DNA of 64,000 bases, from contig CAVQRT010000002.1 of NCBI GenBank assembly GCA_963715195.1, positions 32,001-96,000 on the forward strand. Direction: 5' to 3'. A program made the position numbers and the translations under genes. Positions 1-64,000 of this stretch are shown piece after piece. The notes beneath the pieces are model-generated. The model was not told the DNA's origin, did no database searches, and saw only the letters and a list, made by a program, of their open reading frames with translations. Source of the DNA: Thermodesulfovibrionales bacterium. Lineage in GTDB: Bacteria > Nitrospirota > Thermodesulfovibrionia > Thermodesulfovibrionales > SM23-35. Numbering within the stretch: position 1 is the first letter of the stretch; each line of letters starts with the position of its first letter.

Positions 1-15
1 TGGTATAATCAATTC
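1..15 (+). promoter_or_regulatory. Extended -10 promoter (TGgTATAAT) 6 nt before the ATG; probable leaderless transcript
   Basis: tggtataat-caattc-ATG(16); no Shine-Dalgarno in the spacer. Confidence 0.6.
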
Positions 16-909
16 ATGTACGTCTATGTAAACGGTGAGATTCTCCATGCAAAAGAGGCGGTAATCTCGGTCTTCGACCACGGTTTCCTTTACGGTGACG
101 GCATATACGAGACATTACGGGTATATGACGGTGTTGTCTTCAAGCTTGATGAACATCTCACACGGCTTTTCCGTTCTGCCTCCCTGATCGGCCTTTCGAT
201 TCCCCCTGATATCAACCACCTGAAAATCGCCATGTACGAAACACTGATTGCCAACGCACTCAGGAATGCTTATGCACGAATAACTGTCTCCCGGGGAAAA
301 GGTTCCATCGGCCTTGATCCCGACCTCTGCCCTGAGCCGACAATCGTCATCTTTGCGCAGGATTTCACAGAATACCCGAAGGAATTCTACAAGAATGGCC
401 TGCACCTGATTATTCCCGAAACCAGGAGAAACTATAAAAAGGCGATTAATCCTCAAATTAAGTCACTAAATTTTCTCAATAATATTCTCGCGAAGATTGA
501 GGCAAAGAGGGAAAAAGCTCACGAGGCCGTCATGCTGAATGTAAACGGCTATCTTACTGAAGGCACGATCAGCAATATCTTCTTCTACAAGGACACGAAA
601 CTCTGCACCCCGTCACGTGATTGCGGAATCCTCGACGGGATAACGAGAGGTATGATTATCGACCTTTCCCGGAGAGAGGGCATTCAGGTGCGTGAAGGAC
701 GCTTCACGAAGAAAGATATCTATTCCGCCGGAGAAGTCTTCATAACGAATACGACCATGGAGATTATGCCGGTATCAAAGGTTGACACTCAGCATTTTGC
801 TGTAGGGGATATTGCGAAATTGCTGCGCGCACTCTATCAGCAGGAAGTGAAAGCCTATCTTGCGGAAGTAAAAGCAAAAGGTCCTTCCCTCTGGGCTGAA
901 AATGAGTAG
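16..909 (+). CDS. ilvE: PLP-dependent class IV aminotransferase (branched-chain amino acid aminotransferase / aminodeoxychorismate lyase family)
   Basis: Motifs DHGFLYGDGIYET, IKSLNFL (PLP lysine), EGTISNIF, ILDGITR. Confidence 0.8.
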   Translation: MYVYVNGEILHAKEAVISVFDHGFLYGDGIYETLRVYDGVVFKLDEHLTRLFRSASLIGLSIPPDINHLKIAMYETLIANALRNAYARITVSRGKGSIGLDPDLCPEPTIVIFAQDFTEYPKEFYKNGLHLIIPETRRNYKKAINPQIKSLNFLNNILAKIEAKREKAHEAVMLNVNGYLTEGTISNIFFYKDTKLCTPSRDCGILDGITRGMIIDLSRREGIQVREGRFTKKDIYSAGEVFITNTTMEIMPVSKVDTQHFAVGDIAKLLRALYQQEVKAYLAEVKAKGPSLWAENE

Positions 910-950
910 AGTCTGCTTATGCAATTAGTCAGTTAACGACATAAATTATA

Positions 951-1025
951 AAATCCCTCCTAACCTCCCTTTACCAAAGGGAGGAATAATCCCCTCTTTG
1001 GTAAAGAGGGGTGAGGGGAGATTTT
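951..1025. repeat. REP/BIME-like doublet of inverted palindromes between convergent genes
   Basis: Hairpins CCTCCCTTT-acc-AAAGGGAGG and CCCCTCTTT-ggt-AAAGAGGGG in inverted orientation, bounded by AAATC...GATTT. Confidence 0.65.
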
Positions 1026-1087
1026 TTGATCAATAGCGATTCATATTTAAGACATCAATAACTTCAAACCGATGCGGAAGCCCAGAA

Positions 1088-2302
1088 TTACAAATGCCTC
1101 TCGATGCGTGTTTTCTGCTCAATAATTTCATACATGAATTTCTCAGGATTTCTTCCAAAACACGTGCCAAGGCTCTCAAATATGGCAATCTCACTGATGT
1201 TCACTTCTCTCCGCTTTATGACTTCAGCAGTTGACTGGTAGTAAATTCTGTTGCCGTCAACATTCACAACCGTGTTCCCGGTTTTCCCTTCTAACAGGAG
1301 AAAGACCGCTGCAGCCCCTGCCTTGTAACCGAAATTCACGTCACGCGCAGAGGAATGACCTGAACGGACAAGATGGCCGGGTGTCACTTCCCGCACCTCC
1401 GGCGCCTCATACACGCCAGGGGCAAACATCCCTGTCTCCTGCATAAATTCCTTGACTGCCGGATCAGTCTTGAGCCGTTTTTCAAGCTGTTGCCGTACAT
1501 ATTTTCCTGACCCGGCAAGCTTTTTATGGCCAAAGGCGTCGGGTGGGATGGATTCATCGTACAGCATTTCACCATTGATGTTTCTGATTCCTTCTGCAAC
1601 GACAATGATATATGTTCCAGCCTTGACATCGCTCCGCTTAATGCGTGCAAAAAATGTGGTCTTCATATGCTCATAGAGAACGTCAAAATCAACCGGAATC
1701 TCAGGTATTAAGATGGCATCTGCCTCTGCACCGATTCCACCGCGAAAAGCGGTATGACCGACATACCTGCCAAACACCTCTATGACAAGAATCCTGTTGT
1801 GGCTCATGCCTGTTGTTTTGAGATCCCGGGCAAAAACAGCAATCCTGTTAATTGCGGAATCCCCGCCTACGCTGTAAGACTGGAGGTCAAGATCCATCGT
1901 CTTCGGAACATGAACGCAGGGGATACCCTGGGATGAGAGGTCGACCACAACACTTCCGGTATCATCACCCCCGCTTATTACAAGCGCGTCGATGTGAAAT
2001 TTTTTCAGTCCTTCCTTTATTCGTTCATATTTATGCGGATCTGCAATTTTGCTTATTTTTACGCGTGAATGCCCTGCTTCAGAGCCTGCCAGAGAGGCTT
2101 CTATCTTACTCACCCGCTCCGCGTTGAGAAATACCACTTCATTCATATTGGTCAGGTTATAAAGACCTGCATAGCCATGGGGGATAACAACTGATTCGAT
2201 ACCGAGGAAATATGCCTCTCTCGCTACTCCTTTAATGACCGCATTAAGACCCCCGCAATCTCCCCCGCTCGTTATAACGCCGATTCTCTTGATCGCTGGC
2301 AT
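1088..2302 (-). CDS. pfkA: 6-phosphofructokinase, probably PPi-dependent
   Basis: TSGGDCGGLN, GGDD and PKT motifs; start moved to ATG 2302 after GGAGG SD. Confidence 0.85.
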   Translation of the reverse strand: MPAIKRIGVITSGGDCGGLNAVIKGVAREAYFLGIESVVIPHGYAGLYNLTNMNEVVFLNAERVSKIEASLAGSEAGHSRVKISKIADPHKYERIKEGLKKFHIDALVISGGDDTGSVVVDLSSQGIPCVHVPKTMDLDLQSYSVGGDSAINRIAVFARDLKTTGMSHNRILVIEVFGRYVGHTAFRGGIGAEADAILIPEIPVDFDVLYEHMKTTFFARIKRSDVKAGTYIIVVAEGIRNINGEMLYDESIPPDAFGHKKLAGSGKYVRQQLEKRLKTDPAVKEFMQETGMFAPGVYEAPEVREVTPGHLVRSGHSSARDVNFGYKAGAAAVFLLLEGKTGNTVVNVDGNRIYYQSTAEVIKRREVNISEIAIFESLGTCFGRNPEKFMYEIIEQKTRIERHL

Positions 2303-2613
2303 ATCCATACCTCCTCGTATAGGTTTTATCCGATGTAACAATGCATCATGACGAATAATTGCTGATATTCTATCGATTTCATAGACTCCTTGCAATGTGC
2401 CCGAAAAAAGAAACATAAAATATTTGCATTTTTCTTTTTTTTTCTGTTATTATCACTTCCTAACAAAGCCTCATGTATTGGCAGCAGGTGCAGAATAACT
2501 CTCTCCCTTCCCAATACAGAGGCTCTTTTATACTGAATTTGGTTTTCTATGCAATCGAAATGTATTTGTCATAGAATCTATACCACTCCCCCCTATGCTG
2601 CCCGAAAACCTGT

Positions 2614-4536
2614 ATGCCTTCAGCAAAAACCCGTATGATTATCGAAGAAGTCATAGATTTCCTCAAAAAAATTCCCCCCTTCCAGTTCTTTGATGAAGCA
2701 AGCCTTAAAAACATTACGAGTGAAATATCTATGGATTTTTATCCGAAAGGAACAACTATCCAGTATCAGGGGGGGCCGGCTTCAGAGTATCTCCATATTA
2801 TCAAGAAAGGAGAAGTAAGGGTCTTCATAAAGAACGAAACTGACGAGGTGTTCGTTGATTACAGGGGAGAAGGTGATTTAATCGGCTATCTCCTTGTATT
2901 CGGTGGTGACAAAGCGAGGGCAACCGTCACTGCCATAGATGATACCATCTGCTATCTGATCAGAAGAGAGACAATACAGAATATTCTGAACGCCAATCCC
3001 AGCGTCAGGGAATTTTTTCATAAATCCTTTCTGACAAGATATCTTGACAGAACATTTAAGGAAATACAGAACAAGAATATAGCCTACGGAGGGGGCGATA
3101 AAATCCTCTTTACCATGCGCGTGGGAGAAATAGGATCGAAGGATGTGATAAAGGCATCAGAAAATATCACCATCCAGGAAGCTGCCGAGATTATGTCTAA
3201 TTACAGCATCAGCTCTCTAATCCTCGTTGATGCCCAGGACTTACCTTCCGGGATTATTACAGACAGAGACCTCAGGGACAAGGTTGTTTCAAAAGGAAGA
3301 GATTGTAACATTCCAGTAAAAGACATCATGAGCGTCCCTCGTGTCCGGGCAGATGTGAAGGATTATTGTTTCGAAGCAATCCTAAAGATGGTAAAACACA
3401 ACGTACATCATCTGCTCATCATGAAGGATGAAAAGTTAAAAGGAATCCTGACGAACCATGACCTTATGATGATTCAAGGCACTTCTCCCTTATCGATTGT
3501 TAGGGATATCGAAAGCCAGAATGTTATAGCCACACTGGTTCCTGTTTCTAAAAAAATTAATGATATGGTCGGGTTATTACTCAGTCAAGGTGCGAAAGCG
3601 AGCAGCATTACCCACATCATCAGTGAAATAAATGACAGACTTATAAGAAAAATACTCATGATAGCGGAAGAGCGCTTTGGAAAACCGCCAGTTCCTTATT
3701 GCTGGGTTGTTTTCGGGAGCGAGGGCCGTAAAGAGCAAACCTTTAAAACAGACCAGGATAACGCGCTCATTTATCATGATCCGACGGATCCTGAAATGGA
3801 AGAAGCGGCAAACAAATATTTCAGGGATTTCACGCTGTTTGCCCGAGATGGTTTGTTGAAATGCGGGTTCCCGTTATGCCCCGCAGATTTCATGGCGACG
3901 AATCCTATGTGGTGTCAACCTCTCCATATCTGGAGGAGTTATTTCACAAACTGGGTCTCTTCTCCGACCTCTGAAGCAGTATTGAACGCTGTCATATTCT
4001 CTGATCTCAGGGCAATCCATGGTGAAACGCGCCTTCTGGAATGGCTCAAAGATCACGCAATCGCCTTGCTCAGCGATAACCAGGTCTTCCTCGGTTATAT
4101 TGCCAACATGGCTATAAGAAATGTGCCCCCAATCGGCTTTCTGAAGACGCTCGTGGTCGAAAAGGGTGGCGAATACAAAGACCGGCTGGATCTCAAAACA
4201 AAGGGAATTGTTCCTTTGATTGACATCATTCGGCTTTTTGCATTAGAAAAAGGCTTCAGGGAGACTTCAACAGTCGAAAGAATCAACGCTCTGAAAGATA
4301 ACCATTCTATCGTCAGAGAATATGCGGATGAGCTTTTACACTCCTTCGAATTTATCATGTTACTAAAAATTCAAACTCAGTTTGAGCAATTGAGAGAAGG
4401 ACAGGATATCAACAATTTCATCCATTCTCATAAACTGAGCAATCTTGAAAAAAGGATAGCGAAAGAAACTTTTCAACTCATAGCTAAAATTCAGGACCTC
4501 ATCATTGAACAATATGATATCAGGCGTAATGACTAA
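2614..4536 (+). CDS. cNMP-binding / CBS-pair / DUF294 putative nucleotidyltransferase (copy 1)
   Basis: N-terminal cNMP fold (PPFQF...IIKKGEVRV), CBS pair (GIITDRDLR, GILTNHDL), NTase motif GSEGRKEQTFKTDQDNAL; start may be ATG 2635. Confidence 0.85.
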   Translation: MPSAKTRMIIEEVIDFLKKIPPFQFFDEASLKNITSEISMDFYPKGTTIQYQGGPASEYLHIIKKGEVRVFIKNETDEVFVDYRGEGDLIGYLLVFGGDKARATVTAIDDTICYLIRRETIQNILNANPSVREFFHKSFLTRYLDRTFKEIQNKNIAYGGGDKILFTMRVGEIGSKDVIKASENITIQEAAEIMSNYSISSLILVDAQDLPSGIITDRDLRDKVVSKGRDCNIPVKDIMSVPRVRADVKDYCFEAILKMVKHNVHHLLIMKDEKLKGILTNHDLMMIQGTSPLSIVRDIESQNVIATLVPVSKKINDMVGLLLSQGAKASSITHIISEINDRLIRKILMIAEERFGKPPVPYCWVVFGSEGRKEQTFKTDQDNALIYHDPTDPEMEEAANKYFRDFTLFARDGLLKCGFPLCPADFMATNPMWCQPLHIWRSYFTNWVSSPTSEAVLNAVIFSDLRAIHGETRLLEWLKDHAIALLSDNQVFLGYIANMAIRNVPPIGFLKTLVVEKGGEYKDRLDLKTKGIVPLIDIIRLFALEKGFRETSTVERINALKDNHSIVREYADELLHSFEFIMLLKIQTQFEQLREGQDINNFIHSHKLSNLEKRIAKETFQLIAKIQDLIIEQYDIRRND

Positions 4537-4623
4537 TTGCATGAGCAGGTTCGGGACCTTTTTTTGATACATTATGTGTATTATTGAAAACAATGATTCA
4601 TCTGAGGAGAGGGCACTAATACC

Positions 4624-6537
4624 TTGGTAGCGGAAGACACCATTAGATTTCTCAGGAAAATACCCCCTTTTCAGTTCCTTGATGACAGTATTCTCCAGCG
4701 TGTAAGCAGGAACGCAAGAAAAACTGTCTATCCAAAGGATACCATTATTCTCCAGCAGGATGGACAGCCAAGTGAATACCTCCGCGTGATCAGGAAAGGC
4801 GGAGTAAAAGTATACAGGACCACTGAAACCGGAGAGGAAATCGTCATTGACTTTCGGGGCGAGGGGGATACATTCGGTTTTCTCTCCCTTATTGGCAAAG
4901 ATAAGGCAAAAGCAAATATTATTGCCACAGAGGATACTGTCTGTTACCTCTTGGATAAAGAAACGGTTAAAAGCCTTATCGAGACAAGTTCGATTTTTAC
5001 TGAATATTTCCTGAAATCTCATCTCGCAAAATACATTGACAAGTCATTCGGTGGAAAAGAGAATAAATCTCTTCTTTTTGGATCCGCTGACAGCATTCTA
5101 TTCAAGACTCGTGTGGATGATATCGGGCTGAAGGACATCATCACAGTAGAGGAGTTCAGGACAATAAAGGAGTCTGCAAAGATTATGTCTCAGAATAAGA
5201 TCAGCTCCCTGATCATCATAAACGGTGAACAACAGCCTTCAGGAATCGTTACCGACAGAGACCTGAGGGAAAAAGTCGTTGCTGCCGGCAGGGATGTGTC
5301 AGAACCGATACGTAATATCATGACCAGTCCACTCATACGGGTTGATACCTCAGATTTCTGTTTCGAGGCGGTCATGAAAATGATCAAAAATAATATCCAC
5401 CATATTGTTGTGATGGAAAAAGGGTTTCTGAAGGGCATCCTCACAAATCACGACATTCATGGTTCTACAGGGCACCTCCCCGTTATCTGTTGTCAGGGAT
5501 ATTGAAGCGCAGAATACCATTGAAGGGCTCATCCCGGAGTCCGGGAATATCAATAAAATTATTGCTCTCCTTTTGAAGGAGGGGGCAAAAGCGAGCAACA
5601 TCACCGGTATCATCACAGAAATCAACGACAGGCTCCTCAAAAAAATTCTCGCAATTTCAGAGAATAAATTCGGACCCCCTCCCGTTCCGTATTGCTGGAT
5701 TGTATTCGGCAGTGAAGGCAGAAAAGAACAGACGTATAGAACAGACCAGGATAATGCCATCATTTACATCTGATCCGGTCACAGAAGACCAAAAAGAAGC
5801 TGCGAGGGAGTACTTTCATAAATTTTCAGAATTCGCCAGGGATGCCTTGTTGCAATGCGGGTTCCCTTTATGTCATGGAAATTACATGGCATCTAATCCA
5901 ACATGGCGACAGCCGCTGAACGTCTGGAAGGACTATTTTTCTCAATGGATATCCACTCCGACACCCGATGCGGTACTCGCTTCCTGCATCCTTTTTGACT
6001 TCAGGCCGGTATATGGGGATTCCTACCCTTGCTGAGCATCTCAGAGAACACCTTCAGACCAAGTTGAAAAATCAGGATATGTTCCTAAAACTCATGGCCC
6101 AGCTTACCATAAATCTACGCCCGCCCATAGGTTTGTTCAAGGGTTTTATTGTGGAAAAAACCGGGAAACACAAAAACAAGCTTAACCTCAAATTCACCTG
6201 TCTTGCTCCTCTCGTCAATATCGTGCGACTTTTCAGTCTCGAAACCTATATCCCTGAGACATCTACACTCGACAGACTCCACGCGTTGAAAGCAATACAC
6301 GCGATTGTTGGGGAATTCGGTGAGGAACTGGAGCATGCTTTTGAGTTTCTTACCATGCTTAAAATCCGTCATCAGCATGAACAGATACAACAGGGACAAG
6401 AACCGGATAACTTCATTAACCCGAAAGCCTTGAGCAATTTCGAACAGAAGGTATTCAAGGAATCCTGTCAGGCAATCTTTAAAATACAGGACATGATCAA
6501 TAAAAAGTATAATCCGGGAACAGGATCGATCTTATAA
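4624..6537 (+). CDS. cNMP-binding / CBS-pair / DUF294 putative nucleotidyltransferase (copy 2), split by three single-base frameshifts
   Basis: ORFs 4624-5505, 5459-5773, 5700-6035 and 5968-6537 are collinear with copy 1; +1 indels near 5456, 5768, 6020; motif GSEGRKEQTYRTDQDNA intact. Confidence 0.8.
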
Positions 6538-6538
6538 A

Positions 6539-7273
6539 ATGAGCAAACTCTTCACAGATTACAGAAATAAATTCTTTCAGGGTGCGATGAAGAAACAGGA
6601 TTTACCCCCTTCTGTCCTGAAGCATCTGTCAGTTACTGAACATATCAGGAGAGACGTCGACCCACGAGAGGCAGTCTACGTCGTATTTGATACAGAGCTT
6701 ACCGGTCTGAATCCCAAAAAAGATTCAATTGTTTCCATCGGAGCCCTGAAAGTATTCGGAACAAAAATCGATATCGGCAATCCATATTACAGAATTGTTG
6801 AACCGCAGTCCAAGCTGACCGGTCAGAGCGTTGTCATTCATGGCATCACACCATCAGAGGCTTCAGAATGTCCCAAAATTGATAAACTCCTCCCTGAGTT
6901 CCTGGACTTTTGTGGAAGCGGAATTATCGTTGGTCATTTTGTATCTATTGATCTCGCCTTTCTCAATAAAGAGATGACAAGGCTGTTCGGGTTGACGCTT
7001 CAGAATCCTTCTGTTGACACATGCGTGCTCTATCAATGGGTGAGAAAACGGGAAGAAAATATCTGTGCCTTCCACGATGGCATTAAGGAAAATGTTGATT
7101 TAATGACCCTTGCGCAGAAATATTCCATACCGGTTTTTGACGCACACAATGCCCTGAATGATGCCTTTATCACTGCGCAGCTGCTTCAACGGCTCATCGC
7201 AAACCTTCATCGCTTCAATATCAACACTGTCGAGGACCTCCTCAGAATTGGGAAGCCTCGCAAGAAAAAATAG
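6539..7273 (+). CDS. DEDDh 3'-5' exonuclease (DNA Pol III epsilon-like family)
   Basis: ExoI VVFDTELTG, ExoII H..IDLAFL, ExoIII HNALNDA; starts 2 nt after the upstream stop. Confidence 0.85.
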   Translation: MSKLFTDYRNKFFQGAMKKQDLPPSVLKHLSVTEHIRRDVDPREAVYVVFDTELTGLNPKKDSIVSIGALKVFGTKIDIGNPYYRIVEPQSKLTGQSVVIHGITPSEASECPKIDKLLPEFLDFCGSGIIVGHFVSIDLAFLNKEMTRLFGLTLQNPSVDTCVLYQWVRKREENICAFHDGIKENVDLMTLAQKYSIPVFDAHNALNDAFITAQLLQRLIANLHRFNINTVEDLLRIGKPRKKK

Positions 7274-7355
7274 GGAAAAGGAGGTGGTAGGATAAGGGAA
7301 AAACAGGGGAACGCGTCCTCTTTGAGGATGCTGATCTTTTTCGGAGGAGGCATAT

Positions 7356-7616
7356 ATGGTAGCAAAAGAAACATATGAGGCTTACTGGAAACAGAATCTG
7401 ACCTACATTGTGATTCTTCTTTCCATTTGGTTTGCCGTATCATATCTATGCGGGATCATGCTGGCTGACCAGCTCGATAACATCAGATTTTTCGGATTTC
7501 CGCTCGGTTTCTGGTTTGCAAACCAGGGGTCTGAGGTAACATTTGTGATCCTCATCGCAGTATATGTGAAGTTAATGAATGCACTCGATATCAAATACGA
7601 CGTCCATGAAAAATGA
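7356..7616 (+). CDS. DUF4212-type small membrane subunit of a solute:sodium symporter
   Basis: YWKQNL...IWFAVSY...GFPLGFWFANQGS; two TM helices; GGAGG SD; directly upstream of the symporter. Confidence 0.8.
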   Translation: MVAKETYEAYWKQNLTYIVILLSIWFAVSYLCGIMLADQLDNIRFFGFPLGFWFANQGSEVTFVILIAVYVKLMNALDIKYDVHEK

Positions 7617-7689
7617 GCAGGTAAGCAGGACTGAGTGATCCGCTGATGCAGATACGGATCATAATCTTAATGATTGAAAGGAGAAAAAC

Positions 7690-9474
7690 ATGAGTATAAT
7701 AACGTGGACGTGGATAATCGTTGGTGCAACATTTGCTTTATATATAGGGGTAGCATTCTGGGCTAAGGCAAGATCGACCGGCGAATTCTATGTCGCAGCG
7801 AAACAGGTCCACCCGGTACTTAATGGAATGGCCACCGGTGCAGACTGGATGTCTGCGGCCTCATTCATTTCAATGGCAGGGTTGATATCCTTCCTCGGGA
7901 GGGACGGCGCCATGTATCTCATGGGCTGGACAGGCGGCTATGTCCTACTTGCCATGCTCCTGGCACCCTATCTCAGAAAATACGGGAAATACACCGTGCC
8001 GATGTTCGTCGGTGAACGGTACTATTCACAGGCCGCCCGCGTTGTCGCCGTCATCTGTGCCATTTTTGTCTCGTTCACCTATGTTGCGGGACAGATGCGC
8101 GGTGTCGGTGTTGTCTTCTCACGTTTCCTGGAAGTCCCCATTAATACAGGCGTCCTTATCGGCATGGGAATCGTGTTCTTCTATGCCGTGCTGGGAGGAA
8201 TGAAGGGAATCACCTACACGCAGGTCGCCCAATACTGTGTTTTGATAACCGCATACCTCATCCCGGCTATTTTTATATCAATAATGCTTACCGGGAACCC
8301 GATTCCTCAGTTCGGCTACGGGAGCACGTTAAGTGAAAACGGCATGCAACTTTTGAATACAAGCGGTGGGTATCTCCTGGATAAACTCAACGAGGTCCAG
8401 AAAGACCTGGGCTTTCCCGCATATACCGGGCGGGGCTCAAAGAGTATGATCGACGTGTTTATGATTACTTTCGCACTTATGGTAGGAACAGCTGGCCTTC
8501 CCCACATCATCATTCGCTTCTTCACAACGCCCACCATCAGAGGGGCGCGTGCCTCAGCAGGATGGGCATTGCTCTTCATCGCTATTTTGTATACAACAGC
8601 CCCGGCAGTTGCCTCCTTTGCCAGACTCAACATGATTCACACCCTCAACAACAAGGCCTACGCTGAAGCCCCAAGCTGGTTCAAGAACTGGGAAAAAACA
8701 GGACTTGTCGCCTGGAAAGATAAGAATGGTGACGGCATGATACAGTATGCAAAGGGCGACGCATTTAAGGGGAAAATAGCTTTTGAAACAGGTGCCGTCG
8801 GTCCCTATGGCGAAAGGGTCGTGAAAACACCCATAAATGAGGAAAGCACCAGTGAGCTTTATATTGACAGGGACATCATGGTTCTGGCCAATCCTGAAAT
8901 TGCCAAGCTTCCTGCGTGGGTAGTAGCTTTAGTAGCAGCGGGAGGACTTGCCGCAGCACTCTCCACTGCTGCCGGACTTCTTCTGGTCATCGCTTCTGCC
9001 TTCTCCCACGACCTGATAAAGAATGTTATCGCCCCGAATACGTCTGAGAAGGGAGAGCTCATAGCGGCAAGGATCGCTGCTGGATTTGCGGTGACGGTTG
9101 CTGGTTATTTCGGCATCCATCCGCCGGGATTTGTTGCCCAAGTCGTTGCCTTCGCGTTCGGACTTGCAGCGTCATCGTTCTTCCCTATTATTATCATGGG
9201 AGTCTTCTGGAAAAGGACTACCAAGGAAGGAGCAATTCTGGGAATGCTCAGCGGTATCATCTTTACCGCCGCTTATATCATCTATTTCAAATTTGTCAAT
9301 CCTGACATGAATAAGGCTCAATACTGGCTCTGGGGAATTTCTCCTGAAGGTATCGGAACAATCGGGATGCTCATCAATTTTGTCGTTACGTTCGTAGTAT
9401 CCAAAATAACAAAGGAGCCTCCGAAGGCGGTTCAGGATATGGTTGCAAGCCTGCGCTATCCGAGAGAGATTTAA
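7690..9474 (+). CDS. actP: Cation/acetate symporter, sodium:solute symporter family (ActP / VC_2705-like)
   Basis: NGMATGADWMSAASF, GTAGLPHIIIRFFT, AAALSTAAGLLL; adjacent to acs. Confidence 0.8.
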   Translation: MSIITWTWIIVGATFALYIGVAFWAKARSTGEFYVAAKQVHPVLNGMATGADWMSAASFISMAGLISFLGRDGAMYLMGWTGGYVLLAMLLAPYLRKYGKYTVPMFVGERYYSQAARVVAVICAIFVSFTYVAGQMRGVGVVFSRFLEVPINTGVLIGMGIVFFYAVLGGMKGITYTQVAQYCVLITAYLIPAIFISIMLTGNPIPQFGYGSTLSENGMQLLNTSGGYLLDKLNEVQKDLGFPAYTGRGSKSMIDVFMITFALMVGTAGLPHIIIRFFTTPTIRGARASAGWALLFIAILYTTAPAVASFARLNMIHTLNNKAYAEAPSWFKNWEKTGLVAWKDKNGDGMIQYAKGDAFKGKIAFETGAVGPYGERVVKTPINEESTSELYIDRDIMVLANPEIAKLPAWVVALVAAGGLAAALSTAAGLLLVIASAFSHDLIKNVIAPNTSEKGELIAARIAAGFAVTVAGYFGIHPPGFVAQVVAFAFGLAASSFFPIIIMGVFWKRTTKEGAILGMLSGIIFTAAYIIYFKFVNPDMNKAQYWLWGISPEGIGTIGMLINFVVTFVVSKITKEPPKAVQDMVASLRYPREI

Positions 9475-9482
9475 TCCTTTCC

Positions 9483-9515
9483 GACAGGGAGGATCTTTTT
9501 CAGGTCCTCCCTGTC
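9483..9515 (+). terminator. Stem-loop after the symporter gene (terminator or mRNA stabiliser)
   Basis: GACAGGGAGGA / TCCTCCCTGTC 11-bp stem; no U-tract. Confidence 0.45.
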
Positions 9516-9659
9516 AGGAGAAAAGATGAAAACATGTATAATAGAGACGCCTCTTGAAGAAATCATGAAGACAAGCAGGATAAGCCACGGTGAGACAGTA
9601 TTGCAAATTTCACCTGTTGATTCTTCTCACCAAACTCAGGAAAGGAGGAGTTACCGATA

Positions 9660-11631
9660 ATGTCCAACGAGAGTATTGACGTATTGATGGCGGAAAAGAG
9701 GACGTTCCCTCCGTCGAAGGAATTCAGCAAAAAGGCGCATATCAAAAACATCAAAGAGTATGAAGAACTGTACAAAAAGTCTGTTGAAAATCCTGACGAA
9801 TTCTGGGCAGAAATGGCAGAAAAGCACCTGACCTGGTACAAGAAATGGGATAAGGTTTCAGATTGGGACTTTCATAAGCCATATATCAAATTTTTTATTG
9901 GGGGAAAATTGAATGCCTGCTACAACTGCCTTGACAGGTTTATAAATACCCCGACCAGGAACAAAGCAGCCATTATCTGGGAATCGGATGATGGAACATA
10001 TAAAACCTACACGTATCAGCAGTTATACCGCGAAGTGAGCCGATTCGCCAATGTCCTGAAAAAACATGGCGTGAAGAAAGGAGACAGGGTAACCATCTAT
10101 CTCCCCATGATTCCGGAACTCCCGATCTCGATGCTTGCCTGTGCCCGCATCGGTGCAATCCACAGCGTCGTTTTCGGAGGGTTCAGTGCAACAGCACTGA
10201 AAGACAGGATACAGGACTGCAAATCAAACCTCCTTATTACTGCGGACAAAGGCGCCAGGGGCGGACGGTTTGTCCCTCTCAAGGCAAATGCCGACCAAGC
10301 CCTACAGGAATGTCCTACTGTTCAGAAAACTATCGTCGTAAAACGGGTTGGGAGTGTGGATATGGAACCCAACAGGGATCTGTGGTGGCATGATGAGATG
10401 AATGACCCTGACATATCAGACTACTGTGAACCCGAACAAATGGATGCCGAGGATCCCCTGTTCATCCTGTATACGTCAGGTTCCACAGGGAAACCAAAGG
10501 GAGTCCTTCACACCGTTGGCGGATATATGCTGTATACAAACCTCACATTCAAATGGATATTTGATTACCGTGATGAAGATATCCACTTCTGCACTGCGGA
10601 CATCGGTTGGGTCACCGGGCATAGCTATATTCTCTATGGTCCTTTGAGCAGCGGGGCAACCAGCCTGATGTTTGAAGGTATCCCGACATATCCCGATCCA
10701 AGCAGGTTCTGGAAAATTGTGGACAAATTCGGGGTCAACATTTTTTATACAGCACCGACTGTAATCAGGGCCCTTATGAGAGAGGGTGAGAGCTGGGTTA
10801 ACAAACACGATCTTTCCTCACTGAGATTGCTCGGGACAGTCGGAGAACCGATCAACCCCGAGGCATGGATGTGGTACCATACCCATGTTGGGAAAACGAA
10901 ACTACCGATTGTTGATACATGGTGGCAGACTGAGACAGGCGGTATATTAATTACACCTTTGCCCGGAGCCATGACAACAAAGCCGGGATCAGCCAGCAAA
11001 CCATTTCCAGGAGTCGTTCCGAAAGTTTTAAAAGAAGACGGCTCCCCTGCCGGCGCTCATGAAGGCGGGTACCTTGTCATCGAAAAACCATGGCCGGGAA
11101 TGCTCCGCGGCACTTACGGAGACCCGGAGAATAAACGCATCAAGGAAGTGTATTTTCACGCGCTTTCCCGGGAAATACTTCACCGGTGATGGTGCACGGG
11201 TCGATGAAGACAACGATTATTGGCTTATGGGAAGAATTGACGATGTTATCAATGTTTCCGGCCACAGGATCGGAACAGCTGAAGTCGAGTCTGCCCTCGT
11301 AAGCCATGAGGCAGTAGCTGAAGCTGCAACAGTCGGCTACCCGCATGATATTAAAGGTGAAGGCATTTATGTCTACGTGACTCTGAAGGAGGGCTTCGAA
11401 CCCACCCCTGAACTCACCAAGATACTCGTCGGTCACGTGAGGCAGGTGATTGGCCCGATAGCAACCCCTGATAAAATACAGTTTACCCCGGGTTTACCAA
11501 AAACGAGGAGTGGTAAGATTATGCGAAGGATACTCCGGAAAATAGCACGGGGAGATACGGAAGACCTCGGCGATACATCCACCCTTGCAGATCCTTCCGT
11601 GGTCAATGAGATCCTGAAGGGGAAAGTGTAA
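9660..11631 (+). CDS. acs: Acetyl-CoA synthetase (AMP-forming), one frameshift near 11155
   Basis: [34 protein letters not shown]-terminal [11 protein letters not shown] lies in ORF 11059-11631; extra T in tattttcacg. Confidence 0.93.
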
Positions 11632-11661
11632 TAACGTCGGACAACAGAATGATATGTTCCC

Positions 11662-11696
11662 AAAAGGGTAGAGTAAAATCTACCCTTTTTGTTTTT
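11662..11696 (+). terminator. Rho-independent terminator after acs
   Basis: AAAAGGGTAGA-gtaaaa-TCTACCCTTTT followed by a T-rich tract. Confidence 0.7.
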
Positions 11697-11730
11697 CCCG
11701 CGGTAAAATAAACCGCGTAAGGAGAATTGT

Positions 11731-14416
11731 GTGTCGGTAAAAAACCTTGAATATTTTTTCAATCCCCGTAGAATCGCTGTCATCGGTGCATGTGAAGACA
11801 GATACTCGATAGGCTACACAGTTTTCAAAAATCTCTTTGGCAAAGGGTTCAAAGGTTCTGTGTATCCTGTCAACCCCCGTGTCGAGGCAGTACAGGGGGT
11901 AGAGGCATATCCCAAAATATCCGACATTCAGCGCGAAATCGATCTGGCCATTGTGGCAGTCCCCCCTCAAGAGATTCCCCAGGTGCTTGATGAATGCGGC
12001 ATCAAAGGAGTAAAGGGGGTCATAATCCTCTGTTTTGATTTTAAGAAGAGGGTTGAAAATTCTCAGGACCTCCAGGGAAAAATTAAAGATGCCTCTGACA
12101 AATATGGATTCAGGGTTCTGGGTCCTGATTCACTTGGATTTATCAAGCCGAGCATGAATCTCAACGCAAGCATCTATCCTCAAATACCTCCGAAGGGGAA
12201 TATCGCTTTCATAGCGCAAAGCACTACCCTCTCATCCGCACTTCTGGACTGGGCGTCAAGCAAGAACATCGGTTTCAGCTACTTCATTTCTATCGGAACG
12301 AAAATTGATATCAAACTCGCAGACCTCATTGACTTCCTTGGGGTTGATCCGGAGACACGGGCTATTATTCTCTACATAGAATCCATAAAAAACGGGCGTA
12401 AATTCATAACTGCTGTCCGGAGTTTTGCATCCAGCAAGCCGATCATGATAATTAAATCCGGGAAATTCGATGTCTCTGCCCATGTTGCACTCACGCATTC
12501 AGGGTACATGGCGGGAGAAGACAAGGTTTACGATGCAGCCTTTGAACGTGCAGGAGCCATACGGGTTGATGAAACCCTTGATCTCTTCTATCTTGCCGAG
12601 TCCCTCTCCAAACAGCGCCGTCCCAAGGGTAACCATCTGGCAATTATCACGAATTCCGGTGGCTCCAGCCATCATAGCTGTCGACACCCTGCTTAAACTG
12701 AACGGGGAATTGGCAATGTTAAGTAAAGAAACTGAGGAATCCCTCCGCACGCACTTCACCTATCTTAGGTTTATTCAGAATCCCGTCGATCTGTTCGTTG
12801 AGGCATCTCCAAAGGATTATGATGTCGCATTGAGAGGTTGCCTTAAGGATAAGAATGTCGACGGCGTTCTCGTTATCCATACTCCCTCTTACCTGCCGAA
12901 CTCAAGGGAAATTGCAGAGGCAGTAGTTGAGGCAGCAAAAGCGTATCCCTATAAACCGATCTTCACCATCTGGATGGGCGGAGAGCAGGTGATTGCCTCA
13001 AGGGAATTTCTCAGCAGCCACGGGATACCGACTTTTGTATCCACAGAACAATCAGTCAAGAGCTTCATGTATATGTACCGGTATGATTACAACCTCCGTC
13101 TCCTTCTCGAAACACCGGAGGTGATTCTGAAGGATTTTGAACCCGATGAGTACCGCGCCGAGGAGATAATCAGAAAGGCATCGGAAGAGAAAAGGCTTCT
13201 CCTGAATCTCAATGAGGTAAAAGATGTTCTCCTCTCGTACGGGATACCGGTCGTTCCCACAAAGGTAGTTCAGACTGCTGAAGAAGCAATCGAGATCGCT
13301 GATTTCATCGAATATCCTGTAGTTTTAAAAATTGATTCAAGGAAAATATTTCATAAAACCGAACTGGGGGGTGTCTGGTTAAACCTCAGGGACCAGAATG
13401 CAATCAGAGAAGCCTTTAAGCACCTTCAGGAGCTTGCTGTGATGGCGAAAGATCCAGATGCACAGGTTATCATTCAGCCGATGGTATCACATAATGGTTA
13501 TGAACTCGTGATCGGCGCCAAAAAAGACCCGACGTTCGGGTCGGTAATTGTCTTTGGTACCGGCGGGGTCCTTCTTGATGTCGTCGAGGATTATGCCATA
13601 GGACTTCCGCCCCTCAATCAGACATTGGCAAGGCGCATGATGAACAAGACGAAGATTTATAACCATCTCCGCCGTCAGGTAGGTTTCGAAAGCACGCTCC
13701 GCTATATTGAGGAAGTCCTTGTTCGGTTCTCTCATCTGATCATTCATTTTCCCCATATTAAGGAGATCGATATCAATCCCTTCTTTGTCTCAAATGAGGA
13801 GAGCTTTGCGTTGGATGCCAACATCCTGCTCGAGGCGGATGTCCTTGAAGGTTTCGTTCCTGTGAGAGGTGACTTCTGTCCTCCTCACCTTTCCATCTGT
13901 CCCTACCCCGATCAATACATTGACGTTTTCAAGTTGCGGGATGGCCCTGCTGCCGTTATCAGGCCCATCCGTCCTGAGGATGAACCTCTCATAAAAGAAT
14001 TGCTGAAGAGGTCTTCCGAACAGACACTCATGATGAGGTTTTTTAGGAAAGTATCTGACATGACTCATGAGCAACTTACGCGGTACTGTCACGTTGATTA
14101 TGACCGGGAGATCTCCTTCGTGGCTATCCTCACCGACACCGGCGGGGACCGGATAGTCGGCGAGGTTCGGATGAGCAGACTGCCCGATCAGGAGAATGCT
14201 GAAATGGCTGTTGTAGTTGGGGACCCCTGGCAGGGAAAGGGCATTGGGAAGGCCCTCTGTATGCACTGTTTGAAGATTGCGAAGGAGATCGGGATTAAAA
14301 AAATGTGGATGGAAATTCTGCAGGTAAATTCAAGGATGCTTCACCGGGCAGAAACCATGGGCTTTACGAAAGTTTCATCTGATGAGGAGTCGTTAAAAGT
14401 TCTGCTTGATTTGTAA
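11731..14416 (+). CDS. pat: Pat-type protein lysine acetyltransferase (NDP-forming acyl-CoA synthetase-like domains + C-terminal GNAT), frameshift near 12662
   Basis: ORF 11731-12696 gives the CoA-binding domain; ORF 12470-14416 gives ATP-grasp (HKTELGGV, EIDINP) and GNAT (IRPIRPED, WQGKGIG); next to acs. Confidence 0.85.
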
Positions 14417-14432
14417 TATTTGCAGAAAGGGA

Positions 14433-14461
14433 TTGAAATTTTTTAAAAAGATCGCTAAACT
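14433..14461 (+). promoter_or_regulatory. sigma70-type promoter for the porin gene
   Basis: TTGAAA-17 nt-TAAACT, 37 nt upstream of the ATG. Confidence 0.5.
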
Positions 14462-14498
14462 CAATAGAATTTAAAATTTTTCATCACAAGGAGGGGTT

Positions 14499-15761
14499 AT
14501 GAAGATTTTATTTCGAGGGTTTCTGGCATGTATTTTCATCTTTCTGCTGTCAGGTGCCGTCTTCGCTCAGGCAACGGTGACTGATATGCAGAGTCAGCTC
14601 GAAATGCTGATGAAACAGGTGGATGCGCAAAAGAAGCAGATCGAGTCACTGCAAAATACCATCAACGAAATGCAAAGCAAACAGGCTGTACCTGCAGCAC
14701 CTGCCGCAGCTCCGGAAGTAAAAGTAAGTTCCAAATACGATATCAAGATCTACGGGAAAATAAAGTTTGACACTATTTATGATACCAATAACATGGGGAG
14801 AGATGAATTTATTACGTTTGTTCCCCAAAACGCTGACGGTAAAGACAAAGCAACATTTAATGTTCGTGACACTCGTTTGGGTATTGCCGTTACCGGTCCG
14901 TCGATGAATGGCTGGACAGCTAGTGGCCGTTTTGAATCCGATTTTTATGGTAGCGACCCGACAAGTAATGGTGGCCTAAGAATTCGTCTCGCCTACATAG
15001 ATTTCAAAAAAGATGGCACCGGAATCAGGGTTGGACAGGACTGGAACCAAATTGCTGCACTGAATCCGACAACTGTCGACTTTGCGATCATGGGGTACAA
15101 TGGTAACCTTTGGAATAGGGTCCCACAGGTAACCTTACGGCAGAATTTCGGAAGCGGGCTTGACGGTCTCCTCACTGTCTATCGTTACCGTTGGAATGAT
15201 GATGACGCCGGCTCAAAAGTTGATACACAGATTCATATGCCTTGGATTGGCGGAAAAGTCGCCTATGCAGGCAAACTCATTGATCCCGACAAAAATGCCT
15301 ACATTGCACTTGATGGTGCAGTCAGAAATGGTCAAGCCGGGGATAATGACGTGACTCCTTATGTTGCTGCACTCGAGTTGAAACTGCCCATTATGTTCGT
15401 CGAGTTAACCGGTGAAGCATACATGGGGCAGGGTCTCGGCTCTGAGTATTTCCATACTGGTTCCGGCGGGGCTTTCAGTGCAAAAGGGAATGCGGTATTG
15501 ACCCGCGGCGGTTTTCTCCAGGCCAGTGTAAAACCGATCAAAGATATCACTGTGAATGTTGGATATGGCTTGGATGATCCTAAGAACGCTGATGCAGGAA
15601 GCGATTTCTTCCAGAAGAGCAACTATGCTTTTGGTAATGTGTTTATACAGCTCTTTAATGACATCTCAGCAGGCATGGAAGTAGCCCATGTGAATACTGA
15701 TTGGGCAACCGGCGATGAGCACGGCACCCGCTATCAGGCTTCATTGATGTATAACTGGTAA
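14499..15761 (+). CDS. DcaP-like outer-membrane porin with N-terminal coiled coil
   Basis: Signal peptide (AVFA-Q), coiled coil, YGKIKFD / TRLG / FESDF / RIRLAY / GQDW pattern, C-terminal aromatic YNW. Confidence 0.7.
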   Translation: MKILFRGFLACIFIFLLSGAVFAQATVTDMQSQLEMLMKQVDAQKKQIESLQNTINEMQSKQAVPAAPAAAPEVKVSSKYDIKIYGKIKFDTIYDTNNMGRDEFITFVPQNADGKDKATFNVRDTRLGIAVTGPSMNGWTASGRFESDFYGSDPTSNGGLRIRLAYIDFKKDGTGIRVGQDWNQIAALNPTTVDFAIMGYNGNLWNRVPQVTLRQNFGSGLDGLLTVYRYRWNDDDAGSKVDTQIHMPWIGGKVAYAGKLIDPDKNAYIALDGAVRNGQAGDNDVTPYVAALELKLPIMFVELTGEAYMGQGLGSEYFHTGSGGAFSAKGNAVLTRGGFLQASVKPIKDITVNVGYGLDDPKNADAGSDFFQKSNYAFGNVFIQLFNDISAGMEVAHVNTDWATGDEHGTRYQASLMYNW

Positions 15762-15777
15762 GAACTTTAATATACAG

Positions 15778-15803
15778 CAAGGGGATGGGAAGCCATCCCC
15801 TTG
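15778..15803. terminator. Hairpin between convergent porin and ftsK
   Basis: CAAGGGGATGG-gaag-CCATCCCCTTG. Confidence 0.65.
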
Positions 15804-17873
15804 TCATCTCCTTCTCCTGAGAAAATCTCTCGGTTTTCCGGCGGCCCTTGGCGGACCTACCAGACCATCCTCTTCCATTAATTCCATGATGCGTGCAGCC
15901 CTGTTGTACCCTATCTTGAGTCGCCTCTGGATAAAGGATATGGAGACCTCGCCGGTTGTCTCCCCGATCTCAATCGCTTTCTGATACATTTCGTCTCGTT
16001 CCGCATATTTTTCATCATCACCCGGTTCGTCCAGGTTCTGAATGCTCTCCATAATCCTGTAATCAGGCCTCCCCTGTGTTTTTATAAACTCGGTAACGCC
16101 CTGTATCTCCTCTTCGGTAATCAGCGCTCCATGAACGCGGATGATGCGTGCACCGGGCAGCATCAAAAGCATATCTCCTTTCCCGAGGAGCTGCTCTGCG
16201 CCATGGGTATCGAGGATTGTGCGGGAATCCACTTTTGAAGATACCTGGAAAGAAAGTCTCGCGGGAAAGTTCGCCTTGATAATTCCGGTAATGACATCAA
16301 CAGAAGGTCTCTGAGTGGCCAAAATAAGGTGTATGCCTGCCGCACGTCCCATCTGTGCAAGCCTTGTTATGGAATCTTCCACATCCGTCGGCGCAGTAAA
16401 CATAAGGTCAGCGAGTTCATCAATAATAATGACGAGATAGGGCAGATGCTCCTCATCCTTTGCCTGCAGGTTGAAGCTCTCTATGTTCCGGGAGCCCTTT
16501 TCTGCAAGAAACCGGTAGCGCCTCTCCATTTCGAAAACCATCTTCCTCAATGCCTCTGCTGATTCTTTCGGGTTCGTAATAACGGGAGAAATAAGATGGG
16601 GGATTTCCTGATAGGCGGAAAGTTCGAGCAGCTTCGGATCGACCATGAGCATCTTCACCTCAGCAGGAGTTGCCTTATACAACATGCTCATCACCATGGA
16701 ATTTATGGATACACTCTTTCCTGACCCGGTTGCACCGGCAACGAGCAGGTGCGGCATTTTGGAGAGATCTGCAACGACCGGGGCACCTGAAATGTCTTTG
16801 CCGAGTCCGAGGGTAAGTTTCGATTTGCTCTTCTGAAACCCTTCTGAAGAGAGTATCTCTCTCAGAGAAACGGTTTCCCGTTGCTTGTTGGGGACTTCTA
16901 TGCCGAGAACAGCTCTGCCCGGGATAGCTGATACCCGTATGCTTTGCGCTTTGAGCGCGAGGGCAAGATCATCAGACAGGGAAACAATCTTGTTGATCTT
17001 GACCCCGGGAGCCGGTTCGAATTCATACATCGTGATAATGGGACCGGGATTTACCTTGGTGATTTTTCCTTCTACGCCGAAATTATACAGCTTCTGCTCA
17101 ATGAGTGATGAATCAGCGATAAGTTCTTCATGAGATGGCTTGACAACCTCAGAAACGGAGTGCCGCAGGATTTCGAGAGAGGGGAATTCGTAGTCACCTT
17201 CCTTTCTCGGCAGCATGGGCGCAGCAGGTTCAGCAACAGGGTAAGCTACAGGCGCAAACTCGGATTCGGTAATAAGTATCTCCTCCTGTTCTTCTGGTTC
17301 CGCTTCTTCCCTGAACTCTTTTCGTTCAACCTGCCGGGTCCTCTTTCTGACCGCAATGGCAGTCACTGACACAGGGCTTATCAATACGATCGAAGACAGA
17401 AGAGCCGAGAGTGAAAAGATATAGGCGCCGGGCAGGGATACCAGTTGAATGGCAAGATATGCCAGCGCCTTGCCCGCAAGGCCACCAATTCCGTCGGGAT
17501 ACTTCTCCAGCCCGATACCAAAGGTGTGAGAGAGGAGGGAGAGAAGAAGAGACGTAGATATGGTGCATAAGATCCCCCCGAGGAGATATATCCGGTGTCG
17601 CCCCAGCCCCAGCAGACGTTTCACCCCGAATGCAATAACGAAAACAGGGATGATGAACGCAGCAAGCCCGAGAAGAATGATGAGAAAACCCGATAATTGC
17701 GCCCCGACAACGCCCCCCAGATTCCGGACAGGTTCGGGCGGTTCTGTCGTCCTGAAAAAAAGAACGGAGTCCCTCAGCGAGTGGGTAAAGAGAATCATCA
17801 GCAGATAGAAACTGCCCATGAGCGAGACAACGCCGGCAATCTCTTCTTTTACCCGTCTTATTCTTTCCACCAT
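15804..17873 (-). CDS. ftsK: DNA translocase FtsK
   Basis: N-terminal TM domain, Walker A GATGSGKS, DELADLM, gamma domain IQRRLKIGYNRAARI; start moved to ATG 17873. Confidence 0.95.
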   Translation of the reverse strand: MVERIRRVKEEIAGVVSLMGSFYLLMILFTHSLRDSVLFFRTTEPPEPVRNLGGVVGAQLSGFLIILLGLAAFIIPVFVIAFGVKRLLGLGRHRIYLLGGILCTISTSLLLSLLSHTFGIGLEKYPDGIGGLAGKALAYLAIQLVSLPGAYIFSLSALLSSIVLISPVSVTAIAVRKRTRQVERKEFREEAEPEEQEEILITESEFAPVAYPVAEPAAPMLPRKEGDYEFPSLEILRHSVSEVVKPSHEELIADSSLIEQKLYNFGVEGKITKVNPGPIITMYEFEPAPGVKINKIVSLSDDLALALKAQSIRVSAIPGRAVLGIEVPNKQRETVSLREILSSEGFQKSKSKLTLGLGKDISGAPVVADLSKMPHLLVAGATGSGKSVSINSMVMSMLYKATPAEVKMLMVDPKLLELSAYQEIPHLISPVITNPKESAEALRKMVFEMERRYRFLAEKGSRNIESFNLQAKDEEHLPYLVIIIDELADLMFTAPTDVEDSITRLAQMGRAAGIHLILATQRPSVDVITGIIKANFPARLSFQVSSKVDSRTILDTHGAEQLLGKGDMLLMLPGARIIRVHGALITEEEIQGVTEFIKTQGRPDYRIMESIQNLDEPGDDEKYAERDEMYQKAIEIGETTGEVSISFIQRRLKIGYNRAARIMELMEEDGLVGPPRAAGKPRDFLRRRR

Positions 17874-18625
17874 AATCCTGTTATTATAACAACTGCCAGG
17901 ACAAACCGGTAAAAGACGAAGATATTCAGGGGATATTTCTTGAAGAAGTGCAGCAAGAATTTGATGGCAACAAGACCTGTGCAAAAAGAGGCAACAAGAC
18001 CGGATGCAAAAAGGCTGAAGTTATAATTCTCCGCACTGCCGATAACCTTTGTTGCATGCAAGAGGACTGCACCGGCAATAATCGGCGTTGAGAGAAGAAA
18101 CGAAAACCGGGCAGATGCTTCCCGCTCGAGTCCTGCGAAGAGACCAGCTGCGATGGTAATCCCGGAGCGGGAAACACCGGGAATTATTGCCACCGCCTGT
18201 GCGATACCAATGAAGAGGGCGTTGCCGAATGTGATTGTATCAATATTTTTAAACTTATATGCCTTTTCAGACAGGAGCATCACAAAGCCCACGCCAATCA
18301 ACATCACACTGATTATCAACGGACTTCTCATAGACGTCTCAACGATGTCGTTCAGCAAGAATCCGGTGATACCGGCAGGAACTGATGCCATGAGAATAAA
18401 CGCGAATAATTTCTGTTTCCTCACGATGAGGTCAATCCAGTCTTTCCAAAAACAGCAGAGCAGAGCACACAGGGTCCCGCCGTGCAAAGCGATATCAAAG
18501 GTGAGGGTATCAACCTCACCGTTCCAGCTGAAAAACCAGGGGAGCAGGATCAGATGCGCCGTGCTGCTGACTGGCAGGAACTCGGTAAACCCCTGGACGA
18601 CGCCGAGAATGATGGCTTCGAACAC
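17858..18625 (-). CDS. uppP: Undecaprenyl-diphosphate phosphatase
   Basis: QGFTEFLPVSSTAH and PGVSRSG motifs. Confidence 0.95.
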   Translation of the reverse strand: MFEAIILGVVQGFTEFLPVSSTAHLILLPWFFSWNGEVDTLTFDIALHGGTLCALLCCFWKDWIDLIVRKQKLFAFILMASVPAGITGFLLNDIVETSMRSPLIISVMLIGVGFVMLLSEKAYKFKNIDTITFGNALFIGIAQAVAIIPGVSRSGITIAAGLFAGLEREASARFSFLLSTPIIAGAVLLHATKVIGSAENYNFSLFASGLVASFCTGLVAIKFLLHFFKKYPLNIFVFYRFVLAVVIITGLWWKE

Positions 18626-18631
18626 GCGAGC

Positions 18632-20287
18632 CTAAACCTCGAAAATAATCGGCATGATCATCGGTCTGCGGTCCATGGTGTTTCTGAGATATTTCTTCAG
18701 CGTGCTTCTGAGTTTTGCCTTGAGCAGTGAAGCATCTGAAACCACTTCCGGTTCAAGGCCTCTTATCGTGTCTGTAAGGAGTTCCTTGACCTTTGTGATG
18801 ACCTCCTGTGATGCATCCTCAAAGATAAATCCCCGTGATATGATGTCCGGGCCTGAGACAATGGTACCGGTCAGTTTTTCGATCCCAAGCAGGATGAGAA
18901 CGATGCCATCGTGGGCAAGACGCAGCCGGTCCCTGAGCACCATCTCCTCTACGTCTCCCATGCCCTTGCCGTCTATGAAGATGCGGCCGCAATGTACACT
19001 TCCATTTTTTCTCGCTCCACTGCCATCAATCTCAAGGACATCCCCATTTTTAAGGATAAAAATGTTCTCCTCGGGGATATCCGTTTTCCGTGCGAGCATC
19101 GTATGATAGACGAGGTGCCGGTATTCCCCGTGAAGAGGCATGAAGTATTTCGGCTTCACGAGGTTCAGCATGAGTTTTAGTTCTTCTTTTGATGCGTGTC
19201 CCGAGACATGTACCTCTGATACTTTTTCATAGATAACGTTCGCTCCCCGCCTGAAGAGATGGTTAATAATCTTTCCGATGGAGCGCTCGTTACCAGGAAT
19301 CATCTTTGCGGAAAGGATAACGGTATCACCGTTTTTGATTTTTATGACCTTATGCTCATCAGTTGCAATCCGCGAGAGAACACTCATCGGTTCTCCCTGG
19401 CTTCCCGTCGTAATTATAACCACTTCATGATCCGGGAGTTCCTTCAGTTCATCCAGCTTGAGCCAGGTTCCCTGAGGGATTTGCAGATATCCCAGGTTTA
19501 AAGCTATCTGTGCATTCGACACAATGCTCTTCCCGCAAAGGATAACCTTTCTCCCGAATTTCACCGCAACATCGATTGCCTGCTGGATCCTATGGATATT
19601 CGATGCAAACGTGGCAATGATAATCCTTCCTTCCGTCTTGGAAAAGATATTCTCGAAGGCACGTCTGACCTCTTTTTCGGAAAAGGTGAACCCGCCTTTT
19701 TCTGCATTGGTGCTGTCGGACAAGAGAAGCAGGGTTCCCCTTTCCCCATATTCAGAAAACTTGAGGAAATCCATGAGCTGTCCGTCAACCGGGGTGGGAT
19801 CAAGCTTGAAATCGCCGGTATGAACGACCAACCCGATAGGCGTCGTAATGCCGAGGCCGACACCGTCCACAATGCTGTGAGTCACTCTCACAAATTCAAC
19901 AGAAAATTTGCCGATACGAACAACATCCCTGGGCATCACCGGGATAAGCTCTGCTGTGTCAAGGCTGTGCTCAGAGAGTTTTTCCCGTACCAGACCAAGT
20001 GTCAAAGGAGTTCCGTAAACAGGTACCTGGATCTCTTTCAGCAGGAAAGGAAGGGCACCGGTGTGGTCCTCATGGCCATGCGTAAGGATCACTGCCTTTA
20101 CTTTGGCTCTGTTCTGAATCAGGTAGGAAATATCCGGAATAATGAAATCTACACCGAGGGTATCTTCTTCCGGGAACATCAGCCCGGCATCAACAATAAT
20201 AATATCTTCGTCGTATTCCAGGACGGTCATGTTGAGGCCAATCTCCTCAACACCACCAAGAGGGATGACAGCAAGCGTATTTTCCAC
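18632..20287 (-). CDS. rnj: Ribonuclease J
   Basis: PLGGVEEIGLN, THGHEDH, TGSQGEP, HVSGHA. Confidence 0.95.
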   Translation of the reverse strand: MENTLAVIPLGGVEEIGLNMTVLEYDEDIIIVDAGLMFPEEDTLGVDFIIPDISYLIQNRAKVKAVILTHGHEDHTGALPFLLKEIQVPVYGTPLTLGLVREKLSEHSLDTAELIPVMPRDVVRIGKFSVEFVRVTHSIVDGVGLGITTPIGLVVHTGDFKLDPTPVDGQLMDFLKFSEYGERGTLLLLSDSTNAEKGGFTFSEKEVRRAFENIFSKTEGRIIIATFASNIHRIQQAIDVAVKFGRKVILCGKSIVSNAQIALNLGYLQIPQGTWLKLDELKELPDHEVVIITTGSQGEPMSVLSRIATDEHKVIKIKNGDTVILSAKMIPGNERSIGKIINHLFRRGANVIYEKVSEVHVSGHASKEELKLMLNLVKPKYFMPLHGEYRHLVYHTMLARKTDIPEENIFILKNGDVLEIDGSGARKNGSVHCGRIFIDGKGMGDVEEMVLRDRLRLAHDGIVLILLGIEKLTGTIVSGPDIISRGFIFEDASQEVITKVKELLTDTIRGLEPEVVSDASLLKAKLRSTLKKYLRNTMDRRPMIMPIIFEV

Positions 20288-20394
20288 TGGGTGATATTAT
20301 ATCAAATTTTGTATGGGGATTACGGAAACAGAGTTGTAGCAACAGAAGGTGAATGAAAATCAGATGATCATTCCTACATAATTTCAGGAATAGA

Positions 20395-20955
20395 TCATAT
20401 CCTTGGATGCTCCTTCCGGTAATCATGCGGCTTTTCCCTTAGACCATTCTCGCTCCAGATGCCAAGCCGCTTTTCTCTTGCCTCCGCCTGCGCTTTTTTA
20501 AACTCCGCTGCATATTTTACGTTCGGCGGTACCGTATAGAGCATCGCATATCCGCTCTTTATCATCTCCAGATTAATGAGCCTTCCGTCAGCAGTCCATA
20601 CGTATGCGAGGATACGTCCGTATTGGTCGGTTTTTTGGGCATCAGTTTCTATTGTCACCTTCCATTTTGAGGCCTGCACGACAGATTCAAGATATTGTTT
20701 TGCCTGTTCTCCCCACGGATTCTGCCCTGTTTCAGGCGCGTCGATGCCGATAAGTCTGAGCTTTTCCTGTTTCTTATGCAGGATGACACTGATTGTATCC
20801 CCATCATGAATGGTTGCGACCGGAACGGCCTCATTGCTCTGCTGTGCAGCGAGAAAAGGATATCTTTCGTTCACCAGATAGAAAACTGCCGCGAGGAGAA
20901 AGAAAATGACGGAGATGAGATTTATCGCTCTGAGTTTGGTGTTCCTTCGCCGCAT
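20395..20955 (-). CDS. Thermonuclease (SNase-like) with N-terminal membrane anchor
   Basis: DGDT, RLIGIDAPE, DQYGRILAYV, RLGIWS. Confidence 0.9.
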   Translation of the reverse strand: MRRRNTKLRAINLISVIFFLLAAVFYLVNERYPFLAAQQSNEAVPVATIHDGDTISVILHKKQEKLRLIGIDAPETGQNPWGEQAKQYLESVVQASKWKVTIETDAQKTDQYGRILAYVWTADGRLINLEMIKSGYAMLYTVPPNVKYAAEFKKAQAEAREKRLGIWSENGLREKPHDYRKEHPRI

Positions 20956-21098
20956 GCTTTATTATATATCATGCTTTGTTGTCCCGGCCTCTTCCGCGGT
21001 ATTTGTAACAGCCGTCAGGACCGGTATTTCAAGTAAAAAGAAATATAAACAAGCCCATCAGCCGAACTATTGAAAGATAGGAAAGAGATGTGCTATTT

Positions 21099-21168
21099 TG
21101 TCATTCCGGCTTGGCCGGAATCTTTCTTTAGGAAGGATTCCCGATGCGCTTCGCTTGCGGGAATGACA
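21099..21168. repeat. Palindromic REP/RPE-like element (GTCATTCC...GGAATGAC type)
   Basis: Terminal inverted repeat TGTCATTCC / GGAATGACA enclosing hairpins ATTCCGGC-ttg-GCCGGAAT and ATTCCCG...CGGGAAT. Confidence 0.65.
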
Positions 21169-21242
21169 TTTTGTTTGATACGTAAATATATTCATAGAAT
21201 GAAGTGCTTAGTTTATTCACAGGCATTAATGAATCCTGCCTG

Positions 21243-22610
21243 CTAATTGATCCCGTATTTCTGTAAGCGGTGACGAAAAGACCTGAAAGATAACCCGAGC
21301 ATCTTTGCCGCATCAGTCTTTATTCCGTTGGTCTTGTCGAGCGCCTGCAGAAGATACGTTTTTTCAATATCTACTATGAGCTGCTCAAGGTCAATACCTT
21401 CATCCGTGAGCCCGGCAAGGGATTTCACATCGGATCTGCCCTGGTTTGCTACCTCAGGGGGAAGATTTGCAGGGGTTATTTCATCTTTATCGGTCAGCAG
21501 GGCAACGCGTTCAATCACATTTTCGAGTTCCCGAACATTCCCCTTCCATGCATAATCTATCATCAGCTTCATGGCTTCGGGAGTAATTTTTTTTGGTTTG
21601 TCAGCTGTTCTGCCCAGAAAGTGGTTTATAAGCAAGGGAATGTCCTCCTTCCGATCTCTGAGCGGCGGCATCATCACGGGCACGACATTTAAGCGGTAAT
21701 ACAGGTCCTCCCGGAATCTTCCGGTGGCGATCTCTTCTTTCAGTTCCTTGTTTGTTGCAGAGATAACCCTGACATCAACCGTAATGTCCGTTGTTCCGCC
21801 GATACGCCTGAATGTACCGTTTTCAAGCACCCTGAGCAGCTTGGCCTGGAGGCTGGTCGGCATCTCCGCGATCTCGTCAAGGAAAATGCTCCCGCCATCT
21901 GCGATCTCGAAGAGTCCTTGTTTGTTGTACATGGCTCCGGTGAAAGAGCCTTTCATATGCCCAAAAAGTTCTGATTCGAGAAGCCCTTCAGGAAAGGCAG
22001 CGCAATTAATCGTAACAAAATTCTTTTCCTTTCGGAGGCTGAGGTTATGCATAGCATGCGCGACGAGTTCCTTGCCGGAGCCGCTCTCACCCGTTATCAG
22101 GACATTGGAGTTGCTCTGTGCGATTCGTGGAATGATCCGGAACAATTCCTGCATTTTCGGGCTCTGGCCAATGATGTTTTCGATCGCATAGCTTGCATCA
22201 ACCTTCTGCCTCAGGATGGAGAGTTCCACGTGCTCGCGTTTCTTCTCGATAGCTTTCTTGACAATCAAGCGGATTTCATCGATGTTGAACGGTTTACTGA
22301 TATAATCGTAGGCACCCAGCTTCATCGCCTCAATGGCTGAGTCCTTTGTCCCAAAAGCTGTTATCATAATGACAATCGTATCAGGAGAGATCTCTTTGAT
22401 CTTTTTCAGGACTTCAAAACCATCGACCTTGGGCATCTTTATATCAGTCACAACAAGATCGAAGATATCGTTATCAAGACAGGCAATTCCCTCCAGACCG
22501 TCTGAAGCGGTCACTACATCATACCCCTCCCCCTCGAGAAGAATCTTGAGCACTTCACGCATGCTTTTTTCGTCCTCTACGATGAGGAGCTTTCCTTTAG
22601 GCTTTTTCAT
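21243..22610 (-). CDS. pilR: sigma54-dependent response regulator (PilR-like)
   Basis: REC + AAA+ (GESGSGKE, GSFTGA) + Fis HTH; last gene of pilB-T-C-S-R; start moved to ATG 22610. Confidence 0.85.
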   Translation of the reverse strand: MKKPKGKLLIVEDEKSMREVLKILLEGEGYDVVTASDGLEGIACLDNDIFDLVVTDIKMPKVDGFEVLKKIKEISPDTIVIMITAFGTKDSAIEAMKLGAYDYISKPFNIDEIRLIVKKAIEKKREHVELSILRQKVDASYAIENIIGQSPKMQELFRIIPRIAQSNSNVLITGESGSGKELVAHAMHNLSLRKEKNFVTINCAAFPEGLLESELFGHMKGSFTGAMYNKQGLFEIADGGSIFLDEIAEMPTSLQAKLLRVLENGTFRRIGGTTDITVDVRVISATNKELKEEIATGRFREDLYYRLNVVPVMMPPLRDRKEDIPLLINHFLGRTADKPKKITPEAMKLMIDYAWKGNVRELENVIERVALLTDKDEITPANLPPEVANQGRSDVKSLAGLTDEGIDLEQLIVDIEKTYLLQALDKTNGIKTDAAKMLGLSFRSFRHRLQKYGIN

Positions 22611-24196
22611 ATGGTGCAGGTAGTATAATCTCAAAGGTGGTGCCAATGCCAGAGGTACTTTTGGCAGTTATCCTGCCGTTGTGTTCGTCGATTATCCGGT
22701 AGGCTATGGCAAGCCCGAGGCCTGTTCCCTGCTCTTTCGTCGTAAAAAAGGGATAAAACACTTTTCCGATATCCTTTTCCTCTATGCCATTCCCGGAATC
22801 CCGGAACGTGATTGATGTGACATTATTCATACTGACGGCATCGATAGAGAGTTCTCCACCTTCCGGCATCGCTTCGATCGCATTAACCCCCAGATTCCAG
22901 AATACCTGATGCATTTTTTGCGGATCTGCATGGACAAGAAGCGGACTCTGGTAATTTTTCCTGAACGAGACAAGCTCTTTGTTGTGATTAATATTGCTGA
23001 GGAGTTCGACCGTCTCATCGAGGAGTTCACGGATGTCAAACGTTTGAAAGACCGGCAGGGTTGGACGCGAATAGGTGAGGAAATCGGATATGATATGGTT
23101 GAGCCGCTCCATTTCCTTCAAGGCGATGTCCATAAGGCGCTCCTTATGGTTTGGACTCACGGAATCCTCCCTGAGCATTTCAATAGAACCCTTCAGTGAT
23201 GCAAGAGGGTTTCTGATCTCATGGGCAATGTTGGAAGAAAGTTCACCGACTGCAGCCAGTTTTTCTTTCTTTTTTATTTCATCCTCAAGTTTCTTGATCT
23301 GCGTGAGATCCTGAAAAACGGCAATAAACCCCTTTGGAGCATAAGCAATACCCTTCAGGGGCGAAATGGTGATACCAATAATTTTCTCACCGCTGTCTGC
23401 CGGGATGATTTGCTCCCTTCGTCCTTCCAAAAATGGAAATGGGAAAAAAGGCATCACGACATCGATCTTCTTCCCGATTACCGCATCGCTGTCCATACCG
23501 ATTATCCTTTCAGCCGCAAAGTTAAAGAGCAGTATCTTCCCCGATGTATCCACGGTGAACAGCCCGCTCGGCAGGCTCTCGATCACTTCCTTATTGAAAA
23601 GCTCGAGATTGCGAAGGTCCAGGTCCGTCTGCTCAAGCTCCTGAACGGTGCTTTCGAGGCGTGCCGAAAGATATCCGCTCAGATAAGCGGTCAGATAGAA
23701 GAAGAGAACGTGGACAAACAACTTGTAGAGGGAATCCGGTTCTTTTGCAGATGCCACGCTGCTTACAGGGAAGCACATCATAGAGCTGAAGATTGACAAG
23801 AATGCCGTACGAAATGCTGCTCAGGGTTGCGATAACAAATCCTGCCCTCTTGTTCAGGATAATGCTTGAAGCAATGATAATAAGAACAAGGGGAAAGGAA
23901 AACCAGCTTTCGACTCCACCGGTAACGTAGATAAGGAGTATGGATGCAGCGACGTCGAGAACAAGCTGCACATATGCAAAAAGAGACTGAGAGCGGACTT
24001 TTTCGAGAAGAAATGAATAGATGAGGGTGAGGAAGTAAAGAGCGCCTATGAGATAATACAGGAACCGGGTCTGCAGCAATTGCTCGGATCCCCTGAAGAA
24101 GAAGGATGACCCGAACAAAAGAGTGATGAATAAGGCCCTGAATACGATGAGGGCCTTATTCTTTTTTTTCAGACTTTCAGCATCTCCAGATGACAT
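22597..24196 (-). CDS. pilS: Sensor histidine kinase PilS, frameshift near 23768
   Basis: ORF 23633-24196 (six-TM N-terminus, VTGGVES) joins ORF 22597-23799 (PAS, AHEIRNPL, GTGLGL). Confidence 0.85.
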
Positions 24197-24203
24197 TTCA
24201 ATG

Positions 24204-25420
24204 CTACTTAATCAGCGTAATGAGTTTGAAGATCGGAAGATACATGGCAACAACGATAAAACCAACGGTTCCGCCGAGAAAGACCATCAGCATCGGCTCC
24301 ATCATTGCGGTAAGGTTCGATACCGCCGCGTCAACTTCGTCATCATAAAAATCAGCTATCTTGCCAAGCATCGCGTCAAGGGCACCGGTCGATTCTCCGA
24401 CGGCAATCATGTGCGTTACCATGGGCGGAAAGACCTTTGCCTTGGTAATGGGCTCGGCAAGGGTCTTTCCACCGACTACCCCCTTGCGCACCTCAACAAT
24501 CGCATATTCGATGACTTTGTTGCCCGATGTCTTCGCCGTGATGTCAAGGCCGTCCAGGATAGGCACTCCGCTGCTGATAAGGGTACCGAGCGTTCTTGTG
24601 AATTTTGCGACAGCCACCTTCTTGAGAAGCGACGCCGAATATCGGGAGCTTCAGCAAGATTCTGTCGGTAAGATATTTCCCTTTCTCTGTTCTCCGGAAC
24701 TGGACAAGAAAGACAATAAACGCAACCACTGCCCCCGCTGTCAATAAACCACCTATGCCTGCAATGAAATTACTCAGATTAATGATGATCCGCGTGGGAA
24801 GGGGAAGGGTTCCGCCAAGCTGTGCAAACATCTTTGCGAAAGTCGGCACGACAAATATCATGATAATGGCAATGCACCAGAACAGCGATTGATGTAACCA
24901 CGGCAGGATAAACCATGGCACCCTTAACCTTCTTCTTCAGTTTCATTGCCTTTTCAATATAGGCCGCCAGCCTGTTGAGAATCGTATCGAGAATACCGCC
25001 TGCCTCTCCTGCCGCGACCATGTTGACATACAACTCGCTGAATATCCGCGGATGTTTTTTCAGGGCATCAGCATAGGTTGCACCCGACTCCACATCTGCC
25101 TTCACCTGTGCCAGGGTTTTCCCCAGCGTCTTGTTTTCAACCTGTGTTGAAAGTATGTCAAGCGCCTGCACCAGGGGAAGTCCTGCATCAATCATCGTAG
25201 CGAACTGTCGTGTGAAAATGACAATGTCCTTGTCCTTGACCTTGCCCCCGAAGGAAAACTTTTCAAGAATCCCCTTCTTTGTTTTTTCCGTAACGACCGT
25301 TGCCGTAATGTTTCGCCTTCTCAGCAGAGCAATAACCTCTTCCCGCGTCCCTGCCGTCATTTCACCGGATTCGACCGTACCTCTCACCGTTTTTCCTGAC
25401 CACTGAAATACCATTGCCAC
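24204..25420 (-). CDS. pilC: Type IV pilus platform protein PilC, frameshifts near 24877 and 24630
   Basis: Three overlapping ORFs give FTRQFATMIDAGLP, GEAGGILD, FTRTLGTLISSGVP, AMYLPIF. Confidence 0.9.
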
Positions 25421-25422
25421 GT

Positions 25423-26517
25423 TTACGCCCTCCCTTTATTTAGGGTTTCCGGCATGCCCTTTTGAATCATTGCAATGATTTCATCGGGCACCGGCGATCT
25501 CCCGACAGCATCTTCATAGGATATAAGCCGTCTTGAAAAGAGATCGAACAACGACTGATTCATTGTCTGCATTCCGAACTTTGATTGACCCGTCTGCATC
25601 ATTGAATAAATCTGATGAATCTTATCTTCCCTTATCAGATTTCTGATCGCGGGATTCGGAACCAATACTTCAACAGCAAGAACCCGGCCGATACCCGACT
25701 TCTGCGGGATGAGCTGCTGGGCCAGAATGCCCTCGAGGACAAAAGAGAGCTGGACCCGTATCTGCTCCTGCTGATGCGGGGGAAAAACATCGATGATTCT
25801 GTTCATGGTCTGCACTGCTGAATTCGTATGCAGTGTCGCAAGCGTTAAATGGCCGGTTTCTGAAACCGTAAGCGCTGCCTCGATCGTCTCGAGATCACGC
25901 ATTTCACCGATAAGAACGACGTCGGGATCCTGCCGAAGGACATACCGCAGTGCAGAAGTGAAGGAAGCTGTATCTGCACTGACTTCCCGCTGATTGATCA
26001 GACATTTCTTGTGCGGATGCAAATATTCTATCGGATCTTCGATTGTTAATATATGCTCATACCGGTCCGAGTTGATTCTGTCGACCATGGCAGCGAGTGT
26101 CGTTGATTTCCCGCTACCGGTAGGACCGGTAACGAGCATTAACCCTCTGGGTTTCTTAACGATGTCATTCATGATTTCCGGGAGTCCGAGGTCTTTGAAC
26201 GTCCTGATATCAAACGGTATCGTCCGGAACGCACCGGCGACAGCCCCCCGCTGCATAAAGATATTGGCCCTGAACCTGCTGAGCCCTTTCACACCGAAAG
26301 AAAGATCAAGTTCATTATTCTCCTCATACTTATGCTTCTGTGCGTCGGTCAGGACGCTGTAGCAAAGCGATTTGGTATCTGCGGGATTCAGTGGCGGATG
26401 CTCAATATTCACGAGTTTTCCATCTACTCGTAATCTTGGAGGACTTCCGGTTGTGACATGGAGGTCAGACGCGTTTTTTTCGATCATCAGCTTCAACAAT
26501 TCATATAAAGTTGCCAT
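25423..26517 (-). CDS. pilT: Type IV pilus retraction ATPase
   Basis: ASDLH, GPTGSGKST, AIRNLIRE motif. Confidence 0.95.
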   Translation of the reverse strand: MATLYELLKLMIEKNASDLHVTTGSPPRLRVDGKLVNIEHPPLNPADTKSLCYSVLTDAQKHKYEENNELDLSFGVKGLSRFRANIFMQRGAVAGAFRTIPFDIRTFKDLGLPEIMNDIVKKPRGLMLVTGPTGSGKSTTLAAMVDRINSDRYEHILTIEDPIEYLHPHKKCLINQREVSADTASFTSALRYVLRQDPDVVLIGEMRDLETIEAALTVSETGHLTLATLHTNSAVQTMNRIIDVFPPHQQEQIRVQLSFVLEGILAQQLIPQKSGIGRVLAVEVLVPNPAIRNLIREDKIHQIYSMMQTGQSKFGMQTMNQSLFDLFSRRLISYEDAVGRSPVPDEIIAMIQKGMPETLNKGRA

Positions 26518-26626
26518 TATCCACTCCGTTCTATTCTATGCTTTGACGTATTGTCACATTTCCCGCTCAGACTTTGAGCCGTTTATGACTTCCGTGCACC
26601 CAGAGATGATCCGTGATATCCATTCG

Positions 26627-28432
26627 TCAGTCTCCGAAGGTTACCCTGAGTACTTCCTCTATCGATGTAACCCCTTCCTTCACCTTGGTAAGGCCGCTCA
26701 TCCGCAGAGTCTTCATGCCGAACCTGCTGGCGGTCTTTTTCAGTTCATCTGCCGACGCGCCTTCAAGCACCATCTCTTTGATATCCGGGACAACGGGCAT
26801 GATCTCATACAGTGCTATTCTCCCTTTATACCCCGAATTATTGCAGGCCGAACAGCCTTTCCCTTTAAAACATATTACCGATTGAGCCTCTTCCTCCGAA
26901 AAACCCACTTGCACAAGGGTTGAAACAGGGATTCTTTCCTCTTCCTTGCAGGCGGTACAAATTTTTCTGGCAAGCCGTTGCGCGGCAATGAGGATGACCG
27001 ATGCCGACACAAGAAACGGTTCAATACCCATATTCAGGAGCCTGCTGATGCTACTTGGGGCATCGTTGGTGTGGAGGGTACTGAGGACAAGATGTCCTGT
27101 CAGCGCTGCTTTCACTGCGATCTCGGCCGTCTCAAAATCACGGATCTCACCAACAAGGATGATATCAGGGCTCTGTCGTAAAAACGCCCTGAGGGACGAG
27201 GCAAAGGTCAGCCCTATTTCTTCCTTCACCTGCACCTGGTTCATTCCCTGAAAGTTGTATTCGACCGGATCCTCAGCAGTCATAATATTGATACCGGGTT
27301 TATTGAGATAATTGAGCGCTGAATACAGGGTTGTGGTCTTCCCGCTCCCGGTAGGCCCGGTTACAAGGATCATTCCATATGGCTTGCTCAGCGCATCCAT
27401 GAATTTCTGTAAGGCATCCTCTTCGAATCCGAGCTTGGTGAGATCCACCTGAAGGTTTGCTTTATCGAGAATTCTGAGGACGGTTTTCTCTCCAAAGAGA
27501 CAGGGGAGAACAGAAACACGGAAATCGATCTCTTTTTTCTTTCCGAGTCGCAATTTGATACGTCCATCCTGCGGGATTCTTCGCTCGGCAATATCGAGTT
27601 TTGACATAATCTTCAGGCGAGAAGTTATCGGGTTCTTTATTTTGAGCGGCAGATTCATTGCGTTAAAGAGGACCCCGTCAACGCGGTAACGTACGCGCAA
27701 CGATCTCTCATACGGCTCTATATGGATATCACTGGCACCACCTTTAATTGCATTAATGAGAATACCATTGACCAGTTTTACGATCGGTTCATCGACCTCG
27801 GCAGAAGATGCATCATCCTTTTCCATGTATGCCTCAACACTATCGAGAGCATCTCCTACCACCTTATCGAACTCATCAACGTCGACCATCATCCCCTCAT
27901 CAACTGTCCCAACGTCGCTATCCTTCAGATCATCTTCGGAGAGCGCATAATCCTGTGCCTCCAGGACGCCGGATGTTGCCGTCTTCGTCGCTACCAGGGC
28001 TTCACCCCCGTTGCGGTAATGCGCCGATATGGCACCGAGTATCGAACTCTCACCCGATACAACAACCTCAACATTATACCCGGTCATAAACTTCACATCG
28101 TCTATCACGAATACATTCGAGGGATCTGCCATCGCTATCGTTAAGGTTGCCCCAACCCTCGCAACCGGTATGATGAAGTATTTCCGCGCTACATCGATCG
28201 GAATGAGCTTCAATACCGATGGGTCAATCTTGTAATCAGTCAGGTTGATCGCCGGTACTCCCCACTGCCTGCTTAAAAACCCCACCAGCTTCTCCTCGCT
28301 GATATATCCCAACTTGACCAGATTTGCGCCCAGCTTCCCACCCTCCTTCCGTTGAAGACTCACCGCCTCCTTCAACTGGTCATCGGTGATCAGCTGCGCT
28401 GTGATCAGTAATTGCCCTAACTTCACCGCCAT
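26627..28432 (-). CDS. pilB: Type IV pilus assembly ATPase PilB (paralog 2), MshEN-like N-terminus
   Basis: GPTGSGKTT, AEDPVE, tetracysteine Zn motif; start set by alignment with paralog 1 (MAVKLG). Confidence 0.93.
   Translation of the reverse strand: MAVKLGQLLITAQLITDDQLKEAVSLQRKEGGKLGANLVKLGYISEEKLVGFLSRQWGVPAINLTDYKIDPSVLKLIPIDVARKYFIIPVARVGATLTIAMADPSNVFVIDDVKFMTGYNVEVVVSGESSILGAISAHYRNGGEALVATKTATSGVLEAQDYALSEDDLKDSDVGTVDEGMMVDVDEFDKVVGDALDSVEAYMEKDDASSAEVDEPIVKLVNGILINAIKGGASDIHIEPYERSLRVRYRVDGVLFNAMNLPLKIKNPITSRLKIMSKLDIAERRIPQDGRIKLRLGKKKEIDFRVSVLPCLFGEKTVLRILDKANLQVDLTKLGFEEDALQKFMDALSKPYGMILVTGPTGSGKTTTLYSALNYLNKPGINIMTAEDPVEYNFQGMNQVQVKEEIGLTFASSLRAFLRQSPDIILVGEIRDFETAEIAVKAALTGHLVLSTLHTNDAPSSISRLLNMGIEPFLVSASVILIAAQRLARKICTACKEEERIPVSTLVQVGFSEEEAQSVICFKGKGCSACNNSGYKGRIALYEIMPVVPDIKEMVLEGASADELKKTASRFGMKTLRMSGLTKVKEGVTSIEEVLRVTFGD
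27962..28432. repeat. 471-bp direct repeat, copy A (5' end of pilB2)
   Basis: Matches 29846-30316 with two substitutions by manual comparison. Confidence 0.9.
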
Positions 28433-28507
28433 GTGTACAATCCGTATCTTAAAAACCAAAAAACAAGGCACAATTTTTCGGAAGTTGCATTCTGATTCCT
28501 GGTTTCT

Positions 28508-30316
28508 CTAATCACCAAATGTCACCCTGAGAATCTCTTCGACAGATGTAAGCCCTTTTTTTATCTTGGCAAGACCGCTCATCCGGAGGGTTTGCATCCC
28601 CAATCTGATGGCCGTCTTTTTCAGTTCGTCGGCTGAGGCACCCTCGAGAATCATCTCCTTGAGTTCATCATGCAGAGGCATAACCTCATACAGTGCCACC
28701 CTTCCTTTATACCCCGAGTTATTGCACTCAGGGCACCCTCGCCCCCTGTAACACATTATGGACTGAGCCTCCTGCTCAGAAAAGCCTATTTCAATCAGGC
28801 CGGGGATGGAGACTGTATCTTCCTCCTTGCAGGAAGGGCACAGTACCCGGACAAGTCGCTGTGTCGCTACGAGAATCAGGGATGCTGCAACGAGAAAGGG
28901 CTCAATTCCCATGTTCAGAAGCCTGCTGATGGTGCTTGGAGCATCATTGGTATGAAGGGTGCTTAAAACCAGATGCCCTGTCAGAGCGGACTTCACCGCA
29001 ATTTCAGCAGTCTCAAAATCACGAATCTCACCGACCATGATGATGTCGGGGTCTTGCCGCAGAAAGGATCTGAGGGCTGAAGCGAACGTGAGCCCGATAT
29101 CTTCTTTCACATGCACCTGATTTATTCCATGGAAGTTATATTCAACAGGATCTTCGGCAGTTGATATATTCACTCCGATTTTGTTCAGGTAATTCAGGCC
29201 CGAATAGAGCGTTGTAGTCTTGCCGCTCCCTGTCGGTCCTGTAACAAGAATCATGCCGTATGGTTTGTCCAGGGCGCTCATGAAATTTTGGAGCGTCGTT
29301 TCTTCGAATCCCAGCTTGGTCAGGTCAACCTGAAGATTTGACTTATCCAGAAGCCTGAGAACCGTTCTCTCGCCAAAAAGACATGGGACAGTCGAAACCC
29401 GGAAATCAATTTCCCGCTTCTTGCCGAGTTTCAATTTGATTCTCCCATCCTGCGGGAGCCTCCTTTCGGCGATGTCGAGACTTGCCATGATCTTGACCCT
29501 TGAAGTTACAGCGTTTTTTATTTTTACCGGGAGATTCATGACGGTATACATCACACCGTCGACTCTCTGTCTCACCCTGAGTGCATTTTCATACGGCTCT
29601 ATGTGAACATCGCTTGCCCGTTCTTTTATCGAATTGATGAGAATACCATTCACGAGCTTCACGATGGGACGTTCCACCTCCTGGACAGTTTCGTCTTCTT
29701 TCTCATCAACAACCTCAACATCGCTTAAGGCCTCGCCGACAACTTTATCAAATTCATCAACGTCGACCATCATCCCCTCGTCTGCCGGGCTCAGTGCTCC
29801 TTCCCCGACAACTTCATCCTCGGAGAGGGTATAATCCTTTGCCTGCAGGACGCCGGATGTTGCCGTCTTCGTCGCTACCAGGGCTTCACCCCCGTTGCGG
29901 TAATGCGCCGATATGGCACCGAGTATCGAACTCTCACCCGATACAACAACCTCAACATTATACCCGGTCATAAACTTCACATCGTCTATCACGAATACAT
30001 TCGAGGGATCTGCCATCGCTATCGTTAAGGTTGCCCCAACCCTCGCAACCGGTATGATGAAGTATTTCCGCGCTACATCGATCGGAATGAGCTTCAATAC
30101 CGATGGGTCAATCTTGTAATCAGTCAGGTTGATCGCCGGTACTCCCCACTGCCTGCTTAAAAACCCCACCAGCTTCTCCTCGCTGATATATCCCAACTTG
30201 ACCAGATTTGCGCCCAGCCTCCCCCCCTCCTTCCGTTGAAGACTCACCGCCTCCTTCAACTGGTCATCGGTGATCAGCTGCGCTGTGATCAGTAATTGCC
30301 CTAACTTCACCGCCAT
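28508..30316 (-). CDS. pilB: Type IV pilus assembly ATPase PilB (paralog 1), MshEN-like N-terminus
   Basis: GPTGSGKTT, AEDPVE, RQDPD, CxxC...CxxC. Confidence 0.93.
   Translation of the reverse strand: MAVKLGQLLITAQLITDDQLKEAVSLQRKEGGRLGANLVKLGYISEEKLVGFLSRQWGVPAINLTDYKIDPSVLKLIPIDVARKYFIIPVARVGATLTIAMADPSNVFVIDDVKFMTGYNVEVVVSGESSILGAISAHYRNGGEALVATKTATSGVLQAKDYTLSEDEVVGEGALSPADEGMMVDVDEFDKVVGEALSDVEVVDEKEDETVQEVERPIVKLVNGILINSIKERASDVHIEPYENALRVRQRVDGVMYTVMNLPVKIKNAVTSRVKIMASLDIAERRLPQDGRIKLKLGKKREIDFRVSTVPCLFGERTVLRLLDKSNLQVDLTKLGFEETTLQNFMSALDKPYGMILVTGPTGSGKTTTLYSGLNYLNKIGVNISTAEDPVEYNFHGINQVHVKEDIGLTFASALRSFLRQDPDIIMVGEIRDFETAEIAVKSALTGHLVLSTLHTNDAPSTISRLLNMGIEPFLVAASLILVATQRLVRVLCPSCKEEDTVSIPGLIEIGFSEQEAQSIMCYRGRGCPECNNSGYKGRVALYEVMPLHDELKEMILEGASADELKKTAIRLGMQTLRMSGLAKIKKGLTSVEEILRVTFGD
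29846..30316. repeat. 471-bp direct repeat, copy B (5' end of pilB1)
   Basis: Offset 1884 nt from copy A; near-identical. Confidence 0.9.
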
Positions 30317-30322
30317 GCTTTA

Positions 30323-30351
30323 AAAATATCTAAATATTTTATAAATGTCAA
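30323..30351 (-). promoter_or_regulatory. sigma70-type promoter immediately before pilB1 (leaderless geometry)
   Basis: Minus strand TTGACA-17 nt-TATTTT-6 nt-ATG; no SD. Confidence 0.55.
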
Positions 30352-30534
30352 TTAAATAACTCATTTAACTTTAACCATTACTTCATATTCTTTGAGACGC
30401 AAATTTCACCACATATTCAAATACCCTATGGTATACGAGAATAAAGATACATTGCCGTGACATTCCTCACACAATAGAACAATGGATACGCCTACTTAGA
30501 TGTAATATTATGATTTGTGGCACATTATATTCTA

Positions 30535-30551
30535 AGCAAACTCTGTGCCAG
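30535..30551 (-). promoter_or_regulatory. sigma54 (-24/-12) promoter facing the pil operon
   Basis: Minus strand cTGGCACAGAGTTTGCT matches TGGCAC-N5-TTGC. Confidence 0.65.
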
Positions 30552-30620
30552 TGAGATACGACCGAGAATGTCCGCCTGAGAGGATTAACCGGTGGGAAAC
30601 CAATGTCCGCATTTTCAGGG

Positions 30621-31472
30621 TTAATAGAACTCTTTAATCGTATTTTCTATTCTTGATATATCAATATGTTGCCGTATCAGGGGTTTGTCCTTGATAACAG
30701 GTATTCTCTCCTCCAGCACAGGGCGGTGGTTTCTGTAAATGATCCCCAGGGGAATGCGTTCTCCCCACTCCAGAGCCCGCTGAAATGCGCTAATCTTGTC
30801 TTCGGGATCATATCCGGATTCAATATGATAGACGCGCTGGCGGTACCACTCATAGGTATTTATTTTATTGAACGTCACACACGGTTGCAGGATATCGATT
30901 AATGCAAATCCTTTATGGAGTATCGCTTCCTTCATGAGTTCCTTGAGATATTCCTGATCTCCTGCAAATCCCCTCGCTACAAAGCTGCAGTCAAGAGCTA
31001 TCGCAAGAGCTAAAGGATTTAATTGTTCCGAGAAAACGCCCAACGGCTGATTCTTCGTGACCATTCCCTCCATACTCGTCGGTGAGGGCTGGCCTTTCGT
31101 GAGCCCGTATATCTGATTATCATGCACAAACAGCTTCAGATTAATATTTCTTCGTATTGCATGCATCAAGTGGTTACCGCCTTCACCATAACAGTCACCA
31201 TCCCCGGCAACAGCGATGACAAGCATCTCATGATTAGCGAGTTTAATGCCCGTTGCAACAGGAAGGGTCCTTCCATGCAGCCCGTTGAAGGTATTGCATT
31301 TCAAGTAATGGGGGAACTTCGACGCTTGACCGATCCCGGACACAATGGTGAATTGATGCGGCTCCAATTCAAGTTCAGCCATCGCTTCCTTGAAGGCATT
31401 GAGGATACTAAAATTACCGCAACCGGGGCACCACGCAGGGGTCTGCGCGCTATAATCTTCTGATGATGGCAT
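30621..31472 (-). CDS. korB: 2-oxoacid:ferredoxin oxidoreductase beta subunit
   Basis: WCPGCG, TPP motif GDGD...NQIYGLTKGQ, QPCVTFN; start moved to ATG 31472. Confidence 0.9.
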   Translation of the reverse strand: MPSSEDYSAQTPAWCPGCGNFSILNAFKEAMAELELEPHQFTIVSGIGQASKFPHYLKCNTFNGLHGRTLPVATGIKLANHEMLVIAVAGDGDCYGEGGNHLMHAIRRNINLKLFVHDNQIYGLTKGQPSPTSMEGMVTKNQPLGVFSEQLNPLALAIALDCSFVARGFAGDQEYLKELMKEAILHKGFALIDILQPCVTFNKINTYEWYRQRVYHIESGYDPEDKISAFQRALEWGERIPLGIIYRNHRPVLEERIPVIKDKPLIRQHIDISRIENTIKEFY

Positions 31473-33171
31473 CGAATTCTCCGAGGAGCTTTTCAACAGT
31501 GAACGGTCTCCCGTCATATCTGTTTATCATATGATTAAATGCATATCCGGTCTCTGCCCTGAGAAGCCGGGCAAACTGTCCGGTAGCATTCTGTTCTACA
31601 GAGATAACGACTTGCGTATTGTTCAGCAGGGGAAGGCAGTCAAATTCACCGGATAAGGGGAACGGATACATTTCACTGAAATGCAGCATTGCAGCTTTCT
31701 TGTCCTTTGAAAGAATTTCGACAGCCTCTCTGACAACTCCGTAGAGAGAACCCCAGCATACGAAAAGAATATCCGGTTCCCTGCTGCCGTAAAGAACAGG
31801 CTGGTTCATTTCATGCCTAATGAGCGGCAGTTTCTTCAGCAATCTTTTCTGAACCATTTTAATCCGCGTTTCTGCGTCCTCGATGATATGGCCTTCCTCA
31901 TCATGTTCATCACTGTCAGTCACAACAAGGTTTTTCGAATCTCCGGGTACCCCGAAAGCAGACACGCCGGTCTCTGAAAAGGCATGCCGTTTATACTGTT
32001 CGACCCTCCTCAATTCATCACCCCTGAGACGGTAATCATGAAAGCTGATTTTCGCAAAGTCGAAACCGTCATACGTCCATTCTGTATCAGCAAGATACTG
32101 GTCAAAAATTACCAATGCCGGTATCTGGAATTTTTCGGCGAGATCAAAAGCCTTGTTCGTCAGATAGTATGCCTGCTCGGGAGTACCCGGTGCAAAAACA
32201 ACCCTCGGAAATTCTCCATGGGCAGCGTATATGGCAAACGAAAGATCCCCCTGTTCTGTCCTCGTGGGAAGACCCGTAGCGGGAGCCGGTCTCTGTCCAA
32301 GGGCTATGACAACCGGTGTTTCAGTCATGCCAGCCAGAGAAAGGCCCTCTACCATGAGGGCAAACCCCCCGCCGGCGGTTCCTGTCATCGCTCTCACACC
32401 CGCAAAGGATGCCCCAAGCGCCATATTGACAGCTGCGATTTCATCCTCTGCCTGTTCAACCACTATGCCGTATTCCTTTCCCTTTCCTGCAAGATAATTC
32501 ATGATCCCGGTTGAAGGCGTCATAGGGTAGGCTGAGTAGAATTTGCACCCTGCTGCGATGGCGCCCAGTGCAATACCTTCGATTCCGGAAATCAGCATCC
32601 TGGGGTTCCCGAACGATGAAGGGACGAATGAGCATTTCGGGCAGTTCCGAAGAGCAAAATCAAATCCGGACCTGGCAGCCTTGATATTTGCCTGTATAAT
32701 ATCCTCCCCTTTTTTGCTGAAGGTATCACGTATGATTCCATCAAAAAGGTCAAGATTCATCCTGAGCATGCCGAGCACAGAACCAGTTGCCACGGTATTT
32801 GTCATTATTTTGTTTCCGTGCTGCTGGGCGAGATGAACGAATGGGATATCAAGAAAATGGGGTTGCTCATGTTTTTGTTCCAGGGCGGAAGAGTCATAGA
32901 TGATAAGTCCATTCTCGCGAAGCTCATTTTGATGCAGGGGAATGCTTTCTTTATCGAACGCAACCAGGATATCAACGTGCTCCCTTGATGCCGTGATTGG
33001 TTTTTCCGAGAATCTGATCTGGAAGAAATTGTGTCCACCCCTTATGCGGGATTCATAATCCTGGTGAGTGAAGACATGATACCCGGCGCGTGAAAAAACC
33101 TTCGCGAGTGTATCTCCGATGGTCTGGATGCCTTGCCCTGCCTCACCGCCTATTTTGATGGAATAGTCCAT
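31450..33171 (-). CDS. korA: 2-oxoacid:ferredoxin oxidoreductase alpha subunit
   Basis: GGEAGQGI, SRIRGGHN, YPMTPS, EDEIAA, TGLPTRTEQGD. Confidence 0.9.
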   Translation of the reverse strand: MDYSIKIGGEAGQGIQTIGDTLAKVFSRAGYHVFTHQDYESRIRGGHNFFQIRFSEKPITASREHVDILVAFDKESIPLHQNELRENGLIIYDSSALEQKHEQPHFLDIPFVHLAQQHGNKIMTNTVATGSVLGMLRMNLDLFDGIIRDTFSKKGEDIIQANIKAARSGFDFALRNCPKCSFVPSSFGNPRMLISGIEGIALGAIAAGCKFYSAYPMTPSTGIMNYLAGKGKEYGIVVEQAEDEIAAVNMALGASFAGVRAMTGTAGGGFALMVEGLSLAGMTETPVVIALGQRPAPATGLPTRTEQGDLSFAIYAAHGEFPRVVFAPGTPEQAYYLTNKAFDLAEKFQIPALVIFDQYLADTEWTYDGFDFAKISFHDYRLRGDELRRVEQYKRHAFSETGVSAFGVPGDSKNLVVTDSDEHDEEGHIIEDAETRIKMVQKRLLKKLPLIRHEMNQPVLYGSREPDILFVCWGSLYGVVREAVEILSKDKKAAMLHFSEMYPFPLSGEFDCLPLLNNTQVVISVEQNATGQFARLLRAETGYAFNHMINRYDGRPFTVEKLLGEFDAIIRRL

Positions 33172-33203
33172 TGAAAATCTCTAAATGTTTTTCATCGTCT
33201 CAG

Positions 33204-33671
33204 TTACATAAAACTCTTCTTTAGATTATTCAGCCAAATGATATGATTCTTTTCTTCCCTGATGATTGCATCAATAATCTTTTTCTCTAGTAATGCTTCA
33301 CGGAGTGTATAGTAGTAAAGGAGCGTCTCTCGCTCAAAGCACAGAGCAAAATCAATTGCTTCGGTTGCGGTTTTCACATGCTCAAGTGAGGGCAGACACT
33401 TGTCTTTCCCGAGAAAAAATTCCGAATCAACCAGCGCCCTGAGGTAAAGAGTTACCTCGCTCCACCCTTCCGGCTCTCCGTCATGTAATTGGCTCTCAAG
33501 CTTCAGGAAGCTTTCCCCGTGTCTAATCTCATGTGCGGCAAGCAGTTCGAAGAGTTTTTTTAATTCAGCCTTATCGTGGAATTTTTCCGCCATTCTGGTA
33601 TAGAACTCTTTCCCCAGTTTTTCTGTCTGAACCGCCTGTTCAACCACTTCTCTTACCGAAAACGTTATCAT
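33204..33671 (-). CDS. Ferritin-like (rubrerythrin-family) di-iron protein
   Basis: E..G..FY / EIRH and E...YY / EEKNH helix pairs; start ATG 33671 after AAGGAG. Confidence 0.75.
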   Translation of the reverse strand: MITFSVREVVEQAVQTEKLGKEFYTRMAEKFHDKAELKKLFELLAAHEIRHGESFLKLESQLHDGEPEGWSEVTLYLRALVDSEFFLGKDKCLPSLEHVKTATEAIDFALCFERETLLYYYTLREALLEKKIIDAIIREEKNHIIWLNNLKKSFM

Positions 33672-33717
33672 GGCTTCTCCTTCATTTTTCCCGATGATTG
33701 GTTCTTCTCCATAAATT

Positions 33718-34083
33718 TTAGAGGATATCCCGGATATCGTCAATCGTTATGATATTACGCTCGACAAGATGCGTCAGGATGATAAATCCGCCGCAGGGAG
33801 GAGGTCTTTTTGTCCCTTGCCGATTGAGAGCTGGAGACTGTTTTGACAGGATGAAATCGCAGTCATTCTGATAAAAAGGGCACACCGTACACATATTCTG
33901 TATGAGCATCTCCTGCATACTATAGTCATATGCCCTGTCCGTCACGAAAAAATTGATGGCTTTTCCATTCTTCATCAATCTCTCAACAACCAGCAATCCC
34001 TGGCATTCAAGCTCTTCCTTCGTTGAAGGCTTGAAATAGGCACAGAAACTTCTGCACAGATTATCCCGCATTTGCTGATTCAA
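33718..34083 (-). CDS. Cys-rich hypothetical protein, possibly metal or Fe-S binding
   Basis: Seven Cys in CxxxC...CxG...CxxCPF...C...PCGG; tightly packed in an operon. Confidence 0.6.
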   Translation of the reverse strand: MNQQMRDNLCRSFCAYFKPSTKEELECQGLLVVERLMKNGKAINFFVTDRAYDYSMQEMLIQNMCTVCPFYQNDCDFILSKQSPALNRQGTKRPPPCGGFIILTHLVERNIITIDDIRDIL

Positions 34084-34096
34084 AGGATGTTTCCTT

Positions 34097-34828
34097 TCAT
34101 AGGAGCGCTGTCAGGTTGCCCTTTCTGAGCTTCTCAAGAATCTCCTCCACAAGCATATGCATATCACCCATTTTGAACACAACATCCTCAGCCGGCAGAT
34201 AGACCATGTTTCTCAGTGATGTTTGAAGGGTGGTGAGAGACTGAATAACCCCGCCATACAATTCCTGTGCATCAGACCGTCTTTGCCGCAGGAGATTTTC
34301 TGCCTGCCTGCGCTCGATAATCTCACTTTCCAGTTCCGCAACAACCGCTTCGAGTTGCCTTGTCCGTTCCAGAACAAGGCCTTCCAGCCGTTCATTCCAC
34401 TGTTTGCTTTCTTCCTCGGTTTGTTTGCGCTTTGTGGTATCCCGAAATATGCCCATGAGACATCTCTCACCACCAATTGACAGGTGTGAACAACTGATAT
34501 CAACGTAAAGGATACCTCCCTGCTTGTTTTTCAACGGGATATCATGCACAATTGACACCTCGCCGCGGTTCATTCGTTCAAACTGATCAAGGACTTCAGC
34601 CAGGTGCTCCTGCGGATGAATATCGTAAACGGTCAAAGACGATAACTCTTCCTGACCGTATCCCAGCATGTCACAGATTGCCTGGTTTCCGGTAACGAGC
34701 ATCTTTTCTTCCGGGTCTGCCAGTAAAATTCCGTCAAAGGCACGATCAAAAATAGTCCTGAACCTCTCTTCACTTTCTTTCAGCGCATCCATGGTCTCAA
34801 TAAGGTTATGGTTGACTTGGTCACACAT
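34097..34828 (-). CDS. PAS-domain protein with a signalling helix and no recognisable output domain
   Basis: ESEERFRTIFD, N..ICDMLGY, IFRDTT.RKQ.E, LVLERTRQL. Confidence 0.75.
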   Translation of the reverse strand: MCDQVNHNLIETMDALKESEERFRTIFDRAFDGILLADPEEKMLVTGNQAICDMLGYGQEELSSLTVYDIHPQEHLAEVLDQFERMNRGEVSIVHDIPLKNKQGGILYVDISCSHLSIGGERCLMGIFRDTTKRKQTEEESKQWNERLEGLVLERTRQLEAVVAELESEIIERRQAENLLRQRRSDAQELYGGVIQSLTTLQTSLRNMVYLPAEDVVFKMGDMHMLVEEILEKLRKGNLTALL

Positions 34829-34926
34829 CGATTTTCTCTTCCCCGGTGGCAGTTCTGACAGTATATCACAAAAGGAATTTCTTCAACGTATGGTGCTGTT
34901 GATGTATTATTATTTACAATACGGAC

Positions 34927-36093
34927 ATGCACTATTTTCTCTCACCAGATGCAGTTATAAAATTACTGGAACGCCCTTCCGTCTATAAGATAAGAACGGA
35001 TGAACTGTATGAACTGGATGACGTTTCTTTTGAATTTCTCCGGCAGTGCGGGTCTGAAACTGGATGCGAAGGATCCGATAGAATTTTTCTCGATTATTGT
35101 CTGAAAGAGGGGATCCTATCCATGGAGAAAGTATCGTTGAGACGGCCCGCACTCATAAAGGCACCAGAACCTTCACTCAGGTACCTCGAACTGCAGATCA
35201 CGAAAAACTGCAATCTCAGTTGCAGGCACTGTTATATCGGCAATCAGGGAAAAGATCAAGCAAAACTCGGAGAAAACAACGAGCTTTCCTTTGAACAGAT
35301 AAAGGCTGTATTCCATGAATTTGAAGAGATGCAGGGTCTCAGGGTTCTTATCAGCGGCGGAGAGCCTCTTACGCACAGCCAATTCAACAGGATCAATGCA
35401 ATACTCCCCAATTTTTTTTTCCGGAATATATTATTAACGAACGGCCTGCTGCTCACCCCAAGAATTTTGTCTGAGCTGAATGCCCACGAGATTCAGATCA
35501 GCATTGACGGACTTGAACATGCTCACGACTCCCTGAGAGGCAACGGAACATTCAGGTCGGCCATCGGAGCGGCCAGAAGGGCGCTTGATGCAGGGTTTCC
35601 GGTTTCGGTATCAACCATGGTTCATAGAAAAAATCTCAAAGATTTTGACGGCATGGAGAAGCTTTTCAAGGGACTCGGGATTAAAGACTGGACAGTCGAT
35701 GTGCCCTGCATAACCGGTAGGCTCAAAGAAAATCCCGAATTTCATATAAGGCCGGAGGTCGGCGGAAAATATCTCAGATACGGGTACGGTGAAGGGCTCC
35801 ATGCAGGGGCACCAGGATATGCATGCGGCACGCACCTCATGGCGGTCGCGGCAGACGGGAAAACTGCGAAGTGCTCGTTCTATGCGGACAGCCCGGTTGG
35901 AAGCATTGAGGAAGGGCTCAGAGCGAACTGGCAGAGGATAAAGCCTGTCAGACTCGAATCATTAAACTGTGATTGTCATTTTCTGAGTGAATGCAGGGGT
36001 GGCTGCAGATACAGGGCACTGCTTTCGGGGAATGAACTCGGTAAAGACTTTTACAGATGCCATTCATATGATATACTGCATTCAGATGAATGA
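34927..36093 (+). CDS. Radical SAM/SPASM enzyme with N-terminal RRE/PqqD-like extension (putative peptide maturase)
   Basis: CNLSCRHC, SGGEP, SPASM C..MAVAADG...C and CDC....CRGGC...C; about 80 aa precede the rSAM core. Confidence 0.85.
   Translation: MHYFLSPDAVIKLLERPSVYKIRTDELYELDDVSFEFLRQCGSETGCEGSDRIFLDYCLKEGILSMEKVSLRRPALIKAPEPSLRYLELQITKNCNLSCRHCYIGNQGKDQAKLGENNELSFEQIKAVFHEFEEMQGLRVLISGGEPLTHSQFNRINAILPNFFFRNILLTNGLLLTPRILSELNAHEIQISIDGLEHAHDSLRGNGTFRSAIGAARRALDAGFPVSVSTMVHRKNLKDFDGMEKLFKGLGIKDWTVDVPCITGRLKENPEFHIRPEVGGKYLRYGYGEGLHAGAPGYACGTHLMAVAADGKTAKCSFYADSPVGSIEEGLRANWQRIKPVRLESLNCDCHFLSECRGGCRYRALLSGNELGKDFYRCHSYDILHSDE
36050..36077 (+). promoter_or_regulatory. Putative promoter for the small peptide gene, inside the rSAM 3' end
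   Basis: TTTACA-16 nt-TATACT with extended -10 TG. Confidence 0.45.
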
Positions 36094-36142
36094 AATGTCC
36101 GGATATGAAGTCCGGGTTCCTCTATGAAAGGGGGTGTCTCAC

Positions 36143-36205
36143 GTGACAATCAGGAAGATTTCTAAAAAGGCTTCTTTAACCTGTAAGTGCAAAAGTTCTT
36201 GTTAA
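36143..36205 (+). CDS. 20-aa Cys-rich peptide MTIRKISKKASLTCKCKSSC, putative RiPP precursor
   Basis: GTG start 6 nt after AAAGGGGGTG SD; TAA stop; 49 nt after the rSAM stop; followed by a terminator; too short for the ORF track. Confidence 0.75.
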   Translation: MTIRKISKKASLTCKCKSSC

Positions 36206-36240
36206 CAAAATGTGATTAGCTGAAAGACATGGCTACTACA

Positions 36241-36280
36241 AAAAAGAAAAGGCTGGTTTGTGCACCAGCCTTTTCTTTTT
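36241..36280. terminator. Bidirectional Rho-independent terminator
   Basis: Perfect 17-bp stem AAAAAGAAAAGGCTGGT-ttgtgc-ACCAGCCTTTTCTTTTT between the peptide gene and ferredoxin. Confidence 0.85.
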
Positions 36281-36288
36281 AACCTTCC

Positions 36289-36474
36289 TTATTCCATAGT
36301 GATGGCTTGAGTCGGGCAGGTATCAGCGGCTTCCTGGCAGTTGCAGGTGTTGCATTTGTCAGGACCTATGACTTGTGCCTTTCCATCGTCACCAACTTTG
36401 AATACCTCGGGGCACATTTCTTCACATGTACCGCATCCCTCACACGCATCTTCGTTTACTACCGGTTTTGACAT
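36289..36474 (-). CDS. Monocluster ferredoxin
   Basis: CEGCGTCEEMCP and C-terminal CPTQAI; AGGAGG SD. Confidence 0.9.
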   Translation of the reverse strand: MSKPVVNEDACEGCGTCEEMCPEVFKVGDDGKAQVIGPDKCNTCNCQEAADTCPTQAITME

Positions 36475-36648
36475 ATTTTTTCCTCCTTTTGCATTAATGT
36501 TTAAATTTCTCTTCTTGAGACCCCAAAAAGAGATAGGGAATAATTAATTTTTCTATTGTACCATTATTTCCCCTGCTCCTGCCTACTGTCTTGCTGTTTT
36601 ATTTTCTCTCTTTCCTGTCTGCTACCGACTACCTAAATATCTACTCCC

Positions 36649-37149
36649 TTACGCCCATGGAGTACCGCCGTCAACTATGCTGTGCTCTTCCCACATAAAC
36701 CAGTTGCCCGTATCCTTCATAAAATTATAGGTATTTGCAAAGATATCATAGTGCTGCTGCTCTTCCTGAATTAGTCTTTCAAAGAGCTGCTTCTCTTTCT
36801 GATTCCCCGCCTCCGTTTCAACCTGTCTGTAGAATGATATACCCTCCTGTTCCATCTGCATGGCTATCTGGAATGCTTCGAGCTCATCCTGCGTTGCAGC
36901 TACACGATGCATCATCGCATTCTTCATGGATTCGAAGATCGTCTGTACCTTTCTCATTGGGCTGACATCTTCCATCGTTATATCAACCTCTTTAAATATC
37001 TGGGAAAGCATCTTGAGATGCCTCTTTTCATCCTCCGTTACCGACTGAAACATTTTTTTCCCGGCAGGATGGCTTGTCTTCTCCGCAGCCTTCGAATAAA
37101 AATCTATTGCATCCTTCTCCATTTTTATTGCGATTTCTATAGCATTCAT
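36649..37149 (-). CDS. Ferritin-like (rubrerythrin-family) di-iron protein
   Basis: Duplicated AIxME...FY...E..H helices. Confidence 0.8.
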   Translation of the reverse strand: MNAIEIAIKMEKDAIDFYSKAAEKTSHPAGKKMFQSVTEDEKRHLKMLSQIFKEVDITMEDVSPMRKVQTIFESMKNAMMHRVAATQDELEAFQIAMQMEQEGISFYRQVETEAGNQKEKQLFERLIQEEQQHYDIFANTYNFMKDTGNWFMWEEHSIVDGGTPWA

Positions 37150-37246
37150 GGCGACCTCCTCGCTTCATCATTCAGCGTCTATTCAGTTTAATCCTTTTGT
37201 ACGATGATAATCAATTCGTTATTGCAATCGTTTATTATAAGAAACA

Positions 37247-38254
37247 ATGACACGTCCGCCTTTTCTACAGTGGTATCCAACGCTGCGGTGCAACCAGCAA
37301 TGCAGCTTCTGCTTCAATCAGAACATAACAACTGGATACGCAAACCGGGATATGTGCGAGAATGAAGCATACTCACTTGCGGAAACCCTCTTGCGCGAGG
37401 GCATCATGGAACTGGACATCCTTGGCGGGGAGCCGATGCTTATCCCCTACATGAAACATTTTCTCACCTATGCTACCAACGCCGGCCTGACGGTCAACAT
37501 CAGTACAAACGGCAGTCTTCCCGGAATGGTCCATGCGCTGGCGAAGATACCCACCCGTCTGTTAACCATAGGGTTCTCTCTCCATGGCTTTTCAGACACC
37601 CACAATGCAATCACCAGGTCTGATAATTTCAAGTCAGTCCTTGAAGGGATCAGAAGATCACTTGGGGAAGGAAAACATACAATCGTAAAGAGCGTTCTGA
37701 AAACTGCAAACAGACGGGAAATTCGAGGCCTCATCCACTATCTTAGGGAACGCGGTGTAAAAACATACTTTCTGCTGCATGAGGATATTCTCGGAAGGAA
37801 AAATCAAACAGAAAGTCTATCATTTCCCGATTTCATGACATATTTCTCTGCTCTCAGATCTGAATTGCATGATGTCATCGATATCGGATTCGTTGCAGCA
37901 TCCGGTTTTTTTAAATATGGGATGCTTGTTCACGGCCGTTGCGATGCCGGGACTGGAAAGCTTGCTGTACTTCCCGACGGTTCCACATTCCCCTGCAACC
38001 TGCTCTTTGGATTCAGGGAATTTTGCCTCGGCAATATCCTGAGGGACAACATCGAAACCATCCTGAAACATCCTGTACTTCAGAAATTCAGGACATTGCC
38101 CGGTAATATATGCAAATCCAGCAACTGTATCTATTCCGCAAACTGCAGTGGAGGATGTCCTGCTCACAGTTACGCTTTTTATCGTGATATTGGAATCAGG
38201 GACCCCCGCTGCCGCAATGATAAAAGAGACCCCAAAAAAAATGGTAATATATGA
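37247..38254 (+). CDS. Radical SAM/SPASM protein without N-terminal extension
   Basis: CNQQCSFC, GGEP, CDAG...PDGSTFPC, C....C....CSGGC, DPRC. Confidence 0.85.
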   Translation: MTRPPFLQWYPTLRCNQQCSFCFNQNITTGYANRDMCENEAYSLAETLLREGIMELDILGGEPMLIPYMKHFLTYATNAGLTVNISTNGSLPGMVHALAKIPTRLLTIGFSLHGFSDTHNAITRSDNFKSVLEGIRRSLGEGKHTIVKSVLKTANRREIRGLIHYLRERGVKTYFLLHEDILGRKNQTESLSFPDFMTYFSALRSELHDVIDIGFVAASGFFKYGMLVHGRCDAGTGKLAVLPDGSTFPCNLLFGFREFCLGNILRDNIETILKHPVLQKFRTLPGNICKSSNCIYSANCSGGCPAHSYAFYRDIGIRDPRCRNDKRDPKKNGNI

Positions 38255-38331
38255 GAAAATTGAAGTGCGGTTTGTTACCGTGATCAATTCTTCGTGTAAC
38301 AAAGTTCATACTAAACCACAAAGGAGGTTTC

Positions 38332-39549
38332 ATGAAACCCACTGAAATAAAACCTGATATTTACTGGATTGGTGCGATCGATTGGGCGGTCAGAGATTTT
38401 CACGGTTATGTTACGCCAAATGGAACAACATACAATAATTATATTGTTCTCGACGAGCAGATAACCCTTTTTGACACGGTAAAACATGACTTTTCAGATG
38501 TGACCATACGAAATATCAAGAGCCTTATTGATCCATCAAAAATCAAAAACATCGTAATCAACCACATCGAGAACGACCATGTAAGCAGCATCGGGGATAT
38601 TATGCATCTTGCACCGGATGCAACAATTTATATTTCTGAAAGAGGGAAAAAGGGACTCGACAGGTTTTTCGATACATCGGCATGGGACATGAAGATTGTT
38701 AAGACCGGTGACACATTAAATATCGGCAAAAGAACGCTCCTTTTCCTTGAAACCCCGATGCTGCACTGGCCTGATTCCATGATGACCTATATCAAAGAAA
38801 ATAAGCTTCTGATCAGCCAGGATGCATTTGGACAGCATTATGCCTCTGCAGCGCGGTTTGACGATGAGTTCATAACCTGCTTTTCTCTGTCAGAATTAGA
38901 AGACGCCATCAAAGATTATTATGCCAATATCCTCATGCCGTTCGGTACCCTCATAAAAACCAAAATTGCAGAAATTCAGAAGTTGGGTCTTGAAATCGAC
39001 ATGATAGCCCCTGATCACGGGATTATATGGAGGAAGGACCCGTCCAAGATCATCAACATGTATCTTGATATGGCTGACGGGAAGGCAGACCTCAGAGTTG
39101 TTATCATTTATGACACCATGTGGCACAGTACAGAACATATGACTCTTCCCCTTATGCAGGGTATCAAAGATGAAGGGGTTGATGTCAAAATCGTAAAACT
39201 CAGAGCAAATCCAATCAGCCTGGCTGTAAAAGAGTTCTGGAAAGCGCGGGGATGCCTCCTCGGGTCGCCGACGCTGAATAATTCGATGTTCCCGACCATA
39301 GCTGAATTCCTGACATATCTGAAGGGTCTCAGGCCGAAAAATCGTCTGGTAGGTGCCTTCGGCAGCTATGGATGGATGGGTGGCGCGGTAAGGGATATCT
39401 GCGAAGAATTCAGAAAAATGGGGCTTGAGATGATCGAGGACGGGGTTCAGGTTGTGTACAAACCGTCTGCCGAGGACGAGAAACGGTGTTATGAGTTCGG
39501 GAGAGAATTCGCGAATAGGATCAAAGAATATCACAAGACCTACCAATAA
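38332..39549 (+). CDS. fprA: Flavodiiron protein (FprA; O2/NO reductase)
   Basis: GTTYNNY, NHIENDH, HWPDSM, DAFGQH, PDHG, flavodoxin domain. Confidence 0.92.
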   Translation: MKPTEIKPDIYWIGAIDWAVRDFHGYVTPNGTTYNNYIVLDEQITLFDTVKHDFSDVTIRNIKSLIDPSKIKNIVINHIENDHVSSIGDIMHLAPDATIYISERGKKGLDRFFDTSAWDMKIVKTGDTLNIGKRTLLFLETPMLHWPDSMMTYIKENKLLISQDAFGQHYASAARFDDEFITCFSLSELEDAIKDYYANILMPFGTLIKTKIAEIQKLGLEIDMIAPDHGIIWRKDPSKIINMYLDMADGKADLRVVIIYDTMWHSTEHMTLPLMQGIKDEGVDVKIVKLRANPISLAVKEFWKARGCLLGSPTLNNSMFPTIAEFLTYLKGLRPKNRLVGAFGSYGWMGGAVRDICEEFRKMGLEMIEDGVQVVYKPSAEDEKRCYEFGREFANRIKEYHKTYQ

Positions 39550-39565
39550 GAAAGGAGACTCATAA

Positions 39566-39886
39566 ATGCCTAAATTTCCAGAACAATATCAAAGAATCAG
39601 AAAAAGGTTCAAGAAATTTTTTTCCGCGGTCGATAATCTCGGGAAGGCAACACGGTCTGCTGGGCCAATTAATACAAAAACTTCTCATTTGATACAGCTC
39701 GCCGCTGCTGCTGCTATCAGATCAGAGGGATCAGTTCATTCTCATACAAGAAGGGCACTGGACGAAGGAGCAAAACCGGACGAAATATATCATGCCTTAA
39801 TCCTGCTCACAAGCATCATCGGATTTCCCACCGTATCTGCAGCATTAAGCTGGGCTGATGATGTTATTCAAAAGCGTAAGGGATAG
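39566..39886 (+). CDS. Carboxymuconolactone decarboxylase family protein
   Basis: LIQLAAAAA...VHSHTRRAL..GA..DEI...GFP. Confidence 0.8.
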   Translation: MPKFPEQYQRIRKRFKKFFSAVDNLGKATRSAGPINTKTSHLIQLAAAAAIRSEGSVHSHTRRALDEGAKPDEIYHALILLTSIIGFPTVSAALSWADDVIQKRKG

Positions 39887-39925
39887 GAATAAACCTTAAA
39901 GAAGAATTACCACTAAGGAGGCACA

Positions 39926-40420
39926 ATGTCTAAGACAGAAAAAAATCTTCAGGATGCATTTGCCGGCGAATCACAGGCGAACAGAAAATATCTTGCTTTT
40001 GCAAAAAAAGCCGATGCCGAAGGGTATAAACAGGTTGCCAAGCTCTTTAGAGCTACTGCAGAGGCCGAAACGGTTCATGCATTGAATCATCTGAGAGAAC
40101 TCGGAGGAGTGAAAACCACAAAGGAAAACCTCGAGGCTGCCGTCGGCGGGGAGACGTATGAAGTGGAGAATATGTATCCTCCGATGATTCAGGATGCCCT
40201 GACAGAGGAGAAAAAAGGTGCGCAGAACAGCTTCATGTTTGCATATGAAGTGGAAAAAATTCACGCAGCACTCTATACAAAAGCACTGGAAGCGCTCGGT
40301 AAAAACAAAGAGGTTGATTATTATGTCTGCCAGGTATGCGGCAACACCGTAGAAGGGGAGCCGCCAGACCAGTGCCCGATATGCAAAGCGATGAAAAAGA
40401 TGTTCAAGAAGATGGAGTAA
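39926..40420 (+). CDS. rbr: Rubrerythrin
   Basis: AFAGESQA, AETVHA, EKIH, C-terminal CQVCG...CPIC rubredoxin site. Confidence 0.92.
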   Translation: MSKTEKNLQDAFAGESQANRKYLAFAKKADAEGYKQVAKLFRATAEAETVHALNHLRELGGVKTTKENLEAAVGGETYEVENMYPPMIQDALTEEKKGAQNSFMFAYEVEKIHAALYTKALEALGKNKEVDYYVCQVCGNTVEGEPPDQCPICKAMKKMFKKME

Positions 40421-40483
40421 GAGATTCATATATATTCTCTATTTCATTTCTGTTCCTGTAGAATAGCTGGAAAGGGGTTTTCT

Positions 40484-41992
40484 ATGAGATTATTCAGACG
40501 CGCTATTTTTGTGCTTGCGTGCTTACTTCTCTCCTCCACACATGACTCGTCAGCTTCAGAGGAAACACACAAGCAAGCTTTGCTCAGTCAACAGACACAG
40601 GGCTGCATTGGCTGTCACAGCATGTATACGCCTGGGATTGTGCATGACTGGATGACAAGCAGGCACTCGAAGACAATTCCGGGGGACGCAATCAAAAAAT
40701 CCCCTCTTGAAAAACGAATCTCTGCCATGAGTCTTCCGCAGACTCTTCAGGACTATTCCGTCGGCTGCTATGAATGCCATAGCCTGAATCCTAATATCCA
40801 CAAGGATAACTTCAACCATATGGGGTATAACATAAATATCGTGGTCACCCCGAATGATTGCAAAACCTGTCATCCCTCAGAGGTACAACAGTTTGCGGGC
40901 TCAAAAAAGTCATACGCCTATAACAATCTCATGGGTAATCCCGTTTACTATACACTCGTGAGCACCATAACCGGTATGAGGAGATTTAAGGAGAATCAAC
41001 TTTTTGCTGAAAAGCCTTCTGACGCGACACTGCACGAGACCTGCCTTGGATGCCACGGCACCAAGGTGGAGTCGAAAGGACTGAAAACCGTTTCAACCAA
41101 AATAGGAGATCTGCAGTTCCCTGACCTGACAAACTGGCCCAACCAGGGCGTTGGCAGGATAAATCCCGATGGGAGTACCGGAGCCTGCACGGCCTGTCAC
41201 CCGAGACATGGCTTTTTAATCGAGGTCGCTCGAAAGCCCTACACCTGTTCACAGTGTCACCTTGAACCCGATGTCCCAGCGTGGAACGTTTACCGGGAGA
41301 GTAAGCACGGGAACATCTATTCCTCAAAATATCAGCAGTGGAATTTTGATTCCGTGCCGTGGGTCATCGGTAAGGATTTTAATGCGCCAACATGTGCGAC
41401 CTGTCATAACAGCCTCGTTGTTTCTCCAGACAAAACCGTTGTCGCCGAAAGGACACATAATTTTGGGGCACGGTTATGGGTCAGGCTCTTCGGGCTTATT
41501 TACAGTCATCCGCAACCAAAGTCAGGTGATACAACTATAATCAAGAACAAAGATGGACTTCCATTACCTGTGACATTTGCCGGTGAACCGGCATCAGAAT
41601 ACCTGATCGACAATTCCGAACAGGCCAACCGTATGACTGTCATGAGCGGCATCTGTAGAAATTGCCACGGGTCGAGGTGGACGAATAGCCATTTTACAAA
41701 ACTGGACAGCACCATCAAGGAGACGAATGGCATGACTGCTACAGCAACAAATCTGATGGCTGAGGCATGGGAAAAGGGAATCGAAGATAAGACTAACCCG
41801 TTCGATGAGTCTTTGGAGCAGATGTGGGCCAGTCAGTGGCTGTTTTACTGCAACTCGATACGGTATGCCTCGGCCATGACCGGCGCACCAGATTATGCTT
41901 CTTTCAAAAATGGCTGGTGGTACCTCAATAGAAATCTGCAGCATATGCAGAACTGGATGGAATTCAAAAAAGAAGTCAACGAGAAGGACTAA
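40484..41992 (+). CDS. Periplasmic octaheme cytochrome c, hydroxylamine oxidoreductase fold (reductive type)
   Basis: Signal peptide; eight CxxCH motifs (CIGCH, CYECH, CKTCH, CLGCH, CTACH, CSQCH, CATCH, CRNCH); ESKHG; APTCATCH. Confidence 0.85.
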   Translation: MRLFRRAIFVLACLLLSSTHDSSASEETHKQALLSQQTQGCIGCHSMYTPGIVHDWMTSRHSKTIPGDAIKKSPLEKRISAMSLPQTLQDYSVGCYECHSLNPNIHKDNFNHMGYNINIVVTPNDCKTCHPSEVQQFAGSKKSYAYNNLMGNPVYYTLVSTITGMRRFKENQLFAEKPSDATLHETCLGCHGTKVESKGLKTVSTKIGDLQFPDLTNWPNQGVGRINPDGSTGACTACHPRHGFLIEVARKPYTCSQCHLEPDVPAWNVYRESKHGNIYSSKYQQWNFDSVPWVIGKDFNAPTCATCHNSLVVSPDKTVVAERTHNFGARLWVRLFGLIYSHPQPKSGDTTIIKNKDGLPLPVTFAGEPASEYLIDNSEQANRMTVMSGICRNCHGSRWTNSHFTKLDSTIKETNGMTATATNLMAEAWEKGIEDKTNPFDESLEQMWASQWLFYCNSIRYASAMTGAPDYASFKNGWWYLNRNLQHMQNWMEFKKEVNEKD

Positions 41993-42574
41993 ATGAAGGT
42001 TATCGCATTCCTGGGAAGTCCGCGGGAAGGCGGGAATACAGAGCTGCTCCTGAAAGAGGCTCGAAAAGGCATTGAAGAATCCGGCTTCAAAACACACGTC
42101 TTTCCTTTGAGTACGATGAACATAATGCCCTGCCAGAATTGTGGGGGGTGTGACGACACTGGCATCTGTATTTATGAAGATGATATGGGGCAGATTTATG
42201 AGGCCATCAGAACGTGCGACAGGATCATTCTGGCGTCTCCGATCTTCTTTTCCGCCCTCAGTGCACAGACAAAAATGATGGTAGACCGATGCCAGGCATT
42301 CTGGTGCGAGAAATATCTCCTGAAAAAACCGATCCCTCCGGGGATATATGGCCGGAAAGGACTCTTGCTGTTGGTCGGCGGGATGGTGAAAGAAATCGGG
42401 ACGCAGGGCATGCAGTGCGCCGAGAGATCTGCGAAGGCTTTCTTCAGAACAGTCAGCGTCCCGGGACATAAAACATTAAATTACACAGGAGTTGATGCAA
42501 AAGGTGCGATACTGAAACATCCCACGGCATTGAAGGATGCCTATGAGGCAGGAAAAGAACTGGTAAAGGGGTAA
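41993..42574 (+). CDS. Iron-sulfur flavoprotein / flavodoxin family (NADPH-dependent FMN reductase-like)
   Basis: GSPR.GGNT, CQNCGGC.....C, ASPIFF. Confidence 0.85.
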   Translation: MKVIAFLGSPREGGNTELLLKEARKGIEESGFKTHVFPLSTMNIMPCQNCGGCDDTGICIYEDDMGQIYEAIRTCDRIILASPIFFSALSAQTKMMVDRCQAFWCEKYLLKKPIPPGIYGRKGLLLLVGGMVKEIGTQGMQCAERSAKAFFRTVSVPGHKTLNYTGVDAKGAILKHPTALKDAYEAGKELVKG

Positions 42575-42667
42575 TGGGTATCCTGTTATTTTTTCAATAA
42601 AGGCCTTTGCGGATCGGAATGTATAAAGTTAAAGTGCGGTTAAAGATTCTAAGAAATAGTGTCTTCC

Positions 42668-43087
42668 TCAAATGTTCTTTTTAGCTTCTTCTGTCAATAA
42701 CGACAATCGCTTATGCCTTGCCTCCAGGGTTTTTTGGACTAAAGTTTCTATATCCGCAGGTTTTTCCATATAATCCATGGCACCCTCTTTCATTGCATGA
42801 ACAGCATCTTCAGTTGTACCCTGACCTGTGAGAATAATAACAGGCAAATTAGGATAGTTCTTCTTAATATTCCTTAAGACTTCCATACCTCCCATTCCAG
42901 GCATAATAAGATCAAGAATAACAATATTGTAATTTTTACCCTTCACTTTTTCTAACGCTTCCTCACCGTTGTCAACAGTATCCGCTTTAAGGCCACGTGC
43001 CTCGAACCTTTGAGAGAGTATTTTAAGAAAATCTGCATCATCATCGACTAAGAGAATATCTGGTTTCATTTCATCTGATGAATCCAT
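42668..43087 (-). CDS. Single-domain response regulator
   Basis: LLVDDD, LDLIMPGMGG, LTGQG, EKP. Confidence 0.88.
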   Translation of the reverse strand: MDSSDEMKPDILLVDDDADFLKILSQRFEARGLKADTVDNGEEALEKVKGKNYNIVILDLIMPGMGGMEVLRNIKKNYPNLPVIILTGQGTTEDAVHAMKEGAMDYMEKPADIETLVQKTLEARHKRLSLLTEEAKKNI

Positions 43088-43208
43088 ATATTACCTCCTT
43101 CATTACTATCGTCACTTTATTTATTATTGACTATTTTACTATAGATACATTTTTGAAACTACTCATGGTCTCAATGTCACTAATTTTGTCCAATCACCGC
43201 TGAAGATC

Positions 43209-43264
43209 TGCAGCCGCAGCCTTTAGGCTGTGCCAATCAGCGCAGGCTGAAGCCTGCGGCTACA
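43209..43264. repeat. GTAG-type REP doublet (REPIN-like)
   Basis: TGCAGCCGCAGCCTTTAGGCTGTG facing the reverse complement of TGTAGCCGCAGGCTTCAGCCTGCG. Confidence 0.65.
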
Positions 43265-43285
43265 CAACACTTCACTGAATGATCC

Positions 43286-44179
43286 TCAATCTTCCACCCG
43301 TTTCCAACGCCTGTGTATCCAAAGCCATTCCGCGGGATGTTCCCGTATGTATGCCTCGATAAAACTGGAGAACCTCTCTGTATCGGCCTTGAGAGCCTTT
43401 TCCTTGTCATCATCACCGGAGAGTTCAATCTCCGGGTGCAATTTAATTTTATGCCCGTCCTTTTCTCTATGGATAAAAGCCGGGATAACAGATGCGCCGG
43501 TTTTTCGTGCGATGAGGGCCGGCATTTTTGTGGTCCAGGCCCCCCTCCCGAGGAAATCAATCACAAACCCTTCTTCAGAGATAACCGCCTGATCCATGAG
43601 GATACCTATACTGTCGTTATTCTTAAGTCCCTGCATAATAGATTTGAGAGCGTTTTTCTTGTAAATAACGCTGTTGCCATATTTTTTCCTGGTACGTTCA
43701 ACAAACTGATTTATATAAGGATTATTCAAAGGTCTTGCAACAATGGAAATAGGGGAAAACCTTACAGAAGCGGAAAGAGCGAGCAGCTCCCAGTTGCCGC
43801 AGTGCCCGGTTATCAACAGAACCCCTTTCCCCTTTGCCCGTGCTGCTTGCAGATGCTCTATGCCTTCGAAATGAACACCGTCTATAATCTTACGCCCCAA
43901 TCCGAAGTAGATTTTGATGACCTCCGCAAGAGACCTTCCGAGGTTTCTGAAGTTATCCCTGATTGCTGCTTCGACCGGTACCGGGATGGTGAGGGCATGA
44001 ACTGCCACCGTTTTTGCAAGATTCCCGATGGCGATTCTTCGCCTGCTTCCCCACAGATAAAAAAGCAAAAGGCCGAGAACTTCCCCGGCCTTCAATGCCC
44101 ATTTCAACGGCAGGACCGCCAACGGTATGGACAGGAGTATCGAAAGACCTGTCTCAATCAGCCATACCGCTCTTTTCAT
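43286..44179 (-). CDS. lpxL: Lipid A late acyltransferase (LpxL/HtrB family)
   Basis: GHCGNWE, LMDQ, WLWIHRRWK. Confidence 0.82.
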   Translation of the reverse strand: MKRAVWLIETGLSILLSIPLAVLPLKWALKAGEVLGLLLFYLWGSRRRIAIGNLAKTVAVHALTIPVPVEAAIRDNFRNLGRSLAEVIKIYFGLGRKIIDGVHFEGIEHLQAARAKGKGVLLITGHCGNWELLALSASVRFSPISIVARPLNNPYINQFVERTRKKYGNSVIYKKNALKSIMQGLKNNDSIGILMDQAVISEEGFVIDFLGRGAWTTKMPALIARKTGASVIPAFIHREKDGHKIKLHPEIELSGDDDKEKALKADTERFSSFIEAYIREHPAEWLWIHRRWKRVED

Positions 44180-46610
44180 TATCCTTTCGTTTTTCTTTGC
44201 CCTCTTCCTCTTTCTCCCCTTCTTTTTCCTTCTTCTTTTCCATCGACTGGGCGATTTCGGTAAGACGTTTTACGACAAGGTAATTAATTGTGCCTGCCGG
44301 ATAGGTTCCGTCATCAGCGGGTTCCCCGACCTTCATACCCGTGAGGAGCTCAAGCCCTTCGTCAACCTTGCGGATTGGATAAATGAAAAACTTATCTTCC
44401 TTCACGGCATCAACGACATCCTTTTTTAGCATAAGATTTTTGACATTCCGCGCAGGGATGATAACTCCATGACTTCCATCGAGTCCGGTCACCCGGCAGA
44501 GGTCGAAGAAACCTTCGATCTTCTCATTGATTCCACCAACCGGCTGGACATCTCCGTTCTGGTCCATGGACCCGGTGACAGCGATATTCTGCCTTAAGGG
44601 TACTCGTGCAATGCTGCTCAGGAGGGCATAGAGTTCGGCACAGGACGCGCTGTCACCTTCCACCATATCATAGAGCTGCTCGAACGTGATCGATGCAGTC
44701 AGGCTTATCGGTTTATGTACCGCGTATCTGCTGCCAAGATAATTCGAGATAATGAGGATGGCCTTCTCGTGGATCTTGCCGCTCATCTTTGTTTCCCGCT
44801 CGATATTCACAACCCCTGCCTTGCCTGCATATGCACTGGCTGTAATCCTCGACGGTTTCCCGAAGCGGTAATCACCCAAATCAAGCACCGCAAGCCCGTT
44901 GATTTGCCCTGTTTTCTCGCCTGATGTCTCTACAATGAGGGTCCCTTCGAGGATCATTTCCCTCAGCCGTTCCTCGATTCTGTTTGTCCTGAAAATCTTT
45001 TCCTCTACGGCCTTCTGAACATGCTCCCCATCAACAACTGCGTTCCCGGCTTTTGATGCCCAGTAACTGGCCTCCCTCAGGACGTCTGCTATGTCGCTGA
45101 ACCGTGCCGATAATTTATTCTGGTGCTCCGCGAGCCGTGAACTGAGTTCTATCACCTTCGCCGCGCCTGACCTGTCGATGGGCAGAAGATTCTCCTCCTT
45201 GCAAAGGGTAGCAATAAAATAAGCATATTTGCGAACATTCTCTTCGTTTCTGATCATCCTGCTGTCGAAATCCGCCTTCACCTTGAACAGCTCCCGGTAT
45301 TCTTCATCAAGATTGTAGAGGAGATAATAAAGATATGGATTCCCGATGAGTATCACCTTGATATCGAGCGGTATTGCCTCAGGCTTGAGCGTCGTTGTCG
45401 ATATCAGCCGGTACTGTTCCCACACGTCTTCTATCTTCACCTCCCGGTCCCTGATCGCCCGTTTCAGTGAATCGTATGCAAATATGTTGCGCAGAAGATC
45501 AAGCGCATTGATAACAAGATACCCTCCATTTGCCTTATGCAGAGAGCCGGCTTTGATCATCGAAAAATCCGTCAAAGCAAGCCCGTACTGTATTTTATGC
45601 TCTATCCTGCCGAAGAGGTCATAATACGTCGGATTAGTCTCAAAGATACAGGGAGCCCCTTTGCAGTCCTTATTGTTTACGAGAACATTGACGGTATATC
45701 TCGTGAAAGTAGGCTCAGTCTTCTGGAGTTTCATGAACGGTACTTGTTGCGGCTGTTCTTCCTGAACCTTGAAATCATCAAGATGTTCAAGGATGTCTTC
45801 CTTTGCTTCATCAAGGTATAGGGTAATCCTCTCGTGTCCCTTGTACTTGCTCTTCAGTTCATCAACGAGATGCCCGACTGCGGAGAGCGCAGCCTCTTTT
45901 TCAAGCTTTCTTATTATTTCCTTGACCAGTTTGTCTTTTTCACGAACCATGCGGACAACATCATTCAGTTTCTCCTGGAGATGTTTGCCGATCTCATCAA
46001 GCTTATTCCTCGTTTTTTCATCAAGCTGTTCGTATTCTTCCTCTGTCAGCGGCTCCCCGGTCTTTTTCACCGGGACAATGACCAGCCCGCTTACGGTCTT
46101 ACGCACCAGGAAGCCTTTTTCCTGTGCCTCTTCCTCGAGGCCGGTAAAGATTTCCTTTTGCTTCCTTTGGGCGTCTTCGATGATGGTATTCTTCTGCTTT
46201 TCGTATTCTTTTGATTCAAAGGCCTTCGGAATTTCAACCTTCAGGATTTTTACCACCTCTTCCATATCTTTTTGGAATATAACCGCCTGCCCGGGAGGAA
46301 GGGAGATGGCTAAGGGAGCATCGGGATCCTTAAAATTGTAGACATAACACCAGTCCTGAGGCACGGGTTCTTTCATGGCTTTTTGACTGAGGAATGATTT
46401 GACGGTTGTCATCTTGCCAGTGCCGCACTCCCCGAGGATGAAAATATTAAAACCCCTGCTTTCGAGGCTCAGGCCGAAATCAAGGGAATGAAGAGCACGT
46501 TCCTGGCCTATCGTTTCTTTAAAATCCGGCAGATCATTTGTTGTTGCGAAATCAAAGACAGAAGGATCACAAAACCCAGACAGCTCATCATGTCGCAGTT
46601 TTTCCGGCAT
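44154..46610 (-). CDS. Lon-family protease, LonC-type, with long coiled-coil insert
   Basis: IGQERA, Walker A GECGTGK, GSLHKANGGYL, catalytic EGDSAS and GGINEKIEGF; start moved to ATG 46610. Confidence 0.85.
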   Translation of the reverse strand: MPEKLRHDELSGFCDPSVFDFATTNDLPDFKETIGQERALHSLDFGLSLESRGFNIFILGECGTGKMTTVKSFLSQKAMKEPVPQDWCYVYNFKDPDAPLAISLPPGQAVIFQKDMEEVVKILKVEIPKAFESKEYEKQKNTIIEDAQRKQKEIFTGLEEEAQEKGFLVRKTVSGLVIVPVKKTGEPLTEEEYEQLDEKTRNKLDEIGKHLQEKLNDVVRMVREKDKLVKEIIRKLEKEAALSAVGHLVDELKSKYKGHERITLYLDEAKEDILEHLDDFKVQEEQPQQVPFMKLQKTEPTFTRYTVNVLVNNKDCKGAPCIFETNPTYYDLFGRIEHKIQYGLALTDFSMIKAGSLHKANGGYLVINALDLLRNIFAYDSLKRAIRDREVKIEDVWEQYRLISTTTLKPEAIPLDIKVILIGNPYLYYLLYNLDEEYRELFKVKADFDSRMIRNEENVRKYAYFIATLCKEENLLPIDRSGAAKVIELSSRLAEHQNKLSARFSDIADVLREASYWASKAGNAVVDGEHVQKAVEEKIFRTNRIEERLREMILEGTLIVETSGEKTGQINGLAVLDLGDYRFGKPSRITASAYAGKAGVVNIERETKMSGKIHEKAILIISNYLGSRYAVHKPISLTASITFEQLYDMVEGDSASCAELYALLSSIARVPLRQNIAVTGSMDQNGDVQPVGGINEKIEGFFDLCRVTGLDGSHGVIIPARNVKNLMLKKDVVDAVKEDKFFIYPIRKVDEGLELLTGMKVGEPADDGTYPAGTINYLVVKRLTEIAQSMEKKKEKEGEKEEEGKEKRKDNEKSGMAD

Positions 46611-46712
46611 ACGAAACCTCCGAATTGGAATAAACGCAGATAGCACAGTTTACACATTTTACATGCCGGATGCAACATGCCGGCACCCTCTGGGTGAAAA
46701 GATTTCTTTTTC

Positions 46713-47432
46713 CTATTTGCTTCTTTGATGGGTGAGATATGGAAGAAACATATAGCGGATTTCTTCGAGTGATTTTTCTATGACGAACGGCAGCGTTTGA
46801 GCAAAGACATCGAGGATGGTCAGAGAATTAACCGCTACATCCTTGTCGCAGGTACACTGCAGTCGTTTAAACATTGCACCATTGAGAATCTGAATGTTCT
46901 CATAGATTTTTTTCAGTCCCTCGAGGTCAAAGTCGGCTTCCTGTCCTTCTTTCCGGAGGAAATATTGGGCCAGAAGATACATTGAAGAGGCTCTGTATAT
47001 TGTCTCCTCTGCACTCGCGAGGGGCAGGTGGAAGCGGGCCATGGGCTTGAAGAATTCCATATGGGGGCAGCCGCTCGTGGCCATGATCAGGCCCATAACC
47101 GAACTCAGGCTTTTCTGGGCACTCGTCTCTTTCGAGATAGTGCGTTGTGGGGTGATAATGTCAACATGAACCGTTTCATAAGATAACAGGGTCTGAAACA
47201 TCTTCAGGAGTTTTACCAGATGAAGCGCTATCGGACAATTCGGATCACTTCGAACATCCAGGAGACAGTTTGTACACTGACAGAAATCAAGTTTTGCCCA
47301 GAAAGGGATTCTCTTTGGAATATCATTCATGAGGGCAAGGGTTACAGGATCGAGATGCAGGTCGATAATCTCCTGCTGAGCGTCAGGAAGCCTAAAAAGG
47401 TATCGAATGTCTATAGTATCCATGTTATTCAC
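46713..47432 (-). CDS. Conserved hypothetical protein with Cys motifs (resembles DUF6901 family, from memory)
   Basis: WAKL..CQCTNC...CP, GLIMATSGCP, KPMARFHLPLA, SMYLLAQYF. Confidence 0.6.
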   Translation of the reverse strand: MNNMDTIDIRYLFRLPDAQQEIIDLHLDPVTLALMNDIPKRIPFWAKLDFCQCTNCLLDVRSDPNCPIALHLVKLLKMFQTLLSYETVHVDIITPQRTISKETSAQKSLSSVMGLIMATSGCPHMEFFKPMARFHLPLASAEETIYRASSMYLLAQYFLRKEGQEADFDLEGLKKIYENIQILNGAMFKRLQCTCDKDVAVNSLTILDVFAQTLPFVIEKSLEEIRYMFLPYLTHQRSK

Positions 47433-47463
47433 AAATTAACATCCAGCGGAGTTGTTTCTAATA

Positions 47464-47491
47464 AGCAGGCCGACCGAGAGGTCGGCCTGCT
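47464..47491 (-). terminator. GC-rich hairpin downstream of the small secreted ORF
   Basis: AGCAGGCCGACC-gaga-GGTCGGCCTGCT 12-bp stem. Confidence 0.6.
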
Positions 47492-47601
47492 GTAATGCAA
47501 TCGCCTGTGATTAACCCCGAGTAAATTTTGACATAAGTCCTATTCATTTTCTCCGGTTCCGAATTAAGACTTTCAGAACAATCAGCAACTCTCTTATTCG
47601 C

Positions 47602-47898
47602 CTACCAGCAATATCTTTTTACCCCCAATTACCACGCAAGGGTCATCATCCTTTAACAGTTAGTATCGCCGACCTCACTATGTCTTGTATTGCATCTGTT
47701 ACTTCATTCTTGCCCTCAGGCACCATTTCTGTCTATTTCATCGCATCTGTCACGCCCGTAACGTTGCCTTTGTCGTCAAAATTCACATACGAAACGAAAA
47801 CTCACCTTCTTGTTTGCCCCCGCCCATGAATGGCTAACGGATCCTAACAAAATTACGACTCCCATGATGATTAGAAGAATGACTGTAAACTTTTTCAT
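47602..47898 (-). pseudogene. Small (about 98 aa) secreted protein, disrupted in this sequence
   Basis: AGGAGG SD; signal peptide MKKFTVILLIIMGVVILLGSVSHSWA; reconstruction to ...DDDPCVVIGGKRYCW* needs three indels and one in-frame TAG. Confidence 0.5.
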
Positions 47899-48037
47899 TG
47901 AAACCCTCCTTTTTGCATGCTACAGGTTTTTCCAGTTTTCACAGGCTTTTTTGCTTCACCATCACCCCTCTGGTTACAGATAAAGAATTAGCTATCACCT
48001 CCTTTCTTCTGAATCTAGCAAGATATATCCCTCACCT

Positions 48038-51000
48038 TTAAAATGCCAGAGTGAATTTGGCAAATACAGCCCGTTCCGGTTGTATCGACGGGTTCGCAAG
48101 ATCTAGGTCCTGATACTGAAAAGACTGATTGAAAAGGTTTCGCGCATCAATCATGATGATACCCATTCTTTTTGGCAGACGGTAGCTGACTGAAGCATCC
48201 GTTATCCAGAAATTGTCGGTTCCGGATACAATAGCCCCAGCCGGTCTCTGAAGCTTAAATTTCCCTTCCTGGTCAATGTATGTCGTTTTCACTCTTGCAC
48301 TGAATCCCGAAGGATGTGCAAAGGTTATTGCAAACGGGAAACGGTTCGTTCTTACATGGTTCAAAGTATCTCCGGATCGTCTCTATCATTTTCCTTTTTC
48401 TCATACTGATACGCTGCGCTGAGCGCTATCCACTGAGAGGCGTCCAGTAAAGATAGCCCCTGCCAAACCATTCATTCCCCTCAAGATGCTTTACCCCTGT
48501 GCCAGCTTCGGTCGCAATAAAGTCGGGTATTCCAAATCCCTTTGTGAGTACTCTAACCCCCCGTAAATATTCTTCAAAACTTTCTGATCTATGGCAACGC
48601 CGTATCGCCATGCTTCAGTCGCACCGTCGTCGTCGTAGAACTGATTGAACCCGGCCACCTGCGTCGGCTCAAGCGTCTGTTCTGTCGGAAGAGTTCGTCT
48701 GAGCGTTCTGAAGGCAGCTGCCCTGAGCGTGGTTGCCGGTAGGGGGTTCCACATAACGCCGAATTTCGGGTTGAACTGATCGTATCTTCTACCTCACTGT
48801 CAAAGAAATCCGCACTTCCGCCGATGGTCCACTTCACCGTTTTTGGATAATTGATATACGAATATACGTAAAGATTGGTGTGTTCGGCATCAGAATCAAC
48901 AGTGTCGGTCACTTTAACGGGAAAAGGGGGTCCGCCAGGGATAAGAAATTCCAAATCAGTTTTGTCTTTCCTGTTTATGTCGAAATAGCCGATACCGCTC
49001 ACAAGTTTGATGTATTTGGTGCTCAACAGGTGTTGCAGCTCCCCGCTGTAGTCTTCTTCGCCGTCAGTCTGTACACTGAACTTTGTCTGAGTAGGATCGC
49101 CAGGTTCAGGGTTAACATGCAAACTCGCGTCCCAATGTCTGTATATAAAGGAACCAAGGAGTGCAGAACCGGGTGAGAAGGCATGACGGAAACCAAATCT
49201 CATCGTTCGCTCCTCTTCATCCTGTCTGAGCGTCGGGAGATAATTATCCCTGCCGAAAAAAAGCGTGAGATCACCGTGATCAAAATCCCTCGATCTGAAC
49301 TCAGCCTGGACACTGGTCTTCGGAGTGAGCTCTACCTGAGCGAACAGGTTGTAAATGTTCTGCTTCTGATCGTTGTTCTCACGCCATCCGTTACTCTTGT
49401 AAAAGAACTGCCCGGCACTTATGGAGGCCTTACCCTGAACCGCCGCCACAGCAATCTCTTCCCCGAAGGTACTGTTCTCACCAATAATACTGCTTACCTG
49501 CAAGGAATACCTGTTCCGGTTGAAGAGCGGGTTGAATTCGTTGAATGAAAGGTCTGCTGGGCCTGCTCCCTCCAGGATGAACAGGTTACTCTCAGCGAGA
49601 TGGGGTTGCACAGGTGTAATGTTGATTGGCTGAAGCAATTGTGACTGAAGGAGTTCACTTACCCTCGCCATCTCATGTCGCGGCAGTGCTGAATATGAAT
49701 CCGCCAAAAACCTGTGTCCCGAAAAATCTGCCGGGTCACTATTCACCGATTTCCATCCCTCGATGAGGGCAAGATCCTGGAAACCGAGATTGCTATAGAT
49801 GCGTGCAAGGCTCGCGCTCCGTGCTGCAAGGTCTGCATCGAGAAGAAACTTCGAACGATAGACTGCCCTGTTGTCGTTCAGGTCGATCGCCTTCTGCATC
49901 TCCTGCAGTGCCTCCACCGGTCGGTTCTCTGTCTGTTTCTTGATGGCTTCGTAGAAGAACGGCGTCGGGTCTTGCGGATCAAACTCCTTTGCCATCTGAT
50001 ACTGGTCATTCGCCATCTTGTCCTGTTTCTCTTCGTAGTAAGCCTTCCCAAGGTAGCTCCTGAGGAGAGAGTTGTCGGGGTCGAGGCTGACGGCGATCTC
50101 GATGTCCTTCCGTCCTTCCTCAAGGCATCCCTTGCGGATCTTTGCGAGTCCGAGCCCAAGCCTCGGTAGCGGGGCTGCCTGATCCAGCTCGATCGCCTTC
50201 TCGAAGGCTGCCATGGACTCCTTTATCTTCACCTGGGTGAGGTATGCAAATCCCAGGACGGTCTGTGTCCTTGCGATGTTGGGATTCAACTCTACAGCCT
50301 TGTTTGCCGCTCTGAGGGATTCGTCAAGTCTTCCGAACGACTGTTGTATCTCGGCAAGTCTTGCCCACGCCAGGGCATTTTCAGGTTCAACTGTCACCGC
50401 CTCTTTCATGCTGTTGAGAGCTCCCTTCAGGTCAAAGCTCGCCTGTTGGGCATACGACATGGCTATATGAGCTGCTGCTGAATTCTTGTCCGCCTGCACC
50501 GCTTTTCCTGCCAGGTCAAGGGCCTTTTCCTTATCATTCTGTGTCACCGCAATGATTGACTGGAGAGAAAATGCCAGGCTGTTCTGGGGATCGAGCCTCA
50601 GGGCCTGCTCAATCTCTGCCTTTGCCACTTCAACACGGCCTACACGCAGAAGCGATGCTGCACGGTGTGTGTAGAACCGCGGATCGGTATCCTTCAATTC
50701 TTCAGGATATTCCCAGAGAACTGGTGGATAGTAAAGTGCCCATTGCACGGCATCACGCGGTCGCACCACGGTTTGTAAAACCGGAGCCTGATCTGCCTTT
50801 GCGATTGCGGATTGTCCGCTCGTTAACGTCAGGCTGCCTGCCTTGTTCTCGGCAAGTACCTTACCTTCGAATATCGAGAGGAATGTACTGTCATCATCGA
50901 CTCTCGCCAGGAATTCCGTGCCTTCGACTGTTCCGTTTACAAATGGCGTACTCACTTTCAACGTCCGCGGCCAACGGCTGAAGAATTTCACAGCCCCTTT

Positions 51001-51330
51001 GATGAGACCTATGAGCGAAGTCTCCTCTTTTACCCCGTTGAAGACGAGATTGGTGTATTGGTCGATGCGGACTACGGGACCATTGATGAGTTGCACAGCC
51101 GCCCTGCTGTGCTCATTTGCCCTGACAAGATAGCCTGTACAGATGAGATCGCCCTGATGCGCCTGCACCCACTCCGCATCAGCAGATTTCCTTATCTCCA
51201 CGCTACCCTGTACCGATACTACCTTGGCTACCCAATCCTTGCATATCTCTGCGTGGGCTACATGATGCAATTGAAAAATGCATATGACACTAAATACGAT
51301 TATGCTGATCATCCTCTTTTTCATAGCCAT
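48038..51330 (-). CDS. Outer-membrane receptor: signal peptide + FecR domain + TPR repeats + beta-barrel; 3' part broken by several frameshifts
   Basis: FecR (VSVQGSVE...VSTPFVNGTVEGTEF), TPR array, amphipathic strands continuing through ORFs 48491-48754, 48426-48611, 48038-48364; ends AKFTLAF. Confidence 0.75.
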
Positions 51331-51372
51331 TCCCCCCCTTTTCTGATTGCTTTATCTAAAAAACAACTCCTG

Positions 51373-53628
51373 CTATTTCTCTTCCATGATAACCTCGCCT
51401 TTCCAGTCCTCCGCTGGCGGGTTCTCCCTGAATTTTTCAGATAATCTGATATAGAATTGGGACGGTCCGTCTCCTCCTGACATTGTGTCGACATTGTTAA
51501 ACCTCAGGATGGCTTCGTTCCAGTCCCGTCTCTTGAAGGCATCGAGTGCCTCTTCGAAGAAAGTGCAGACTGCGACCTGTTTGTCGGTGGACTTCTCGTT
51601 CCGGCAGACCAGTTCGAATACCGTGGTCGGATTTCTTTTTCCTTTCAGCAAAAACTTCCCGATCTTTCGTTTCAGAAAATCGTGACTCCCGCTTACGGCT
51701 TCCCAGGTAGCCAGGATACGCGTGCCCAGATATTTGTTCAACCCCTCCACCCTTGTGGCTGTGTTGACGGTATCGCCCAATGGACGGTATTCATAGTGAT
51801 CAAATGCCCCGATGCTGCCCATTGATATTTCGCCCGCATGAAGTCCAATTCGGGTAGGCAGTTTCAAGTCATCAAGGGACTTATTGAAATCCTGGAGCGC
51901 CGTTTCGATATCAAATGCTGCGCTGCAGGCTCCATTGCAGAACTGGAAATCGGTTTGTTCCTGCTTCACCCAGATGGCAAGCATCGAATCTCCCACGACA
52001 TTTGAGATGCTTCCCCCGTGTCTTCTCACGGGATTAAAAATCGCCTGATAATAGGTATTCATGAATTCCTTCAGTTGCTTTGGATGCATTTTTTCTGATA
52101 GATCAGTGTAATGTTCTGCGTCAGTGGACAAACAAATTCCGTACACGAATTTTTCACTCGCCCTGATCTTTTCGATGCCTCTCACGACCTCATTGACTAT
52201 GTCAGCCGGCAGGTAATAGCCAAAGGTCTCCCTGACTTTCTGGTGTTCTTTCTTCGTGTCGAAATACCTCCAGACCGCACTACCGAAAACAGCGAGCGTG
52301 AGCTGAAAAAATACCGGGACAACAAGAGGGAACCAAATACCCCGGCTCTTGAATAGAGAGAACGCAACGAGAAGATATCCGGCACCCATTCCTATAGCTG
52401 CAAATGCGGAAACATTACCAGGCAGATACCTGCACATAAACCCCAGCGTGATGCCAAAGAGCAGTAACAGAATAGCTTGACTGAGAGCAGAAAGCGGTCG
52501 CAAAGGCATATCCTCGAGCAGGTTTGAAAAGGCCGTCGCAGCTATCTCCACCCCGCTGATATCCAGCCCTTCTTCCTGAGAGAAGACCGTATAAAAACTT
52601 TCACTCTGCTCAGTTGGTGACTCCACAGAACGTCCGACGAATACAACCTTTCCAGCCAGGTCAAACCGTCTCTTCTCACCATCACCTTTTTGAGCATTGA
52701 TAAGCTCATAGTACGGGATTGTCTTGATGGTGCGAGGGGGACCGTAAAAGTTCAGATACAGACTGTTCTGACTTTTTTGGTAAAACGAAATAAGTGATTT
52801 GATCATTCTGTACTCTTCCTGACTGTTCAAAAAAGGCCTTACTCTCTCGAGCTCTGTCGTCATCCTTTTTGCGATCTTTGCATCCTCCGAGAAAATCTCC
52901 CGTATCGTGTGCATAACCTCACCGAGTCGCCTGGTGCCGATAACGTCATCCGCACTCTGGGGTAACCGTTGAGCTTCGCGAGGGCTTACCGATCTCAGCA
53001 AGACAACGAACGTTTCGTACACCGGCATGGTAAAAAGCTGAAATGCCACTACGGGCAGGGTTGGTTTATCGCCAGCCGCGGTCTTGAAAGTCCAGTATTG
53101 GTTCAGTTTGACCGGGATCTTCGGTAAGGCAAAAGGTGCTGTTGCCACCGCAGCCCGCGCGAGTTGATCTGTGGGGGCAACCTCTTTGATGACACTGACT
53201 TCTCCCCTTCCGCCTATCAAGGGGATCTCCTTTGCTCTGAGGCACTCGCAGAGAACGACTGTCCGAGCCTTCCTGATCGACTCAGCGAAGGTATGATCCT
53301 CACGTGCCGAGCCCGGTTCCAGGAAGCTCACGTCGAAGACGATAACAGACGCCTGTGCTTTAACTAAATTCTCAACGAGCGCAGCATGAACACTCCGTGG
53401 CCATTTTTCCGGTCTGTCTGAGAGTTTAAGACGTTCTGAGGACCTCTTGTCTATTGCAGCAATGACTACTTCGCCAGGGGCCTTCCGCACTCCTCTGAGC
53501 TTAAACAAAATGTCGAGGCCGATATCTTCTTCGAGAAAGGAACCAACGGGCAGCAGGGTAAGGATAAGCCCGGACAGGGCAACAATGCAACTAAGCACTA
53601 CTGCTTTTGTGAAGCGGGAAATATGCAT
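51373..53628 (-). CDS. CHASE2-domain class III nucleotidyl cyclase
   Basis: WPRS.HA, VFDV.F, SGVEI.A, three TM helices, cyclase TD / GD / RIGLH.G / GDTVNTATRVE; start moved to ATG 53628. Confidence 0.88.
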   Translation of the reverse strand: MHISRFTKAVVLSCIVALSGLILTLLPVGSFLEEDIGLDILFKLRGVRKAPGEVVIAAIDKRSSERLKLSDRPEKWPRSVHAALVENLVKAQASVIVFDVSFLEPGSAREDHTFAESIRKARTVVLCECLRAKEIPLIGGRGEVSVIKEVAPTDQLARAAVATAPFALPKIPVKLNQYWTFKTAAGDKPTLPVVAFQLFTMPVYETFVVLLRSVSPREAQRLPQSADDVIGTRRLGEVMHTIREIFSEDAKIAKRMTTELERVRPFLNSQEEYRMIKSLISFYQKSQNSLYLNFYGPPRTIKTIPYYELINAQKGDGEKRRFDLAGKVVFVGRSVESPTEQSESFYTVFSQEEGLDISGVEIAATAFSNLLEDMPLRPLSALSQAILLLLFGITLGFMCRYLPGNVSAFAAIGMGAGYLLVAFSLFKSRGIWFPLVVPVFFQLTLAVFGSAVWRYFDTKKEHQKVRETFGYYLPADIVNEVVRGIEKIRASEKFVYGICLSTDAEHYTDLSEKMHPKQLKEFMNTYYQAIFNPVRRHGGSISNVVGDSMLAIWVKQEQTDFQFCNGACSAAFDIETALQDFNKSLDDLKLPTRIGLHAGEISMGSIGAFDHYEYRPLGDTVNTATRVEGLNKYLGTRILATWEAVSGSHDFLKRKIGKFLLKGKRNPTTVFELVCRNEKSTDKQVAVCTFFEEALDAFKRRDWNEAILRFNNVDTMSGGDGPSQFYIRLSEKFRENPPAEDWKGEVIMEEK

Positions 53629-53846
53629 CCCCCCCCAAGACTGCTTCTTGCAACCTAAACCGATTGCCACCGAAAGAATGTGAGCGTTTCAGGAAACTTT
53701 ACTGATTTTGATAAAACACAACAACGGACAATCAGTTCGCACGAAAAGCCTATACAAAACCCCTTTGAATTGATGTAACCATAAGCATTGAAAATTGTCA
53801 ATTCTAATTAATTAACAAAGAAATATAAAAAAGGGAAACGGTGTTA

Positions 53847-54731
53847 TCAGGCTCTTGGATGGTGCTTCGAGTACACCTGTTTCAAGCGATCTGTCGTTAC
53901 TTTGGTATAAATCTGCGTTGTCGATATGTCAGCGTGTCCAAGGAGCTTCTGCAATGATCGCAGGTCAGCACCACCTTCGAGAAGGTGCGTTGCGAAGGAG
54001 TGCCGTATGGTATGCGGTGAAATATCAAGGCCGGTTCTTCTGCCCAATTGTTTCATCGTCTGCCAGAAACGCTGTCGTGTCATCGGCCCTCCTCTCCGTG
54101 TAATAAACAGGTAAGGAGAATTCTTCTTCCGGAGTATTTCGCGTCTTTCCAGACTTACATACCGTTTCAACCTCTCAAGTGCCCTCATATGGAGCGGAAC
54201 AATCCTTTCCTTTGACCCCTTGCCCATGACCCTTAAGAAGCCGGCATCGAAGCTGATATCTTCCAGCCTGAGGGATATCAGTTCACTCACGCGCAAACCG
54301 GAAGAATAGAGAAGCTCAAACATGACAGCGTCCCTTCTTGCAATAGGTTCAGAAAGGCTACTGGAATCGCCCGATTTTAGAAATGTTTTAACGTCTTCAA
54401 TGCTGATAGCCTTCGGCAGCCTCTCCCACCTCTTGGGAGACTCGAGATTTTCTGAAGGGTCCCCTGAGATATGATTTTCCAGAAGCAGATATTTGCAGAG
54501 GTTCTTAATGGTAGAAATAAACCGGCAGATACTTGCGGTCGAGTATGTTTCATCCCTGAGCTTTTGGATAAAATCAACGATGTCCGTCTTAGAGAACGCA
54601 GGCAAATCCGTATCTTTTGATACAAGGAATGCACGAAATTTTTTCAGATCAAGATGGTATGAGGCAACCGTATTTTTCGATAGCCCCTTCTCAGCAGTAA
54701 GATATGAGAGAAAAGCCGGTATTATGTCCAT
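53847..54731 (-). CDS. xerD: Tyrosine recombinase XerD
   Basis: EKGLSKNTV.SY, LYSSGLRVSEL, GKGSKER, MTRQ.FW, HTIRHSFATH, LGHADISTTQIY. Confidence 0.88.
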   Translation of the reverse strand: MDIIPAFLSYLTAEKGLSKNTVASYHLDLKKFRAFLVSKDTDLPAFSKTDIVDFIQKLRDETYSTASICRFISTIKNLCKYLLLENHISGDPSENLESPKRWERLPKAISIEDVKTFLKSGDSSSLSEPIARRDAVMFELLYSSGLRVSELISLRLEDISFDAGFLRVMGKGSKERIVPLHMRALERLKRYVSLERREILRKKNSPYLFITRRGGPMTRQRFWQTMKQLGRRTGLDISPHTIRHSFATHLLEGGADLRSLQKLLGHADISTTQIYTKVTTDRLKQVYSKHHPRA

Positions 54732-54962
54732 GGAATCAATAATTAAAAAAATTCATAACGCACTCTGTTCCATTGCATGCTGCTTAAATTTTAAAAGTCC
54801 AGATTTTGTGAGAAAAATTATTTTTCGATACCTTAGTGTACCTTTAACTGATGATTTCAAGAACATTGATATTGAGAGAGCATTGATAGATATTTGAATC
54901 AAATCATCGAGTTAAATAATTTTTTGAGCAATGTCTGGACTTTTAGCTACGTATTCTTCATC

Positions 54963-55679
54963 CTATGCCTTGTAAATCCTTTCCATCTCCTCTGTATACC
55001 CGCCGTCTTCCCGGTATATATAAAATGGCGCTTCAACCTTCAGGCCCGCTCTTCCTCCGCGAACAGCCTCAAGCAAAATCATTTTGGCTTCTGACGAACG
55101 CGTCGAATGAACAAATCTCATTCTCTTTGCCTCGATGCCCCTATCCTTCATGACGTCAATGAGCTCCGAAAGTCTGCAGGGATGATAAATCAAACAGAAT
55201 CTTCCCCTGTTTCTGAGAAGAGATGAAGCTGCGTTGACACAATCACGCAATCGCAGGGTGATTTCATGCCGCGCAATCGCCCTTTCCTTTCCACTATTTA
55301 GACGGCCGCTGTTGAGACGCCTGAAGGGAGGGTTTGAGACCACAAGATCATGCCGGGGAGCCCCTGTTTGCGAGGCGTGCAACTCTCTAAGGTCGCATTT
55401 GATCACCTGAACCCTTTCTTCAACTGTGTTCAGGATAACATTTTTTTTCGCCAGCCTGACAAGATTATCCTGAATTTCGAAGAGGTCCACAGAGGCATCG
55501 GGATATTTACCGGCAAGCAAAATACCGATGATACCGGATCCTGCCCCCAGATCAGCAATGTGTTCCGCTTTTCTGAGATTTACAAAATCAAACAGCAGAA
55601 GGGAATCAACGGAAAAACGGTAGCCGTCTTTCGGCTGATACAGCCTGATATCACGAATGCTGTCGAGCGTGACGTCCAT
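54963..55679 (-). CDS. tRNA1(Val) A37 N6-methyltransferase family
   Basis: GYRFSVDSLLL, DLGAGSG, SNPPF, ARHE. Confidence 0.8.
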   Translation of the reverse strand: MDVTLDSIRDIRLYQPKDGYRFSVDSLLLFDFVNLRKAEHIADLGAGSGIIGILLAGKYPDASVDLFEIQDNLVRLAKKNVILNTVEERVQVIKCDLRELHASQTGAPRHDLVVSNPPFRRLNSGRLNSGKERAIARHEITLRLRDCVNAASSLLRNRGRFCLIYHPCRLSELIDVMKDRGIEAKRMRFVHSTRSSEAKMILLEAVRGGRAGLKVEAPFYIYREDGGYTEEMERIYKA

Positions 55680-55708
55680 ATGACAGGAGCGGCAGGCAAC
55701 ATGCAGAG

Positions 55709-57169
55709 CTACTCATGATGGAGAATGCCTTTTTCGTAGAGAATTGCTATCAATATTTCAACAATTTCCGGATCAAACTGTATGCCGGAGAAGTCCCTCA
55801 ATTCCTTAACCACTTTGTCCATAGGGAGTGCTTTTCTGTATGGCCTGTTGGTTGTCATTGCGTCAAATGCATCTGCGACAGCGATAATTCTTGCACCGAG
55901 CGGGATGGCCTCTCCTTTCAGACCATCCGGATATCCTGAACCGTCATAGTATTCATGATGATGTCGTATGATGTCCCGGGCATCTTTCATCGGCTCAATA
56001 GACTCGATCATCTTTGCACCATGTGCCGGATGCTTCCTGATGATCTCCATCTCTTCCTCTGAAAGTCTTCCCGGCTTCTTCAGAATATTGTCGGGGACCG
56101 TAACCTTTCCGAGGTCGTGAAGGAGTGCAGCCATCCGGATATTTTCGACATCGGCCGCAGGAAGTCCGAGCTTCTGCGCAATATCAACAGAATATTCCGC
56201 GATATCCTTCATGTGCTTGTCGGTATAGAAGTCCTTCGATTCCGCGATTCCCGACAGGGTAACGATTGTGGACAGATACGAGTGTTCCAGTTTCTCATAG
56301 AGCCTGGCGTTCTCTATGGCGGCTGCAGCCTGCCCGCTGAGAACCGAAACCAGCTCGACATCCGGGAGAGAGAATGGGTGTTCTGTGCCAGGCCCGCTCA
56401 GGAAAAGCATGCCGATGACCTTTCCCCGAACGGTGAGGGGCATGTAAATACTGGATAACTCTCCCGTCCCCGGCATTTCCTCAAAGCCTTCGGGAATCGG
56501 CAAGCCCGGAACGATGAGGACAGGTTTCTTTTCTATTGTGAGCAGAGAGGCTAATTTTTCAAGATGTTTCTTCCTAAACTCAGCACCATGGGCAGGTAAA
56601 AATCCGTAATCCGCCTCCAGAACAATCTTTCCTGTTTGCTCATCGGTTAAAAAGAGGCACGCCCTGTCTGCCCGTGTTTCCCTCACCGCAATCTCGACAA
56701 TAAGGGTAAGGAGCTTCTTTGTGTCTGTTTCACTGATAATCTCCTTGCTCACCTCAAAAAGCGGCATCAGGGCCCGCATCCGGATATTGTCGCTGAGCAG
56801 CCGCGTCTTTTCCAGTGCATCCGCAACTGAGCTTCTGAGGTCTGTTGTTGTGAACGGTTTTAAAAGGAACCCCTGGGCACCCAGTTTGAGAGCTTTTATG
56901 GCAACATCGAGCGTGCCGTGGCCTGTGATGATAATGATGGGCATTTCCTTGTTGTGGTTACGGACCTGCTGAATAACTTCCAGCCCGCTTATATCAGGCA
57001 TTCGTATATCTGTCAACAAAAGAGAAAATGTTTCTTCCGAAAGCAATCGGATGCCCTCATGCCCATCCGAGCTGATTGTGACATCATAGCCGACATTGGT
57101 CAGTATTTCCCGTGCAATGTCCAGAATCAGCTCTTCATCATCAATAACCAGTATTTTGTCTTTTTCCAT
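55709..57169 (-). CDS. REC-GAF-HD-GYP cyclic dinucleotide phosphodiesterase
   Basis: N-terminal receiver, GAF (AAIENARLY), HDLGK, HHEYYDGSGYP. Confidence 0.9.
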   Translation of the reverse strand: MEKDKILVIDDEELILDIAREILTNVGYDVTISSDGHEGIRLLSEETFSLLLTDIRMPDISGLEVIQQVRNHNKEMPIIIITGHGTLDVAIKALKLGAQGFLLKPFTTTDLRSSVADALEKTRLLSDNIRMRALMPLFEVSKEIISETDTKKLLTLIVEIAVRETRADRACLFLTDEQTGKIVLEADYGFLPAHGAEFRKKHLEKLASLLTIEKKPVLIVPGLPIPEGFEEMPGTGELSSIYMPLTVRGKVIGMLFLSGPGTEHPFSLPDVELVSVLSGQAAAAIENARLYEKLEHSYLSTIVTLSGIAESKDFYTDKHMKDIAEYSVDIAQKLGLPAADVENIRMAALLHDLGKVTVPDNILKKPGRLSEEEMEIIRKHPAHGAKMIESIEPMKDARDIIRHHHEYYDGSGYPDGLKGEAIPLGARIIAVADAFDAMTTNRPYRKALPMDKVVKELRDFSGIQFDPEIVEILIAILYEKGILHHE

Positions 57170-57252
57170 ATCGAGAGTAAATTATTACCCTATTACTTTG
57201 ACATATTCCTTATTCGCTCTGCAATTCTGCGAGACTGATCACGCGCCAGTTC

Positions 57253-57289
57253 AAAAAAAAGGCCATGCGCACAACAGCATGGCCTTTTT
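57253..57289 (-). terminator. Terminator of the atp operon
   Basis: GGCCATGC / GCATGGCC stem flanked by A8 and T5 tracts. Confidence 0.8.
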
Positions 57290-57311
57290 CTGTTCGTTTT
57301 CTTTATAAGGA

Positions 57312-57722
57312 TTATCTGAATTTCTCTGCTATCTGTACCCTTGCCACTGCCCGCTCAAGAGAGGAGCTCGCCCGGGCAAAATCGAATTCTTCTGCTTTTT
57401 TCAACCTTTCCTCAGCCCTTTTCATAGCAGCCTTTGCCCTTTCGGGATCTATGTCTTCAGATTTCTCTGCACTGTCGGCAAGCACCATAACTCTCTCGGA
57501 CCCGACTTCAGCATAGCCCCAGTTCACAAAAACATATTTCGTGGTATTTCCTTTTTTATACGAAAGCATCCCGATCTTCAGGGTTGTAAAGAAAGGAACA
57601 TGTCCTGGTAAAACCCCGAATTCGCCTTCACTGCCGGAGCATGTCACTTCATCGACATCTTCACTCAAAATAAGGCCATACGGGGTAACAACCTCGAGTT
57701 TCAATTTACCTTCTTTTTCCAT
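57312..57722 (-). CDS. atpC: ATP synthase F1 epsilon
   Basis: LEVVTP, GEFGVLPGH; operon position. Confidence 0.95.
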   Translation of the reverse strand: MEKEGKLKLEVVTPYGLILSEDVDEVTCSGSEGEFGVLPGHVPFFTTLKIGMLSYKKGNTTKYVFVNWGYAEVGSERVMVLADSAEKSEDIDPERAKAAMKRAEERLKKAEEFDFARASSSLERAVARVQIAEKFR

Positions 57723-57761
57723 AGTTCTCCTGCCTTAATCTTCTCCTTTAGACCAATATGC

Positions 57762-59192
<1,431 letters not shown>

Positions 59193-59222
59193 CTATATTA
59201 AAAATTCCTTTTCCTGTAATCT

Positions 59223-60101
59223 CTATTCCTTCAATGCCTCAACACCGCCGACGATATCCATCAAGTCTTTGGTGATTCCGGCCTGCCTTACCTTATTCGC
59301 CAGGAGTGTCACTTTCGTGATCATCTCCGAACAGTTCTTCGTGGCATTTTCCATCGCTGTCATCCTTGAAGCTTCTTCCGCTGCCGAGGACTCAAGCAAT
59401 GCACGGTATATCTGTATTTCAATATATTTCGGCAATAACCTCTCAAATATCGCTACCCGCGTTGGCTCATAGAGGTAATCAGCCGTCGTGGCTGCCTCCT
59501 TCTGTTCGCCCTCGCCTTCTATGCTTCCTAACGGAAGCAGCTTCATGGAGGTAACTTGCTGGGCAATCATCGATTTGAACTCGTTATAAATAACAACTAC
59601 CTCATCAAACGTTTCATTGATATAATTTTCGTTGAGGTCACCTGCAATCTCCTGGGCATTTGCATACGTTATTCGTCCGGACAGGCCAAGCCATTGCTTC
59701 CTCATCGGAACGTTTCTTCTGCGGAAATAATCCCTCGCCTTCCTTCCCACAACATTGACGCTCACTTCAATACCGTCTTTTTTGAGAGTATTGATGTAAT
59801 TTGCACCTGCTTTCAAAATATTCGAATTGAAAGCTCCGCAGAGTCCCTTATCGGATGTCAGGATGATAACCTCAACGGTCTTTCTCGGCCTCAGATAGAG
59901 AAGCGGATGGATCTCTCTCTCGGATACCCGGGCAAGATCAGACAGGACTGTCTGCATCCTGGATGCATATGGCCTGAAATTCAGCATCCTGTCCTGGACC
60001 TTTCTCATCTTGGCAGCCGCAACCATCTTCATGGCAGCCGTGATCTTCTTGGTACTCTGTATTGCTTTTAGTCTTTTCCGTATATCTCTTAACGTTGGCA
60101 T
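59223..60101 (-). CDS. atpG: ATP synthase F1 gamma
   Basis: KITAAMKMVAAAK, DKGLCG.FN, RMTAMENAT, RQA.IT. Confidence 0.97.
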   Translation of the reverse strand: MPTLRDIRKRLKAIQSTKKITAAMKMVAAAKMRKVQDRMLNFRPYASRMQTVLSDLARVSEREIHPLLYLRPRKTVEVIILTSDKGLCGAFNSNILKAGANYINTLKKDGIEVSVNVVGRKARDYFRRRNVPMRKQWLGLSGRITYANAQEIAGDLNENYINETFDEVVVIYNEFKSMIAQQVTSMKLLPLGSIEGEGEQKEAATTADYLYEPTRVAIFERLLPKYIEIQIYRALLESSAAEEASRMTAMENATKNCSEMITKVTLLANKVRQAGITKDLMDIVGGVEALKE

Positions 60102-60124
60102 GTATGTTCTCCTATCCGCACATA

Positions 60125-61636
60125 TTATGCCGAGAAGGTCTTCTTGAACGTTGTAATGGCCTCGGAAATCTTTGCTTTCAGTTCATCATCCAGTGCCTTT
60201 TTTTCCATGATCTCTTTCTTGATGTCCTGCTTTTCGGCCCTGATGTATCTCATTAACCCTTCCTCAAATGACCTGATGGAATCAATAGGAACATCGTCCA
60301 TGAATCCCTGGGTGCCTGCAAAGATGACGATAATCTGATCATCAACAGACATCGGAACAAACTGGTCTTGTTTCAGGAGTTCGACCATCCTCTTCCCTCT
60401 CTCGATCTGTGCAAGGGTGGCTTTGTCGAGGTCAGAAGCAAACTGTGCGAATGCTGCCAGCTCTCTGAACTGTGCAAGGTCGAGCCTGAGCATACCGGCA
60501 ATCTGTTTCATGGCTTTGATCTGGGCTGCGCCACCGACACGGCTGACCGAGAGACCTGCGTTCACTGCCGGCCTTATACCGCCGAAGAAGAGTTCAGGCT
60601 CAAGATATATCTGACCGTCAGTAATGGAGATAACGTTTGTCGGGATATAACCGGAAACGTCACCGGCCTGTGTCTCGATAACCGGGATAGCCGTTAATGA
60701 CCCTGCTCCCATTTCATCACTCATTTTCGCAGCTCTCTCGAGGAGGCGTGAGTGGAGATAGAAGACATCACCAGGATACGCCTCACGTGCAGGCGGACGT
60801 CTCAGGATCAGGGAGAGCTGCCTGTAGGCATGTGCCTGTTTGGTAAGGTCATCGTATCCGATAAAGGCATGCTGTCCGTTATCCCTGAAATATTCTCCCA
60901 TGGTGCATCCGGTATATGGGGCTATATACTGCATTGGTGCCGGTTCACTCGCTGTCGCGACAACAACAACGGTGTGTTCCATAGCACCCATTTCTTCAAG
61001 TTTCTGGACTGTGTTAACAACAGCCGGACGCCGCTGGCCCACGGCGACATAAATACAGGTAACATCGCCGCCTTTCTGATTGATAATGGTATCAACAAGG
61101 ATTGCGGTCTTCCCGATCTGGCGGTCACCGATGCAGAGCTCTCGCTGTCCCCTGCCGATCGGTATCATGGCATCGATAGCCTTGAGTCCGGTCTGAAGGG
61201 GTTCGTGAACGGGTTTCCGTCTGATAATACCGGGGGCAATGATTTCAACTCTTCTGGTCTCCTTCGCATTGATCGGGCCTTTGCCATCAATCGGCTGACC
61301 GATAGCATTGACGACCCTGCCTCTGAGTTCCGGACCGACCGGTACTTGCATAACCTTACCGGTACGCTTAACGATATCCCCTTCCTTAACCAGCTTGTCC
61401 TCGCCAAAGAGAACGGCACCGACCGATTCCTCTTCGAGGTTCAGGGCCATACCGAAAACCCCGTTCGGGAACTCAAGCAGTTCTGCGGCCATACAGTTTT
61501 CAAGGCCGTAAACCTTTGCGACACCGTCACCGATATAGGTAACTGTACCGATTTCACTGACGTCTACCTTCTTCTCAAAATCTGTGATCTGTTTCCTTAA
61601 AAGCTCGCTTATTTCTTCTGTCTTGATTTCTGGCAT
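60125..61636 (-). CDS. atpA: ATP synthase F1 alpha
   Basis: [26 protein letters not shown]. Confidence 0.98.
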
Positions 61637-61640
61637 AATT

Positions 61641-62180
61641 TCACCCCTTTATTAACTCATCTTTTAAAAGCCTTAATTGGCTTTTTATGCTCGTATCATA
61701 CATGGTACTCCCGATCCTGACGAGGATCCCGCCGAGGAGGGAAGGGTCTATCGCATACTCTATGTCAAGCTCCCTGTCTGTCACTTTTTTCAGGGAAGCC
61801 CTGAGCTTATTTTCCTGCTCTTTTGTAATCTGAAGAGGCGTCATGACAATTGCTTTTGCCTTCTTTTTCTTTTCAAGGTAAAGACTGGTAGCCATCCTGA
61901 TGATTTCAGGGAGCGCTTTAATGACCCTAACCTCTGACAGGTGCAGGATAAATTTCACGATATAGTCGGAAAGTTTCAGCTTGCCCGTTAGTTGCCTTAT
62001 GACATTTGTCCGCTCATCATTGGTAAACAGTGGGCTGACAAGGAGACTCTGGAACTCCTTACTTGCGTTCATGAGGTCATTAATTGCAATGAGCTCCAGA
62101 AGCGCCTGAGGGATATTCTCGAGATCAATATTCCTCAGTAATGCCTTTGCGTATCTGCTTGCTTGTTTTGCCGGCTTCAA
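61641..62180 (-). CDS. atpH: ATP synthase F1 delta
   Basis: [18 protein letters not shown] start overlapping the atpF stop. Confidence 0.93.
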
Positions 62181-62793
62181 CCTTTGCCTCCTATCTTTGT
62201 CAGAGAGTCTTCAAGAAGCTTTTCCTGCTCTTCCTTGGTCAATTTTTCTTTCAGCTTTTTCTCTGCAAGTTCCATGGCTAATTCGACAGCTTCGGCTTTG
62301 ATTGCCTCTTTTGCCTGTTTCAGTTCGTACTCGATATTGGTTTTTGCCTGTTCCATGATCTTTGCTTTGAGCCTGTCACTCTCGACAATAATGCTGTCCC
62401 TTTCCTGCTCTCCGGACTTTCTGGATGCAGCGAGGATCGCCTCAATCTCTGTATCTTTGGCCTTGAGTCTTGTTTCGACCTCCTGTAACGCTTTCAATGA
62501 TGCCGCTTTGGCTTCTTTCGCTTCATTGAGGGTCTTTTCGATCAACTCGGTCCTCTTCTGGAAAAAATTCTGCATCGGCTTCTTGGCAAATTTGAAAAGG
62601 AGTATAAACAGAAGCAGGAAATTAATGATCTTCCAAATGTAATCTTTCCACCAAGGCGCTGCGTGTTCTGCGCCTTCCCCCCGCCGCTGCTGGCAAAGAC
62701 GAAAGAGGCGATGGCAAGATTGAAGAGGGCGAATGCGAGTATTTGGATAATTTTCTTTTTATGGCAAAGTATGGAGTATGGAATGTTCTTCAT
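62177..62793 (-). CDS. atpF: ATP synthase F0 subunit b, frameshift in a G-run near 62680
   Basis: ORF 62542-62793 N-terminus continues in another frame as WKIINFLLLFILLFKFAKKP into ORF 62177-62575. Confidence 0.85.
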
Positions 62794-63209
62794 ACGCTCA
62801 CCAGCTTTCTTACGATTTCATCAGAGAACTTGTCGACGTCAGCCCGTAATGACTGTCGCGCTTTTTCGGCGTCAGATTTGATCTCTGCTCTGGCTTTCTC
62901 AATCGTTGTAAGGGCTTCGGCCTCAGTTGCCGAGAGTACTTCTCTTTGTTTAGTCACTCCCTCAGCTTTCAGCGATTCAAATATTTCTTTTGCCTTGCTT
63001 CTTGATTCAGCCAGTTCTCTATTGAGTCTGGCGATCCCTTCCTCACTCTTTTCCTTCATATCCTTTGCAGCATCGAGGTCGCCTTTGACAGAATCCTCGC
63101 GTTCTTTGAAAATCTGGAGCAGGGGTTTAAAGAGGATTGCGTTGAGGATAAAGAGGAGGATAATAAAATTAACGAATAAGACAAAGAACCACTTATTGAA
63201 TTCTAACAT
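62790..63209 (-). CDS. ATP synthase F0 subunit b'
   Basis: NFIILLFILNAILFKPL followed by a charged coiled coil; first gene of the operon. Confidence 0.88.
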   Translation of the reverse strand: MLEFNKWFFVLFVNFIILLFILNAILFKPLLQIFKEREDSVKGDLDAAKDMKEKSEEGIARLNRELAESRSKAKEIFESLKAEGVTKQREVLSATEAEALTTIEKARAEIKSDAEKARQSLRADVDKFSDEIVRKLVSV

Positions 63210-63248
63210 CGTTCACCTTCCCTCAAGGAGTTTAAGAAAAGCGAAAAA

Positions 63249-63278
63249 AGCATATCACAGGCCAAAAAAGATTGTCAA
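63249..63278 (-). promoter_or_regulatory. sigma70-type promoter of the atp operon
   Basis: Minus strand TTGACA-18 nt-TATGCT with extended -10 TG. Confidence 0.6.
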
Positions 63279-63374
63279 GTGCTTTTTACCAGTAAAAAGA
63301 GGGAATTTAAATTTATAATTCAGCTGAATAAAACCTCCGGAAGCACTAAGAAATTCCTGTGCTACAATAGTTTT

Positions 63375-64000
63375 ATGTTCTCCTCGAAGCTTGCTCTGTT
63401 AAAAGAAAAAAACCTTTTCAGATACATATATGATAGGGAATCCCCCCAGGGACCGAGAATTATGTTACGGGGTAGGGAATACATCCATTTCTCATCCAAT
63501 GATTATCTCGGCCTTGCCAATCATCCTTATATTATTGATAGAGCAACAACGTCAATGAACCGCTATGGATTTGGCAGCGGAGCCTCAAGACTTTTGGGCG
63601 GTGGGAGCACTTTTCATCATCAGCTTGAAGAAAAGGTTGCACAGTTTAAAAGCACTGAAGCCGCCCTTGTTTTCAACTCCGGGTATGCAGCAAACATTGG
63701 TATGATCCCTGCACTTGCCGATGGAGATACCGTCATATTCAGCGACGAACTGAACCATGCGAGCATCATAGACGGATGCAGGCTGAGCAAGGGAGAAACA
63801 GTCGTCTTCTCTCATAAAGATATGATGCACCTTGAAGATTGTCTGAAACAAAAGGCTGCGGCAAAAAAGCTTGTTGTTACAGATACCATTTTCAGCATGG
63901 ACGGAGACATCGCGCCTCTTCCGGAGATTCTTAATCTGTGCAGAACCTATAACGCGCATCTCTATATTGATGAGGCGCATGCGACCGGAGTCATCGGGAA
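63375..64000 (+). CDS. bioF: 8-amino-7-oxononanoate synthase, runs off the window end
   Basis: Manual translation: FSSNDYLGLANHP, GSGASRL, SGYAAN, DELNHASIIDG, FSMDGD, DEAHATG; absent from the ORF track because it has no stop. Confidence 0.88.
   Translation, partial: MFSSKLALLKEKNLFRYIYDRESPQGPRIMLRGREYIHFSSNDYLGLANHPYIIDRATTSMNRYGFGSGASRLLGGGSTFHHQLEEKVAQFKSTEAALVFNSGYAANIGMIPALADGDTVIFSDELNHASIIDGCRLSKGETVVFSHKDMMHLEDCLKQKAAAKKLVVTDTIFSMDGDIAPLPEILNLCRTYNAHLYIDEAHATGVIG

Follow-up and report, generated by a model that had tools for sequence, protein, structure and literature searches.

What is the substrate of a radical SAM enzyme whose gene is followed by an open reading frame of just 63 nt? 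This question is raised by a locus in the 64,000-nucleotide stretch of Thermodesulfovibrionales DNA analysed here (the window). An earlier interpretation made from the DNA letters alone (the sequence-only reading) had placed a tiny ORF at 36143-36205, 49 nt past the stop of the radical SAM gene, and had proposed it as the precursor of a new RiPP system. We compared the locus with its relatives in other genomes, and modelled the enzyme.

A conserved short gene beside a radical SAM enzyme

34927..36093, plus strand: 388-aa radical SAM enzyme with an RRE-like domain, a radical SAM core and a SPASM-like C-terminal Cys array (Pfam Radical_SAM, E 2.1e-19)
36143..36205, plus strand: peptide gene of 20 codons, (M)TIRKISKKASLTCKCKSSC then stop (homologue comparison, codon signature)

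Both the position of the ORF and the 49-nt gap between the end of the enzyme gene and the GTG at 36143 were borne out in the sequence, and translation from this GTG gives the 20-aa Cys-rich product MTIRKISKKASLTCKCKSSC. The automatic ORF listing starts the gene at an alternative upstream GTG (36134); the starts of all 50 homologous copies compared align with 36143. Related loci were retrieved with an alignment query, a single-protein query having found no relative. In the resulting set of 46 loci, drawn from Nitrospirota, Chloroflexota, Actinomycetota, Desulfobacterota and one archaeon, 36 have a peptide ORF of 20-21 codons next to the gene of the orthologous enzyme, so that the expectation that homologous loci keep the short ORF holds across several phyla.

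The peptides follow the consensus M-x-I-x-K…C-K-C-x-x-S-C over 20-21 aa, with M1, C14, C16 and C20 invariant and I3, K5, K15 and S19 conserved at 90% or more (n = 36 peptides). Among 50 distinct coding DNAs, the frequency of the majority base at codon positions 1, 2 and 3 is 0.82, 0.82 and 0.55, each invariant Cys is encoded by TGC as well as TGT, Ser19 by TCN as well as AGY codons, and a Shine-Dalgarno site precedes nearly every copy. Since an equivalent ORF recurs beside the enzyme in most loci, and since it carries this codon-position signature and mixed Cys and Ser codons, sequence comparison shows that 36143-36205 is a real gene, far above a chance ORF. Gene callers never report genes of 63 nt, and the peptide is thus invisible in databases; Pfam and NCBIfam hold no match for it. 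A search of the main text of openly accessible papers found no description of the peptide or the enzyme family, and the strings CKCKSSC and CKCKGSC were absent from the texts searched.

Co-occurrence of peptide and enzyme

The order of the two genes changes between lineages. The peptide gene follows the enzyme gene in Nitrospirota, Dehalococcoidia, Thermoleophilia and Rokubacteria-type loci and precedes it in Desulfobacterales and Geobacteraceae, while an archaeal MAG has it on the other strand, where it overlaps the 3' end of the enzyme gene. Among 41 relatives, 31 have both genes, 7 have neither, 1 has only the enzyme, the gene of which is at a contig edge, and 2 have only the peptide, one of them as a weak match. 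One genome (G036, 93% complete) holds two peptide genes, and no enzyme was found in it with the query used. In a sample of 151 genomes of the phylum, the enzyme is present in 58 and the peptide in 55, all 55 lying within the 58, and the tallies match family by family (for example 3/12 and 3/12, or 7/8 and 7/8), a co-occurrence that overstates the support because related genomes are not independent.

Genomes have a single copy of the enzyme gene and as many as 6 of the peptide gene, many of the latter far from the enzyme (24 kb off or on other contigs); an unmodified role is therefore possible for some of these unlinked copies. The peptide-enzyme pair is kept by most of the Thermodesulfovibrionia-type Nitrospirota sampled and by lineages of several other phyla, and this retention suggests a basic function in anaerobes.

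Structure of the enzyme and its N-terminal domain

34927..35181, plus strand: RRE-like (PqqD-type) N-terminal domain, residues 1-85 (model pLDDT 88.6, Foldseek)

By motif and profile the enzyme belongs to the radical SAM superfamily, with C95-x3-C99-x2-C102 invariant in 18 orthologues and a PF04055 score of 70.7 bits (cut-off 29.5, E 2.1e-19). The SPASM motif is a 7-Cys array, C-x9-15-G-x4-C … C-x2-C-x5-C-x3-C … C. The C-terminal array of the enzyme, C300-x10-G311-x4-C316 … C348-x-C350-x5-C356-x3-C360 … C378, is likewise invariant in the 18 orthologues and has C-x1-C where the motif has C-x2-C; the Pfam SPASM model PF13186 does not match this domain. Model confidence is low past residue 260 (pLDDT 28-65), and SuiB and anSME can be aligned structurally as far as residues 380-388, a stretch of low pLDDT. 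The whole-enzyme model is closest to SkfB (Z 21.6, 313 residues aligned) and SuiB (Z 21.5, 335 aligned), with CteB (PDB 5why, 5wgg) also among the best structural matches, and the SkfB and SuiB alignments start at enzyme residues 2-7 and so include the N-terminal domain. As modelled, the enzyme thus resembles RiPP maturases in fold, at a sequence identity of only 14-19%.

Modelled alone from 32 sequences, residues 1-85 form a beta-beta-beta-beta-alpha-alpha arrangement of four strands and two helices (pLDDT 88.6). All of the first ten Foldseek matches are proteins that bind RiPP leaders (TbiB1, a lasso B1 protein, SuiB, a cyanobactin-type heterocyclase), the best being TbiB1 with a weak E of 0.011 and a TM of 0.54, and TruD, CteB, MccB and PbtF appear at ranks 12-23 among unrelated WW-domain matches. 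RREs of the PqqD kind are winged helices, a three-stranded sheet with helices, and stand at the N-terminus of the maturase. The claim that the N-terminal 80 or so residues are an RRE is upheld by the modelled fold, which is of RRE type, but not by sequence profiles: Pfam PqqD matched 1 of the 32 N-domains (E 0.015), and an HMM of all 32 returned only chance rows from the PDB sequences (E 0.38 or above). The enzyme reaches the cut-off of no NCBIfam model, the best being WgkB with 95 bits against 650, and its database annotation is simply that of a generic radical SAM or SPASM protein. Together with the lack of Pfam and NCBIfam matches for the peptide, this agrees with the view that the pair falls outside the named families.

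A Cys-rich partner protein and a second SPASM enzyme

33718..34083, minus strand: 121-aa Cys-rich partner protein with two C-x2/3-C…C-G modules (conserved neighbour, co-occurrence)
34097..34828, minus strand: protein with a PAS domain, encoded upstream of the partner and in the same direction (Pfam PAS, E 6.4e-9)
36289..36474, minus strand: 61-aa ferredoxin of 4Fe-4S type, its gene convergent with that of the peptide (Pfam Fer4_13, E 1.2e-11)
36649..37149, minus strand: 166-aa rubrerythrin/ferritin-like protein (Pfam Rubrerythrin, E 2.1e-18)
37247..38254, plus strand: 335-aa second radical SAM/SPASM enzyme (rSAM2), without an RRE (Pfam Radical_SAM and SPASM)

The gene of a 121-aa Cys-rich protein adjoins the enzyme gene in many loci across phyla. 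This partner was found in 30 of the 41 relatives, each of them positive for the enzyme, and in none of the 9 enzyme-negative genomes; among the 32 enzyme-positive relatives it was thus missing from two (G006 and G021). In at least five proteins (P0153, P0156, P0162, P0166 and P0209) the partner is fused to the N-terminus of the RRE-radical SAM enzyme, with an hhalign probability of 98.5% (E 1.5e-15) for P0153 and a BLASTP E of 1e-19 for P0162; one natural fusion is 506 aa long. No match for the partner exists in Pfam or NCBIfam, no relative was found among the PDB sequences, and matches in the ESM Atlas were limited to clusters with neither a name nor a Pfam family. A complex prediction for enzyme and partner scored 0.00 in two runs without controls and speaks neither for nor against binding. 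The partner may be a metal- or Fe-S-binding accessory domain.

The second SPASM enzyme, rSAM2, occurs in 21 of the 41 relatives, all positive for the first enzyme, and within 3 kb of it in 14 of these; it is 34% identical to the enzyme encoded directly after the first one in a Desulfobacterota locus (L042). From this distribution, rSAM2 is best described as an accessory in a subset of genomes. Neither the partner, nor the second SPASM enzyme, nor the unlinked extra peptide copies had figured in the sequence-only reading.

The wider neighbourhood in the window includes rubrerythrins, a ferredoxin and a flavodiiron protein. The ferredoxin is found in the same position in 14 of the 46 clustered loci, all from Nitrospirota, and a rubrerythrin homologue in 17 of the 46. 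In one genome (G010), the counterpart of the PAS protein is one chain of 475 aa with the domains REC-PAS-HisKA_3, and it has the Cys-rich module at its end.

Expression signals around the peptide gene

36050..36077, plus strand: promoter-like site of the extended -10 type ahead of the peptide gene, within the final codons of the enzyme gene (score 10/12, TG extension)
36098..36134, plus strand: leader with two hairpins with AUGAA-type loops, the second pairing with the ribosome-binding site (RNA fold)
36241..36280, no strand assigned: perfect 17-bp stem-loop, a terminator in both directions, for the peptide gene and for the ferredoxin gene that converges on it (dG -29.2 kcal/mol, z -4.99)

The strong Shine-Dalgarno sequence with 6-nt spacing that had been claimed for the peptide gene is present as AAAGGGGGTG at 36127-36136, and so is the perfect 17-bp terminator, as well as which none of 200 shuffles folds. 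The claim of a promoter at 36069-36077 fared less evenly. The element is there, as TTTACA-16 nt-TATACT with a TG extension (10/12), and its position is kept in relatives, TGnTAnnnT lying 51-65 nt ahead of the peptide start in 13 of 16 linked relatives (expected 2.0) and 31 nt ahead in a 14th; by itself, however, its score is not above chance, with 5 sites per 2 kb against 2.6 +/- 2.0 in shuffles. A 251-nt metatranscriptome contig spans 35993-36243 and is only a weak hint of expression, because DNA can occur in such libraries; the RNA runs comprise six short contigs, from which starts, ends and expression level are not readable, and a DNA run yielded none. The predicted transcript would measure about 200 nt, from about 36085 to 36283.

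The leader was analysed in 24 linked Nitrospirota copies, selected independently of the motif. Its pairing involves 77.9% of cells, a level that none of 500 shuffles attains (69.7 +/- 1.4%), and falls to 41-59% on sliding, and in helix 1 both-sided changes occur at 6 of 6 pairs. RNAalifold gave no consensus structure from these 24 leaders, nor from a set of 66. An anti-Shine-Dalgarno hairpin common to all 66 copies gained no support, 60.9% being paired against 58.6% when shuffled and 61.9% when slid by one column; judged by these alignments, the hairpin holds only in the linked Nitrospirota set. A covariance model of the leader found in this genome its own training site and one chance-level match (E 0.84), and missed the leader of the second peptide copy.

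Given the short region between the gene end and a strong terminator, and the conserved structured leader ahead of the ORF, one might read 36143-36205 not as a functional peptide but as a regulatory leader ORF or as part of a structured RNA or terminator region. We regard this as extremely improbable, as the amino acids are conserved while third positions are free and Ser is drawn from both codon families. The ORF is also downstream of the enzyme, before a terminator and a convergent gene, so that nothing is there to attenuate; on this ground and on the coding signature the attenuator reading was rejected. In addition, stand-alone copies of the peptide gene have a promoter-like site and a terminator of their own, and Rfam has nothing at gathering score over 35800-36500.

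Sister peptides in copper-export operons

His-variant sister peptides with the motif C-K-C-H-x-S-C are located in copper-export operons. P-type ATPase genes are present at 8 of 13 such loci, four showing YHS/HMBD metal-binding domains, and the loci also carry YHS-thioredoxin-reductase-like flavoproteins and Met-rich secreted proteins. At one locus (L134), the last part of a Pyr_redox_2 flavoprotein ORF encodes the peptide in the same frame. The comparison of neighbourhoods found no conserved peptidase, exporter or immunity gene beside the enzyme, which confirms the absence of an adjacent peptidase or exporter noted earlier, and the neighbourhoods fit the metal or redox role that had been considered plausible.

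These findings also bear on an explanation in which the peptide is left unmodified and is a tiny thiol- and Lys-rich metal binder or chaperone, resembling a metallothionein or copper chaperone, while the enzyme acts elsewhere, for example on the Cys-rich partner, and the two co-occur as parts of one stress pathway. The sister peptides in copper-export operons, the in-frame position within the flavoprotein ORF of L134 and the many copies unlinked from the enzyme are in its favour, as are the Cys-rich nature of the partner and its fusion to the enzyme in some organisms, and PMC13692751 describes a SPASM enzyme that cross-links a Cys-rich protein (CrpC/CrpA). Yet the peptide gene adjoins an RRE-bearing enzyme tightly across phyla despite the changed gene order, its strict N-terminal M-x-I-x-K and fixed length of 20 residues are what one expects of an RRE-recognised leader, and every peptide-bearing genome of the phylum sample carries the enzyme. 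We therefore consider an unmodified binder unlikely.

A model for peptide maturation

Taken together, the locus probably represents a hitherto undescribed ribosomal-peptide modification system of anaerobes, composed of a peptide substrate, an RRE-radical SAM maturase and a Cys-rich partner. We infer that the 20-aa peptide is the substrate of the radical SAM enzyme. The RRE domain most likely binds the basic half at the N-terminus of the peptide, M-x-I-x-K-V-x-K-K, and the C-terminal T-C-K-C-K-S-S-C core is most likely the target of the radical SAM/SPASM part. By analogy with related maturases, the outcome would probably be intramolecular thioether links of the sactionine or ranthionine type. 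The Cys-rich partner of about 120 aa would work in the same unit as the enzyme, and in some lineages the second SPASM enzyme might add a further step. The peptide gene has its own terminator and, it appears, a promoter of its own within the end of the enzyme gene, and the second hairpin of the structured leader would cover its ribosome-binding site. As no protease or exporter is conserved, the product probably stays inside the cell, where, judging from the gene neighbourhoods, it probably serves metal (copper) or redox-stress handling.

Here we speculate further that the cross-linked 20-aa peptide, with the new Cys-rich accessory domain, might be a housekeeping intracellular copper/redox buffer of strict anaerobes among bacteria and archaea, one enzyme serving several peptide genes, including the His-variants in copper-export operons, where a neighbouring YHS-thioredoxin-reductase-like flavoprotein might hold the peptide in reduced form, and synthesis being gated by a new structured leader RNA. 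In this extended form the proposal is tentative and somewhat doubtful. If true, RiPPs would gain a new functional class, in which the product is a metal or redox cofactor and not an antibiotic, and the peptide would be among the shortest radical-SAM precursors.

Comparison with known systems

Methanobactins and other copper-binding RiPPs, as well as metallothioneins, are small Cys-derived ligands involved in copper handling. The enzyme behind methanobactin, MbnBC, does not belong to the radical SAM enzymes, and its product leaves the cell; metallothioneins carry no modification, and C-K-C-K-type motifs occur in them too. The likeness is one of functional analogy only, no homology to any of them having been found in this analysis.

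The mycofactocin (MftA/MftB/MftC) and PQQ (PqqA/PqqD/PqqE) systems resemble the present one in their short ribosomal peptide and housekeeping-like distribution; in both, an RRE-dependent SPASM enzyme turns the peptide into an intracellular redox cofactor. By the same token, the peptide described here could be a sacrificial scaffold for a small-molecule cofactor, the enzyme cross-linking or decarboxylating its C-terminal residues and unlinked proteases freeing a redox or metal-binding compound. The single enzyme copy per genome, the missing exporter and immunity genes, the invariant Cys at or adjoining the C-terminus, the redox-protein neighbours and the presence of PqqE and MftC among the partial NCBIfam matches would all suit such a scaffold. 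However, neither a conserved peptidase nor the dehydrogenase set of those systems is found nearby, the core is Cys/Lys/Ser where theirs is Val-Tyr or Glu…Tyr, and the scores are far under membership: 75.4 bits against 265 for MftC (TIGR03962, over residues 88-252 only) and 57.3 against 381 for PqqE (TIGR02109). In addition, some lineages have a Gly or Ser after the final Cys, which argues against a chemistry that needs a free C-terminal Cys. We thus hold the scaffold explanation to be decidedly unlikely, and return to the modified peptide as the preferred one. The SynChlorMet enzymes ScmE and ScmF (TIGR04250 and TIGR04251) are equally remote, at 85.2 and 67.1 bits against 400.

With SkfB, AlbA and SuiB the enzyme appears to share the domain order of RRE, radical SAM and auxiliary clusters, and SkfB and SuiB are its best whole-protein structural matches, at the low identity given above. 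Those systems make secreted antibiotics or signals and have proteases and exporters in the cluster; in contrast to such sactipeptide and streptide systems, no protease or exporter genes are conserved around the enzyme described here.

According to PMC13692751, CrpC of Methanococcus voltae, a TIGR04463 member, is an RRE-RS-SPASM enzyme that puts thioether links on the neighbour-encoded Cys-rich product CrpA, and a tie to iron-sulfur metabolism is suggested. The likeness lies in a radical SAM enzyme with an RRE-type domain beside a Cys-rich gene product, and the difference in size: CrpA is large and contains ten repeats of a Cys motif of 17 residues (PMC13692751). The present peptide has 20 aa. 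TIGR04463 is not among the best 25 of the 73 families matched by the enzyme (E up to 0.01), and all 25 score far under their cut-offs.

A further counterpart is SCIFF with its ranthipeptide maturase CteB (Tte1186) of Clostridia, in which an RRE-radical SAM-SPASM enzyme adjoins a short Cys-rich peptide, much as the SPASM-like enzyme does here, and which is also widespread in anaerobes without an adjacent exporter or protease. The SCIFF peptide has about 45 aa and six Cys; the peptide here has 20 aa and three. The SCIFF maturase model TIGR03974 is absent from the best 25 of 73 matches of the enzyme and scores 50 against rSAM2 (cut-off 425), so that neither by TIGR03974 score nor by a six-Cys peptide of about 45 aa does the system appear to belong to SCIFF, for which, to our knowledge, neither a conserved Cys-rich partner nor sister peptides in copper operons are known. 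If the product is indeed a Cys peptide that is modified and linked to genes of copper export and oxidative stress, it would add a ribosomal, enzyme-matured molecule to the metal and thiol buffering of anaerobes, give SCIFF-like orphan systems a testable physiological context, and offer a compact pair of enzyme and 20-aa substrate for studies of SPASM chemistry and RRE recognition.

A conserved peptide gene beside the radical SAM enzyme

The small open reading frame downstream of the radical SAM enzyme is a real gene, a conserved, translated-looking micro-gene. Every feature that the sequence-only reading had named around it, namely its position 49 nt past the enzyme's stop, a Shine-Dalgarno site with 6-nt spacing, a promoter-like site and a 17-bp stem, is present in the sequence:

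34927-36093, + strand: 388-aa ORF (the enzyme), ending 49 nt ahead of the small ORF
36050-36077: promoter-like site, TTTACA-16-TG-TATACT
36127-36136: Shine-Dalgarno sequence AAAGGGGGTG, 6 nt ahead of the peptide start
36143-36205, + strand: 20-codon ORF with GTG start, (M)TIRKISKKASLTCKCKSSC (the peptide)
36241-36280: stem-loop with a perfect 17-bp stem, dG -29.2 kcal/mol, z -4.99
36289-36474: convergent ferredoxin gene (61 aa), separated from the peptide ORF by the stem-loop

The nearest public loci come from MAGs with the label Nitrospirota or Thermodesulfovibrionales, so the rules of bacterial ribosome binding and sigma-70 promoters can be applied here. We scanned all six frames of enzyme loci from 20 related genomes and of 26 other public loci with near-full-length matches, and an ORF of 20-21 codons with the pattern M-x-I-x-K-x8-C-x-C-x3-C-(x)-stop adjoins the enzyme in 36 of the 46, so that homologous loci do carry the conserved short Cys-rich ORF that had been proposed. 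It lies beside the enzyme in 16 of the 20 related loci; L002 and L017 end at or just past the enzyme gene, and the genomes of L006 and L012 encode the peptide elsewhere. The other public loci contribute 20 of 26 (misses: L021, L024, L025, L034, which has only 93 nt of downstream sequence, L036 and L042). Peptide-positive loci come from Dehalococcoidia, Thermoleophilia, other Actinomycetota, Rokubacteria-type bacteria, Desulfobacterales, Geobacteraceae and one archaeal MAG, with the peptide gene upstream of the enzyme in Desulfobacterales and Geobacteraceae. The 36 peptides all share M1, C14, C16 and C20, and conservation is 90% or more at I3, K5, K15 and S19. In the 50 different coding DNAs compared, the commonest base reaches a frequency of 0.82, 0.82 and 0.55 at codon positions 1, 2 and 3, both TGC and TGT are used at each invariant Cys, both TCN and AGY are used at Ser19, and nearly all copies are preceded by a Shine-Dalgarno site.

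Co-occurrence of enzyme and peptide

Linkage of the peptide to this enzyme family is matched by their co-occurrence. A strong enzyme match was obtained in 32 of 41 relatives, 31 of which also have the peptide at E <=1e-3; the remaining one, G018, has its enzyme gene at a contig edge. Both are absent from seven relatives, and two match the peptide but not the enzyme, namely G015 (weak match) and G036 (93% complete, two copies), in which neither enzyme nor partner was found with the queries used. The two peptide genes of G036 (L111, contig C89) flank an ICMT/PEMT-family methyltransferase, a DUF5676 membrane protein and a YHS P-type ATPase.

Of 151 genomes sampled evenly from the phylum, 58 encode the enzyme (E <=1e-60) and 55 the peptide, the latter all lying within the 58, although such counts are not a statistical test because kin are not independent. 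G143, G075 (65% complete) and G140, where the gene is at the edge of a contig, have the enzyme alone. Tallies of enzyme and peptide are equal family by family, including mixed families (3/12 and 3/12, 7/8 and 7/8, 2/3 and 2/3), and this joint presence and absence within families is what one would expect of a functional pair.

The enzyme and its RRE-like domain

The enzyme matches only Radical_SAM (E 2.1e-19) and Fer4_12 in Pfam, and its NCBIfam matches are confined to residues 85-275. The earlier reading had not recognised the peptide as one of a named family; the enzyme, for its part, falls into no curated family tested, the best 25 of 73 NCBIfam matches all scoring far below cut-off (best WgkB, 95 bits vs 650), and its public names are only 'radical SAM protein', 'radical SAM protein with 4Fe4S-binding SPASM domain' or 'hypothetical'. 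Its radical SAM core cysteines C95, C99 and C102 are invariant in 18 orthologues, as are a SPASM-like array (C300…G311…C316, C348-x-C350-x5-C356-x3-C360, C378) and C58 and C261. The AlphaFold model (pLDDT 73.9, low past residue 260) is closest by Foldseek to SkfB, SuiB and CteB; VIA-align gave Z 21.6 with SkfB (model residues 7-366) and Z 21.5 with SuiB (residues 2-380), and for enzymes lacking an N-terminal domain the alignment starts no earlier than about residue 80.

A model of residues 1-85 by themselves, built from 32 sequences, has four strands and two helices (pLDDT 88.6), an RRE-like fold. RiPP leader-binding proteins (TbiB1, a lasso B1 protein, SuiB, a cyanobactin-type heterocyclase) fill the first ten rows of the Foldseek list, the best at E 0.011 and TM 0.54 and no row reaching E 0.001; below them TruD, CteB, MccB, ThcOx and PbtF are interspersed with unrelated matches. 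Sequence profiles did not pick up an RRE/PqqD-type domain here, Pfam PqqD matching 1 of 32 members. The proposal that the roughly 80-aa N-terminal extension is an RRE is therefore supported by the modelled fold but not by sequence profiles, and we read the domain as an RRE by predicted fold, not by sequence. Its profile found just 129 proteins at E <=1e-3 (83 at <=1e-10) among 1.84 billion representatives, so the domain marks one compact family.

Partner protein and second SPASM enzyme

The Cys-rich partner (33718-34083, - strand; 121 aa) has no match in Pfam or NCBIfam, no named Atlas cluster and no sequence relative in the PDB. It consists of two similar modules, C-x2/3-C-x-[FY]-[FY]…C-x-G, in which C65, C68, F70, C97 and L103 are invariant in 22 sequences. 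Homologues adjoin the enzyme gene across phyla: they are oriented divergently to it in Nitrospirota, lie between peptide and enzyme in Desulfobacterota loci L032, L041 and L042, and have a single module (74-101 aa) in Actinomycetota, Chloroflexota and Rokubacteria-type loci. The partner occurs in 30 of the 41 relatives, all enzyme-positive, and in none of the nine enzyme-less genomes. In five library proteins of 469-513 aa (P0153, P0156, P0162, P0166 and P0209) the module is fused directly ahead of the RRE-radical SAM enzyme (P0153, hhalign probability 98.5%, E 1.5e-15; P0162, BLASTP E 1e-19), and these fusions argue that partner and enzyme act as parts of one unit. The module also occurs with REC-PAS-HisKA_3 in a 475-aa protein, in place of the kinase ATPase domain (L135:272-1696), and with a weak Cupin_2 match in a 229-aa protein (L137:200-886).

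The second SPASM enzyme (37247-38254, + strand; 335 aa) has Pfam Radical_SAM and SPASM matches and no RRE. Of the 41 relatives, 21 carry it; every one of these also has the first enzyme, and in 14 the two genes are within 3 kb of each other. The enzyme directly 3' of the first one in Desulfobacterota L042 shares 34% identity with it, and we regard the 335-aa protein as an accessory enzyme for tailoring that only some genomes have.

Unlinked copies and gene neighbourhoods

The enzyme-peptide pair is within an oxidative-stress island (33204-40420), with two rubrerythrin-type genes, a ferredoxin and a flavodiiron protein as neighbours:

30621-33171: upstream 2-oxoacid:ferredoxin oxidoreductase-like ORFs, named from translations alone
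33204-33743: rubrerythrin-like gene
36649-37149: rubrerythrin
38332-39549: flavodiiron protein
39566-39886 and 39926-40420: two further island ORFs

No conserved protease or exporter gene accompanies the enzyme in the 17 annotated loci, M24 peptidases occurring at just two; the earlier reading had likewise noted none adjacent here.

Many genomes carry further, unlinked peptide copies (G010 has six matches at E <=1). The second copy of the source genome, MTIRKVPKRASLTCKCKSSC (G000:C30:286335-286394; L101:4001-4060), outscores the window copy and is flanked by genes for an HMA_2 heavy-metal-associated protein and a nitroreductase. We annotated the neighbours of 34 unlinked places. Peptides of 13 loci have His for Lys17 (C-K-C-H-x-S-C); a P-type ATPase gene is near eight of them (four with YHS and/or HMBD metal-binding domains), a thioredoxin-reductase-like Pyr_redox_2 flavoprotein at five (two with a YHS domain), and a secreted Met-rich protein of the copper-resistance kind at four (L111, L124, L130 and L131). 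Other Lys-type copies neighbour an HMA-type ATPase (L106), glutaredoxin (L104), superoxide dismutase (L107) or rubrerythrin (L105).

Two cassettes recur with the His-type sister peptides (L111, L115, L116, L117, L119, L122, L124, L126 and L131). The first contains a (YHS-)thioredoxin-reductase-like flavoprotein, which is accompanied by a YHS/HMBD P-type ATPase in four of five loci and by the Met-rich secreted protein in three; the second combines a P-type ATPase with a 213-234-aa lipoprotein-like protein, joined by a LolA-like protein in three of four. At L134:1925-2755 (- strand), a Pyr_redox_2 flavoprotein ORF runs in frame, without an intervening stop, into a peptide-like C-terminal end, MKISKVAKQQAITCRCRSSC, which would be a natural fusion unless a stop codon has been lost.

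Expression signals

A TGnTAnnnT element lies 51-65 nt ahead of the peptide start in 13 of 16 linked relatives and 31 nt ahead in a fourteenth (2.0 expected from shuffles), within the codons for the conserved Y-D-I at the enzyme's C-terminus. In the window, the L-Y-K-C codons contain the -35 element and the Y-D-I codons contain TATGATATA; because the promoter-like site overlaps conserved codons, this one stretch may be under both protein and promoter constraint.

The mRNA leader of the peptide gene (36098-36134) is predicted to fold into two hairpins with AUGAA-type loops, the second pairing with the ribosome-binding site. In 24 linked Nitrospirota copies, selected independently of the motif, 77.9% of cells pair, vs 69.7 +/- 1.4% in shuffles (0/500 as high) and 41-59% when slid, a score that is favoured since the structure was derived from those same sequences; helix 1 has two-sided changes at all six pairs. 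Pairing and covariation were not supported across all 66 copies, and the region matched no Rfam family. In genus g32 (L127-L129 and L133), three such hairpins precede a 19-aa peptide variant. One 251-nt metatranscriptome contig covers 35993-36243, a weak hint of transcription.

Proposed function and comparison with known systems

It is likely, in our view, that the enzyme uses the peptide as its substrate in an as yet undescribed modification system. The RRE would hold the basic, conserved first half of the peptide, and the enzyme would modify the T-C-K-C-K-S-S-C core, probably by thioether links in analogy with SkfB, CteB and PapB-type enzymes, a specific chemistry that we rate far below the substrate claim. 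The product would probably remain intracellular and serve copper or redox-stress handling. The finding is a real one, and the overall interpretation of the sequence-only reading is supported.

The system was not found described in the full-text literature, covering main texts in non-subscription journals, and CrpC/CrpA, as presented in PMC13692751, appears to be a different family: the CrpC model, TIGR04463, is not among the best 25 of 73 NCBIfam matches of the enzyme studied here. In its proposed working mode the system is similar to the SCIFF/ranthipeptide and sactipeptide systems; unlike them, it has a precursor of 20 residues with three Cys, a Cys-rich partner domain, multi-copy peptides and sister peptides in copper operons.

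Follow-up and report, generated by a model that had tools for sequence, protein, structure and literature searches.

Which nucleotide does a class III cyclase accept when neither of its base-selecting residues is one that the specificity rules for this enzyme class foresee? By the textbook rule, Lys with Asp or Thr selects ATP and Glu with Cys or Ser selects GTP, and the Lys at the first of these positions (site 1) is a near-universal adenine selector. The cyclase encoded in the 64,000-nucleotide stretch of DNA analysed here (the window) has Asn at site 1 and Arg at the second position (site 2), and we know of no characterised precedent for Arg at site 2. A preliminary description, which took the protein for a membrane-bound sensor cyclase with intact metal-binding Asp and transition-state Asn and Arg residues, proposed that it may make a messenger other than cAMP, possibly a cyclic pyrimidine, outside phage defence. 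We suggest that the protein is an active class III nucleotide cyclase of the receptor type, from a large unnamed CHASE2 clade, and that cGMP, or a mixed output that prefers guanine, is the likeliest product (probability roughly 0.4).

Features of the cyclase gene and its partner, in window coordinates
Feature	Positions	Strand	Details and basis
CHASE2 / class III cyclase ORF	51373..53670	-	765 aa as listed; ORF list, Pfam
CHASE2 periplasmic sensor, residues 36-408, membrane helices on either side	52447..53565	-	PF05226, E 2.9e-29
Class III cyclase catalytic domain, residues 516-685	51616..52125	-	PF00211, PDB sequence matches, AF2 model
D517, metal-binding Asp 1	52120..52122	-	translation; 120/120, 148/150 (2 gaps) and 80/80 homologues
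N557, at the adenine-selecting Lys position (Glu in guanylate cyclases)	52000..52002	-	alignments
D561, metal-binding Asp 2	51988..51990	-	translation; invariant in the 120-, 150- and 80-sequence sets
R629, at the base-selecting Asp/Thr (adenylate cyclase) or Cys/Ser/Gly (guanylate cyclase) position	51784..51786	-	alignments
N636 to R640 (VNTATR), transition-state Asn and Arg	51751..51765	-	translation
C-terminal extension, about 75 aa, conserved, three helices, DGPS..FY motif and Trp	51376..51603	-	AF2
Partner gene: signal peptide, FecR, TPR repeats, C-terminal beta-barrel (NsrA-like)	48038..51330	-	Pfam FecR and TPR

The cyclase ORF matches the Pfam models for CHASE2 (PF05226, 102.8 bits) and Guanylate_cyc (PF00211, 44.1 bits against a cut-off of 21.9), with CHASE2 lying N-terminal to the cyclase domain and between membrane helices; the translation is hydrophobic around residues 22-41 and 397-470. 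No family match was found in NCBIfam. Translation probably begins at M15 (codon 53626-53628), which gives 751 aa, a length like that of the homologues (748-753 aa), and in contigs from two runs one base is missing at 53629, just 5' of this codon. Sequence matches of the catalytic domain in the PDB are the Cya2 chimera, bPAC, OaPAC and CyaB. An AF2 model (pLDDT 89) has only class III cyclases among its top Foldseek matches (OaPAC, bPAC, CyaB, CyaC and Cya2; E values down to 4e-15). The C-terminal extension is modelled as helices with high confidence (model residues 232-285, pLDDT 94-98), and its residues D734, Y740 and W756 are invariant in homologue alignment A1.

Positions 51700-52150 correspond to residues 507-657, the catalytic core. 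The translation of 51373-53670(-) contains the motifs LSTDAEHYT (with D517) and SISNVVGDS (with N557 and D561), and the stretch YEYRPLGDTVNTATR carries R629, N636 and R640. The catalytic residues D517, D561, N636 and R640 are all present and are invariant in the 80 species-genome loci that we compared (transition-state Asn and Arg each 80/80); among 150 representatives the transition-state Asn is found in 148 and the Arg in 149. The preliminary reading of an intact, membrane-bound sensor cyclase thus holds, with CHASE2 as the sensor. Both base-pocket codons are covered by contigs of two other metagenome runs (X8, 51471-52167; X6, 51752-52019), each with a single difference from the window, at 51850.

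We identified a partner gene directly downstream of the cyclase, and intact orthologues of 1085-1221 aa occupy the same place in relatives. The partner was found by BLAST in 63 of the 80 loci, directly downstream wherever the flank allows, and when the ORFs of the 80 loci were clustered nothing was widespread apart from the cyclase, the partner and the shadow ORFs antisense to them. The cyclase and its partner are a conserved two-gene unit. Among minor neighbours in the 80 loci are GAF-sigma54 activators (nine loci) and GAF-kinases (seven loci).

The window's copy of the partner is broken in its barrel part, with a frame change near 48715-48780 (tblastn) and stops in 48365-48490 (translation), and this counts against our preferred reading. 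A copy of the cyclase that is decaying or inactive in this organism owing to the broken partner, or one that makes some other product, is the least probable of the readings that we considered, and a very unlikely one. The breaks themselves, the contamination of the genome bin (6.6%) and variation within the family such as G560 to A would fit decay. Against it, the cyclase reading frame is unbroken and keeps its four catalytic residues, and homologues at 76-99% identity are intact. The partner breaks look like assembly errors or a strain difference, because contigs of other runs have single-base indels exactly at the breaks (48361, 48371, 48436 and 48779).

The closest known counterpart of the unit is the NsrA - CyaK/CyaD1/CyaD2 - Clr pathway of S. 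meliloti, in which a CHASE2 inner-membrane cyclase is likewise encoded beside a FecR/TPR/beta-barrel outer-membrane protein of about 1100-1200 aa, and whose CRP-type receptor has equivalents linked to the cyclase in many relatives of the one described here. An intact relative of the partner aligns over the FecR, TPR and barrel parts with the 1190-aa product of a FecR-domain gene that immediately precedes cyaK (BLASTP 3e-19, with additional segments). We take this gene to be nsrA, and the Garnerone 2018 abstract is said to place nsrA there. The NsrA barrel comprises residues 600-1200, and the size of the protein agrees with the 1190-aa gene (PMC7529298, accessible text). Gene order is reversed between the two systems, as the partner lies upstream of cyaK but downstream of the cyclase here, and CyaK differs in having the canonical Lys (IDKYIGD) and a Ser at the two sites, with 26% identity to the cyclase. 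A complex prediction for the periplasmic part of CHASE2 (44-392) with the FecR part of the partner (28-210) scored 0.00, which speaks neither for nor against an interaction. By description, a Campylobacterota cluster shares the same kinds of parts (CHASE2 cyclase, FecR outer-membrane protein and TPR protein), although it has FecR and TPR on different genes and also contains a phosphodiesterase (PMC9239204, accessible part). Horizontal spread of that cluster is noted and cAMP is assumed as its product, and the accessible part of the same paper does not discuss pocket residues (PMC9239204). Two further candidates for the same kind of cyclase, XC_0250 and the R. centenum cyclase, were rejected, both lacking the transition-state Asn and Arg (PMC3770947).

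Alignments without gaps, from HMMER and BLAST, fixed the two pocket positions. N557 pairs with residue 488 of Synechocystis Cya2, which selects the base (Glu in IDEFMGD of 2w01, Lys in IDKFMGD of 6fht) and with Lys of both bPAC and S. meliloti CyaK, while R629 aligns with Gly of Cya2, Thr of bPAC and Ser of CyaK. The pair is therefore non-canonical at the textbook positions, as had been described. It matches neither the adenylate cyclase pattern (Lys at site 1 with Asp or Thr/Ser at site 2) nor that of guanylate cyclases (Glu with Cys/Ser/Thr/Gly/Ala), to which it is alike in site-1 chemistry only.

We counted the residues at both sites in three sets of homologues. In 120 close homologues site 1 is Asn in 68 and Asp in 47, and site 2 is Arg in 105 and Thr in 12. 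The 150 representatives, with at most 50% identity, have the pairs Asp-Arg (94), Asn-Arg (16), Asp-Thr (10), Gln-Arg (5) and Lys-Asp (1); overall, site 2 is Arg in 117 and Thr, Ala or Gly in 25, and site 1 is Glu in two. Site 1 is an acid or amide in all of the minority pairs in this set (Asp-Thr, Asp-Ala, Asp-Gly, Asn-Ala and Glu-Arg), and four of the five have a small site-2 residue, as in known guanylate cyclases. The 80 loci comprise Asp-Arg (52), Asn-Arg (15), Gln-Arg (6), Asp-Thr (5), Gly-Arg (1) and Asp-Gly (1), so that site 1 is Asp in 58, Asn in 15, Gln in six and Gly in one, and site 2 is Arg in 74, Thr in five and Gly in one. A swap of the canonical Arg from H625 to R629, four residues apart, was considered and found no support in a cross-tabulation.

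To judge from these alignments, the N557/R629 substitution characterises a huge clade and is more than chance, since the pair is conserved among homologues. The preliminary description thus withstands its own check on conservation in close homologues. At 50% identity the clade falls into at least 1617 clusters; its members come from at least 576 species genomes, including those of cultured Desulfosarcina and Nitrosomonas, with Asp-Arg members in Desulfosarcina alkanivorans PL12 and Nitrosomonas supralitoralis. A quick tree, rooted at the midpoint only, splits it from two canonical CHASE2 cyclases (Lys with Ser or Thr) with 99% branch support; all gammaproteobacterial rows are Asp-Arg, and Asn and Gln arise within one subclade. 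Asp-Arg probably came first, with Asn as a variant that arose locally from it. The Asn/Arg pattern first noticed in this one sequence thus needs correction for the clade as a whole, where site 1 is Asp more often than Asn and Asn more often than Gln, with Arg at site 2. The clade is a separate paralogue, because the cyclase's own genome and one other (G004) also carry canonical Lys-Thr cyclases. We regard Asp/Asn/Gln with Arg as a third pocket pair beside the textbook two, fixed in a large clade. A literature search for this pair, whose scope took in few subscription journals, returned no paper tied to it.

We predict that the FecR-TPR-beta-barrel partner in the outer membrane relays a signal from the envelope or cell surface to the CHASE2 domain in the periplasm, as its homology to the S. 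meliloti system suggests, and that the cytoplasmic domains dimerise as in all class III cyclases. In each active site D517 and D561 would hold two metals, and N636 and R640 would serve the transition state. The pocket is remodelled across the clade, with a hydrogen-bond acceptor or amide (Asp, less often Asn or Gln) replacing Lys at site 1 and a donor (Arg) replacing Asp or Thr at site 2. This donor/acceptor pattern is the reverse of what adenine needs and matches a keto base, guanine or uracil.

We rank cGMP or a guanine-preferring output as likeliest because of this reversed pattern and the Glu/Lys switch of Cya2, in which the wild type is a guanylate cyclase and E488K an adenylate cyclase, each specific (PMC5995499, accessible text). 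Cya2 (PDB 2W01; E488K chimera 6FHT) is also the best single-sequence PDB match of the cyclase (6fht 2.8e-14, 2w01 2.2e-12), with bPAC slightly ahead by family profile (97 bits, against 94 for the Cya2 chimera). Like the cyclase here, Cya2 has a residue other than Lys at site 1 and other than Asp or Thr at site 2. It is CHASE2-regulated in nature, and a C-terminal extension is needed for its activity (accessible text of PMC5995499). It differs in having Glu and Gly where the clade has Asp/Asn/Gln and Arg, and the identity is low. Several points weigh against cGMP. The product is predicted from two residues, the side chain of Asp falls one methylene short of the Glu found in known guanylate cyclases, and site 2 varies somewhat, as the representatives without Arg show. 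Moreover, bacterial cGMP signalling is regarded as rare, yet the clade is found in hundreds of species genomes.

An ordinary adenylate cyclase, in which the remodelled pair still takes adenine or matters little, and which feeds a plain cAMP pathway like NsrA-CyaK-Clr, is a possibility that we take seriously at well below even odds. Asp or Asn could accept from the N6 amino group of adenine and Arg donate to N1 or N7. Assayed class III cyclases with non-canonical pairs are reportedly mainly adenylate cyclases, among them the mycobacterial Rv1900c (Asn-Asp) and Rv0386 (Gln-Asn), which count both for cAMP and against our preference for cGMP. These two are said to resemble the cyclase here in having Asn or Gln at site 1 of an active class III enzyme, but to differ in having Asp or Asn at site 2, in architecture and in being single genes confined to one lineage, not a broad clade. 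In two genomes (G003 and G005) the clade member is the only PF00211 cyclase, alongside cNMP-binding proteins, which also favours cAMP. All assayed cyclases of the module type (S. meliloti CyaK, CyaD1 and CyaD2) make cAMP (PMC13001267, PMC7529298, accessible parts), and the Campylobacterota clusters of CHASE2 cyclase, FecR and TPR genes are treated as cAMP systems (PMC9239204, accessible part). Against this reading, the site-1 Lys that confers ATP specificity in Cya2 (PMC5995499, accessible text) is absent from all 80 loci and present in one of the 150 representatives, and the charges run opposite to those of Lys/Asp. Canonical Lys-Thr cyclases kept in clade genomes would be needless for an identical product, though a difference in inputs may account for them. 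We thus favour cGMP slightly above cAMP, with pyrimidines third.

A pocket for UTP or CTP, with cUMP or cCMP as a housekeeping messenger outside phage defence, is unlikely. In its fullest form, in which the clade would make a cyclic pyrimidine as a regular messenger between a receptor in the outer membrane and cNMP regulators, CRP-type and others, in hundreds of free-living species, it is a little less likely again. Among the pyrimidines cUMP would be the most plausible, because the keto edge of uracil matches the acceptor/donor pair; the donor/acceptor pattern of uracil is the same as that of guanine. The site-2 Arg reaches deeper into the pocket than Asp, Thr or Cys and could offset the smaller base. 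The Pycsar cyclases (PycC) share with the cyclase the class III fold, the metal Asp residues and polar or charged residues in place of Lys near metal Asp 2; Asp, Arg and Gln are found near the Lys site (BcPycC Y50, D94, R97; EaPycC F100, R142, Q144, with metal Asp residues D102/D146; PMC11224242, accessible text). However, the PycC specificity determinants lie at -2 of metal Asp 1 and at -4 and -2 of metal Asp 2, not at the beta-5 site occupied by R629 (same source, accessible text), and the position at -2 of metal Asp 1, aromatic in PycC, is variable here (Ala 30, Cys 14, Tyr 13, Phe 12 and Ser 7 of 80).

The PADLOC PycC models match the cyclase at 58.6 bits, but they have no cut-off and this score is within the range of any class III cyclase (Pfam's own model gives 44 bits). 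With the family profile, PDB 7R65, which we take to be a PycC, scores 19.2 bits (E 0.006), and Cya2 and bPAC score 80-97 bits, so that membership of the PycC clade is not indicated by sequence. PycC enzymes are small and sensorless, distant in sequence, and paired in defence loci with an effector that fuses a cNMP-binding domain to TM or TIR (CNB-TM or CNB-TIR). No such effector adjoins the cyclase. With no effector, a large sensor and a weak match to the solved PycC, the cyclase is not Pycsar-like. The proposed setting outside phage defence is thus confirmed, and the analogy with PycC that came with it is not.

Genes for CRP-like proteins adjoin the module in 20 of the 80 loci, and those for CNB-BTAD, CNB-HD-GYP and CNB-kinase proteins do so in other loci. 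The adjoining CRP-like proteins keep the cNMP-binding residues G71 (22/22), E72 (21/22) and R82 (22/22). Because such genes adjoin the unit in many relatives, we infer that the product is a 3',5'-cyclic mononucleotide for ordinary receptors, which would be sensed by CRP-like and other cNMP-binding-domain proteins; the same association argues against a product of another kind. Within the window, no gene for a cNMP receptor was found adjoining the cyclase, a point against our preferred reading. Its neighbours here encode the FecR-TPR protein, a XerD-like recombinase, a methyltransferase, a REC-GAF-HD-GYP protein, a DUF6901 protein and LonC. The best homologue of the module-adjoining CRP-like proteins in the organism's own genome lies on another contig (34% identity).

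We considered whether the receptors reveal the ligand. Leu at the position of T127, reportedly a pointer to cGMP by way of E. coli CRP T127L, found no confirmation in the two papers checked and was set aside. In the adjoining CRP-like proteins RS is present in 20 of 22 and Thr stands at the S128 position in 20 of 22. These signatures are typical of cAMP binders and also of Clr, a dual receptor for cAMP and cGMP, and do not discriminate between the ligands (PMC10187061, accessible text); they count for cAMP and against cGMP to that extent. Leu at the first C-helix position, too, occurs in the cAMP-binding SYCRP1 (PMC10187061, accessible text). Prediction of the ligand from RS versus RT and the C-helix pair was dropped, as RT is found in cAMP-binding Rv3676 and Leu-Asn in SYCRP1 (same source, accessible text). 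The Thr in 20 of 22 stands where PycTIR, in the accessible literature, uses Asn for uracil, which argues weakly against a pyrimidine, as Asn is also found in cAMP binders.

A messenger other than cAMP, as first proposed, thus remains plausible for this cyclase, but guanine fits the pair no worse than a pyrimidine does, and cAMP is also possible. Clade members are the only class III cyclase in some genomes, and each of the three product outcomes would be informative. If the product is cGMP, signalling by this nucleotide would be far commoner in bacteria than thought, and the annotation of the clade as adenylate cyclases would be wrong. A pyrimidine cNMP would have a new signalling role, outside phage defence. 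If the product is cAMP, the textbook rule by which specificity is read from sequence would fail for a large group of cyclases.

The cyclase of the window combines a CHASE2 sensor domain with a class III catalytic domain (see table); no NCBIfam model matched its open reading frame. Homologues are about 751 aa long, shorter than the listed frame, and base 53629 is missing from contigs of two other runs; thus, M15 is probably the true start. The catalytic core spans residues 507-657 (51700-52150), and the metal-binding D517 and D561 and the transition-state N636 and R640 are all intact. Ungapped alignments were used to place the two base-selecting positions. N557 occupies the position of the adenylate cyclase Lys (site 1) and lies opposite the Glu of Cya2 (2w01, IDEFMGD), the Lys of the E488K chimera (6fht, IDKFMGD), the Lys of bPAC and the Lys of S. 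meliloti CyaK (IDKYIGD). R629 occupies the Asp/Thr position (site 2), opposite Gly (Cya2), Thr (bPAC) and Ser (CyaK). In two further metagenome runs, X8 and X6, contigs span both codons and each shows one difference, at 51850. An AF2 model of residues 465-765, made from 61 sequences, has a pLDDT of 89 and a pTM of 0.84, and its closest PDB matches are OaPAC, bPAC, CyaB, CyaC and Cya2. The preliminary description had proposed a non-canonical pocket with intact catalytic residues; every motif that it quoted is present in the translation, and the alignments, translation and model confirm the observation. In the C-terminal extension, D734, Y740 and W756 are invariant; the activity of Cya2 depends on its native C terminus (PMC5995499).

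Features of the cyclase and its surroundings (window coordinates, or residues of the cyclase)
Feature	Location	Strand	Remarks
CHASE2 / class III cyclase ORF	51373-53670	-	765 aa
CHASE2 domain	residues 36-408	-	Pfam, 102.8 bits
Class III cyclase domain	residues 516-685	-	Pfam, 44.1 bits (cut-off 21.9)
C-terminal extension, ~75 aa, three helices	51376-51603	-	AF2 prediction, pLDDT 94-98
Partner gene: signal peptide, FecR domain, TPR repeats, C-terminal barrel	directly downstream of cyclase		FecR and TPR by Pfam
REC-GAF-HD-GYP gene	55709-57169	-	2 kb upstream of cyclase, past XerD-like recombinase and methyltransferase
LonC-like AAA protease, 830 aa, preceded by DUF6901 protein (263 bits)	44154-47432	-	downstream of cyclase and partner

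The unusual pair recurs among relatives. In the best 120 of 1297 homologues (49-99% identity), site 1 is N in 68, D in 47, G in 3, T in 1 and H in 1, and site 2 is R in 105, T in 12, H in 2 and G in 1; D517, D561 and R640 are conserved in 120/120 and N636 in 117/120. With an E-value limit of 0.001, an exhaustive search returned 53,681 proteins, of which 1617 stayed at or below 1e-30. Among its best 150 cluster representatives at 50% identity, the pairs (site 1-site 2) are D-R 94, N-R 16, D-T 10, Q-R 5, D-A 4, N-A 4, K-D 1 and others 16, with Lys at site 1 in 1/150. Eighty genome loci, out of at least 576 confirmed, carry D-R (52), N-R (15), Q-R (6), D-T (5), G-R (1) and D-G (1); none of the 80 has Lys at site 1, and the equivalents of D517, D561, N636 and R640 are each present in 80/80. 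Hosts include Thermodesulfobacteriota, Nitrospirota, many Gammaproteobacteria (Nitrosomonas, Chromatiaceae, Acidiferrobacterales), Brocadia and others, among them the cultured Desulfosarcina alkanivorans, D. variabilis and Nitrosomonas supralitoralis. In a quick, midpoint-rooted maximum-likelihood tree, a branch with 99% support lies between the family (81 rows) and two CHASE2 cyclases with the canonical K-S/T pair. The gammaproteobacterial rows are all D-R, N-R and Q-R arise inside one Desulfobacterota/Nitrospirota subclade, and D-T forms one small clade. Because the tree and the counts show Asp to be clade-wide, the Asn of the window appears to be a local variant of it. The pocket first described as Asn/Arg is therefore conserved in the clade as an unusual pair, and is better worded as Asp/Asn/Gln plus Arg.

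The same partner (1085-1221 aa) immediately follows the cyclase in relatives. BLAST detected it in 63/80 loci, many of the remaining loci being cut by contig ends, and there is no other widespread neighbour across the 80. On S. meliloti pSymB, a 1190-aa FecR-domain gene lies just upstream of cyaK, the place of what we take to be nsrA; the FecR, TPR and barrel parts of its product all align to the family's partner. NsrA is an outer-membrane receptor required for CyaK signal perception (PMC7529298; PMC13001267), with its barrel at residues 600-1200 (PMC7529298). In the window's copy the barrel part (region 48038-48790) is broken: the frame shifts once, near 48715-48780, and several stops fall between 48365 and 48490. 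Relative to the window, three other runs have contigs with single-base indels at 48361, 48371, 48436 and 48779. This pattern speaks less for a dead gene than for indel errors in the assembly or a difference between strains. The residue pair is a real feature conserved in this clade, which is a variant of the NsrA-type CHASE2 receptor cyclases. Our literature search, for which subscription journals were mostly out of reach, returned no paper tied to the pair, and we could not find it described in print.

Adenylate cyclases read adenine through a Lys that donates a hydrogen bond to N1 and an Asp/Thr that accepts one from N6-H2. In guanylate cyclases, N1-H/N2-H2 donate to a Glu, and conservation is lower at the second position (PMC7384201). 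Site 1 of the clade carries an acceptor or amide and site 2 a donor, which is the adenine pattern reversed and corresponds to a keto base such as guanine or uracil. In Cya2 the choice between GTP and ATP depends on whether site 1 is Glu or Lys, both forms being specific (PMC5995499). Cya2 is the top PDB match in a single-sequence search (bPAC is slightly above it with the family profile) and is CHASE2-regulated in nature. Minority pairs among the best 150 representatives (D-T, D-A, D-G, N-A, E-R) mostly resemble guanylate cyclase pairs, and genomes carrying the clade retain canonical K-T cyclases. Weighing the pocket pattern and the Cya2 precedent against the counterpoints, we tentatively favour cGMP, or a guanine-preferring output (probability about 0.40). 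A cAMP product is possible, if somewhat less probable: this type of module is a cAMP system wherever studied, yet Lys is essentially never used at site 1 of the family. The assayed non-canonical cyclases Rv1900c and Rv0386 are mainly adenylate cyclases, and we know of no characterised precedent for Arg at site 2; both count against a firm product call, as does the shorter side chain of Asp relative to Glu. The window's own genome also encodes a short, soluble cyclase (L127, G000:C3:135594-136145) that has the pair Glu-Thr (LDEFAGD around the Glu of site 1). Two further copies are almost identical to it in the core, a Lys-Thr paralogue (L126, contig C4) and a split one (L128, C5); the paralogues differ at the specificity residue.

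A non-cAMP messenger, possibly a cyclic pyrimidine, had been suggested at the outset. This reading is partly supported: the former is plausible; a pyrimidine cNMP seems unlikely, the least favoured of the three products, and anything else more doubtful still. Uracil presents the same edge as guanine, and the Arg extends further into the pocket, which keeps a pyrimidine conceivable; its positive support is limited to the residue pair itself. Against the PDB, the family profile scores 97 bits to bPAC, 94 to a Cya2 chimera, 80 to Cya2 and 19 (E 0.006) to 7R65, presumably a PycC. PADLOC PycC models, which have no cut-off, match the cyclase at 58.6 bits and below, the size expected of a generic class III domain. 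PycC determinants are described at -2 from the first metal Asp and -4/-2 from the second (F100, R142 and Q144 with D102/D146 in EaPycC; Y50, D94 and R97 in BcPycC; PMC11224242). None of these is at the beta-5 site, where the clade has Arg, and the family varies at the -2 position, where PycC uses an aromatic. Among the cyclase's neighbours in the window, none encodes a CNB-TM or CNB-TIR effector. The 7R65 score, the placement of the determinants, the variable -2 residue and the lack of a nearby effector led us to reject a Pycsar identity.

CRP-like genes, which pair a cNMP-binding domain with a Crp HTH, adjoin the module of cyclase and partner in 20/80 loci. In 15 of these the gene stands no more than 360 bp ahead of the cyclase (14 divergent; upstream flanks >800 bp are present in 67/80 loci), in 1 it comes just after the cyclase, and in 4 it lies up to 800 bp past the partner. 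Aligned to E. coli CRP, the 22 CRP-like neighbours keep the ribose-phosphate contacts G71 (22/22), E72 (21/22) and R82 (22/22); the S83 position is S in 20, T in 1 and C in 1, and Leu/Ala-Thr forms the C-helix pair. Genes adjoining the module in other loci encode CNB-BTAD, CNB-HD-GYP or CNB-histidine kinase proteins, or a bare CNB. The BTAD/TPR activator proteins with cNMP-binding domains (432-445 aa), an unusual effector architecture, lie beside the cyclase or partner in L071, L069 (by similarity only), L017 and L035. No cNMP receptor gene lies next to the window's module; its genome has 16 cNMP-binding matches. Two genes with such domains lie ~47 kb from the cyclase (window ~2650-5200, +; frames of 653 and 299 aa; matches at G000:C2:34737-34997 and 36726-36986). 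Among proven cAMP binders neither RS/RT nor the C-helix pair is constant, and Clr (RS, Thr-Thr) accepts both cAMP and cGMP (PMC10187061; PMC10127613). Because receptor genes adjoin the module with their contacts kept, the family is predicted to make a 3',5'-cyclic mononucleotide for which ordinary cNMP-binding domains serve as sensors, the base not being indicated.

The LonC-like/DUF6901 neighbourhood accompanies the cyclase in 1/80 loci and thus is not conserved. Immediately upstream of the cyclase, 9/80 loci encode a GAF-sigma54 activator (e.g., L005:2475-4094, L021:13983-15239), and 7/80 have a GAF-histidine kinase nearby. In locus L037, a CNB-HD-GYP gene directly follows the cyclase. Given this arrangement and the REC-GAF-HD-GYP gene upstream in the window, coupling of c-di-GMP turnover to the cyclic mononucleotide may recur.
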